Below are positions 1 to 32,000 of a stretch of DNA of 32,000 bases, in pieces (within the stretch, counting starts at the first letter, position 1; every line of letters begins with the position of its first letter). The stretch covers positions 240,001 to 272,000 of the forward strand of contig CP126532.1 in the NCBI GenBank assembly GCA_030167145.1, read 5' to 3'. The position numbers and the translations under genes are program-made. The notes beneath the pieces are model-generated. The model had not been told where the DNA came from. It did no database searches and saw only the letters and a program-made list of their open reading frames with translations. Source of the DNA: Ktedonobacterales bacterium. GTDB taxonomy: Bacteria; Chloroflexota; Ktedonobacteria; Ktedonobacterales; JADMIN01.

Positions 1-1
1 G

Positions 2-145
2 GTGATTATCAACGCCGTGCGCGGCCTCACCCTCGGCCAGAACGTCGCCTCGGATGTCTGGCAGGCCATCGTCTGGTGCCTCGCGATCCTGGCCGTCTTC
101 GTGCCACTCGCCGTCTGGACCTACATCCGCCGCACTGCCCGCTAG
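2..145 (+). CDS. 3' fragment of a gene entering from upstream; C-terminal transmembrane helix, ABC-2-type permease-like
   Basis: Frame open from the window edge and ending at TAG 143-145. Translation is VIINAVRGLTLGQNVASDVWQAIVWCLAILAVFVPLAVWTYIRRTAR, a hydrophobic helix plus basic tail with GC-rich third positions. The likeness to DrrB/ABC-2 permease C-termini is from memory only. Confidence 0.35.
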   Translation: MIINAVRGLTLGQNVASDVWQAIVWCLAILAVFVPLAVWTYIRRTAR

Positions 146-146
146 T

Positions 147-1001
147 CTACTCCCCGGCCCGTCGCAGATTCATCTGTGGCGGACCATCGCATTTCAGAGG
201 GCATGGCGATCCGGTAGCGGTCTGAGTATACTCTGAAGCAAAGCCGCAGAGAAACTCGCCCCAAAATGGGATTTCGGCATAATTGGTAGTGTTCCCAGGC
301 GCCGTCGCGGCACGCTCCTGCATCAGGGCTTCTCTGTCCAGGCCGAGCAAGTCCGCGAACTCAAAGAGCAGGTAGCTCCGCAGATCGGCGCCATACACGA
401 TGATGTCCGATTGCCAGACCGACAAGACAGGATTACCCGCCTGACACGGCTCAGCCAGCAGATAGCGATGGGCAAAGACTGGTATCAAGCGCGGCGCGGC
501 GGCCACAAGTTCACGCACACGGCCTTTCTGCGCGTCAGGCGTCTCTGGCTTGGCTCCCCAACTCGCTGGCCAGCGCGCATCATGTTCCACATCAAATTCT
601 AGCCCCTCCACCAACCACTCGAACTTTGCTCGCAATTCTTCAGTATCGGTCAGCCAGTTGTAGAATGACGGGCATTCCCATGGAACCAGATGCGACTCCT
701 CTCCCCCTTCCACATACTCCGAATATCTCGCACCACGCATAGGGCGGTCAACCGCATGCAAGTGGCGGAGAAACAGCCGGTAATCAGCCGGAAAACGTAG
801 TGCCCACTGACGTTCCACCTGATCTACCTCATCTTCGGAAAGCCCACTCAACCAGCGTGTACCTTGCTGCCAATCCAGGCCACCAACACGGCTAGCCACA
901 AAGTCTTCGAAAGATCGCGGCTGATAGCTCGACCACGCCTCTTCTGTTCGAATCCGAAACCAGTCCAGAAATGCTTCACCAAATCGCTCAGGAATCTTCA
1001 T
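147..1001 (-). CDS. SMI1/KNR4 (SUKH-1 superfamily) protein
   Basis: 284-aa ORF with ATG at 1001. The core 'EVDQVERQWALRFPADYRLFLRHL' matches the SMI1_KNR4 signature (helix + 'LP.dY..fl'). Its stop lies 1 nt from the stop of the convergent upstream gene. Confidence 0.75.
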   Translation of the reverse strand: MKIPERFGEAFLDWFRIRTEEAWSSYQPRSFEDFVASRVGGLDWQQGTRWLSGLSEDEVDQVERQWALRFPADYRLFLRHLHAVDRPMRGARYSEYVEGGEESHLVPWECPSFYNWLTDTEELRAKFEWLVEGLEFDVEHDARWPASWGAKPETPDAQKGRVRELVAAAPRLIPVFAHRYLLAEPCQAGNPVLSVWQSDIIVYGADLRSYLLFEFADLLGLDREALMQERAATAPGNTTNYAEIPFWGEFLCGFASEYTQTATGSPCPLKCDGPPQMNLRRAGE

Positions 1002-1776
1002 GCATGTACTCCCCTACATCTACCCGCCGTACCCGCACATACTCCACACCACCTGCCTGCTCGCGCCGCCCCTCCATCGCAAACGCGAAGCGGTCCACCG
1101 CCAGCACCGCAGGCTCATCCTCCGCCGGGAAATCCGCATCTCCCGCGAAGATACCAAACCGCCCCCGCGCGCGCAGCCTCGTCAATCCGCGTTCCAGCAT
1201 CCCCATTGCATCGGACCGCCCCAGCAGCAGCGCCTCCACGTAGTCCGCGCACACATCGTCCTCGGTTGGCTCATCCGGCCAGCCGGGATCATCTTGCGAA
1301 CAAGTGGGAAACAGCGTGACATTGCCATCCCCCGCCAGCGCCAGCTTCCGCGCATAATCCGCCGTCGCCCGCGCATTCACCAGCGCACACGGCAGCACAT
1401 GCGTCGCATTCGCCGCGCCCACCGCCCCGCGTGTGCCCGCGCCCGTCCGCTGGATCAGCATCCGCCCGCGCACATCCGCCAGAGCCATTTGCGACGGCGA
1501 ATTATTGAAATCGAAGCCAGGAATCAGTCCTCCCCGCATTTCGCCGGCCAGCAGCGCCTCTGGCTCGCGTTCGCGCAGCGCCCGCGCATCCTCCACCTCG
1601 CGCACCAGCCACAACTCTCGCGCACCCTCACCGAACGTATACGCCGCCACGCTGAACGCGCGAATCACATCAATAACCACTACCACACCCCATGCCTCTT
1701 CCGCGCAATGCTGAAATGCCCGCCGAATCTCCACATCCTGCCCCTTTCCTACTCCCACGTATACCCTACGCCCCAT
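988..1776 (-). CDS. ComB-family (2-phosphosulfolactate phosphatase-like) protein, divergent paralogue 1
   Basis: Motifs 'VVVIDVIRAFS' and 'GFDFNNSP' correspond to the ComB family DV(L/I)RA(T/S) and GFD.GNSP signatures. First ATG of the ORF (MGRRVYVG) taken as start; the ORF-track start at 1815 is TTG. The 3' end overlaps the SMI1 start by 14 nt. Confidence 0.7.
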   Translation of the reverse strand: MGRRVYVGVGKGQDVEIRRAFQHCAEEAWGVVVVIDVIRAFSVAAYTFGEGARELWLVREVEDARALREREPEALLAGEMRGGLIPGFDFNNSPSQMALADVRGRMLIQRTGAGTRGAVGAANATHVLPCALVNARATADYARKLALAGDGNVTLFPTCSQDDPGWPDEPTEDDVCADYVEALLLGRSDAMGMLERGLTRLRARGRFGIFAGDADFPAEDEPAVLAVDRFAFAMEGRREQAGGVEYVRVRRVDVGEYMHEDS

Positions 1777-1987
1777 CTTGCCCTGGCATATATTACCGCA
1801 CCATCGCCACAGCAACCGTGGTCATCCACCGGCAACAGCGCGCACTCTGGAACCGTTCACCTTGGATTACCGCCTCGGATCGGCATAAACAGAATAGACC
1901 TGCACGAAATGGACAAGTTGAATGAGAGAACCACTTGGAGGTTGCATGAGCGCAGTTCTTCTACGCCGAACCAATGAGGAAACGACA

Positions 1988-3445
1988 ATGAACTCCCGCG
2001 ACCAGCGACGCTGGCTAGCGCTGATTGTCCTTTGCCTGGGATCCCTGATGATCGTCCTCGACACCACGATTGTCAACGTCGCGCTGCCGTCCATCCAAAA
2101 GGATCTCGGATTCTCCCAGACCACGCTTGCCTGGGTCGTGAATGCCTACCTGCTGACCTTCGGCGGTTTCCTCCTGCTCGGCGGGCGGCTGGGCGACCTC
2201 TTCGGCCACCGGCGACTCTTCCTGATCGGTATCGCGCTCTTTACCCTGGCCTCGCTCTGTTGCGGCCTCTCGCGCTCAGAGCAGTTCCTTATTGGAGCAC
2301 GAGCAGTGCAGGGTCTGGGTGGCGCCGTGGTATCGGCGGTTGGGCTTTCACTGGTCATGAACTTGTTCACTGAGCCAGCAGAGCGGGCAAAGGCTATGGG
2401 CGTCTTTGGCTTCGTCGCAGCAGGGGGCGGAAGCATCGGCGTCCTTCTCGGCGGGGTCTTGACCGGCGCGCTCAATTGGCACTGGATCTTTTTCGTCAAC
2501 CTCCCGCTTGGCATTGTAGTCTGTGCCCTCTCATTGCTGCTGCTGCCAGCTACGCGCGGCTCAATTGGCGCTGGCCACCTCGATGTCGCAGGCGCCGTCA
2601 CCGTGACCCTTTCGCTGATGCTCGCTGTCTACGCGATTGTGAACGGTAATGGTGTGGGCTGGCTGTCCATCCAGACGATTAGCCTGCTTGTTGGCGCGGC
2701 GCTGCTGCTCGCGGTTTTCCTCGCCATCGAGTCCCGTGTCCGCTCACCACTTGTGCCACTTGACCTCTTCCAGTTGCGCAACGTCGCGACCGCCAACGTT
2801 GTTGGTGTCCTCTGGGCCGCTGCCATGTTCGCCTGGTTCTTCATCTCCGCCCTCTACCTGCAACTCGTGCTGGGGTACACTCCGCTCCAGGTCGGCCTAG
2901 CCTTCCTTCCAGCCAACCTCATCATGGGAGCGTTCTCGCTCGGCCTCTCCGCCAAACTCGTCATGCGTTTCGGCATCAAGCGCCCGTTGGCAGTGGGCTT
3001 ATTTCTCGCCGCAATCGGCCTTGTGCTCTTCGCGCGTGCTCCGGTCGGCGGGAACTTCGCCCTCGATGTGCTTCCCAGCATGATCCTGCTCGGATTCGGC
3101 GCGGGCATCGCCTTCAACCCCATGCTGCTTGCCGCCATGAGTGATGTTGCGCCGACCGAATCAGGTATCGCCTCTGGCGTCGTCAACACCGCGTTCATGA
3201 TGGGTGGAGCTTTGGGCCTCGCGATTCTTGCCAGCCTCGCCGCCTCGCGCACCAATAGCCTGCTGGCCTCCGGCGACACCATACGCGCCGCTCTCAATGG
3301 CGGCTATCACGCCGCCTTCATCGTCGGCGCGCTCTTCGCCGCCTCGGCTGCCACGCTCAGCGCCGCCCTCCTTCGTACAACGGGTGCGGTAGCAGGCGAT
3401 GCTGATTCCCCACCCGCCCTCGTGGGAGCCGCCAGCCGCGACTGA
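1988..3445 (+). CDS. MFS transporter, DHA2 (EmrB/QacA-like, 14-TMS) drug:H+ antiporter family
   Basis: Motifs 'LIVLCLGSLMIVLDTTIVNVALPSIQKDLGFS' and 'GGRLGDLFGHRRLFLIG' are typical DHA2 signatures, with many hydrophobic segments. GAGGA RBS lies 8 nt before ATG 1988. Confidence 0.85.
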   Translation: MNSRDQRRWLALIVLCLGSLMIVLDTTIVNVALPSIQKDLGFSQTTLAWVVNAYLLTFGGFLLLGGRLGDLFGHRRLFLIGIALFTLASLCCGLSRSEQFLIGARAVQGLGGAVVSAVGLSLVMNLFTEPAERAKAMGVFGFVAAGGGSIGVLLGGVLTGALNWHWIFFVNLPLGIVVCALSLLLLPATRGSIGAGHLDVAGAVTVTLSLMLAVYAIVNGNGVGWLSIQTISLLVGAALLLAVFLAIESRVRSPLVPLDLFQLRNVATANVVGVLWAAAMFAWFFISALYLQLVLGYTPLQVGLAFLPANLIMGAFSLGLSAKLVMRFGIKRPLAVGLFLAAIGLVLFARAPVGGNFALDVLPSMILLGFGAGIAFNPMLLAAMSDVAPTESGIASGVVNTAFMMGGALGLAILASLAASRTNSLLASGDTIRAALNGGYHAAFIVGALFAASAATLSAALLRTTGAVAGDADSPPALVGAASRD

Positions 3446-3546
3446 GACGTCAGTGCAGAGACCAGAAGTGAGGTCTATCGCGTATACTGGCAATGCGCCA
3501 TCCCTGTCTCCCTGTTCTCCACAGCCAGCAGTAGGAGCCATTGCCG

Positions 3547-4755
3547 ATGATAGACTTCACCATCCCACCAGCCCTCGACGACCTGCGTACCTGCGTCGCC
3601 AATTTCGTTCGCGAGGACATATTGCCCGCTGAAAAGCGCATGCCTGAAGGGCGCCTCGACGAACACGTGCTGGCCACCCTGCGTCAGCGTGCCCGCGACC
3701 TCGCCCTCTGGACACCGCACCTCCCGCCGGAATGGGGCGGCATCGGCGTCGGTCCCCTTGGTATGGCGCTCATCAGCCAGGAACTCGGGGTCAGCGCCAT
3801 CGCGCCGCTTGTGCTCAATTGCTCCGCCCCCGACGAAGGTAACATGCACCTGCTCGAAAAAGCCGCCACCCACGAACAGAAGCAGCGTTACCTGCGTCCG
3901 CTCGCCGCCGCCGAAGTCCGCTCGTGCTTCGCCATGACCGAACAGGCTTCGGGCGCGGACGCCGCCGGACTCAAGACACAGGCCGTGCGCGAAGGCGATG
4001 AGTGGGTGCTCACCGGCGAGAAATGGTTCATCACCGGCGCGAATGGCGCAGCGTTTGCCATCGTCGTCGCCGTCAGCAATCCCAATGTCCCGCCGCAGCA
4101 AGGCATGACGCTGTTCCTCGTAGACGCCGACACCCCCGGTTGGGAGGTCGTGCGCGAGATTCCTGTCATGGGCACGCATGGCCCCGGCGGCCACTGCGAA
4201 GTCCGTCTGAACAGCGTTCGCGTGCCCCACAGCCAGATTCTCGGCCAAGAGGGCCAGGGGTTCGCGCTCGCCCAACTTCGGCTTGGCCCCGCGCGCCTCG
4301 CCCACTGCATGCGATGGATCGGCGTCGCGCAGCGCTCACTCGACATCGCCACCGCCCGCGCCCGCACCCGCGAAACCTTTGGCGCGCCCCTCGCCGAGCG
4401 CCAGGCTGTCCAATGGATGCTCGCCGATTCCGCGATGGATCTCTACGCCTCGCGCCTGATGGTGTTGCATTCCGCCTGGCTTATCGAACACGAAAAACCC
4501 TACCGCCAGGAGGTCGCCATGGCCAAGGTCTACGTCGCCGAAGCCTTGGGTCGCATCGTAGACCGCGCGCTCCAAATCTGCGGCTCGCTTGGCTACTCTG
4601 GCGATCTGCCCATCGAGCGCTTCTATCGCGATGCCCGTGCCGCCCGCATCTACGACGGACCCTCCGAGGTGCATCGCATGGTCATCGCTCGCAATCTCCT
4701 CAAAGCCAGCGCCCTTGAGGGCGACACCAAGAGCGCGTGTGGAGGATTGGCATGA
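3547..4755 (+). CDS. acyl-CoA dehydrogenase family protein, FadE2 / ACAD10-ACAD11-like subfamily
   Basis: Full-length ACAD-like translation. C-terminal 'RFYRDARAARIYDGPSEVHRMVIARNLL' has Asp (4654-4656) where canonical ACADs have the catalytic Glu of 'YEGT'. AGGAG lies 9 nt before ATG 3547; the ORF-track start at 3541 is TTG. Confidence 0.88.
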   Translation: MIDFTIPPALDDLRTCVANFVREDILPAEKRMPEGRLDEHVLATLRQRARDLALWTPHLPPEWGGIGVGPLGMALISQELGVSAIAPLVLNCSAPDEGNMHLLEKAATHEQKQRYLRPLAAAEVRSCFAMTEQASGADAAGLKTQAVREGDEWVLTGEKWFITGANGAAFAIVVAVSNPNVPPQQGMTLFLVDADTPGWEVVREIPVMGTHGPGGHCEVRLNSVRVPHSQILGQEGQGFALAQLRLGPARLAHCMRWIGVAQRSLDIATARARTRETFGAPLAERQAVQWMLADSAMDLYASRLMVLHSAWLIEHEKPYRQEVAMAKVYVAEALGRIVDRALQICGSLGYSGDLPIERFYRDARAARIYDGPSEVHRMVIARNLLKASALEGDTKSACGGLA

Positions 4756-5810
4756 GCGGAACCCACCCCCCTTTGGTAGATCCCGAATCTCTGGGCCGCT
4801 ACCTCGCCGGGCAGCTTCCCGGACCCGATGCCAGCACGCCGCTGACAGTCGAGCGTATTCGTGGCGGCCACTCCAACGAGACCTTCTATATCACCAGCGG
4901 CGCGAACGAGTGGGTGCTGCGCCGCCCGCCACGCGGCCCGTTGCTGCCCACCGCGCACGATGTCGCCCGTGAGTACCGCGTGCTGCAAGGGTTGACGCAG
5001 ACCGCCGTGCCCGTGCCACGCCCACTACTGCTCTGCGAGGACATCAGCGTCATCGGCGCACCCTTCTACCTGATGCAACGCATACACGGCTACGTCATCC
5101 GCACCGAGCTACCTCCAGCTTTCGCGGCGGACGAATCAGCGCGGCACAGTATAGGCATCGAACTTGTTGATCGGCTGGCCGACCTCCACGCCGTAGAGTA
5201 CGCCACCGTCGGCCTGGGCGACCTGGGCAAACCGACAGGCTATCTTGAGCGCCAGTTGCGCCGCTGGACCGGCCAGCTTGACGCCTCACGCAACCGTCCC
5301 CTTCCCGACCTCGATGCCGTTACTACCTGGCTGCACGACAACCTCCCTGAATCAGGCTCCACCACCATCGTCCACGGCGACTACCGCCTCGACAACGCCA
5401 TGTACGCACCAGAGTCGCCCGCGCGCATCGTCGGCATCTTCGATTGGGAGATGGCAACCCTTGGCGATCCACTGGCGGATCTGGGCTACCTACTCTCCTT
5501 CTGGTCCGAGGCCACCGACCCACCCTCACCCCTGCTCGATGCCGCGTGGAGGCTCACCGCGCAGCCCGGCTTTCCCACCCGCGCCGAACTGGTATCGCAC
5601 TACGCCGCCCACACCGGGCGCCAGATGACGCACGTCCCATTCTACGTCGCGCTCGCCATCTGGAAGCTCGCCATACTTCTCGAAGGTAGCTACGCGCGCC
5701 ACCTCGCTGGCGCCACCGACGACCCATTCTTCGCCAGCCTGGGTGAAGGCGTGCCTGCGCTTGCCCGCCGTGCGTTCGCCGTCTGCTCTGGCGAGCTAGC
5801 ATTCACGTAA
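4752..5810 (+). CDS. APH/ChoK-fold phosphotransferase (ACAD-associated kinase)
   Basis: Catalytic loop 'HGDYRLDN' (5373-5396) and 'IFDWEMATLGDPLADL' are the Brenner and DxD-type motifs of aminoglycoside-phosphotransferase-fold kinases. GGAGGA RBS present. ATG 4752 overlaps the ACAD stop (ATGA). Confidence 0.85.
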   Translation: MSGTHPPLVDPESLGRYLAGQLPGPDASTPLTVERIRGGHSNETFYITSGANEWVLRRPPRGPLLPTAHDVAREYRVLQGLTQTAVPVPRPLLLCEDISVIGAPFYLMQRIHGYVIRTELPPAFAADESARHSIGIELVDRLADLHAVEYATVGLGDLGKPTGYLERQLRRWTGQLDASRNRPLPDLDAVTTWLHDNLPESGSTTIVHGDYRLDNAMYAPESPARIVGIFDWEMATLGDPLADLGYLLSFWSEATDPPSPLLDAAWRLTAQPGFPTRAELVSHYAAHTGRQMTHVPFYVALAIWKLAILLEGSYARHLAGATDDPFFASLGEGVPALARRAFAVCSGELAFT

Positions 5811-5826
5811 GAGAGGCCATTTCAGC

Positions 5827-6555
5827 ATGTCATCTGATACCGTTGATACACAATTGCCTACTGATGACCCATTTCTCACCCTGAAGTCTGGCGCGACCGA
5901 AATCTACCTCATCCGCCACGCCAATGCCCTTCCCGAAGCAGAAGAAGTCGTTGGCGGCGACTACGATGCCCAGGCGCTCAGCGAGCTTGGCCGCCGCCAA
6001 TCTCAGGCGCTCGGCGCACGTCTGCGCGATATTCCGCTCGCCGCCGTCTACAGCAGCCCCATCGGACGCGCCCGCCAGACCGCCGAAGCGGTCGCCACTC
6101 TCCACGATTTGGAGGTGCAGATCGAGCCAGACCTACGCGAAGTCGCGCTTGGCGTAATCGGCCCCGCTACGCACGATGGCCTCCCACCGGAAGAAGTCGC
6201 GAAAATGCTGAAAGCTCGCCTGCACGAAATCGCTACCATCGCTGTCACCACTGGCCGCTGGGAGAGCATCCCTGGCTCCGAGCCGTCCGTCTCCCTGCGC
6301 GCGCGCATGCTTGCCGCTGTCCAGCGCCTCGCTATCGCCCATCCCGGCCAGCGCATTGCCGCCGTCAGTCATGCCGGCTCCATTAATGCCTACCTCGCCG
6401 CACTGCTTCGCCTCGACCATGACTATTTCTTCCCCGCTGCCAACACCTCCGTCTCAGTCGTCCGCCTCAAAGGCGCGCGCTCAATGCTCTTCTCCCTTAA
6501 CGACATCGCCCACCTGCGCACACCTGACCTGCTCGGCTTCGACCCCAGCGCATAG
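5827..6555 (+). CDS. histidine phosphatase (phosphoglycerate-mutase-like) superfamily protein
   Basis: N-terminal 'IYLIRHANA' (RH at 5914-5919) and distal 'AVSHAGSI' match the RHG...H catalytic pattern. Starts 16 nt after the kinase stop. Confidence 0.82.
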   Translation: MSSDTVDTQLPTDDPFLTLKSGATEIYLIRHANALPEAEEVVGGDYDAQALSELGRRQSQALGARLRDIPLAAVYSSPIGRARQTAEAVATLHDLEVQIEPDLREVALGVIGPATHDGLPPEEVAKMLKARLHEIATIAVTTGRWESIPGSEPSVSLRARMLAAVQRLAIAHPGQRIAAVSHAGSINAYLAALLRLDHDYFFPAANTSVSVVRLKGARSMLFSLNDIAHLRTPDLLGFDPSA

Positions 6556-6558
6556 AAA

Positions 6559-6588
6559 GATCCCCTTCCCGCGTTGGGAAAGGGGATC
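6559..6588. terminator. GC-rich hairpin (12 bp with a 1-nt bulge, 5-nt loop) just after the phosphatase gene; possible terminator
   Basis: GATCCCCTTCCC-gcgtt-GGGAAAGGGGATC begins 4 nt after the stop. There is no clear U-tract on the + strand and a short TTTCT on the - strand. Confidence 0.4.
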
Positions 6589-6785
6589 AGGCAACGAGTA
6601 AGCCGTATCATACCCGCGTCTGGTGCGCCGTTAGCGTATCCACCTCTCATGCCACGCCAGGATTAACTGCGGCAAAATGGCTATCGCCAATCGCCACCGA
6701 CACCCACTCGCTTCCTAACCCGCGCAGGCTGGTTTTGCGGACGTAGGCCATTCAGGCGCGGTTTCAACCGCCCGCTCTCCTGCCG

Positions 6786-7628
6786 CTAGTTCCGATACCA
6801 GAAGCGATCCCATAGCTCCCAGAACGTATCGCCCCGTGCCTCCACCTTGCGCGGGTTAACGATCTCCACACCCGGCCGCCCTGCAAATGCCAGCGTGTGA
6901 TCTGGTGCCGCCAGTTCCACTGTGAACGTCATCGGCGTGGCGGGACGGTACGGTTCGGGCCAATCGCGCGTGCTCAGCGCCTCGCGCACCTTGCTCTCGA
7001 TCAGCGCACAGGCATCGCCGTGGCTCAGCGACTTCGCCGAATAGCGCCCCAGCCCCACCTTCACTGGCGCTGTCACCACCTTCGGCCCCAGCAAATCCGT
7101 CACCTCTTTGCAGGTCGCCGTATCGCCCGCCGCGAAGACAATGGGCACATTGAATGTGCCGCAGATCGCCGCTTCGATACCGCTCTCGCCGACAAGCTGG
7201 TCATTGATCCAGGCGTTATACCAGGCCTCGCTGCTCACTGTGTGGCACATCACCCCATCTGGTGTCCCCGCCATCGCGTGCGCGCCCACCAGCAGCGCCG
7301 CGTCGCAGCCCTCGCGCAACGGGTCCACATAGCGGCACCAGGCATGGCCAAGCACATAACTTGCCCCTGGCTCCAGTTTCTCAGGTATCAGACTCTTGAA
7401 GCTATAACTGCCGCCCGCGCCGTGACAATCAATTACGATGATGTCATCAGCGCCCGCAGCCTTCGCTCCGCGCACCGCCGCGTTTACCTCGCCCGTCATC
7501 AGGCGGCGACCCTCTTCATACTGCGGTTTGCCACCGTTCACCTGATCCCAGGTCTCGATGCCGGCCATGCCTTCCATATCCACCCAGATGACCACACGCA
7601 CCGTATACTTCTCCCTTGCCGTACTCAT
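6786..7628 (-). CDS. M55 family D-aminopeptidase (DppA-type)
   Basis: 'VVIWVDMEGMAGI', 'IIVIDCHGAGG' and 'GAHAMAGT' match the DppA/M55 peptidase pattern. Full length, about 280 aa. Confidence 0.82.
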   Translation of the reverse strand: MSTAREKYTVRVVIWVDMEGMAGIETWDQVNGGKPQYEEGRRLMTGEVNAAVRGAKAAGADDIIVIDCHGAGGSYSFKSLIPEKLEPGASYVLGHAWCRYVDPLREGCDAALLVGAHAMAGTPDGVMCHTVSSEAWYNAWINDQLVGESGIEAAICGTFNVPIVFAAGDTATCKEVTDLLGPKVVTAPVKVGLGRYSAKSLSHGDACALIESKVREALSTRDWPEPYRPATPMTFTVELAAPDHTLAFAGRPGVEIVNPRKVEARGDTFWELWDRFWYRN

Positions 7629-7706
7629 CGTTTGGACGTTCAGATATGCACAGCATACACCGAGACATCACTCCATGTGGGGCCTAAGCCACATATCCAC
7701 CACAAT

Positions 7707-8183
7707 CTACGCCATGGTCAGCGCGATCACTGCCCAATACAGCGCCGACGCGCCCGCGTCCTCTGCCGCCGCATCAATCGCGACGCGCGCACTCACCAGC
7801 AGATCTTGCTCCGGCTCATCGCGCAGAGTCGCCGGGCGCTCCTCCGAGAACAACTCCTCATCATCCTCATCGTCGTCGGTGATATACCATTCGTTGCGCC
7901 CTTCCACCGACGCCCCCGCCGCCGCGAACGGCTCCAGCAGCGTCGAGGCCGCATCGAGCGCATCCGCGACCCCCAACCGCCCCGACCGGTAACGGAGCGT
8001 GATATCCTCCACACAAATGGCGCGCGGCTCTGGCCGTGCCTTCCGTTGTAGAGCGGGCAGAGTCTGCGCCAGCCACTCTCCATCCGCCACGGTCAGCCGT
8101 GGCAAGAAAATGCTGGTGCGTATCCGGCGCTCATTGGTCGCGCCCCGAAGCCAGGGTGCGCGTCCGTTTCTGCGGTGCGACAT
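7707..8183 (-). CDS. hypothetical protein with an acidic DDDEDDEE tract
   Basis: Strong GC3 bias across the frame. GAAGGTGG lies 4 nt upstream of ATG 8183; a longer GTG-initiated version reaches 8258. No family recognised. Confidence 0.5.
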   Translation of the reverse strand: MSHRRNGRAPWLRGATNERRIRTSIFLPRLTVADGEWLAQTLPALQRKARPEPRAICVEDITLRYRSGRLGVADALDAASTLLEPFAAAGASVEGRNEWYITDDDEDDEELFSEERPATLRDEPEQDLLVSARVAIDAAAEDAGASALYWAVIALTMA

Positions 8184-8511
8184 AGTGCCACCTTCGGCAT
8201 AACGCCGTTCCCGTACCGTGCGCTCCGGCGCTTTCGCGCTCACCATGCGCATATGCACGGGCCTTTGCTAGTTAGCTTGTTGCGCTCCCTCTCAACAGTG
8301 CCAAAAACATCCAGTCTCCGCCAACGCGCTACTGCTGTTCGTCACACAGATATACGTCCAGTTGTACTTCCTGTTGCGTTACCCCGCGCGCCGCTGTACA
8401 AGGCATGCTACCACGTTGAGCAGATTCCCCGCCAATTCGCGCATGTTCCCCCAAAACCGCTATCCTCATCAAGGAAAATACGCTATCATTGCCATCCGGA
8501 GGAATAATCTC

Positions 8512-9363
8512 TTGACGCCCGCAACTCCCGCGCCACACCCACCTATCACAGTTGATGTCGCTCTTGCCCCAACCGCACGAGAGCGATCGGAACGACACAC
8601 CAACGTCACCTACATCGTCGTGGACGTCATTCGCGCCACCACATCGCTCTGCATCTTCTTTGAGTACGGTTGTAATCAAGTGCTCGTTGCCCCGAGTGTT
8701 GCCGCCGCTCGCGCTGCCCGCACGCGCCTGGGACCACGCTGGGTGCTCGCGGGCGAGGTTGGAGGCGCACGGCCCGATGATTTCGACCTTGGCAATTCGC
8801 CCGCCGAAATCGCGGGCGCTGCGCTCGCTGGGCGCGACGTCCTCTTCGCCACCACCAACGGCACCCGCGCGCTCCATGCCTGCACAGGCGGGCACGCCAT
8901 ATTCGCGGGTTCCTTCCGCAATGCCGCAGCCGTCGCCACCACCGCGCTCGCCACCCTATCGGAGGAGAATGCTCGCGCCCCCATCGGCGAGCCAGAAGAC
9001 CCACAACCCGACATTGTTGTCGTCTGCGCCGGACGCGACGACAAGCCAACCTATGACGATACTCTCTGCGCAGGCTATCTCGTCCGCAAGCTCACCGAAG
9101 CTGCCCACGCAATGGGTAGAGACATCATCCTGCGCGAAAATGCCCCGCTGGCCTTCGACGCCGCTGCGGGCGCTGAGGCGCTCTGGGGCTATCGCAATGC
9201 GCTCGCCCGCTCCGAAGCCGCACGCGCCATTGCGCGCATTGGTCTCAGCGGCGACCTCGATTGGTGCGCCGCCACCAACGTCACCCAGGTCGTGCCGCAG
9301 GTGACCGGCGTTGACGCATCAGGCGAGCTATTGATAATCGAACCCACCTCAATGCTTGCATAA
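8512..9363 (+). CDS. ComB-family (2-phosphosulfolactate phosphatase-like) protein, paralogue 2
   Basis: 'YIVVDVIRATTS', 'DFDLGNSP' and 'ATTNGTRAL' are canonical ComB family motifs. TTG 8512 is in frame, 8 nt after GGAGGA (8498-8503). The ORF-track upstream extension has a non-coding look. Confidence 0.75.
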   Translation: MTPATPAPHPPITVDVALAPTARERSERHTNVTYIVVDVIRATTSLCIFFEYGCNQVLVAPSVAAARAARTRLGPRWVLAGEVGGARPDDFDLGNSPAEIAGAALAGRDVLFATTNGTRALHACTGGHAIFAGSFRNAAAVATTALATLSEENARAPIGEPEDPQPDIVVVCAGRDDKPTYDDTLCAGYLVRKLTEAAHAMGRDIILRENAPLAFDAAAGAEALWGYRNALARSEAARAIARIGLSGDLDWCAATNVTQVVPQVTGVDASGELLIIEPTSMLA

Positions 9364-9385
9364 GGAGTCTCGAACAGTGCCACGA

Positions 9386-9712
9386 ATGAAGGCTGCCAAT
9401 CTTATGTTGGCCTTCCTTTTAGAACTTTGTGCCCTTGCGGCGCTGGGCTATTGGGGATTCCATACTGGAATGGGTATCGGAAAGTTTATCCTGGCCGTTG
9501 GCGCGCCAGTCGTGTTCGCCATTATCTGGGCTATAGCCATCGCTCCGAAGTCTGTGCTACGCTTGCCTGGGCCATTGTCTTTCATCCTTGGCGTAGCGCT
9601 TTTGTTACTCACCGATGGGCTTCTCGCCGCCGCCGGAGCCGCAGTCCTAGCCGTAGCATTCGCCATCGTCATCCTGCTCAACGCGGCATTGCGATACATC
9701 TGGCATCAATAA
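9386..9712 (+). CDS. DUF2568 (YrdB-like) small integral membrane protein
   Basis: 'MKAANLMLAFLLELCALAALGYWGF' is the typical N-terminus of this family, with 4 predicted TM helices. AAGGAG at 9362-9367; alternative GTG start at 9377. Confidence 0.7.
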   Translation: MKAANLMLAFLLELCALAALGYWGFHTGMGIGKFILAVGAPVVFAIIWAIAIAPKSVLRLPGPLSFILGVALLLLTDGLLAAAGAAVLAVAFAIVILLNAALRYIWHQ

Positions 9713-9732
9713 CGCGGAAGGAAGAGAGTGCT

Positions 9733-11169
9733 GTGTTCACGCGAGACGAACTGATCGAAGCCGCCGGCGTACAGCCCCTCGGCGGCGCGCTGCCAGAGTC
9801 TTTCCCCGGCGGCGCAGTGGATAGCCGCGCGCTCCACCCAGGCGAGCTATTCATCGCCCTGCCCGGCGAACAGACCGACGGACATCGCTTCATCGCCGCC
9901 GCCGCGCGCGCAGGCGCCGGTGCCATCCTCTGCGCCCGACCCGATCAAGAGACGCTAGCCCTTGGCGTACCGCAACTCGTCGTCTCGCACCCGCTCCATG
10001 TGTTGCAACGCCTTGCTGCCACACATCTGCGCCGTCAACCCCACATCCGCGTTATAGCCATCACCGGCAGCAACGGCAAGACCAGCGTCAAAGAAGCTAC
10101 CGGAACGCTGCTTCAGCGCCTCGCGCCCACCCTCAAGACATTGGGCAACCTCAACACCGAGACTGGTCTACCACTTACCCTCTTGCGCTTGCAGCCAGAG
10201 CATCAATTCGCCGTGTTGGAGATGGGCGCACAGTGGGTAGGCGAGATCACCGAGTTGTGCCGCATCGCCCCACCAGAGATCGCCGTCGTCACCGTCGTCG
10301 GACCCGAACACCTCGAATATTTCGGCAGCCTCGCCAATGTCGCCGAGGGCGAGAGCGAAGCCGTGCGCGCCCTCACACCAGAGGGTATCGCCATCCTCAA
10401 TGACGACGACCCCGCCGTCCGCGCCATGGCTAAGCGCACCGCCGCGCGCGTCCTAACCTATGGACACCGCCCCGGCACAGATGTACGCGCCCTGCGTACC
10501 TCCGGCGACCCACTCACCGGGCTGAGCTTCACCCTGGCCGCAGGCGAAGAGAATGTCCGGGTACGGCTGCGCATCCCCGGTAGCCACGCTGTCACCACAG
10601 CCCTCGCGGCGGCAGCCGTCGCGCTGCATTGCGGCCTATCCCTGGCCGAGATCGCCGCCGGTCTGGCCGAGCTTCGGCCAGCCAAGCGCCGTGGCGAAAT
10701 CCATCGCGGTATCGGCGGCACGACCCTCGTAGACGACAGCTACAATGCCAACCGCCAGTCGGCCATCGCGGCGGTTGAGCTATTGCGCGGTGCCCACGCG
10801 CCCGACGGCAGCCGAAAATGGTTCATCTTCGGCGACATGCTGGAACTGGGCATCTACTCGCCGGACGAGCACGCTGCTGTGGGCGCTGCCATCGCTGAGG
10901 GCGGCATAGATGAACTCGTGCTCGTCGGCGCCGATGTTTCCGCGGCGCGCGATGCCGCCCTGCATGCGGGTATGCCGTCCGCGCGCATCCACTACTTCGC
11001 AGCCCGCCTCACCGACCTCCCTGCGCTAGCCGCAGCGCGTACCGCCGCCGCTACCTATGTGCGCGAACATCTGCGCGCGGGCGATCTCCTGCTCGTTAAA
11101 GGCTCGCTAGGCACCGGCATGGATAGCATCGTCGCCGCGCTGAAGGCCCCAGATAACGCCAGCGCCTGA
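9733..11169 (+). CDS. murF: UDP-N-acetylmuramoyl-tripeptide--D-alanyl-D-alanine ligase
   Basis: 'ITGSNGKTSVKE', 'GNLNTETGLPLTLL' and 'DDSYNANRQS' are Mur ligase / MurF motifs. GTG 9733 follows GGAAGGAAGAGAG. The ORF-track extension upstream overlaps the DUF2568 gene out of frame. Confidence 0.9.
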   Translation: MFTRDELIEAAGVQPLGGALPESFPGGAVDSRALHPGELFIALPGEQTDGHRFIAAAARAGAGAILCARPDQETLALGVPQLVVSHPLHVLQRLAATHLRRQPHIRVIAITGSNGKTSVKEATGTLLQRLAPTLKTLGNLNTETGLPLTLLRLQPEHQFAVLEMGAQWVGEITELCRIAPPEIAVVTVVGPEHLEYFGSLANVAEGESEAVRALTPEGIAILNDDDPAVRAMAKRTAARVLTYGHRPGTDVRALRTSGDPLTGLSFTLAAGEENVRVRLRIPGSHAVTTALAAAAVALHCGLSLAEIAAGLAELRPAKRRGEIHRGIGGTTLVDDSYNANRQSAIAAVELLRGAHAPDGSRKWFIFGDMLELGIYSPDEHAAVGAAIAEGGIDELVLVGADVSAARDAALHAGMPSARIHYFAARLTDLPALAAARTAAATYVREHLRAGDLLLVKGSLGTGMDSIVAALKAPDNASA

Positions 11170-11261
11170 ACTCCCTGTCACACTTTCGCCCGCTCGTGCG
11201 GTGTTGTAGGCGAGACCGAACGTATCTATCCGTCATCCCATCCCATCGAGGGGAGCTGCCT

Positions 11262-11888
11262 GTGCGCTTTCGCGAGCCTCCGCGCAACCGTGTGCCGCCC
11301 GCCGTTCCCGCACAAGCGGCATTCGTCGCCGCATTGGAACACAATCAGACCGCTCTCTACACCTTCGCGCGCAACCTGATAGGCGACGCCGAGGAGGCAC
11401 ACGACATCGTACAGGAGGTCTTCGCGGATGCCTGGCGCGCGGCTCTCCGCCAGCAGCCGCCCTTCACCGCGCAAAGCAGCGAGACGGATATACGCCGCTG
11501 GCTCTTCCACGTCACCTATCAGCGCGCCATCTCGCTTCGCCGCCACCGCAGCATCCTTGCCTGGGAGTCCCTCGATTTCGCTGATCCACCTGAACCATCA
11601 CAATCGGTGCCGTCGTTGCCCTTCGATCAGCGACTGGTCGAAGGCGACGCGCTTCGCGAGGCGCTTGCTCGCCTAAACGTGGACGAAGTCGCATGTATCG
11701 TCTTGAAAGTGCTTCAGGGCTTCACCCTGGCGGAGATTGCCCGCATTCTCGACCTCTCGCCCGCCGCTGCTCGTCAGCGCTTCTCACGAGCGATGCGCAG
11801 ACTACGCACCATCTACCTCGCGCGTGAGATCCAGCAGTGCCAAGCCGGGGTATTACCAGAATCCCCAGAAGGGCGGATACGCTCATGA
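11262..11888 (+). CDS. ECF-type RNA polymerase sigma factor (sigma-70 regions 2 and 4)
   Basis: Region 2 'AEEAHDIVQEVFADAWRA...WLFHVTYQRAISLRR' and region 4 HTH 'FTLAEIARILDLSPAAARQRFSRAMRRL'. GTG 11262 lies 6 nt after GAGGGGAG. Confidence 0.85.
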   Translation: MRFREPPRNRVPPAVPAQAAFVAALEHNQTALYTFARNLIGDAEEAHDIVQEVFADAWRAALRQQPPFTAQSSETDIRRWLFHVTYQRAISLRRHRSILAWESLDFADPPEPSQSVPSLPFDQRLVEGDALREALARLNVDEVACIVLKVLQGFTLAEIARILDLSPAAARQRFSRAMRRLRTIYLAREIQQCQAGVLPESPEGRIRS

Positions 11889-13429
11889 CGACCAACCATA
11901 TACCCCCAGTCGCACCCACACCGCTCTGCTCCGCCTTCGAATCCTGGCTGCCGCTGCTCGTATGGAACGAACTGGAAGGCGAAGAAGCAGCGGCAACGCA
12001 AGCGCATCTTCAGCAGTGCCAGTGGTGCCAGCGCTGTACACGCGAGTACGAAACAGTCGGATCGGCGCTTCGCGCCAGCCTTGGCGCTGATGATCTCGCG
12101 CCAACTACCTTTACTCTGGAGGCCATCATGAGCGCCGCTCAGAACACTCCTTCTCTGCCTGCGGACCCCAACTCTGCTCACACAGACCCACCATCCGCCC
12201 CTTCCACTGCGCGTAATTCTCGCCGATTCCGCCGCGCGAGCACGCTCGCGCCCGTCGCCGCCGTGTTGCTCATCGCCATCCTCACCGGCGCGCTCTTCGC
12301 CAGCCGGGGGCTGCTCTTCCGTTCCGCCGTTGCCCCTCACGCCACGCGCACAACTCCGCCCGCCCCAACCACTGCCATTTTTGCTGTGCCGGGTCGCGTC
12401 GCCCTATCAATGGTCGCTATCAATGGCGATCTCTGGTATCAGCATGTAGACCAGCACGGTAACACCAATGTGATCCACGTCAATACGCATGGGGTGGTGA
12501 GCAATCTCCCGCTTTCCAGTGCGTCTCTCGTCGGCAAATCTGGCGATGGTGGGATTTGGGCCGCAAACACGCAGACCAACACTCTCTGGCGCATTGACCC
12601 CAAGACGAACGCCATTAAGCAGTTTCAGCTTGGCGGTGCCGAACATCTCGCTCTTGCGGCAACAGGGCTAGATAATTCCGTATGGTTCTACGATGACTTC
12701 GCCAACACCTGCGGACGTCTTGACCCCACTACCGGCAACGTAACGCGCATTCCCATCCCGGAGCAGGTGACTCCGCGCGTCCCTACGCCCGGCGATGTCC
12801 ACGCCCACATTGAGGAACTCGCTGTTACACCAGATGGAGTCCTCTGGTTTGGCGTCGAGGCCACCCCACAAAACTGGATCGTCCGTTTCAACCCCGCAAC
12901 CAACGCCGTGCAACGCTTCGAGCTATCTCACATCACCCACGAAGACCCATTAGACCTCAGGCTCGATGGGGGCCTCATGCCAGCGCCAGATGGCAGCATC
13001 TGGTTTGTCGCGGGCACCAATCCAAAGCTGGCCGCGCAAAATTCGACCGGAACCGCCTACACATTGGAAATGCAAATCGTCCACGTCACGCCCGACGGCA
13101 ATATCGCACTATATCCGTTTCCAAAATACGGCTACGAAGCCTCTGGCTTCGCCGTGGATGCCCAGAGCAACTTCTGGTTCCTCCAGGACGACGGCGGCAT
13201 GGTACCTGCCAACGGGACCGCGACCCCCGGCGCATCCATTTCGGTAGTGCGCGTAACGCCTCAAGGCGCATTCCAGACCGTGGCGACCATCTCCAAGCAG
13301 CTTGTCGTACTGCCCAATACCGCAGCAATAGCCGTTGCCATTGAGCCAAACCAGTCCGTCTGGATGGCTCGTGAAGCTCGCGACGGTGTCACCTACTACG
13401 CCGTTCGTATTGCACTCCCACATCAATAA
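11885..13429 (+). CDS. zinc-finger (ZAS) anti-sigma factor - TM helix - extracytoplasmic 7-bladed Vgb/streptogramin-lyase-like beta-propeller
   Basis: ATGA overlap with the sigma stop. H-x3-C-x2-C 'HLQQCQWC' at 12005-12028. TM segment 'LAPVAAVLLIAILTGALFA'. Seven repeats of the '(D/N)GxhWF...hxRhxPxTxxhxxFxL' type. Confidence 0.75.
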   Translation: MTTNHIPPVAPTPLCSAFESWLPLLVWNELEGEEAAATQAHLQQCQWCQRCTREYETVGSALRASLGADDLAPTTFTLEAIMSAAQNTPSLPADPNSAHTDPPSAPSTARNSRRFRRASTLAPVAAVLLIAILTGALFASRGLLFRSAVAPHATRTTPPAPTTAIFAVPGRVALSMVAINGDLWYQHVDQHGNTNVIHVNTHGVVSNLPLSSASLVGKSGDGGIWAANTQTNTLWRIDPKTNAIKQFQLGGAEHLALAATGLDNSVWFYDDFANTCGRLDPTTGNVTRIPIPEQVTPRVPTPGDVHAHIEELAVTPDGVLWFGVEATPQNWIVRFNPATNAVQRFELSHITHEDPLDLRLDGGLMPAPDGSIWFVAGTNPKLAAQNSTGTAYTLEMQIVHVTPDGNIALYPFPKYGYEASGFAVDAQSNFWFLQDDGGMVPANGTATPGASISVVRVTPQGAFQTVATISKQLVVLPNTAAIAVAIEPNQSVWMAREARDGVTYYAVRIALPHQ

Positions 13430-13431
13430 GC

Positions 13432-13791
13432 TCAGGCGGGGCTGCTTGCGCGCTCCATCGGCAGCCCCGCCGCCTCCCAGGCATCCGTCCCGCCCTCCAC
13501 ATTGAACACCTGCGTGACGCCTTGCCGCTGGGCAAACCTCGCCGCCATCATGCTACGCTCACCCACATGGCAGATGAAGAACACGTCTCGATCTTTTGGT
13601 GTCTCGCCCACGCGCATCTGCAACTCACTCAATGGAATGTTCACCGCCTCTGCCGCATGCCCTGCGGCGTATTCCCACACCTCACGCACATCAATCAGCG
13701 CCGGTTTGATGCCGTCCACACCCGCCTCTGCCATGCGCTGCCACACCTCACGCACGCCGACCTCAGGCACGCCTTGCTCTCCACTATTCAT
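13432..13791 (-). CDS. single-domain rhodanese (sulfurtransferase-like)
   Basis: 'ALIDVREVWEYAAGHAAEAVNIPL' and the active-site loop 'CHVGERS', then 'GGTDAW'. Confidence 0.85.
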   Translation of the reverse strand: MNSGEQGVPEVGVREVWQRMAEAGVDGIKPALIDVREVWEYAAGHAAEAVNIPLSELQMRVGETPKDRDVFFICHVGERSMMAARFAQRQGVTQVFNVEGGTDAWEAAGLPMERASSPA

Positions 13792-13998
13792 GTTTCCCCC
13801 GTTTCTCTCGACTATACGCCCTTTACGGCGCGCTCATCCCACCTGCGACCTATACCCATACCCGCATCGCAGATGCACCTGTATTCTGCACCATTATGCG
13901 CCATCCAGACAATCTCATGCTTCTCGCTCGCCTCTTGCATGTAGGTGCTACGCTGAAAGCGAAGCATCGCGGCGGTTTGGCGAGGAAGGGCACACGAT

Positions 13999-15234
13999 AT
14001 GGGCAGCGTTTCATTCTGGCAAGCAGAGACCGAGATATTTGATGCGCCACAGAGCGCTCCGCAACTCGAAGGCGCACACGAGGCAGAGATTGCGATTATC
14101 GGCGCGGGCATCACCGGCACGGCAGCGGCGCTCTGGCTGGCCCGCGCGGGGATGCGGGTCGCGGTAATCGAAGGGCGGCGGATAGCAGCAGGCGCCAGCG
14201 GGCGCAACGGCGGCTTTCTGCTCAGTGGTACCTCCGAATCCTACGCCACCGCCATCGCCCGCTATGGGCATGAGTGTGCCTATCGCATCTGGGATTTCAC
14301 CGTTCGCAACCAGACGATAGCCGCACAGCTTGTCGGAGAATTGGCCGAAGCAGGCTGGGAGTGCGGCTACCAGCGCGTCGGCAGCCTGCGCATCGCCAGC
14401 GCCGAGGCCGAGCTAGATGAACTGGCCGCCAGCATCACCCTGCTGCACGAAGACGGCTGGCAAGCCGAAACCACCACGCGCGACCAGTTGCCACAGCGCC
14501 TCCGCCACGCCTACCTGGGCGGCATTTACTACCCGCTTGACGCCGAGATTCAGCCCGCACGTTTCGTCGCAGGCATCGCGCGCCTCGCCACCCAGGAAGG
14601 AGCAGCCTTCTATGAGAAAAGCCCGGTGACGCGCCTAAGCGTTGACACCAATGGCATCTTGATCGAAACAGAGCACGGCAGCCTGCGTGCGCGACAAGTG
14701 CTGCTCGCCGCCAACGCCTGGCTGCCCGACCTGGCCCAGCAGGTAGGGGCCGACTGGCTTGCCCGCGCCATCACCCCCACACGTGGGCAGATGCTCGCCA
14801 CAGAGCCGGTCGCCGAACGCATCTTCACCTGCCCCTGCTACGCCAACGAGGGCTACGAATACTTCCGCCAGCTTGCCGATGGCCGGCTCGTCATCGGCGG
14901 TTGGCGCAACACCTCGTTCGACTCCGAGAATACCGCCGACGAAACGCCCGGCAATCCTGTGCAAGACAATGTCGAGCGTTTTCTGCGCGACATCCTGCGC
15001 CTGCCGGATTTGCGCGTAGAGCAGCGCTGGGCTGGCATCATGGCCTTCTCAGCAGACGGGCTGCCATTCGTTGGCGCGCTTCCCGGCGTGCCCGACGTCT
15101 ACGTTTCTGGCGGCTATACTGGCCACGGCAACGCCTACGCGCTGCTAGCCGCGCGCCTCATCAGCGACCTTGCCAAGGGCGCGCCCAACGCCGATGCCGA
15201 CCTCTTCGATCCCGCACGTATCGTCCCGACGTAA
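13999..15234 (+). CDS. FAD-dependent oxidoreductase, DAO (glycine/D-amino-acid oxidase-like) family
   Basis: Rossmann 'IAIIGAGITGTAAALWLARAGMRVAVIE', then 'ASGRNGGFL'. Length about 410 aa. Confidence 0.85.
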   Translation: MGSVSFWQAETEIFDAPQSAPQLEGAHEAEIAIIGAGITGTAAALWLARAGMRVAVIEGRRIAAGASGRNGGFLLSGTSESYATAIARYGHECAYRIWDFTVRNQTIAAQLVGELAEAGWECGYQRVGSLRIASAEAELDELAASITLLHEDGWQAETTTRDQLPQRLRHAYLGGIYYPLDAEIQPARFVAGIARLATQEGAAFYEKSPVTRLSVDTNGILIETEHGSLRARQVLLAANAWLPDLAQQVGADWLARAITPTRGQMLATEPVAERIFTCPCYANEGYEYFRQLADGRLVIGGWRNTSFDSENTADETPGNPVQDNVERFLRDILRLPDLRVEQRWAGIMAFSADGLPFVGALPGVPDVYVSGGYTGHGNAYALLAARLISDLAKGAPNADADLFDPARIVPT

Positions 15235-15245
15235 ACGGAGCTCCC

Positions 15246-15725
15246 ATGGCGCAGCCAGCAGTCCACGTCCAGAAACTCAACACACGCGGCGAGGTTACGC
15301 TCACCTATCCGGCCACCCTGCGCGAACGGCTGTCCAACGGTGCGCGGCTCGATGCCTACTGGACACGCCCCCCACTCCACCTGGGCTACACAACCTTTAT
15401 GACCGGCGACCACTTCATCGAAGAGTTCTACACTGACCGCTGGTACAACATCTTCGAGATTCACGCCGGAACTGACGGCACGCTCAAAGGATGGTACTGC
15501 AACATCGCCGAGCCAGCGACCATCAGCGAGACCATCATCTGCTCCCGTGATCTGTTGCTCGACCTCTGGGTCGCGCCCGACGGCTCTCTGCTCGTGCTGG
15601 ACGAAGACGAATTCGCGGCAGATACGCTGCTCGACGACATCACCAAAGCCGCCGCCCGCCGCGCGCTCAACGACCTCGAAGCGTGTGTCCGTGCCCACGC
15701 GCATCCCTTCACATCGCTGCCCTGA
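15246..15725 (+). CDS. DUF402 (FomD/Ntdp-like) domain protein
   Basis: 'WYNIFEI', 'GWYCNIAEP' and 'DLLLDLWVAPDGSLLVLDEDEF' fit the DUF402 pattern. ATG 15246 lies 11 nt after the oxidoreductase stop, with ACGGAG upstream. Confidence 0.72.
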   Translation: MAQPAVHVQKLNTRGEVTLTYPATLRERLSNGARLDAYWTRPPLHLGYTTFMTGDHFIEEFYTDRWYNIFEIHAGTDGTLKGWYCNIAEPATISETIICSRDLLLDLWVAPDGSLLVLDEDEFAADTLLDDITKAAARRALNDLEACVRAHAHPFTSLP

Positions 15726-15735
15726 ATCAGCCTGC

Positions 15736-16254
15736 TTATTTCTTCTTCTTAGGTGTGGCCGTCGCCACTGGCGTATGCGTCGGTGCCACCGTCTGTGTGG
15801 CCACCGGCGCGGGATGGATCGGCTTCACGAGATTCATGCCAAGCCGCGAGAATTCGAGGATCCCTGCACAAGCCAGCGCGATAACCACCAGCACTACGCC
15901 GAGAACGATAAAACTCCGCAGCCGGGAGCGCGGCTTGAAACGTTTTGGCGGCGCGATAGATTGCACCTTCGGGCGCGGCACCACCTGCCGCCCGTTGATG
16001 GCCACAAAAGCCTGCGTATCCCAAAAGTCTTCTTCCTGCACCCATTGATCCGGTGCGAAGAGCGGCTTGGTGGCTGCGGGATCGCGCTCACGCAGCGAGA
16101 AGACCCTCTCTCCCGACCCTTCCAGTGGAACAGACGGCGGCAGTGGAGCATATGATCCTCCCGCTTGCTGTCCACGCTCATTGCTGCGCGCACTGCTCCT
16201 CTGCCCTTGGTCGTCTGAATCTGCGCTATTCACGGAAGCCGACACCTCTGCCAT
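15736..16254 (-). CDS. hypothetical single-pass membrane protein (Lys-rich C-terminus)
   Basis: AAGGAG lies 7 nt before ATG 16254. GC3-biased frame with one TM segment 'FIVLGVVLVVIALACAGIL'. No family recognised. Confidence 0.6.
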   Translation of the reverse strand: MAEVSASVNSADSDDQGQRSSARSNERGQQAGGSYAPLPPSVPLEGSGERVFSLRERDPAATKPLFAPDQWVQEEDFWDTQAFVAINGRQVVPRPKVQSIAPPKRFKPRSRLRSFIVLGVVLVVIALACAGILEFSRLGMNLVKPIHPAPVATQTVAPTHTPVATATPKKKK

Positions 16255-16511
16255 CTACCCGCTCCTTCGCCACTGGAGTCACATGCCCACCCTCCACACA
16301 ACATTTCCCACTCCCCGCGTTCCCCATGCAAACCGACCAGCTAGCACTTGCCGCTGACCCCAGCATAGCATGCCGCCGCGCACTGTACTGTGAACCACTT
16401 CACACTTTAGCGGCTGCCAGCGGATACGTGAGCGAGCGTGCGAGTGTCGCACTTCAGGTGGCGATGATACGACACTTGCTCACTGATGAGACGCGCTAAT
16501 GCGCCGAATAC

Positions 16512-17456
16512 TCACTCAGTAATAGTGCGTATTTTACTCAGCTCGCTCGCAAATCGCCCAGCCCACATCGCGTTATTCAGCAACAACGCACGGTTTGCCG
16601 CCACACTCTCGCCACCGGTTAACTCCGCCACTCGCGCCAGCAGGAACGGCGTGGTCGCTGGTCCATGCACCCCCTGTTCCACAGCCTCGCGCAGCGCCGT
16701 CGTGATCGCCTTCTCGATTGCATCAGATGGCAGCGCAAATGCTTCGGGAATCGGACATGTGACGAGCAAGCCACCACCTACGCCACTGGCCCACTGCGCA
16801 TATGCGGTCGCAGCCACCTCCTGCGCCGTATCCGCGCGATGCGGCGTCCGCAGCCCGCTTGCCCTGCTGTAGAACGCGGGCAACTCATCCGTCTGGAACC
16901 CCACCACCGGCACACCATGCGTCTCCAGATACTCAAGCGTCAGCGGCAGGTCGAGGATAGCCTTCGCTCCTGCGCAGACCGTGAGCACAGGCGCGCGCGA
17001 CAGTTCGATCAGGTCGGCCGAGACATCAAAGCTACTCACCGCGCCGCGATGCACACCGCCTATTCCGCCAGTCGCGAACACACGAATTCCTGCGAGCGCG
17101 GCGCATGCCAGCGTACCCGCCACAGTCGTCGCAGCGGTTGCCCTCCGGGCGAGCGCTGGCGCCAGGTCACGGCGGCTGGCCTTCAGCACCTGTTCTTCGC
17201 TCCCCAGCCGTTCGATCTCGGCGTCGTTCAACCCCACGACGATCTGCCCATCCAGCAGCGCAACTGTCGCGGGCACAGCGCCCTCCGCCCGCACTGCATC
17301 TTCCATCGCCCGCGCTACCTCCAGATTCGCCGGACGCGGCAGCCCATGCGCGATGACCGTGGATTCCAGTGCCACAACGGCGCGGCCCTCCACCAGCGCG
17401 GCACGCACCTGCTCGGCAACACGCAGATAACTGTGAGATGTTGACACAGACATCAT
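16512..17456 (-). CDS. psuG: pseudouridine-5'-phosphate glycosidase
   Basis: 'VVALESTVIAHGLPRPANLEVA' and 'FATGGIGGVHRGA' are typical PsuG (IndA family) motifs. About 310 aa. Confidence 0.88.
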   Translation of the reverse strand: MMSVSTSHSYLRVAEQVRAALVEGRAVVALESTVIAHGLPRPANLEVARAMEDAVRAEGAVPATVALLDGQIVVGLNDAEIERLGSEEQVLKASRRDLAPALARRATAATTVAGTLACAALAGIRVFATGGIGGVHRGAVSSFDVSADLIELSRAPVLTVCAGAKAILDLPLTLEYLETHGVPVVGFQTDELPAFYSRASGLRTPHRADTAQEVAATAYAQWASGVGGGLLVTCPIPEAFALPSDAIEKAITTALREAVEQGVHGPATTPFLLARVAELTGGESVAANRALLLNNAMWAGRFASELSKIRTITE

Positions 17457-17642
17457 AGAGTCAGAATTCCTCTCAGATACGGATGGACGTGGATCAGATG
17501 TATTTCACCATAGCACCAAGAACGCTCAGCCGTCCTGCCCGCCCCGCGCAATACGCATCAGACAGTTGAAAGTAACGCGCCAGCACCACACCAATGTGTA
17601 GCTACCGGCGCGTCTACAGCTCGTGTTCGCCTTGCTGGCAGG

Positions 17643-17885
17643 CTAGTGAGCCTGACCCAGCGCCTTCATCACATCTTTTGGTCCATTGAAGGAATCGGCG
17701 GGAAGCCGCCGGATTGTCTGCACTACCTCATCTGAAGCGTGGTTGTGTTGCGCCTGCTGCACCAGGTCAACCTTCGAGGCGGGATAATTCACCCCTTTCA
17801 GGTGCTTTTGCAGCTCAATCGGCGAGAGCCGCTTACCATTGCCCTGCCCGCTTCCCGCTGTGCCATCGGTCTGGTGTGTTGCCAT
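17643..17885 (-). CDS. DUF2795 domain protein
   Basis: 'SPIELQKHLKGVNYPASKVDLVQQAQHNHASDEVVQTIRRLP...FNGPKDVMKAL' matches the DUF2795 pattern. AGGAAAGGA RBS present. Confidence 0.75.
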   Translation of the reverse strand: MATHQTDGTAGSGQGNGKRLSPIELQKHLKGVNYPASKVDLVQQAQHNHASDEVVQTIRRLPADSFNGPKDVMKALGQAH

Positions 17886-18007
17886 GTCTATCTGATCCTT
17901 TCCTGCGTAGACGCACGAGCCACAACCGGCCGAACCGGTTCAGTGCGCCCACTGCAAGTTATGGGCCAGAATAATGTTCGCCTGACATCCACGGCACTCA
18001 CATCAAT

Positions 18008-19483
18008 TCACAACATAGGAATGCGTTCGAGCACCGGCAGCAGCAATGCCTCGGCTGATCCACCAGCAAGGGCACGCACACGCTCGCTCGCCACCACACG
18101 GATTCGGCGCTGATGCTGCTCATAAACCCCCAAATCGCTCGGACGCTGCCCTGTCGCTTCGGCCCACGTCATCAACGACACCATGCCGATTGGCGGCTGT
18201 GCAAAGCGTACCTGCACATCCATTTCCCACTTCTCAGGCTTCGGCACATCCACCAGCGTCTCATACGGCGCCACTGATGCCCCCAACCCCTCGGCCAGCG
18301 CCGCCGCCAGCTCAATCTCCACACGCCTCCGCTTCGCCTGATCCCAGAACAGTGCATCAAGCTGGCTGAAAAGCTTCCCAGCGCGAGCGCTGACTTCGAG
18401 CAGCACTTTATAGGGCTGTCGCATCCGCAGTCCGCTCACCAGCGCCCGCGCTCCCTCCGGCATTCCCTCGCCCCCAAGCAACGCCAGCAGCGAGCTATCG
18501 TCATGCCCATACAGGTCCGTAGGCATAATCGCATGCGCCTCAAGCGCCTCTTGCACCGCGCGCAGCAGCATCGCCATCATCGCACGATTCGTATGATGCC
18601 AGTAGACGTTATCGAACATCTCCTGCCGCGCGTGCAGCAACGAATTCAGCGGACTAATGCCCTTGTCGCTCACGCCCAGTCGCGCCCCATCAGTCGTTTC
18701 CAACACGCGCAACGAGCCGAGCAGCCGCGTCACATCCACACCACCGTAAGGCACATTACAGGCCCGCGCATCGCGTGGCAGGTAGTCCAATTTGTCCACA
18801 TCCAGCGCCCCGCTTAGCAGCCGTATCAGCAGCGAATCCTCCGCTAGCAGGGGCCGGTCGCGTGGCGGGTCCACCAGATCAGCGACGCGCCCTGGCTGGA
18901 GTCCGTGCCGCGACAACACAGCCGAGATCGCAGGAGCTTCAATCAGCAGGCGGCCAACCTTCTCGTGCGGCAGCACCGGGTAACCCAATTCTTCGATGGC
19001 ATGCGAAAATGGATAGTGCCCCACGTCATGTAGCAACGCCGCCGCCAGCAGTGTCTGCGGCGTGGTGTCATCCCCGCTGAGCAGATCGGGCGCCTGGGAA
19101 CGCAACGCATGGAGCGCACGCAACATCAAGTAATAGACGCCAAGGCTGTGCTCAAACCGCGTATGTGTCGCCCCTGGCCACACACGATACACAAAGCCAA
19201 GTTGCTTGACACCCTGCAAGCGTACAAACTCCGGCGTTGCAATCAACTCCACCTCAAGCGCGCTGAGTGGTATCAGGTCGTAGAGACTATCGCGAATCGT
19301 GCTCACCAGCGCACGCTCGGCCAGCACTGGCTCGCCGGCCAGAGCAGCATCCCAGAGTGAGGGGCGCGACGCAACGGCATCCAGTTCGCTCGCCTCTCGC
19401 CTGGCGCGGCCACTCGATTTCGGTGCCTTGGTGGCGCGATGGCCCGTAACATCAGATGGACCAGCAGTATCAGAAGTTGGCAT
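18008..19483 (-). CDS. HD-domain phosphohydrolase (COG1078 / SAMHD1-like dNTP triphosphohydrolase-type)
   Basis: 'TPEFVRLQGVKQLG', 'ATHTRFEHSLGVYYL', 'AALLHDVGHYPFSH' and 'DKLDYLPRD'. The start is uncertain; the first ATG is used and the ORF is open to 19588. Confidence 0.82.
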   Translation of the reverse strand: MPTSDTAGPSDVTGHRATKAPKSSGRARREASELDAVASRPSLWDAALAGEPVLAERALVSTIRDSLYDLIPLSALEVELIATPEFVRLQGVKQLGFVYRVWPGATHTRFEHSLGVYYLMLRALHALRSQAPDLLSGDDTTPQTLLAAALLHDVGHYPFSHAIEELGYPVLPHEKVGRLLIEAPAISAVLSRHGLQPGRVADLVDPPRDRPLLAEDSLLIRLLSGALDVDKLDYLPRDARACNVPYGGVDVTRLLGSLRVLETTDGARLGVSDKGISPLNSLLHARQEMFDNVYWHHTNRAMMAMLLRAVQEALEAHAIMPTDLYGHDDSSLLALLGGEGMPEGARALVSGLRMRQPYKVLLEVSARAGKLFSQLDALFWDQAKRRRVEIELAAALAEGLGASVAPYETLVDVPKPEKWEMDVQVRFAQPPIGMVSLMTWAEATGQRPSDLGVYEQHQRRIRVVASERVRALAGGSAEALLLPVLERIPML

Positions 19484-19659
19484 AATACGCGCATTGTACC
19501 GCTTTGCTGGGCAGAGCGTCCAGCGCCCTGTGGAAGGAATCGCGGCAAAGCTGCACCCCCCACGCCCCCGACGCGGCGCACCAGGCACACCGGTCTATGA
19601 AATGGCAGCGTGCACGCCCAACGAAATCGAGTAGCACTATCAATAAGTAATAGAGAGCA

Positions 19660-19688
19660 TTGTTCCTTGTGCTATTTGGTTGTATGAT
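19660..19688 (+). promoter_or_regulatory. sigma70-like promoter candidate (TTGTTC-17 nt-TATGAT)
   Basis: Hexamers at 19660-19665 and 19683-19688 with a 17-nt spacer, inside an AT-richer non-coding stretch. The first plausible downstream CDS start is about 375 nt away. Confidence 0.3.
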
Positions 19689-20063
19689 GACGCCTGTACG
19701 CTAACATGTCACCAGCGCGATTAACAAGGTGGCTGATCTCTATAGCGGATCACATTCTTCAGGTACGTGGAAACATCATGCCTGATTTTTAGCGTATCGC
19801 GCGCCCATATGATGGGCGAAGCACCGCGACGTGAGTCACAACCATGGTCGTGACTGCGCTGCATGTATCTCGCGTCGCGATAATACCGTGGCCCGTGACG
19901 GTGATGTGAAGGGGTGTCGCGCATGCGAAACATAGGTCCGGAATTGCTGAGTACAAATACTGGGCGCAACGAAGAGAAATGGTACGTGCGCGGTGCGCGT
20001 TGGTGGCTGCGAATGACCAGTTTCCGTTGGCCAACGCCACACCCGACAATCGAGGCCCGTGAG

Positions 20064-21158
20064 ATGACACGGCGCAGCAGGCTGGCGTCATGGCTCATCC
20101 TCGGTCTGGCGGCATCGCTGATGATACTGTTGCCTCTGGCAAGTAGCAATGTGAGTGCGCGCTTCGCCTTCTCAATCTTCGCTATCGGCCTGGTTGCCGC
20201 CGCCGTGCTGAATCGCCGGGGCTACATCTCAGCAGCAGGAACGTTGCTTGTGGTCCTCATCGTGTTCGCCATCCTCGGCCCGACCATAGCAAGTCCCATC
20301 GGCCTCACAATGGGCCTTCTGCCCAACTACGATGCCCTGGCCGTATCAGTCCTCGTCGCCGCGACACTGCTCCCTCGCCCGGCCATTTTTCTGGTTGCGT
20401 TCGCCAACACCGCGTTGATCGTCGCGGATTATCTTCTAGAGCCGCACAACGCCAACATCACCATTGACGCCAAACTCTATTCCAGCGCTACCATGCAAGC
20501 GGTTTCACTGCTCGTGCGCCCCATCGCCTTGGAACTGATTATCGCGGTCATCTCGTACCTGTGGATACGCGGCACCGATCAAGCTATCCGCCGGGCAGAC
20601 CGCGCAGAGGAAGTGGCGTACATGCGCCAGCGCGAGGCCGAGCAGAAGCGCGAACTGGAAGAAGGCGTAGAGCAGTTGCTCCAGGTGCTCGTGCTCTGGG
20701 CCAACGGCAACACTCAGGCGCGCGTGCCAGAAATGCGCGATTCGCTCCTCTGGCGCGTCGGCCATGCGCTCAACACCTTCATTGGCCGGCTAGAGCAATT
20801 CACTCAGGCCGAAGTCGTACTCCGCCACACGCAAGACGAAGCAGTACGGCTTGCCGCAGCCATCACCGAATGGCTGCATGGCCGCGCGCCTATTTGGCCA
20901 GCGCCCATCGGTACGCCGCTCGATCCAGTCATCGCCACCTTGCGTGGCGCCGCTCCTGAGCCTACCAGCATGGAACCCGGCTTCTACGGCGATAACTGGA
21001 CTCCGAACAACCAGCCACGTTCGTTTCCCTCACGCGGACCAGCCCCAACCTCACAGCCTCTACCGCCGAACTACCCAAACAATGTCCCTGGTAGTGGCGA
21101 CAATCCGCGCCCCCGCAATCCAACACACCCACCAGAACGCTTCTGGCCACCGGAGTGA
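20064..21158 (+). CDS. polytopic membrane protein with a degenerate HAMP-like segment and a Pro/Asn-rich tail; no output domain
   Basis: About 5-6 hydrophobic helices, then 'LVLWANGNTQARVPEMRDSLLWRVGHALNTFIGRL' (HAMP-like AxGxxxxRVP...LxxxFNxM pattern), then a low-complexity C-terminus. GC3 rises only after ATG 20064, which is why the upstream part of the ORF was excluded. Confidence 0.55.
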   Translation: MTRRSRLASWLILGLAASLMILLPLASSNVSARFAFSIFAIGLVAAAVLNRRGYISAAGTLLVVLIVFAILGPTIASPIGLTMGLLPNYDALAVSVLVAATLLPRPAIFLVAFANTALIVADYLLEPHNANITIDAKLYSSATMQAVSLLVRPIALELIIAVISYLWIRGTDQAIRRADRAEEVAYMRQREAEQKRELEEGVEQLLQVLVLWANGNTQARVPEMRDSLLWRVGHALNTFIGRLEQFTQAEVVLRHTQDEAVRLAAAITEWLHGRAPIWPAPIGTPLDPVIATLRGAAPEPTSMEPGFYGDNWTPNNQPRSFPSRGPAPTSQPLPPNYPNNVPGSGDNPRPRNPTHPPERFWPPE

Positions 21159-21164
21159 CACAAC

Positions 21165-21500
21165 CTATTCGACATTCTTCGCCTTGTTGTAATAGGTCAG
21201 CACTTCGTCCTTGGTGCGCGCGTAGGCGTCGCGGCCCAGTGCCATCGCATCGCTTGCGCGCTCACGCAACTGTGACGAGAACTGCTCATAATTGAACTGC
21301 CCACGCTTACGCGCTTGTGTCGTCTGCTCGCTAAGCTGCTGGCGCGTCTCCTCGCCACTCTGCGGCGCGAAAAGCACAGCCACCGCCGCGCCCACAGCCA
21401 AGCCAAAGACGAAACCCCAGAAAAACCCGCCACCCGATTTCCGCTTGCCATTCTTAGCCACGTCCACACCTACCTTTTCCGGGGGTATGCGCCAAGCCAT
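21165..21500 (-). CDS. YtxH domain protein
   Basis: 'FFWGFVFGLAVGAAVAVLFAPQSGEETRQQL' is the YtxH signature (TM helix + APxSG.E.R). Confidence 0.75.
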   Translation of the reverse strand: MAWRIPPEKVGVDVAKNGKRKSGGGFFWGFVFGLAVGAAVAVLFAPQSGEETRQQLSEQTTQARKRGQFNYEQFSSQLRERASDAMALGRDAYARTKDEVLTYYNKAKNVE

Positions 21501-21518
21501 ATCACTTCGCTGCCATGG

Positions 21519-21917
21519 CTATAGCGTTGGCGCGACCCCGAGCACCTGCTGCACACGCCCCAAGAGCGCCTCCAGCTCAAATGGTTTCTGCAACACCGAC
21601 GTATTGCCATAACGCCCCGGATTGCCCTCGATCAAGTTCGCCACCGATTCCGCGGCCAGCGGCGCCGCCGTGTACACGATGATCGGAATCTCCGCTGTGC
21701 TCTCCTGCGAGCGCAAGCCTTCCAGAATATCCACACCCGAGGCATCGGGCAACCGCAGATCCAGCACGATCAAGTCCGGTGGATTCTCGCGTACCCGTTC
21801 GACAGCCTCGCTGCCGCGCTCCAACACCGACACCTGATAATGCTCGTCTTCCAACAGCATCCGCATCAGTCGCAACAGGTCAGGCTGATCGTCAATCAAA
21901 AGGATGTGCTTGCTCAC
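21519..21917 (-). CDS. single-domain response regulator (CheY-like receiver)
   Basis: 'ILLIDDQPD' acidic pocket and 'DLIVLDLRLPDASG' phospho-acceptor Asp context. 132 aa with no output domain. Lies 18 nt upstream of ytxH. Confidence 0.85.
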   Translation of the reverse strand: MSKHILLIDDQPDLLRLMRMLLEDEHYQVSVLERGSEAVERVRENPPDLIVLDLRLPDASGVDILEGLRSQESTAEIPIIVYTAAPLAAESVANLIEGNPGRYGNTSVLQKPFELEALLGRVQQVLGVAPTL

Positions 21918-22275
21918 CGTTGTTCCTTCTTGTGTGCAGCGAACGACCTAACGAATAGCCTATTGCCACGTGCAATCTATCCGAGCTAACCCGCGAAACG
22001 CGCGGCCAGTGCATCTCAGAAAATCGCCAGACAACGCCATCCGCTTGCCATTGAGAACGCCAGGCAACTCTGCCGCGGACTGTAGCAGAAAACATACCAG
22101 AGTCCATCAGCGAACGCCTGTTGACCAGATCACGTAGATCGCTGTCGCAACTCTCTAGTGATACAACGCAGCGCGCTCCCCAGATGGTCACATTTCCCGT
22201 CAGCGGGACTATCTGGCTACACAGGCCGCCAGGGCGCGTGGTAGTCTCTGTGCAGAGCATATCAGGAGGATGACC

Positions 22276-22521
22276 ATGGACCCGCACAACCTCAAACGCC
22301 CGCCAGCCATGGGCGAAATGAAGCGTGTCGCCGAAGCGCAAGCGCTCACCTTGCGCGCGGAACTACGCGCCGCGATGCAGGTGGATCATCTCAACGCCGA
22401 AGACGTCGCACGGCAAGCACGGCTCGAACCTGCCGCCATCCAAGCATTCCTCGATGGCAACGCTCTCAATCCCCGCTGGCAGGCCAAACTCGAACACTGG
22501 CTCACCACCAGGCCAAGCTGA
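22276..22521 (+). CDS. small hypothetical protein, possible HTH
   Basis: AGGAGGA lies 5 nt before ATG 22276, in a GC3-biased frame. 'LNAEDVARQARLEPAAIQAFLDG' looks like a helix-turn-helix. No family recognised. Confidence 0.55.
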   Translation: MDPHNLKRPPAMGEMKRVAEAQALTLRAELRAAMQVDHLNAEDVARQARLEPAAIQAFLDGNALNPRWQAKLEHWLTTRPS

Positions 22522-22742
22522 CATCTTGCCGCCTGCTATCAACGCGACCACATTGTCTTAAGTCTCATCGCCCTTACTCATCCGCATCTCGTGTCCGCAT
22601 CCGACCGCACTTGTCCCCGCCTGACCACCTATCCCCACTCCTCCCACATGCTACACTTCCCGACAGGACATCCCGCTCCATCACCAGAAACACCAGGAGC
22701 ACCTCGTCTCATATGCGCCTGCAACCGCTTCGCTACCGCCAT

Positions 22743-22945
22743 ACATCGGCCACATCGGCCACTGGTCTTCACGCACAATCCAAAATTGCGGCGAAAACGG
22801 CGAAAATTTTGCGCCATGTCTGGTCACATCTTCTCGCCATCGCGGTCACATCGGCCCCTCTCCGGCATTTATGCCCTTGCTACTGTGCTCCACCAATGAA
22901 GGCCGAGACCGTGGCGTTTGTGCTTCCGCCATGTATGGCCGAGAC
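22743..22945. repeat. cluster of short direct repeats in a non-coding region
   Basis: ACATCGGCC tandem x2 (22743-22760) plus a third copy (22848-22856). GGTCACATC x2 (22822-22830, 22844-22852). CGGCGAAAA tandem x2 (22789-22806). ATG(aa/tat)GGCCGAGAC(c/g)GT x2 (about 22896-22913 and 22931-22948). Confidence 0.7.
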
Positions 22946-23003
22946 GGTCACAGTTGCCAAGCTTGCAGCAAAATCGGCAACCTTGAGCAACATATCAGGC
23001 ACA

Positions 23004-23033
23004 TTGACAGCGGCGCGGCGCACTCCCTATACT
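23004..23033 (+). promoter_or_regulatory. near-consensus sigma70 promoter (TTGACA-18 nt-TATACT) upstream of the aminotransferase-serA pair
   Basis: TTGACA at 23004-23009 and TATACT at 23028-23033. It would give a leader of about 100 nt before ATG 23140. Confidence 0.45.
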
Positions 23034-23139
23034 ACAGGAGAAATCCGGCCACAGTACGGCGGCGCGACGGTGCCCCGCCCCAGCGGCATCGCACGCAATG
23101 ACCGCGTGCGGCAACCGTGTTGAGGAGGCAAGCACCGCA

Positions 23140-24258
23140 ATGGAACAAAACCTGCGTATTCCCGGCCCAACCCCGATTCCGCCAGAAGTCTTGCATGCGC
23201 TCAGCCGCCCGATGATCAACCATCGCGGACCAGAGTTCGCCGCCATCTTGGAGCGCGTCGAGACACAGCTACAGCACTTCTTCCAGACCACACACCCAAT
23301 CCTCTTTTTCCCCTCAGCGGGTAGCGGAGCAATGGAAGCCGCCATCGTCAATTGCTTCTCCCCCGGCGACCACGTACTCGCCGTCACTATCGGCGTATTC
23401 GGCAATCGCTTCGCAAAGATCGCCGAAACGTTCGGCCTGCGCGTCACACGCCTGGAAACTCCCTGGGGCCACGCGGCAGACCTCGATCAACTCACTGTCG
23501 CTCTCGCGGACCAACGTGATCTCCGTGGCGTGCTACTCACTCACAACGAAACCTCCACTGGCGTCACCAACGACATCGCCGCGCTTGCCCGCATCATTCG
23601 CCAACGCCAGCCTGATGCGTTGATCCTCGTAGACGCGGTTAGCTCGCTCGGATGTGTTGACCTTCAAATGGACGCATGGGATCTCGATGTCGTCTTCACT
23701 GGCTCGCAAAAAGGTTGGATGGTGCCACCAGGGCTGGCGATGGTCGCAGTTAGCCCCCGCGCCTGGGCGGCTGCGGACCGCGCAACTTTGCCACGCTTCT
23801 ACTGGGACTTCCGCATGGCAAAGAAATCGCTTGACAAGGGACAAACCCCCTACACGCCGCCGGTCAACATCTTCTTTGGGCTTGATGTCTCGCTTGAAAT
23901 GATGCGCACCGAGGGCCGCGACGCCATCTTCGCCCGCCACCAGCGCGTCGCCGACCTCACCCGCACCCGCGCCCGCGCCCTCGGCCTCGCCCTCTTCGCC
24001 GACCCCGCATATGCCTCCAATACCGTCACGGCGATCATCGTCCCAGACGGCATTGATGGCAAAGCACTGACAAAGGCTTTGCGCGAACAGGAGAGAGTAG
24101 TCATCGCGGGCGGCCAGGAGCGGTTAGAAGGCAAGCTGCTCCGTATCGGTCATCTCGGCTACGTCCACGATACTGACATCAGCGCATGTATGGACGCCCT
24201 CGAACGCCAGCTCGCCGCCCTTGGCTACCGAGCACAAGAACCCGCCTACGAGCAGTGA
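23140..24258 (+). CDS. class-V pyridoxal-phosphate aminotransferase (alanine-glyoxylate / serine-pyruvate / phosphoserine aminotransferase-like)
   Basis: 'RIPGPTPIPPEVL...MINHRGPEF', 'SGSGAMEAA' and 'FTGSQKGWMVPPGL' (PLP lysine context). GAGGAGG upstream. Confidence 0.88.
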   Translation: MEQNLRIPGPTPIPPEVLHALSRPMINHRGPEFAAILERVETQLQHFFQTTHPILFFPSAGSGAMEAAIVNCFSPGDHVLAVTIGVFGNRFAKIAETFGLRVTRLETPWGHAADLDQLTVALADQRDLRGVLLTHNETSTGVTNDIAALARIIRQRQPDALILVDAVSSLGCVDLQMDAWDLDVVFTGSQKGWMVPPGLAMVAVSPRAWAAADRATLPRFYWDFRMAKKSLDKGQTPYTPPVNIFFGLDVSLEMMRTEGRDAIFARHQRVADLTRTRARALGLALFADPAYASNTVTAIIVPDGIDGKALTKALREQERVVIAGGQERLEGKLLRIGHLGYVHDTDISACMDALERQLAALGYRAQEPAYEQ

Positions 24259-24376
24259 TGATGAGCACGGAGGAGCAGCATCCGAAATCGCCGCAGCTTC
24301 TCCCTGGTGCCGTAGCGCGCTTTAATATGTCATACTAAGATAGAGAACACTTCTACAAATGTGCAGGGAGGAACTG

Positions 24377-26059
24377 GTGGCGCAACAGCAGGACGGCGAT
24401 ATCACCAAGTTACAACAACCGCGTGTGTTGGTGGCGGACCCCATCGCGGCGGAGGGTATAGCATTCCTGCGCGGAGTGGCACATGTAGAGGAGCGGCACG
24501 GCCTGGGTCAGGCGGAACTTATCGCGAGCATCGGTAATTTTGATGCCCTGCTGGTGCGCAGCGAGACGCGCGTCACCGCCGACGTTATCAGGGCCGGAAC
24601 GCGGCTGCGTATCATCGCCCGCGCGGGCGTTGGCACCGACAACATTGACCTTGACGAGGCAACCCGGCAGGGCGTCATCGTGGTCAATTCGCCCACCGGA
24701 AACACTACCGCCGCCGCCGAGCATACCCTGGCGCTGCTTCTGGCACTGGCTCGCCACATCCCAGAGGCCAATGCTGCTCTGCGCGACGGCCGCTGGGAGC
24801 GCGCAGCCTTTGTCGGCACCGAATTGCGCGGGAAGACGCTCGGCATTGTCGGGTTGGGCAAAATCGGTGCTGAAGTCGCGCGCCGCGCTGGCGAAGGTGG
24901 TCTCGGCATGCGCTTGCTCGCCGCTGATCCCTACGCCTCGCCGGAGACCGCACGCAAGCTGCAAGTAGAACTCGTTTCACTTGACGAGATGCTTCCCCAG
25001 GCTGATTTCGTGACACTACACACCGCATTGACCAACGCCACGCGCGGGCTGCTAGGTCCGGCGGAACTGGAGCTTATGAAACCGGGCGCACGCATCCTCA
25101 ACTGTGCGCGTGGCGGAGTAATTGATGAGCCTGCCCTGCTAGAAGCCCTCAATTCTGGGCATATCGGTGGCGCTGCCCTCGATGTCTTCGCCAAAGAGCC
25201 GCCCGCTCTCAACACGCCATCTGGTGCACTCGTGGCACACGCGAAGGTGATCGCCACCCCACATCTTGGCGCCTCGACCGAGGAAGCTCAGGTAAATGTC
25301 GCGCTGGAGGTGGCCGAGCAGGTGGCTGAAGTGCTGCGTGGCGGCACCGCGCGTGCGGCGGTCAACGCGCCGCTCATTCTACCGGAAACCCTGCGCGAGC
25401 TTCAACCCTGGATGGATCTGGTGGAGAAGCTAGGGCGGCTCTATACACAACTCCATCCCGGTCCTCTACATCGCGCCGAGCTAACCGTCAGCGGTGAGAT
25501 CGCTGGACTGGACACCCGCCCGCTCAGCGCCGCGCTTGTCAAAGGGTTACTGGAATCCGTCTCCGAAGCGCAAGTAAATTTGGTGAACGCGCAAGTGTTG
25601 GCGCGCGACTGGGGCCTGGAGATCACCGAGAGCCGATCAACCGAGCCAGAGCAATATGCCAATCTGGTGACAGTACGGGTAAGCGGCGATGGCGGCGGAG
25701 TGCTGCCCTTTATGCTGGCGGCGACCATCGCCTGGGGTGAAGAGCGCATCGTACGGGTAGATCAATATGCAACCGACTTCGTACCCAAAGGCCACATCCT
25801 CATCTGCCGCAACCTCGACCGCCCCGGCATGATTGGGCGCATCGGCACCATCCTGGGCGACGCTGGCGTCAACATCGGCCACATGGATGTCGGCCCCATC
25901 GCCAGTGTCCCACCTGATACCACCGTAAACCATGGCCAGCGCACACCAGGCGGCGAAGCACTGATGATCCTCTCACTCGATAACCCCGTCCCCGACCGCG
26001 CCATTGAGCAGATTCGCAACACCCAGGACATCTTCAGCTTCACCAGTGTCACGCTGTAG
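24377..26059 (+). CDS. serA: D-3-phosphoglycerate dehydrogenase (long form with ASB + ACT domains)
   Basis: 'GVGTDNIDLDEATRQGVIVVNSP', 'GKTLGIVGLGKIGAEVARRA', 'LHTALT' and 'NCARGGVIDE', with a C-terminal ACT 'NLDRPGMIGRIGTILGDAGVNI'. GTG 24377 lies 5 nt after GGAGG. Confidence 0.9.
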   Translation: MAQQQDGDITKLQQPRVLVADPIAAEGIAFLRGVAHVEERHGLGQAELIASIGNFDALLVRSETRVTADVIRAGTRLRIIARAGVGTDNIDLDEATRQGVIVVNSPTGNTTAAAEHTLALLLALARHIPEANAALRDGRWERAAFVGTELRGKTLGIVGLGKIGAEVARRAGEGGLGMRLLAADPYASPETARKLQVELVSLDEMLPQADFVTLHTALTNATRGLLGPAELELMKPGARILNCARGGVIDEPALLEALNSGHIGGAALDVFAKEPPALNTPSGALVAHAKVIATPHLGASTEEAQVNVALEVAEQVAEVLRGGTARAAVNAPLILPETLRELQPWMDLVEKLGRLYTQLHPGPLHRAELTVSGEIAGLDTRPLSAALVKGLLESVSEAQVNLVNAQVLARDWGLEITESRSTEPEQYANLVTVRVSGDGGGVLPFMLAATIAWGEERIVRVDQYATDFVPKGHILICRNLDRPGMIGRIGTILGDAGVNIGHMDVGPIASVPPDTTVNHGQRTPGGEALMILSLDNPVPDRAIEQIRNTQDIFSFTSVTL

Positions 26060-26172
26060 AAAAGCATCGAACACTATATCATTCAGATGGGAACCAGCAA
26101 TGCAGCAGCATTGTCTTCCTCTCTGGGATCTATGTTGATGTGGAAGACGGAACTGGTATGGGCAATCCAACG

Positions 26173-27366
26173 CTACAACGTCAGCTCTGGTGGCGCAAAG
26201 ATCGCCCGCACAAGCCGGTCAGCGTCATGGCGCACCAGATGTCCCTGATGCACCGCCAGTAGCGCATCTACGATCACATCCGGCACGAGTTGGCTCACTG
26301 CCTCCACATCAGGCTCGACGGGATATTGCTGCTGCGCCTCGTAGCGTTCTACCAACTCTTCCGGGAGCGAGCCATCATGCAGAATCACCCGGTCCACTCT
26401 CCCGCCAAGGTAGGTGTGCAGTTCGCGCACAAAGTCGGACGCGCGGAAAGCGTCTGTCTCGCCATGCTTGGTCATCAGATTGCAGATGTACACCTTACGC
26501 GCTTCAGATCCGCGAATAGCCTCCGCGATGTCACGCACCAGCAAATTCGGCAGGATGCTCGTATACAGATCTCCCGGCCCAAGCACGATCACATCGGCCC
26601 GGCGGATCGCGCGCAACGCCTCGGCGCAGGCTGGCGTCTCCTCACGCAGGAAGATACGTTGGATCGGCGACAGTGACCCGGCGTCGTGCAAGCCCCGTGT
26701 ATCAATCTCTGTCTCACCGCAGATGACACCGCCGCCGGCCAGTTCGGCGCAGAGTGTCGCATGCTCCAGTGTGACAGGCAGCACCTTGCCAGCGGTATCC
26801 AGCACTTCCTGCGCATCTTCAATTGCCAGCAAGAGGTTCCCATCGTTCAGTTCTTGCAGCGCCGAGAGGATCAGATTGCCCAGACTATGCCCCGCCACAC
26901 CGGCTTCACGCCCCAACATCTGCGCCTTCGAGTCGTTCGGGTCACCAGCGATCAATGCATCGGGGCGCGTCCCCTGCCCCTGGCGAAAGCGAAAGCCGAA
27001 GATTTCGCGCCAGAGCACCCCTTTGCGCGAGAGCGCCACCAGCGCCTGCCTCAGGTCACCATACGGCAGCGTGCCGAACTCATCCATCAGCCTCCGCGAA
27101 CTGCCGCCGCTATCAGACATCGTCACAATCGCGGTGATCGCACATGGATAGCGCTTCAGGCTGGATAGTACCGCGAACGGACCTGTACCGCCGCCAATCG
27201 TCACCACTCGCTTCTCGACCATCTGCCGCAATGTCTGGCGCTCCCGCTCAGGGTCACGCCCCTCAAGTGTCCGCGCCACAATGCTTGCTCTTTCTCTTGC
27301 CCATCGCTCGCTAACCACACCGCTTCCACACTCCATCAGCATGAATGCTGCCATGATCGGGTGCAA
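26173..27366 (-). CDS. YvcK / CofD-family protein (gluconeogenesis-factor-type, UPF0052)
   Basis: 'VVTIGGGTGPFAVLSSLK' and 'ITAIVTMSDSGGSSRRLMDEFGTLPYGDLRQALVAL' are YvcK-type motifs. The start is uncertain: TTG 27366, ATG 27354 and ATG 27222 are all possible. Confidence 0.82.
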   Translation of the reverse strand: MHPIMAAFMLMECGSGVVSERWARERASIVARTLEGRDPERERQTLRQMVEKRVVTIGGGTGPFAVLSSLKRYPCAITAIVTMSDSGGSSRRLMDEFGTLPYGDLRQALVALSRKGVLWREIFGFRFRQGQGTRPDALIAGDPNDSKAQMLGREAGVAGHSLGNLILSALQELNDGNLLLAIEDAQEVLDTAGKVLPVTLEHATLCAELAGGGVICGETEIDTRGLHDAGSLSPIQRIFLREETPACAEALRAIRRADVIVLGPGDLYTSILPNLLVRDIAEAIRGSEARKVYICNLMTKHGETDAFRASDFVRELHTYLGGRVDRVILHDGSLPEELVERYEAQQQYPVEPDVEAVSQLVPDVIVDALLAVHQGHLVRHDADRLVRAIFAPPELTL

Positions 27367-27558
27367 AGCTCCAATGCGAAGTGTTCGGCCCGCCTATCAC
27401 TGCTGAGCACGGCCGGATTGCTTCAAGGGTGTGCCATGCCGTGGATCCCCAGCTTACGTACATGCCCGTCACCTATGCAAACAGCAGTAGAGCCTCGCTC
27501 CGTCTGAAAGATACAGAAGAGCAACAGCGGGGCCGCATCCCGCGAGAGAGGTGGAGCG

Positions 27559-28179
27559 ATGGAGCGGAACGGGAACGTGAACACTGGCGCTTCCTGGGGA
27601 GGCGGTGCGACAGCCTCGCAGCATGCTGAGCCAGCGGATTATGCGCAGTTTGTCGCGTTAGTGCCAATGCACATGGGTGCGGTATTGCGAGTCGCGGCGG
27701 CGCTGATTGGCCCGGCTGACGCCGAAGATGCCGCGCAGGAAGCCATGTTGCGCGGCTGGCAAGCATGGCCAGCAATGCGCAATCCCGCGGCGGCACGCGG
27801 CTGGCTGCTGCGCATCGCGGTCAATGTTTGCAAAGACTGGCAGCGAGGGCGTTATGGCACCCATAAACGGCTCGACCTACCCTTGCGCGACGATGCAAGC
27901 AACATCGAACCCGCACTTCTGGACGCCGACCCCGGCGCCAGTGACGCTGCCGCCTCTATGGACCTGCGCGCCGCCATCAACGAGTTGCATCCAGAGTTGC
28001 GTATGGTCGTCTTGCTCCGCCACTACGTGGGCATGGACTCGAACGAGATAGGTGCGGCGCTTGGTATCCCGCCTGGTACCGTCCGCACGCGACTGCGTCG
28101 TGCGCTTGCGCTGCTCCGCGAGCGGCTCAGCCGGTCGGGCCACTGGCCATCGGCCTACACCCAGGAAGGCGGCAGGTAA
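27559..28179 (+). CDS. ECF-type RNA polymerase sigma factor
   Basis: Region 2 'AEDAAQEAMLRGWQAW...WLLRIAVNVCKDWQR' and region 4 'MDSNEIGAALGIPPGTVRTRLRRALALLRE'. GAGAGAGGTGGAG RBS present. Confidence 0.85.
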   Translation: MERNGNVNTGASWGGGATASQHAEPADYAQFVALVPMHMGAVLRVAAALIGPADAEDAAQEAMLRGWQAWPAMRNPAAARGWLLRIAVNVCKDWQRGRYGTHKRLDLPLRDDASNIEPALLDADPGASDAAASMDLRAAINELHPELRMVVLLRHYVGMDSNEIGAALGIPPGTVRTRLRRALALLRERLSRSGHWPSAYTQEGGR

Positions 28180-29744
28180 TGTCCGACTATTACGATGGCG
28201 AAAATGCTCCAAATCCTACCGGTGATCTGTTCGCTCTACCGCCTGAGTTGCGCCCCTTTGCCCGCCGTCTGGACCACGATGGAGCCAACTGGCGCAATGC
28301 CCTGCCAGATGACTTCGTGCTCGCCCAGCACGTCATTGCGCGTATCGCTCCACCGCCGCAGATGGAGGCTACATCCACATCACCGCATAATCGCGATTCG
28401 CGCCCCACTCTTCCTGAAACGCAGCAGTCTCGCCCCCCCTCGCGAAACCCGCGTTCCGGGGCTGGGCGAGGCTTCATTGCAGTCGCGGCGATGCTGGTCG
28501 TGGTAGTATTGCTTGCCATGGTGCTGAAGTCATTTGTCCGTCCGCATGTGGGTGCATCTACGTCCACTATCAACACACGCACACCGATTACCACAGCCAC
28601 ACCGTCGTTCGCTGGCAAATGGAAGGTCCTTTCGCGGTTCTCTGGCATTCCTGCCCCACAGCCCGACGACAAGAATCCGTCGCTGGTGGTCGCGCCCAGC
28701 AACCCACTTATCGCGTACCAAGTGACGTTTGCCCGGAGTGGTTCGAAAAGCGCAAGTATCTCGATCCAGCGCACCGACAACGGCGGCGCATCATGGAGTA
28801 AGATCGCGCTACCAACTGCTCTTTCGGTAGATGGCAATGTGGCGGGTGTGCATCTTCTGATCAGCCCACTCAACGCATCATATCTCTTTCTCTCTGTGGA
28901 TTGGTTTACCCCTGGATGCTCCACGTTTGCCCAATATGGCGTCTGTTCCGGCCAATATATGAGCCAAGATAGTGGCAGCGGGCCATGGGTATCGCCATAC
29001 ATGCCTACGTTGGGTGATCTTTGGAGTCTACAAGTGGGCGACGATGGTCATCTTCTGTACGGAACTGTGTACACACCTACCTACAGCAGCGGCGCTTCGC
29101 CCGCCAACGGACTGATGGTGAGCGACGACGGCGGCATGCGGTGGAGAGCCGCAGACAGCGACCTCGCTACCGCTGGCCTGGGCATCAGTAGCAGCGCAGC
29201 CTCGACAAGTGGGCCGACGGTGTATGCGGTTACTGAGCCTGCGAAGCCCGACCCACAGCACGATCCAACCTATCAGCTCTGGCGCAGCGATGATGCTGGT
29301 GTACACTGGTCGCATGTAGGCGGTGCGCCGCCCAATGTGCCGGGCATCCTGCTGGCAAGTGGCGGTTCCCAATCCATCCTCTATTTCCAGCAATCGGCGT
29401 CGCCTAACCAGCCAAGCCCGCAACTCACCTTCAGCATAGACGGGGGGTACACCTGGAATCCCGTTCCGCTTACTGGGATTGATCCTCTAGACCCGCAAGG
29501 TAATACGCTGCCTCTCGTGCTGAACGATGGCTCGCTGCTTGCGACCTTCCGCGATGGCAACGACACGCGCTTCTTCGGCTGGGCGCCCAGTGGTTCCTGG
29601 CGCGAGGTGGCCCCACCGGTGCATCTCCAATCCGTCGCATCCATGTGGGCAGTCCGGGACAGCAGTTCAGGCAAGACCACCTTGTTTACACTCTTCAACT
29701 CTGGAACCAAAGACAGCGGCGTGGAAAGTTGTCCGCTATCCTGA
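28179..29744 (+). CDS. membrane-anchored protein: about 97-aa cytoplasmic N-domain (putative non-canonical anti-sigma) - TM - Asp-box/BNR beta-propeller ectodomain
   Basis: TAATG overlap with the sigma stop. TM segment 'FIAVAAMLVVVVLLAMVL' (about 28470-28535). Asp-boxes TDNGGASW, SDDGGMRW, SDDAGVHW and SIDGGYTW. No HxxxCxxC motif. Confidence 0.7.
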   Translation: MSDYYDGENAPNPTGDLFALPPELRPFARRLDHDGANWRNALPDDFVLAQHVIARIAPPPQMEATSTSPHNRDSRPTLPETQQSRPPSRNPRSGAGRGFIAVAAMLVVVVLLAMVLKSFVRPHVGASTSTINTRTPITTATPSFAGKWKVLSRFSGIPAPQPDDKNPSLVVAPSNPLIAYQVTFARSGSKSASISIQRTDNGGASWSKIALPTALSVDGNVAGVHLLISPLNASYLFLSVDWFTPGCSTFAQYGVCSGQYMSQDSGSGPWVSPYMPTLGDLWSLQVGDDGHLLYGTVYTPTYSSGASPANGLMVSDDGGMRWRAADSDLATAGLGISSSAASTSGPTVYAVTEPAKPDPQHDPTYQLWRSDDAGVHWSHVGGAPPNVPGILLASGGSQSILYFQQSASPNQPSPQLTFSIDGGYTWNPVPLTGIDPLDPQGNTLPLVLNDGSLLATFRDGNDTRFFGWAPSGSWREVAPPVHLQSVASMWAVRDSSSGKTTLFTLFNSGTKDSGVESCPLS

Positions 29745-29839
29745 GCCAGATCGCACTGTGAGCTTGTTCACAGCCGTTTGCCCGCCTGGCGCGTCTTTCC
29801 ATACAGATGAGTAGTTCTGATTTGGAGGGATGAAATCGG

Positions 29840-31192
29840 ATGGGCAAACGGATCATGCGGCGTCTTTGGGCGCGGGTTGTCTATATCGCACTCATGGCGC
29901 CGCTGCTCGCTGCGCTGGCGGGCTGTGTGAGTTCTGGCGCTCAACAACATTCCACCTACACATTTGCTGGCCCTCGCGGTCAGTGGATCAAGCTGGATGG
30001 CCTCACTGGCGGATCATCGGTGAGCATTGCGCCGAGTGATCCCCGTGTAGTGTATGAGGTGTTCGGCCTCCATCCAGCCTATGATGTGTCGCAGGCATCG
30101 CTACGCCGCACCGATGACGACGGCAAGACGTGGCACACGCTTACGATCCCGCTCCCGCAGGGCGGCACACTGGCTGATTACGGTGGCGTGATCACGTATG
30201 TTGATCCGGTGAATCCTGCTATCGTGTTTCTTGCTATCGCCAAATCGTATCCAAAATCCTGCCCTACGTGGCCAGCAGATGGCACTCCTTTCGCCGACCG
30301 CCCGTCATCGCCTGCCGGGCATCTCTACGCGGGCTATGTCGCCTGCACCTGGATGTATCGCAGCGCCGACAGCGGCGAGCACTGGACCGAGATTGCGCTG
30401 CCACGCGGCGGGGCGTTTCGCATCCCAATGGGTAGCTCCCAGACGCGCTGGAATACGCATACCCTGCATGCGCAGGACAATCGCCTCTTTGCACTCGACG
30501 GCGTGGATTGGTACTCCGACACGAACCCTGATCGCCTGATTGTAAGTGATGACCAGGGAGCTACGTGGCGCACGATTGACGATATGTTCATCCGTCAGCG
30601 GCAAGAGGTCTTTGAATATATGCCTACGCCTTCTGGCTCGACGCTCTTTGCGATTACCGTGCTTCAGGACGCGCCTCCCAGGACACCTCTCAATCTTTGG
30701 CGAAGTGACGATGGAGGAGCATCCTGGCACATGATCCGGACACTGCCCGAATTCGAACGCAACGACCTCCTGCTCGCACCAATCGGCTCTTCGGGTCAGT
30801 ATGTACTCTACCTGGACTGCCCCATTACGCCGCAAGATGCTCAGAACACCCCGCCTATCGCAATGGCGAGTACCGATGGTGGGGCTACATGGAAGCAGGC
30901 TCCACAGGCTGGATTGCCACCGCAGGATGACCCTGGCACAGCAGTTGGCATAGCAGGCGTACTGAGCGATGGCAGTCTGCTAGTCCAGTCGCCTGGCTTC
31001 ACGCCGCAAGGGCCGACCAATGTAAGCTACTATCGTTGGAAACCTGGAGACGCAGCCTGGACTCAATTCGCGTCACCCGCTGTGGCCACCAATCTATTAT
31101 TGGTCTCGCCTGCTGGCCCCGATGGACCTGAGGCGCTGTGGAGCATCGCGGCTGGTCCCAATCTTTCAGTTTCGCGCTACATCCTCCCCTAG
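29840..31192 (+). CDS. lipoprotein with an Asp-box/BNR beta-propeller; paralogue of the preceding ectodomain
   Basis: Signal peptide with lipobox 'LAGC' (Cys codon 29924-29926). Asp-boxes TDDDGKTW, SADSGEHW, SDDQGATW, SDDGGASW and STDGGATW. Collinear similarity to 28179..29744 (for example 'LWRSDDGGASW' vs 'LWRSDDAGVHW'). Confidence 0.75.
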   Translation: MGKRIMRRLWARVVYIALMAPLLAALAGCVSSGAQQHSTYTFAGPRGQWIKLDGLTGGSSVSIAPSDPRVVYEVFGLHPAYDVSQASLRRTDDDGKTWHTLTIPLPQGGTLADYGGVITYVDPVNPAIVFLAIAKSYPKSCPTWPADGTPFADRPSSPAGHLYAGYVACTWMYRSADSGEHWTEIALPRGGAFRIPMGSSQTRWNTHTLHAQDNRLFALDGVDWYSDTNPDRLIVSDDQGATWRTIDDMFIRQRQEVFEYMPTPSGSTLFAITVLQDAPPRTPLNLWRSDDGGASWHMIRTLPEFERNDLLLAPIGSSGQYVLYLDCPITPQDAQNTPPIAMASTDGGATWKQAPQAGLPPQDDPGTAVGIAGVLSDGSLLVQSPGFTPQGPTNVSYYRWKPGDAAWTQFASPAVATNLLLVSPAGPDGPEALWSIAAGPNLSVSRYILP

Positions 31193-31258
31193 CAAAATTG
31201 GCCCACGCTGGCCCCTGAAGTGCGTACGGCCTCACGGGGGCAGCAGCGGGGCAACACG

Positions 31259-32000
31259 CTACTGCCTAGCCATAGCCTCACTGGTTGCGGGAACTTTCGC
31301 GCGGACGTTGCGTCGGGCACGTGTAGCTGCCATACCCTTGCCGTTGGTTTCGGGCGCTAGTCGTGATTCGAGAACTTCCAGACGTTCGCGCAGTTTGCGG
31401 TTCTCGTCGCGGACCTCTTCGAGGCCGTGACGCAGTTTGCGGGACTCTTCGCCCGCGCTACGGCCCTTTCGCAAGCGCCGGGCGGCTTCGCGCGCTATGC
31501 GGACACCACGCTGATCCAATGCGCTCGCCGCCATGCGCTCCAGCGCGGGGATCGCTCGCTGATCGCCCCAAGCAGCCAGCGCACTGGCTGCCGCATACAC
31601 CGCCATTTCCCACGGGTCATCCAGGGCGGCGATCAGGGCTTCGACGGCACGAGTCTGCGCTTCGCCCGGATCAATGCGCCTGGTCATTGCTAGCTCGCGC
31701 AGACCAGCGGCGGCGGCGGCACGAGCATCCATCGGCTTGGTGCGGTCGGTGGTCCAGCGGGCCAGCACCTCTACGACACGAGGATCACCCAGTTCGCCCA
31801 GGCCCGCGAAGACTCCGGCGCGAATGGTCTCGCGCCATGAGGGCGTGTCCACCTTCGCCAGCAGGGTCTCATAGGCGCCAGCGGTGCGCGTCCGGCCAAG
31901 TGCAGTCGCCGCCGCAGCTTCCACGAAGTAGCTCGGATCGCCCGCAGTGACGATGCGCGTCAGCGTCTGCGCCGCACGCTCGGCAAGGTCGAACTGCTCG
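31259..32000 (-). CDS. HEAT/PBS-lyase-repeat protein, C-terminal part with a coiled-coil tail (5' end outside the window)
   Basis: The frame stays open to the window edge; the ORF-track 'M' at 31924 is an internal GTG. Repeats of the 'R..A..ALG.LGDPRAV..L' type, and a terminal heptad-like 'LEEVRDENRKLRERLEVLESRL'. Confidence 0.6.
   Translation of the reverse strand, partial: EQFDLAERAAQTLTRIVTAGDPSYFVEAAAATALGRTRTAGAYETLLAKVDTPSWRETIRAGVFAGLGELGDPRVVEVLARWTTDRTKPMDARAAAAAGLRELAMTRRIDPGEAQTRAVEALIAALDDPWEMAVYAAASALAAWGDQRAIPALERMAASALDQRGVRIAREAARRLRKGRSAGEESRKLRHGLEEVRDENRKLRERLEVLESRLAPETNGKGMAATRARRNVRAKVPATSEAMARQ

Follow-up and report, generated by a model that had tools for sequence, protein, structure and literature searches.

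The stretch of DNA analyzed here, hereafter the window (32,000 nucleotides), belongs to a soil Ktedonobacterales (Chloroflexota) bacterium and carries an ACAD, a kinase and a histidine phosphatase as three separate genes on one strand. The features are as follows:

1922-3445, forward strand: DHA2-family MFS transporter, immediately upstream and on the same strand (Pfam MFS_1, TIGR00711 EmrB).
3547-4755, forward strand: ACAD-fold enzyme of the ACAD10/ACAD11/LvaC type, 402 aa, ATG to TGA (Pfam, PDB matches, motifs).
4752-5810, forward strand: APH-fold small-molecule kinase of the ACAD10/11-N / LvaA type, 352 aa, ATG to TAA (Pfam, PDB matches).
5811-5826, forward strand: kinase-phosphatase spacer, 16 nt, with a GAGAGG ribosome-binding-like site (read off the sequence).
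5827-6555, forward strand: branch-1 histidine phosphatase, clade I, 242 aa, ATG start (Pfam, AF2 fold matches, linkage).
6559-6588, no strand: perfect 12-bp hairpin flanked by the phosphatase gene and the M55 peptidase gene, which converge on it (terminator scan).

The ACAD start given earlier, 3547, is the ATG, which AGGAG precedes by about 10 nt; the ORF list allows an extension to a TTG at 3541, and keeping the ATG has no consequence. At the junction, which reads GGATTGGCATGAGCGG, the kinase ATG (4752-4754) and the ACAD TGA (4753-4755) share ATGA, while exactly 16 nt, GAGAGGCCATTTCAGC (5811-5826), lie between the kinase stop and the phosphatase ATG; both spacings, re-read from the sequence, agree with the tight same-strand trio of the preliminary description. 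The hairpin is probably a two-way terminator, and its place 3' of the phosphatase stop and before the convergent M55 gene fits an operon end after the phosphatase. Membership of the MFS transporter in the unit is doubtful, since it is not a conserved neighbor in related loci.

The proposed profile assignment was carried out with Pfam, and the ACAD domains (Acyl-CoA_dh_N, M and 1; E values 1e-12, 2e-22 and 3e-48), the APH kinase (1.5e-52) and His_Phos_1 (4.8e-38) were all recovered. The best PDB matches of the ACAD were 4hr3 (236 bits) and ACAD11 (2wbi/8v3u, 223-230 bits); as ACAD11 (230 bits) scored only marginally better than a canonical Thermus ACAD (226 bits), the family assignment rests on motifs and context. 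The motif IYDGPSEVH, with Asp in the position of the catalytic Glu as first noticed, was located at aa 368-376 (nt 4648-4674), the Asp being D370, and R245...H253-C-M-R256 spans nt 4279-4314. According to Rashan et al. (PMC12440821), the catalytic Asp, HCMR and an upstream Arg are specific to ACAD10/11/LvaC, and the mouse ACAD11 residues R626, H634/R637 of HCMR and D753 are specific and essential. R245, H253-CMR and D370 match these residues, and by this signature the ACAD does not look like a canonical FadE enzyme. Elsewhere, every kinase-adjacent ACAD sampled had an HCMR-type motif (one of them HAMR) and 7 of 8 had the Asp motif. The ACAD is thus predicted to be an enzyme that eliminates phosphate from 4-phosphoacyl-CoA.

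The kinase was matched best by PDB entry 9o56 (272 bits), presumably the “ACAD10 kinase” from C. thermarum that Ye et al. describe, followed by the kinase domain of ACAD11 (217 bits) and 3dxp (213 bits). The HGDYRLDN loop and the DWE metal site described before were both confirmed by position (aa 208-215, nt 5373-5396, and aa 231-233, nt 5442-5450), and the beta3 Arg lies in LRRPP (aa 56-60) and the alphaC Glu in AREYRV. Ye et al. showed that the beta3 Arg, the alphaC Glu, the catalytic Asp, the Asn and DWE are essential, and all of them are kept in the window kinase. Both proteins are very likely members of the LvaA/LvaC-ACAD10/11 families; the ACAD10/11/LvaC signature and the kinase matches support family membership in the earlier reading of an unfused bacterial kinase-ACAD pair, its chemistry following by homology.

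In the phosphatase, the RH...H pattern reported for the third gene corresponds to R30/H31 and H182 (VSHAG). The set R30, H31, R81, E105 and H182 is conserved, with few exceptions (substitutions at R81 or E105), across 77 aligned clade-I relatives, those without partners included (see below); judged by its residues, the enzyme is catalytically intact. Its AF2 model (pLDDT 82.6) gave RosC, PspA and PhoE as best fold matches, and its closest characterized relatives (RosC, PspA, PhoE, GpgP and CobC) are all hydrolases. A PspA-type phosphoserine phosphatase is disfavored as its identity (77 bits, where the model's cut-off is 350), and the CobC and dPGM NCBIfam models likewise scored far below their cut-offs.

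A genome scan with the phosphatase profile yielded 77 species-level clade-I loci. A kinase and/or an HCMR-type ACAD adjoins the phosphatase in 55 of them, far beyond the source genome, and these two are by far its commonest conserved neighbors; restriction of the co-occurrence to this genome, named beforehand as a ground for refutation, is not what was found. Gene order varies by phylum among Chloroflexota, Eremiobacterota and Dormibacterota/Eisenbacteria: ACAD-KIN-PHOS occurs in the window and in L008, L010 and L221, ACAD-PHOS-KIN in six Eremiobacterota loci and PHOS-KIN-ACAD in eight Dormibacterota/Eisenbacteria loci, besides the two-gene forms KIN-PHOS (n = 30) and ACAD-PHOS (n = 8) in related loci. 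Most Ktedonobacterales loci are KIN-PHOS, with no ACAD nearby, and 4-nt gene overlaps are frequent in clade I. All 25 ACADs on the phosphatase strand (within about 1.2 kb of it) are of the HCMR/Asp type; two on the opposite strand, 2.5-4.5 kb off, are canonical. Among the 150 best representatives no fusion of the phosphatase to APH or ACAD domains was found. In 22 of the 77 loci (~29%) no kinase or ACAD was found within 8 kb, which means that the phosphatase can be retained where no partner adjoins it; these loci include L005-L007, the window's nearest relatives, which share synteny only downstream (M55, ComB-like, MurF). Taken together, we hold it likely, with good confidence, that the phosphatase is no chance neighbor and is functionally tied to kinase and ACAD, and its pairing in some loci with the enzyme that makes the phospho-intermediate, in others with the one that uses it, would indicate this intermediate as its substrate.

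The closest non-Ktedonobacterial relatives of the window ACAD (67-72% identity) are found in Actinomycetota MAG loci (L217-219, L223-225), which are ACAD-APH-HAD operons with kinases 54-63% identical to that of the window. Their HADs carry D(Y/F)GGVLT, in which the second Asp is Gly (DxG) as in the HAD of ACAD10; their best NCBIfam model is TIGR02247, “epoxide hydrolase N-terminal domain-like phosphatase”, and in the PDB they match the phosphatase domain of EPHX2 best over their full length, an assignment with which the accounts of ACAD10's HAD by Paquay et al. and Ye et al. agree. Since the nearest ACAD-kinase relatives carry a HAD as third gene, the histidine phosphatase is, by sequence comparison, a non-orthologous displacement of an EPHX2-N/ACAD10-type HAD in the same slot, and the preliminary description, which had placed a non-homologous phosphatase there, gains direct support. 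A swap across unrelated folds suggests that the kinase-ACAD pathway requires a phosphatase.

These operons also bear on whether the phosphatase is instead an unrelated housekeeping enzyme for phosphoserine or a sugar phosphate, sharing a syntenic block beside which a kinase-ACAD cassette was inserted. The partnerless orthologues agree with this, as does the window's subclade, where the phosphatase has a fixed position relative to the M55 peptidase, ComB-like and MurF genes and the upstream genes vary (DXS, kinase, or ACAD and kinase); the ACAD looks horizontally acquired, given its 67-72% identity to actinobacterial ACADs and 53% to the L008 trio, and serA, together with a class-V aminotransferase gene, is found 17 kb away. 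We nevertheless consider it very unlikely, because the association recurs in several gene orders, at least four phyla and two His_Phos_1 clades, only HCMR-type ACADs lie close by on the phosphatase strand, a HAD fills the same slot in the sister operons and the PspA, CobC and dPGM scores are so low. The specific suggestion of a phosphoserine phosphatase serving serA is disfavored by the PspA score together with the finding that, in the related loci, serA is not a conserved neighbor of the clade-I phosphatase. A dPGM-like phosphomutase, moving phosphate from the 3- or 5- to the 4-position on acyl-CoA and thereby widening the range of ACAD substrates, would suit a protein linked to both producer and consumer of a phospho-intermediate, and true mutases do occur in the superfamily; with only hydrolases among the nearest characterized relatives, dPGM models far under their cut-offs, a HAD phosphatase as substitute in the sister operons and no dihydroxy or bisphospho substrate evident, it is extremely unlikely.

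Histidine phosphatases also occur independently in such loci. A second His_Phos_1 clade, in which Ser replaces the second catalytic His, lies beside kinase/ACAD on two Deinococcus plasmids; among 120 metagenomic HCMR-ACAD loci it does so in 7-8. In P. citronellolis, the order lvaA-histidine phosphatase-lvaC-lvaD was published in 2019 for a levulinate-induced cluster, and its authors suggested that the phosphatase may act on 4-phosphovaleryl-CoA (PMC6692424); besides this one we found no other published histidine phosphatase gene in a kinase/ACAD cluster. Of the metagenomic ACAD loci, 56 had flanks that could be read, and 4 of these (~7%) contained the phosphatase, as did 2 of 8 plasmid kinase loci; overall the phosphatase is a minority accessory, specific to lineages and subfamilies. 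The conserved need for a phosphatase proposed earlier thus holds as to recurrence with two folds, but not as to generality.

From the observed gene structure, family signatures, conserved linkage and displacement, we infer the substrates of all three enzymes, and in which direction the phosphatase acts, as follows. The kinase would phosphorylate a hydroxylated acyl-CoA, by homology 4-hydroxyacyl-CoA to 4-phosphoacyl-CoA, and the FAD-dependent ACAD would then remove this phosphate by elimination, yielding a 2-enoyl-CoA that could enter beta-oxidation. The phosphatase most likely hydrolyzes the kinase product, or mis-phosphorylated or unprocessable analogues, which would limit or edit the phospho-intermediate pool and avert CoA trapping. 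To this reading, a bacterial version, in separate genes, of the triad fused in animal ACAD10 in which the phosphatase limits or edits the kinase product, we assign a probability of about 55%; its role as a safety valve or proof-reader on that product is put forward tentatively, at somewhat below even odds.

The role of ACAD10's own HAD, earlier called unclear, is no longer simply so, as two papers address it, and they conflict. Paquay et al. observed that 4-phosphoacyl-CoA rises about twofold when the HAD is mutated, which fits product hydrolysis, but found its activity on 4-phosphohexanoyl-CoA negligible, which does not, and concluded that the HAD restrains the kinase; Ye et al. assigned kinase and HAD to ether-lipid substrates, which speaks against an acyl-CoA reading. 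Dephosphorylating the kinase's own product would moreover be a futile ATP cycle.

The conclusion of Paquay et al. favors a phosphatase that works chiefly as a partner of the kinase, binding or regulating it and tuning its output in the manner of P. putida LvaB or the “restraining” HAD, with hydrolysis secondary or absent. In P. citronellolis, which has no lvaB in its cluster, the histidine phosphatase occupies the P. putida lvaB position (PMC6692424); the phosphatase adjoins the kinase wherever both are present, the frequent 4-nt overlap suggesting matched expression; ACAD10-type HADs are without the second Asp of DxD, and the Ser of clade II hints at weakened catalysis. For a pure scaffold, however, the near-universal catalytic residues of clade I, kinase-free loci included, are unexpected; eight ACAD-PHOS loci have no kinase, and a common chemistry accounts more easily than a common binding surface for the unrelated HAD and His_Phos_1 folds in one slot. 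We regard such a partner as unlikely.

The results of Ye et al. lead to a different alternative, in which the kinase acts on monoalkyl- or monoacyl-glycerol, the phosphatase on a short-chain phosphatidate or a lysophosphatidate, and the ACAD plays an accessory part or a separate one: several prokaryotic ACAD10-kinase homologues phosphorylate chimyl alcohol, and the HAD domain dephosphorylates 1-O-alkyl-2-acetyl-glycero-3-phosphate and lyso-species. The 9o56 match of the kinase points the same way, and so does KIN-PHOS as the commonest Ktedonobacterales arrangement; Pfam analysis of the window and the survey of conserved neighbors also found no CoA ligase, SDR or hydratase accompanying the operon, confirming what had been said of ligase and hydratase, so that these enzymes of the classical lva clusters are absent here. 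Glycerolipid substrates are nonetheless improbable, as the phosphatase is linked to the ACAD as well, through the eight kinase-free ACAD-PHOS loci and the finding that its partner ACADs are strictly of the HCMR type, and RosC, PspA and PhoE, its nearest characterized relatives, use soluble small molecules. We also know of no ether lipids in these phyla, which counts against it. Bacterial LvaA/LvaC and Burkholderia orthologues, on the other hand, run the 4-hydroxyacyl-CoA route (Rashan et al. PMC12440821; Paquay et al.).

Among known systems, RosC (PDB 8s6q/9emu) is closest to the phosphatase in solved structure and sequence (70 bits; Foldseek E 2.6e-15, ~31% identity) and shares an N-terminal extension ahead of the RH motif. 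It is the Streptomyces 8-demethyl-8-aminoriboflavin-5'-phosphate phosphatase of roseoflavin biosynthesis; with its flavin substrate, unlike the window operon, and no kinase/ACAD context, the likeness is at family level only. Mammalian ACAD11 (PDB 8v3u/8v3v, 2wbi) is the closest solved relative with both domains (kinase 217, ACAD 223-230 bits), although there the two are fused and no phosphatase part exists. In P. putida lvaABCDE, separate APH-type kinase and HCMR/Asp-type ACAD genes stand side by side as in the window, with the same predicted chemistry for LvaA/LvaC (4-hydroxyacyl-CoA to 4-phosphoacyl-CoA to 2-enoyl-CoA); the window, from a Chloroflexota host, has the ACAD first and a histidine phosphatase instead of lvaB, lvaD (SDR), lvaE (CoA ligase) and lvaR. 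The lva cluster of P. citronellolis LA18T (PMC6692424) does hold a histidine-phosphatase-family gene among kinase and ACAD, but in the order KIN-PHOS-ACAD, with an SDR and induced by levulinate. The Actinomycetota operons share the order ACAD, kinase, phosphatase and an equally tight spacing with the window, their third gene being an EPHX2-N/ACAD10-type HAD where the window has a histidine phosphatase. Finally, mammalian ACAD10, a HAD-kinase-ACAD fusion, combines the same three functions (phosphatase fold, APH kinase, HCMR/Asp ACAD) and has its diagnostic residues in common with the window kinase and ACAD, whereas the window spreads them over three genes and has a His_Phos_1 fold with a complete catalytic set in place of a HAD with DxG.

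Three genes on the same strand make up the operon; the tight packing claimed in the preliminary description was borne out by the gene coordinates and by the Pfam families of the products, and the motifs it quoted were all found at their positions. Judging by the names of homologues, the host belongs to the Ktedonobacterales (Chloroflexota).

3547-4755 (+): acyl-CoA dehydrogenase (ACAD), ATG 3547 to TGA 4755, 402 aa, AGGAG ~10 nt upstream, Pfam Acyl-CoA_dh N/M/C
4752-5810 (+): kinase, ATG 4752 to TAA 5810, 352 aa, Pfam APH (E 1.5e-52)
5827-6555 (+): histidine phosphatase, ATG 5827, 242 aa, Pfam His_Phos_1 (E 4.8e-38)
6559-6588: perfect 12-bp hairpin from the terminator scan, between the phosphatase gene and a convergent M55 peptidase gene

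Read from the sequence, the kinase ATG overlaps the ACAD stop codon as ATGA, and the gap between kinase and phosphatase is exactly 16 nt (GAGAGGCCATTTCAGC). In the region 3300-6900 a scan for sigma-70 promoters, uninformative for this phylum, gave no match. GC skew is negative throughout window 1-32000 (cumulative -2.13) with a G+C content of 60-65%, and at the resolution of this window-wide scan the composition does not visibly shift at the ACAD gene, despite the actinobacterial-like affinity of its product. Downstream, the M55 peptidase gene is followed by an unassigned ORF of ~180 aa (7707-8258, -); 24 related loci have it in the corresponding place (cluster 3 of the neighbour clustering). 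The window also contains two paralogous genes of the 2-phosphosulfolactate-phosphatase (ComB) family and one CofD (2-phospho-L-lactate transferase, F420 pathway) gene, at 988-1815 (-), 8362-9363 (+) and 26173-27363 (-); in many Ktedonobacterales, synteny with the phosphatase extends to MurF and to the downstream one of the two ComB-like genes. The serine-pathway pair mentioned earlier is present at 23098-26056 (+), where a class-V aminotransferase precedes D-3-phosphoglycerate dehydrogenase, which is full-length and includes an ACT domain, and no phosphoserine phosphatase gene was seen beside it.

The group formed by ACAD10 (an animal HAD-kinase-ACAD fusion), ACAD11 (a kinase-ACAD fusion) and LvaC (the unfused ACAD of Pseudomonas putida) is recognised by three features, an Asp as catalytic residue where canonical ACADs have Glu, an essential HCMR motif confined to ACAD10/11, and a conserved upstream Arg, the key residues in mouse ACAD11 being R626, H634/R637 and D753 (Rashan et al., PMC12440821). 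The window ACAD shares all of them (R245-LGPARLA-H253-CMR and Y-D370-GPSEVH), each residue matching its ACAD11 counterpart in the alignment. Its Y-D370-GPSEVH aligns with ...ADGPDEVH of ACAD11, with Asp where the canonical Y-E-G-T has Glu (canonical ACADs within the same loci read YEGT); H253-C-M-R256 aligns with the HCMR motif near the FAD (mouse H634, R637), and R245 stands eight residues before the HCMR His, corresponding to mouse R626 (RLGPARLAHCMR in the window, RLGPGRIHHCMR in ACAD11). Overall PDB scores separate the protein only weakly from canonical enzymes (4hr3 236 bits, ACAD11 230 bits, canonical Thermus MCAD 1ukw 226 bits), thus its family assignment rests on signature and context. 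A clearer split than in the PDB was obtained with genomic neighbours, kinase-adjacent ACADs scoring 243-344 bits and canonical ones 152-194 bits. Kinase-adjacent ACADs sampled from plasmids of archaea, Actinomycetota, Deinococcota and Pseudomonadota had an HCMR-type motif in 8/8 cases and the Asp motif in 7/8, and sampled ACADs not adjoining a kinase had neither.

The best PDB matches of the kinase were 9o56 (272 bits), the ACAD11 kinase domain 8v3v (217 bits) and 3dxp (213 bits), the next one falling below 40 bits. Ye et al. describe a structure of the C. thermarum "ACAD10 kinase", and we presume that 9o56 is this entry. The catalytic set comprises a beta3 Arg, not Lys (LRRPP), an alphaC Glu (AREYRV), the Asp and Asn of HGDYRLDN and a DWE metal site, all of them essential in the ACAD10-type kinase (Ye et al.); the stabilising Lys of the H-x-D-x-K/R loop is Arg here (HGDYR). 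Three kinase subtypes occur at the phosphatase loci, and for all of them 9o56, 3dxp and ACAD11 are the best solved relatives. On sequence grounds the assignment to the LvaA/ACAD10-11 N-terminal APH-fold type is unambiguous, and kinase and ACAD very probably belong together to the LvaA/LvaC and ACAD10/11 family; as a pair they are an ordinary new member of a known, widespread bacterial module.

The third protein has the RH(G/A) nucleophile motif, second Arg, Glu proton donor and second His of its family (R30, H31, R81, E105, H182). These residues are kept in nearly all 77 sequences of clade I, as we call the window-type His_Phos_1 phosphatases, whether partnered or alone, with R81 or E105 substituted in a few. 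A fold model (pLDDT 82.6) best matched RosC (PDB 8s6q, identified by tblastn against plasmids and then Foldseek), PspA, PhoE and one riboflavin-pathway phosphatase; by these matches the protein would be a small-molecule phosphomonoesterase, and they hold no further clue to specificity. For a PspA-type phosphoserine phosphatase, dPGM or CobC, all scores lie below the curated NCBIfam equivalog cut-offs: PspA 77 bits against 350, CobC 79 against 163, archaeal dPGM 68 against 225 and GpmB 62 against 261. The phosphoserine-phosphatase reading was rejected as unlikely. A phosphomutase was another identity considered for this protein, since the superfamily includes true mutases; the low dPGM scores and the hydrolases among its nearest characterised relatives make it very unlikely. 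Among the 150 best matches of the phosphatase profile in 1.84 billion representative proteins, no fusion of His_Phos_1 with APH or ACAD domains was found, the long proteins being tandem phosphatases or tRNA-synthetase chimeras. Two of the latter, P0264 (1161 aa) and P0314 (1056 aa), are class-I aminoacyl-tRNA-synthetase proteins with two to four inserted or fused His_Phos_1 stretches, which may be an unusual architecture or else an artefact of assembly or gene calling.

A phosphatase profile built from 24 homologues was scanned against one genome per GTDB species, leaving 77 species-level loci after removal of fragments, and kinase and ACAD genes were scored by tblastn, blastp and HMMs.

Gene orders at the 77 clade-I phosphatase loci
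ACAD-kinase-phosphatase: 2 loci (L008 and L010; the window and L221 are further instances)
ACAD-phosphatase-kinase: 6 loci, Eremiobacterota
phosphatase-kinase-ACAD: 8 loci, Dormibacterota and one Eisenbacteria
kinase-phosphatase: 30 loci, Ktedonobacterales and other Chloroflexota
phosphatase-kinase: 1 locus
ACAD-phosphatase: 8 loci, Ktedonobacteraceae, one cut by the contig end
phosphatase alone: 22 loci

A kinase and/or ACAD partner was thus present at 55/77 loci, with frequent 4-nt overlaps between adjoining genes. The same-strand ACADs, within ~1.2 kb of the phosphatase, carried R...HC(M/L)R and DG(P/A)xEVH without exception (25/25); the only two other ACADs at these loci are canonical, on the opposite strand and 2.5-4.5 kb away. 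All-against-all ORF clustering returned the kinase (43 loci) and the ACAD (25 loci) as by far the commonest conserved neighbours and as the only ones common to several phyla. That the phosphatase is an unrelated housekeeping enzyme is an unlikely rival reading, to which the loci without partners would lend themselves and the conserved neighbourhood would not. In a neighbour-joining tree the phosphatases form one clade per phylum, and because those standing alone are dispersed within partnered clades, partners seem to have been lost or relocated repeatedly. We put the probability that the clade-I phosphatase is functionally linked to the kinase and ACAD at roughly 85%.

With a Dormibacterota-type phosphatase as query, a word-index search brought up relatives that were nearly all from Dormibacterota and Eremiobacterota; Pseudomonas and Actinobacteria were not reached. 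Distant plasmid homologues (Sulfitobacter, Rhodococcus, Nonomuraea) were rejected as clade members, as the kinase/ACAD pair does not adjoin them; some lie among acyl-CoA genes or near another phosphotransferase. On a Rhodococcus sp. USK13 plasmid (L087, 5025-8096) an SDR, a histidine phosphatase and an NAD-dependent epimerase are followed by a 448-aa phosphotransferase-family protein, so that a distant relative is again linked to an APH-like kinase, there without an ACAD. One Ktedonobacterales subclade has, ~1.7 kb further downstream than the kinase-phosphatase pair, a gene for a HAD hydrolase of the canonical DxD kind (L003 8480-9190; also L017, L018, L021-L023 and L030); it probably reflects synteny only, being of another HAD subfamily than the ACAD10 type.

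Seen from the kinase or the ACAD, the association is sparser. In eight annotated plasmid kinase contexts an HCMR-type ACAD lay beside or near the kinase in all eight and an SDR in six, and a histidine-phosphatase-family gene followed the kinase in two, both from Deinococcus. From metagenomes, 120 ACAD loci were drawn with a degenerate DNA pattern for GPGRIHHCMR; seven had a His_Phos_1 gene directly beside the ACAD or kinase (L120, L131, L138, L196, L197, L206, L208), L192 had one 1.3 kb away, and the gene orders include phosphatase-ACAD-kinase. Where at least 800 nt were available on both sides (n=56), an adjacent same-strand kinase was found at 15/56 and an adjacent phosphatase at 4/56. In the plasmid kinase (2/8) and metagenomic ACAD (4/56) samples, then, only a minority of modules have the phosphatase, which makes it a recurrent accessory and not a universal component. 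The co-occurrence beyond this genome that had been anticipated holds, at 55/77 loci and in several phyla, and the proposed conserved need for a phosphatase does not hold as a universal one.

The metagenomic and Deinococcus phosphatases constitute a second clade (clade II: L090 5565-6269, L094 5037-5735, L120, L131, L138, L192, L196, L197 and L208), found beside kinase/ACAD modules and only ~26-30% identical to the window protein. The RHG motif, Arg and Glu are kept and the second catalytic His is replaced by Ser (FTSGG/VSSGG vs VSHAG), and clade II may thus represent an attenuated or altered enzyme. In P. citronellolis LA18T the order is lvaA-histidine phosphatase-lvaC-lvaD, without lvaB, the phosphatase being WP_074983800, and the authors made the untried suggestion that the phosphatase acts on 4-phosphovaleryl-CoA (PMC6692424); no further literature linking LvaA with a bacterial phosphatase was found. 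The one earlier notice of a histidine phosphatase as a conserved third member concerns a single Pseudomonas strain, and such a phosphatase has never been characterised.

Beyond Ktedonobacterales, the ACADs most similar to that of the window are 67-72% identical to it, and many of them carry the label Actinomycetota MAG; their surroundings were compared through ten contig look-ups. Six loci with at least three synteny contexts have tightly spaced ACAD-APH-HAD operons, the HAD genes lying at L217 7327-7995, L218 7301-7954, L219 7261-7887, L223 ~6290-6938, L224 5740-6411 and L225 5791-6486. L220 and L222 have ACAD and kinase without a phosphatase, L226 is cut by the contig end, and L221 is a further Ktedonobacterales trio (DXS-ACAD-kinase-phosphatase). 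The kinases of the six operons share 54-63% identity with that of the window. In the HADs of these operons motif I is D(Y/F)GGVLT, in which Gly replaces the second Asp of the DxD pair. Of the NCBIfam families, TIGR02247, "epoxide hydrolase N-terminal domain-like phosphatase", scores highest with them, at 91-109 bits and so short of its cut-off of 125; among PDB entries, the EPHX2 lipid-phosphatase domain is the top match over the full length. The ACAD10 HAD likewise retains only the first Asp of DxD (Paquay et al.) and in its predicted structure most resembles the EPHX2 phosphatase domain (Ye et al.). Because of the TIGR02247 and EPHX2 matches, the DxG motif and these published statements, we regard these operons as putative unfused ACAD10-like triads. 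The window operon has this layout too, a histidine phosphatase standing in for the HAD (non-orthologous displacement); the earlier proposal of a non-homologous phosphatase in the slot of the ACAD10 HAD is thereby sustained by the six sister operons. At 72-77% identity for the kinase and 57-71% for the phosphatase, these two window proteins match what is usual in kinase-phosphatase pairs of Ktedonobacterales; the ACAD is 67-72% identical to actinobacterial ACADs and 53% to that of the L008 trio. The operon thus looks like a mosaic, which suggests that ACADs joined a resident kinase-phosphatase pair more than once.

What the analysis shows is the gene structure, the family signatures, the conserved linkage and the displacement. 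By analogy with LvaA/LvaC, their Burkholderia orthologues and ACAD10/11 biochemistry, the kinase would phosphorylate a 4-hydroxyacyl-CoA and the ACAD would eliminate phosphate from the 4-phosphoacyl-CoA to give a 2-enoyl-CoA, in an FAD-dependent step that would need no external electron acceptor. Since the phosphatase pairs with the kinase alone, the ACAD alone or both, the simplest reading is that it would act on a metabolite common to the two, the phosphorylated intermediate or a close analogue. It might then serve as a safety valve or proof-reader preventing CoA trapping, a tentative role with the odds somewhat against it. Such a role fits the approximately twofold rise of 4-phosphoacyl-CoA on mutation of the ACAD10 HAD (Paquay et al.); against it stand the ATP that a futile cycle would consume, the finding that the ACAD10 HAD has negligible activity on 4-phosphohexanoyl-CoA (Paquay et al.) and the 22 phosphatases without partners. 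The role of the ACAD10 phosphatase-like domain is itself disputed. One study ascribes to it negligible phosphatase activity and an allosteric restraint of the kinase (Paquay et al.), and a regulatory partner, LvaB-like or HAD-like, is likewise a reading of the window protein, an unlikely one given its complete catalytic set. The other places domain and kinase in ether-lipid metabolism (Ye et al.), an assignment that competes with the safety-valve role and would favour a glycerolipid kinase/phosphatase pair, with 1-O-alkylglycerol as a possible kinase substrate; this too is an unlikely reading, with the linkage to HCMR-type ACADs on the other side.

The histidine-phosphatase trio bears directly on this dispute. 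An unrelated, fully equipped phosphatase fold has been recruited to the same module slot in several bacterial phyla, which argues that phosphate-ester hydrolysis itself is what selection keeps. A broader proposal, which we consider rather unlikely, is that the hydroxyacyl-CoA kinase/ACAD pathway has phosphatase activity as an integral third function that was re-invented several times: animals and Actinomycetota would have it from an ACAD10-type HAD, Chloroflexota, Eremiobacterota and Dormibacterota from clade I, and Deinococcus and others from clade II. If true, control or editing of the phospho-intermediate would be a general design rule of the pathway, and the bacterial histidine phosphatases, with their full catalytic sets, would reveal the true substrate of the disputed ACAD10 HAD. 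Being soluble and separately encoded, the bacterial proteins offer a simple means to identify the substrate, the candidates including 4-phosphoacyl-CoA, a mis-phosphorylated analogue and a lipid phosphate. The pathway is also extended to poorly studied soil phyla (Ktedonobacteria, Eremiobacterota, Dormibacterota), in which 4-hydroxy acids or gamma-lactones may serve as carbon sources. In the literature searched we did not find described the conservation of the phosphatase in four or more phyla and in different gene orders, the second His_Phos_1 clade, the displacement of the ACAD10-type HAD in otherwise orthologous operons, or the unfused ACAD-APH-HAD operons of Actinomycetota.

Compared with the classical lvaABCDE operon, that of the window is without lvaB, lvaD (the SDR) and lvaE (the acyl-CoA ligase): the spaces within the trio are too small for a further ORF, and neither an SDR nor an AMP-binding gene was found among the annotated window ORFs or the conserved neighbours. 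Compared with the ACAD10-like triad, its third gene encodes a His_Phos_1 protein and not a HAD of the EPHX2-N-like DxG type, which is the type present in the sister actinobacterial operons; the window operon is thus best placed as a variant of that triad and not as a member of it.

Follow-up and report, generated by a model that had tools for sequence, protein, structure and literature searches.

The window analyzed here, a 32,000-nt stretch of contig CP126532.1 from a Ktedonobacterales bacterium, encodes a stress-type ECF (group 4) sigma factor and a membrane protein whose genes form a conserved, translationally coupled pair, followed after 95 nt by a lipoprotein gene. With moderate confidence, we read this arrangement as two units side by side: an ECF two-gene module and a separately controlled lipoprotein gene. 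ORF calls, all on the plus strand, place the sigma gene at positions 27559-28179 (206 aa), the membrane protein gene at 28179-29744 (521 aa; a putative anti-sigma factor whose ectodomain is an Asp-box propeller), and the lipoprotein gene at 29840-31192 (450 aa; a five-Asp-box propeller of a free, non-tethered subfamily). The stop codon of the sigma gene and the start codon of its neighbor have one base in common (GGTAATGTCC). An earlier sequence-only reading of this DNA had described the ORFs and their overlap, the transmembrane helix, the Asp-boxes, the lipobox, and the blocks shared by the two propellers, and every one of these features was present on re-check.

Profiles, modeling, and structural relatives all identify the 206-aa protein as an ECF sigma-70 factor. 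Its only Pfam domains are Sigma70_r2 (1.6e-12) and Sigma70_r4_2 (2.8e-14), it scores 75.7 bits against TIGR02937 (sigma70-ECF; cut-off, 42.9), AlphaFold predicts two helical domains at pLDDT >90, and the closest PDB relatives are the ECF sigmas SigE, SigH, and SigL. The nearest subfamily model, TIGR02983, gives 96.6 bits, under its cut-off of 141.55. A threshold of E ≤ 1e-10 gives 577 homologues, of which the best 120 are 49-91% identical; where a source is named, it is almost always a member of the Ktedonobacterales. One public annotation starts the gene at 27667 (170 aa), but homologues conserve residues upstream of that position, which leads us to favor the 206-aa start. About 55 nt before this start codon lies a candidate ECF-type promoter (AAACAGCAGTAGAGCCTCGCTCCGTC; 27479-27504, plus strand) with AAAC at -35, an 18-nt spacer, and CGTC at -10. 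In alignment, the AAC-N18-CGTC motif also precedes the orthologous sigma genes of three related loci (L001, L002, and L003), and a fourth (L007) retains the -10 part; it is likely a promoter autoregulated by the sigma factor.

AlphaFold (mean pLDDT, 79.6) orders the 521-aa protein as a two-helix cytoplasmic motif, a disordered linker, a transmembrane helix, and a propeller. The transmembrane helix, at residues 98-118 (28470-28532, plus strand) with the N terminus inside, is supported by both the model and a hydropathy scan (hydrophobic at 97-120) and is preceded by an Arg-rich stretch. The extracytoplasmic β-propeller (residues 149-519; 28623-29735, plus strand) is modeled at pLDDT ~90 and carries four strict Asp-boxes at residues 199, 315, 370, and 419; the fifth box, at 262-270, is degenerate and kept across the family. 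Both this protein (4+1 boxes) and the lipoprotein (5) thus belong with the BNR/Asp-box β-propellers, defined by at least four S-x-D-x-G-x-T-W boxes and a propeller fold, although Pfam BNR scores the tethered protein at 26.4 bits, just short of the cut-off of 27. The residues conserved in the tethered propeller's family are those of the Asp-boxes, structural residues, and the pair Cys247-Cys256, and the first blade carries an APSxPxVxY motif. Assignment to the GH33 sialidases was tried and rejected: FRIP, the Arg triad, and the Tyr/Glu nucleophile pair are not among the (nearly) invariant columns, and TM-scores are 0.3-0.36.

Foldseek matches the tethered propeller at E ~1e-9 to sialidase, sortilin Vps10, and GH74 propellers, with TM-scores of only 0.3-0.39 at 10-16% identity. 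Since sialidases and GH74 xyloglucanases are among the top matches, several relatives are labeled "sialidase family protein" in public records, and 32 of 34 members match the F510_1955 glycosylhydrolase family of NCBIfam weakly, the propellers could be sialidases or other glycoside hydrolases and the locus could serve glycan degradation rather than sensing. We regard this as very unlikely. Beyond those low TM-scores, the profile matches reach ~25-34 bits against a curated cut-off of 175, the family-conserved columns include neither the Arg triad nor the Tyr/Glu pair, the lone FRIP string of the lipoprotein fails to be conserved even in an 81%-identical relative, and the non-enzymatic Ycf48 is matched equally weakly by 10 of the 34 members.

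The cytoplasmic motif (residues 22-56, PELRPFARRLDHDGANWRNALPDDFVLAQHVIARI; 28242-28346, plus strand), with AlphaFold helices at 22-41 and 45-56, is the proposed sigma-binding anti-sigma domain. Its ~35 residues follow the consensus LPxELxxLxRRLxxDGxxWR, in which L31, G35, and R39 are invariant and W38 is nearly so, and only 87 representatives occur among 1.84 billion proteins. Searches of Pfam, NCBIfam, and the PDB gave no match to it, a search of the 521-aa protein for HxxxCxxC found none, and hhalign gave a probability of 0.1% against the zinc-type N-terminal domains that occur on the same propeller family. Those zinc-type domains, as a positive control, match RsiW (6.6e-4), RslA, DdvA, and ChrR; unlike them, the motif matches none of the four. 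Motif, profile, and hhalign searches therefore bear out the earlier observation that the N-terminal domain is not of the zinc-type class I. A class I anti-sigma domain (ASDI/ZAS) was considered and rejected on the same grounds, with two helices only, no profile match, and no HxxxCxxC.

The pairing itself recurs widely. In all related loci whose upstream sequence is available (10 loci: L001-L007, L021, L022, and L095), a sigma gene lies directly upstream of the membrane protein gene with stop and start codons overlapping or abutting. Across these pairs, the sigma factors are 59-71% identical compared to 29-35% for the membrane partners, as would be expected for a sigma factor and its sensor. 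The cytoplasmic motif is always found with this sigma clade (48-91% identity), also when the ectodomain is of another kind: when the motif is joined to a PQQ/BamB propeller, as in P0271, or to a Germane domain, as in P0285, the upstream sigma is 55% or 53% identical, respectively, to the sigma factor analyzed here. Conversely, the same Asp-box propeller with a zinc-type N-terminal domain follows sigmas that are just 26-30% identical (L013 and L017). The motif thus varies in step with the sigma clade rather than with the type of ectodomain. Because it tracks the clade whatever the ectodomain while the zinc-type version pairs with unrelated sigmas, these sequence comparisons make it very probable that the motif is an anti-sigma domain specific to this group. 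The 521-aa protein probably holds the sigma factor inactive as a membrane sensor.

These data support the earlier proposal that the sigma factor and the tethered propeller are a sigma/anti-sigma-type pair, with an adjoining gene at +1 in 10 loci, a membrane anchor, and a sigma-group-specific cytoplasmic domain. The accompanying description of the partner as an unconventional anti-sigma factor was overstated, because most putative ECF anti-sigma factors have no Pfam domain of the studied ones, are group specific, and are encoded at +1 with one transmembrane helix, so that such partners are usual in ECF groups (PMC7826278). Alternatively, the 521-aa protein could be a co-transcribed surface effector or structural target of a sigma factor that is controlled otherwise. 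Some ECF groups have no anti-sigma factor and are controlled at transcription or in other ways (PMC7826278), the motif is dissimilar to every known anti-sigma domain, and AlphaFold of the fused sigma and N-terminal domain gave no confident docking, with a pLDDT of 39-47 for the N-terminal domain; this model is a weak test because that part had no alignment depth. We nevertheless consider an effector role unlikely, since, structural residues aside, nothing in the N terminus is better conserved than the short cytoplasmic motif, it is kept with the sigma clade as the ectodomain varies (Asp-box, PQQ, Germane, or unknown), and translational coupling at +1 with one transmembrane helix is the standard anti-sigma signature (PMC7826278).

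Under the preferred reading of an ECF sensor module, the sigma factor and membrane protein would be read from the AAC-N18-CGTC promoter and translated together, and the two-helix motif would bind the sigma factor and keep it at the membrane. The extracytoplasmic five-Asp-box propeller would be the sensor. A signal at the surface, either a ligand (possibly a glycan) or a state of the envelope, would cause the membrane protein to be inactivated or proteolyzed, freeing the sigma factor.

The downstream gene encodes a putative lipoprotein with a signal peptide (MGKRIMRRLWARVVYIALMAPLLAALAGC) and a lipobox, LAGC (29915-29926), ending in Cys29, which conforms to the bacterial pattern [LVI][ASTVI][GAS]C and predicts lipid modification from sequence. 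Most of the free paralogues carry lipobox-like sites as well. Its Asp-boxes lie at residues 91, 175, 236, 289, and 344, and Pfam scores it at 36.2 bits for BNR and 33.3 bits for BNR_2. The lipoprotein is collinear with the tethered ectodomain over ~400 residues (27% identity, E = 1e-24), and the four shared blocks quoted earlier are found in both propellers. It groups with free forms (P0009-P0012 and P0106), and the ectodomain encoded next to it is only its 100th nearest of 105. The paralogy claimed by the sequence-only reading is therefore sound, but its description of the lipoprotein as a copy of the same propeller goes too far; the two are distant members of a large family.

That reading had further joined the sigma factor, tethered propeller, and lipoprotein into one three-part unit, in which the lipoprotein would be a free copy of the sensor acting as a co-receptor, decoy, or ligand shuttle. 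Several points favor such a view. The three genes share a strand, the 95-nt gap contains no predicted terminator, both ectodomains would be on the same membrane face, and there is precedent for free extracytoplasmic proteins that modulate anti-sigma factors (RseB and CseA). A survey of triad conservation, one of the refuting tests named by that reading, found that the triad is not conserved among the loci examined, which come mostly from short metagenome contigs, so that absence of the lipoprotein was checkable in only a handful of them. Among them, only L008, a near-identical relative, has the triad with its adjacency. In the orthologous locus L001, whose sigma is 71% identical, an ABC transporter and a RibD_C gene stand where the lipoprotein would be, and an M1-peptidase/HEAT gene downstream is common to L001 and the window; L002-L004 also have no lipoprotein. 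Elsewhere, free paralogues stand singly or in tandem away from any sigma gene (L009, L010, L016, L019, and L038). In a distant locus, L017, two free paralogues lie upstream and one downstream of a sigma/tethered pair, a clustering that leaves room for a possible functional link between lipoprotein and pair.

Control of the lipoprotein gene also appears to be separate. The gap holds a perfect palindrome of CRP/FNR type, TGTGA-N6-TCACA (TGTGAGCTTGTTCACA; 29757-29772), 68 nt before the lipoprotein start codon, a candidate operator by its sequence and its position upstream of a gene. Two perfect matches occur in the window versus 0.02 expected. The palindrome is identical in L008, within a 25-nt invariant block; between the window and L008, the gap is 91% identical and third codon positions are 70-75% identical, so that the gap is better conserved than silent sites. 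The free propeller genes of L008, L009, L017, and L038 are likewise preceded by a perfect palindrome, at a distance of 68-190 nt, and L019 has a version with one mismatch; in unrelated loci, the background is one site per 903 kb. In L009, L017, L016, L019, and the second window site, -10-like TAnAnT hexamers follow 22-25 nt past the palindrome, which would center it near -42, as in class II CRP/FNR promoters; in the window gap and L008, the best such hexamer lies 28-30 nt past it, not 22-25. The AAC-N18-CGTC motif of the sigma promoter is absent from the 95-nt gap and from the region upstream of every free propeller gene checked. The window ORFs that were scanned include no CRP/FNR-type regulator. 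A terminator search in the gap found none, so that transcription from the sigma promoter could run on into the lipoprotein gene.

The lipoprotein gene thus probably has its own promoter under a factor recognizing TGTGA-N6-TCACA; separate regulation of the lipoprotein, which the earlier reading had named as a second result that would count against its unit, thus appears to be the case. With the lipoprotein in a separate clade, 27% identical to its tethered neighbor, and a gap palindrome common to unlinked free genes, we find the three-part unit improbable; the evidence does not support the lipoprotein as a third part of the switch, and it is better described as a distant relative of the sensor. 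Under the two-unit reading, the gene would come from a separate lipid-anchored subfamily with its own promoter and a CRP/FNR-type factor, and its placement beside the sigma/sensor pair would be recent and lineage specific. A bolder proposal, which we offer as a long shot, is that the motif represents a structurally new anti-sigma domain class serving a large ECF expansion specific to the Ktedonobacterales and that lipoprotein propellers, induced by a CRP-like factor, bind and tune the tethered ones. If true, CRP-like nutritional control of the lipoprotein propellers would couple metabolic state to surface sensing through exchangeable propeller sensors.

Among the known systems closest to the module are the ECF/single-pass anti-sigma pairs RseA-sigmaE, RsiW-sigmaW, and RslA-SigL. 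Shared with these are a two-domain sigma, a coupled partner at +1, an N-in topology with a single membrane pass that places the (here putative) inhibitory domain in the cytoplasm and the sensor outside, and probable autoregulation from an AAC...CGT-type promoter. In contrast, class I domains form a three-helix bundle plus a fourth helix, are recognized by zf-HC2/RskA-type profiles, and may or may not carry HxxxCxxC, whereas here ~35 conserved residues are predicted to form two helices and show neither sequence nor profile similarity to class I, to which the zinc-type relatives do match (RsiW, RslA, and ChrR). Class II (CnrY and NepR) and class III (RsbN of Streptomyces) anti-sigma domains are short, helical, cytoplasmic, sigma-group specific, and unlike class I (PMC6101532), as the motif also appears to be. 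The two predicted helices of the motif fit the layout of the class II clamps, with no sequence similarity, and RsbN is, like the 521-aa protein, membrane anchored with an extracellular part, again with no sequence match to the motif; the ectodomain here differs from both classes in being a large propeller.

Ycf48/HCF136, sortilin Vps10, GH74, and GH33 proteins share the S-x-D-x-G-x-T-W boxes and the propeller fold. The similarity is remote, and the family described here lacks conserved catalytic residues and has a Cys pair of its own as well as APSxPxVxY. The putative operators resemble class II CRP/FNR-dependent promoters in that the palindrome is centered ~42 nt before the TAnAnT-implied start in several loci, with poorer spacing in the window. 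RseB, and CseA of the Streptomyces sigE operon, are products of ECF sigma operons that modulate anti-sigma factors from outside the cytoplasm as free proteins. Like them, the lipoprotein is a secreted or lipid-anchored product encoded beside sigma/anti-sigma genes that could modulate signaling; RseB and CseA, however, are conserved operon parts and not paralogues of the anti-sigma ectodomain, whereas conservation of the pair does not extend to the lipoprotein, which has a candidate operator of its own.

Clostridium thermocellum has many paralogous SigI/RsgI pairs, which combine a conserved cytoplasmic inhibitory module with interchangeable extracellular sensors. SigI is not an ECF sigma factor, and the ectodomains of RsgI are modules that bind carbohydrates or belong to the glycoside hydrolases, with known ligands, unlike the propeller of the 521-aa protein. 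The two systems are nonetheless alike in comprising many pairs with swapped ectodomains, and the sigma/sensor pair in this window is one of hundreds in a lineage-specific paralogous set in Ktedonobacterales soil bacteria.

The anatomy that the sequence-only reading gave to this locus was borne out in its coordinates, gene overlap, Asp-boxes, lipobox and collinear ectodomains. The window comes from a 5.07-Mb contig of a metagenome-assembled Ktedonobacterales (Chloroflexota) genome. The ECF sigma factor gene (27559-28179) shares one base, stop to start (GGTAATGTCC), with the gene of a 521-aa membrane protein (28179-29744), which lacks an HxxxCxxC motif and contains five Asp-boxes, four of them strict and one degenerate, besides a hydrophobic helix near residues 98-118. 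The third gene (29840-31192) encodes a 450-aa protein with a signal peptide, lipobox LAGC (Cys29) and five Asp-boxes. Collinear alignment of the ectodomains of the two proteins gives 27% identity (E = 1e-24); the sequence blocks singled out in that reading are common to both. Two public records place the sigma start differently, at 27559 (206 aa) and 27667 (170 aa); the longer form is favored because homologues conserve residues upstream of Met37. Elsewhere in the window, genes for 2-phosphosulpholactate phosphatase-like (PF04029) and CofD-like (PF01933) proteins at 8362-9363 and 26173-27366 hint at F420-related cofactor metabolism, GC skew is negative over nearly all of positions 1-32000 (cumulative -4.25), and most long ORFs lie on the + strand.

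The sigma factor is a member of a very large lineage-specific clade: 577 relatives were recovered at E ≤ 1e-10, the best 120 of which are 49-91% identical to it, with named sources almost all from Ktedonobacterales. A candidate promoter for the sigma gene, AAC-N18-CGTC (27479-27504), lies about 55 nt upstream of its start and aligns with an equivalent motif that precedes the orthologous sigma genes of related loci L001 to L003. Autoregulated ECF promoters of this type are a known class, and the putative site fits one. ECF sigma linkers are usually variable. Here residues 119-137, between sigma-2 and sigma-4, hold a strongly conserved LLxxDPGASDxxAxxDLR in which D124, P125 and G126 are invariant in 84 sequences, and AlphaFold confidence there is low; given that conservation, the partner or RNA polymerase could make contact with the linker. 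The window holds a second ECF sigma gene (11196-11888, +; Pfam r2 and r4_2), whose partner (about 11885-13429, +) combines a zinc-type anti-sigma domain (HLQQCQWC), one transmembrane (TM) helix and a Vgb_lyase/DUF5074-like β-propeller. Pairing of a sigma factor with a propeller sensor seems to recur as a design within this genome.

AlphaFold modeling of the 521-aa protein (34-sequence alignment, mean pLDDT 79.6) yielded, from the N-terminus on, a pair of helices (22-41 and 45-56), a disordered linker rich in Pro, Ser and Arg, the TM helix (98-118), a second linker and a well-predicted β-propeller (149-519). Foldseek matched the propeller only to generic Asp-box propellers in the PDB (sialidases, sortilin Vps10, GH74), with TM-scores of 0.3-0.39 and 10-16% identity. 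Residues conserved across the propeller family comprise the Asp-box and structural positions and one Cys pair; the sialidase catalytic set was not found among them, and the FRIP string that the lipoprotein contains lacks conservation. A sialidase was rejected on these three grounds, and from the same comparisons the propeller is read as a putative binding or scaffold domain, not an enzyme. A search with the lipoprotein returned 106 relatives, whose named source organisms are almost all Ktedonobacterales; a separate genome scan by a single peptide pattern gave 80 loci, about 12 of which belonged to the propeller family. About 83 of the relatives are tethered, with a cytoplasmic N-domain of 70-140 aa followed by one TM helix and the propeller, and about 20 are free forms bearing a signal peptide or anchor only. 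The N-domain is of the zinc type (HxxxCxxC) in 14 of the tethered proteins; the remaining 69 share a single short motif in variant forms, LPxELxxLxRRLxxDGxxW(R/Q/E).

This two-helix motif (residues 22-56 of the 521-aa protein; hereafter the N-motif) has no match in Pfam or NCBIfam and no solved relative, and a PDB profile search returned just a marginal, unrelated match (2ib0). Aligned by hhalign with the profile of the zinc-type N-domains that occur in this propeller family, it showed no similarity either (probability 0.1%), while these, as a positive control, did match RsiW (6.6e-4), RslA, DdvA and ChrR. By profile comparison, therefore, the N-motif is not a class I anti-sigma domain. The earlier observation that the N-domain lacks a zinc motif and resembles no recognized anti-sigma domain thus held in all of the Pfam, NCBIfam, PDB-profile and hhalign searches. 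Two weak database matches were set aside: NF052375 ("antisigma") was hit by 1 of 34 members (E = 0.0056) and judged to be chance, and the CU044_5270 match falls in the linker/TM region.

What the N-motif does is suggested by the company it keeps. Its profile found 87 representatives among 1.84 billion proteins; in all non-repeat matches the motif stands at the extreme N-terminus (in one, P0301, at position 47) and is followed by a TM helix wherever enough sequence follows. Wherever a related locus includes the sequence before the N-motif gene (L001 to L007, L021, L022 and L095), the gene immediately preceding it encodes a sigma of the window's clade and has a stop that overlaps or abuts the next start. 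Some N-motif proteins bear other ectodomains, a PQQ/BamB propeller or a Germane domain, and for both forms the preceding sigma was looked up and is 55% or 53% identical to that of the window. Conversely, where the same Asp-box propeller follows a zinc-type N-domain (L013, L017), the preceding sigmas are just 26-30% identical. Judged by gene neighborhood, the N-motif tracks the sigma clade rather than the sensor, which is the behavior expected of an inhibitory module, and the genomic evidence for a putative sigma-binding role is good. An AlphaFold model of sigma fused to the N-domain, given the window sequence and sigma homologues only, placed the sigma domains at pLDDT >90 and left the N-domain, which had no alignment depth, at 39-47 and not confidently docked. 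We propose that the 521-aa protein is very probably the anti-sigma factor of the adjoining sigma, the Asp-box propeller serving as sensor and the two-helix motif as the module that would inhibit sigma. Separately, seven long proteins (P0236, P0237, P0242, P0257, P0261, P0281 and P0308; 759-2221 aa) matched the N-motif core 4-14 times each, as in the repeated YQWQLSDDGTNWRNSS; these repeats are probably unrelated and merely share the DGxxWR core.

The sequence-only reading had called this partner an unconventional anti-sigma factor. An anti-sigma role with an undescribed motif is very probable; the module itself is of a standard kind, since most putative ECF anti-sigma factors have no Pfam domain of the studied anti-sigmas, are group-specific, occupy the +1 position and usually have one TM helix (PMC7826278), and the zinc motif is missing from about 44% of class I domains as well (PMC7406223). 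Our literature searches found nothing combining ECF or anti-sigma factors with BNR or Asp-box domains and nothing relevant joining Ktedonobacter with ECF. As far as the databases and literature searched show, what is new is the N-motif, together with its link to Asp-box propellers.

The same reading had made the lipoprotein the third component of a "tethered plus free paralogue" sensing unit. Besides the window, a lipoprotein adjoins the sigma pair in L008 alone, which is closely related (92% and 81% identity). In the orthologous locus L001 (sigma 71% identical), an ABC transporter and a RibD_C gene take the lipoprotein's position, and L002 to L004 have unrelated genes on the other strand and no lipoprotein. 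The synteny anchor here is the gene of a 914-aa M1 peptidase, whose HEAT-repeat C-terminal end occupies 31259-32000 (-) and runs past the window edge; it likewise lies downstream, on the other strand, in L001. A distance tree of 106 propellers places the lipoprotein among other free forms (P0009 to P0012 and P0106), with the neighboring 521-aa protein ranking only 100th nearest of 105; by this tree the lipoprotein did not arise from the sensor by local duplication. L009, L010, L016, L019 and L038 hold free paralogues, most with lipoboxes, singly or in tandem and with no accompanying sigma. Tandem arrays of two to three such genes, with no sigma detected nearby (L010:1302-4204, L016:3023-7657, L019:5045-7522), show frequent local duplication within the family. 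In L017 (637-7521) the order is palindrome, two free lipoprotein propellers, an ECF sigma (30% identical to the window's), a zinc-type tethered propeller and a free propeller that is broken into two ORFs (6191-6889 and 6892-7521), perhaps by a frameshift.

The lipoprotein also has a candidate control element of its own. A perfect palindrome, TGTGAGCTTGTTCACA (29757-29772), lies within the 95-nt gap before its gene, and perfect TGTGA-N6-TCACA sites number two in the window against 0.02 expected. Between the window and L008 the gap is 91% identical, compared with 70-75% at third codon positions of the flanking genes, and the palindrome sits in a 25-nt invariant block; the exact 25-mer had no match in a metagenome scan. 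Free propeller genes in L008, L009, L017 and L038 are preceded at 68-190 nt by perfect copies; L019 has a copy with one mismatch and L016 two copies with two mismatches each. A metagenome scan with the free-clade alignment yielded nothing closer than remote BNR proteins of other phyla, whose loci were used solely to gauge the background frequency of the palindrome; a single site was present in 903 kb of unrelated loci. In five cases a TAnAnT hexamer follows the palindrome by 22-25 nt, a spacing that would center the palindrome near -42, the arrangement of class II CRP/FNR promoters; the window and L008 have their best hexamer at a distance of 28-30 nt. The sigma-type promoter motif was not found upstream of any free gene, the lipoprotein gene included; an AAC-like/CGTC pair in the gap was discarded as an ECF promoter because its 20-nt spacer was judged too long, and the palindrome was dismissed as a terminator (5-bp stem, no T-run, empty terminator scan). 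A second perfect palindrome, TGTGAACCACTTCACA (16389-16404), 135 nt upstream of a 172-aa single-TM ORF (15736-16254, -) and with a TATGCT hexamer 22 nt beyond it, may mark a further member of a lipoprotein-propeller regulon.

Conservation, phylogeny, the other genomic contexts, the cis-element and the promoter motif all argue against the lipoprotein as third component, and the "tethered plus free paralogue" unit is left unsupported. The lipoprotein belongs to another branch of the same propeller family and is probably under independent regulation. No terminator was predicted in the 95-nt gap, so read-through into the lipoprotein gene is possible, and L017 groups three free paralogues with a sigma and its zinc-type tethered partner; given both, a link between lipoprotein and pair is possible. 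The original claim is thus mostly deflated, to an ordinary sigma/anti-sigma pair and a neighboring gene.

Three features account for most of the interest here: the candidate anti-sigma motif, the extent of the expansion, and the CRP-like site that precedes lipoprotein propellers. Ktedonobacterales are mycelium-forming soil bacteria with large genomes and, to our knowledge, almost no experimental genetics. Our results point to hundreds of closely related ECF sigmas (50-70% identical) in this order, each paired with a membrane partner that joins one short, undescribed cytoplasmic motif to a divergent or exchanged ectodomain. The recurrence of TGTGA-N6-TCACA would give a first handle on a CRP-type regulon in Chloroflexota. 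If the N-motif is the inhibitory module, it raises the question of how so many similar sigmas avoid cross-talk, and could offer synthetic biology a small orthogonal sigma/anti-sigma part. It would then form a compact anti-sigma domain family beside the three known structural classes; although no sequence link joins them, its two-helix layout is reminiscent of the class II domains of CnrY and NepR (PMC6101532).
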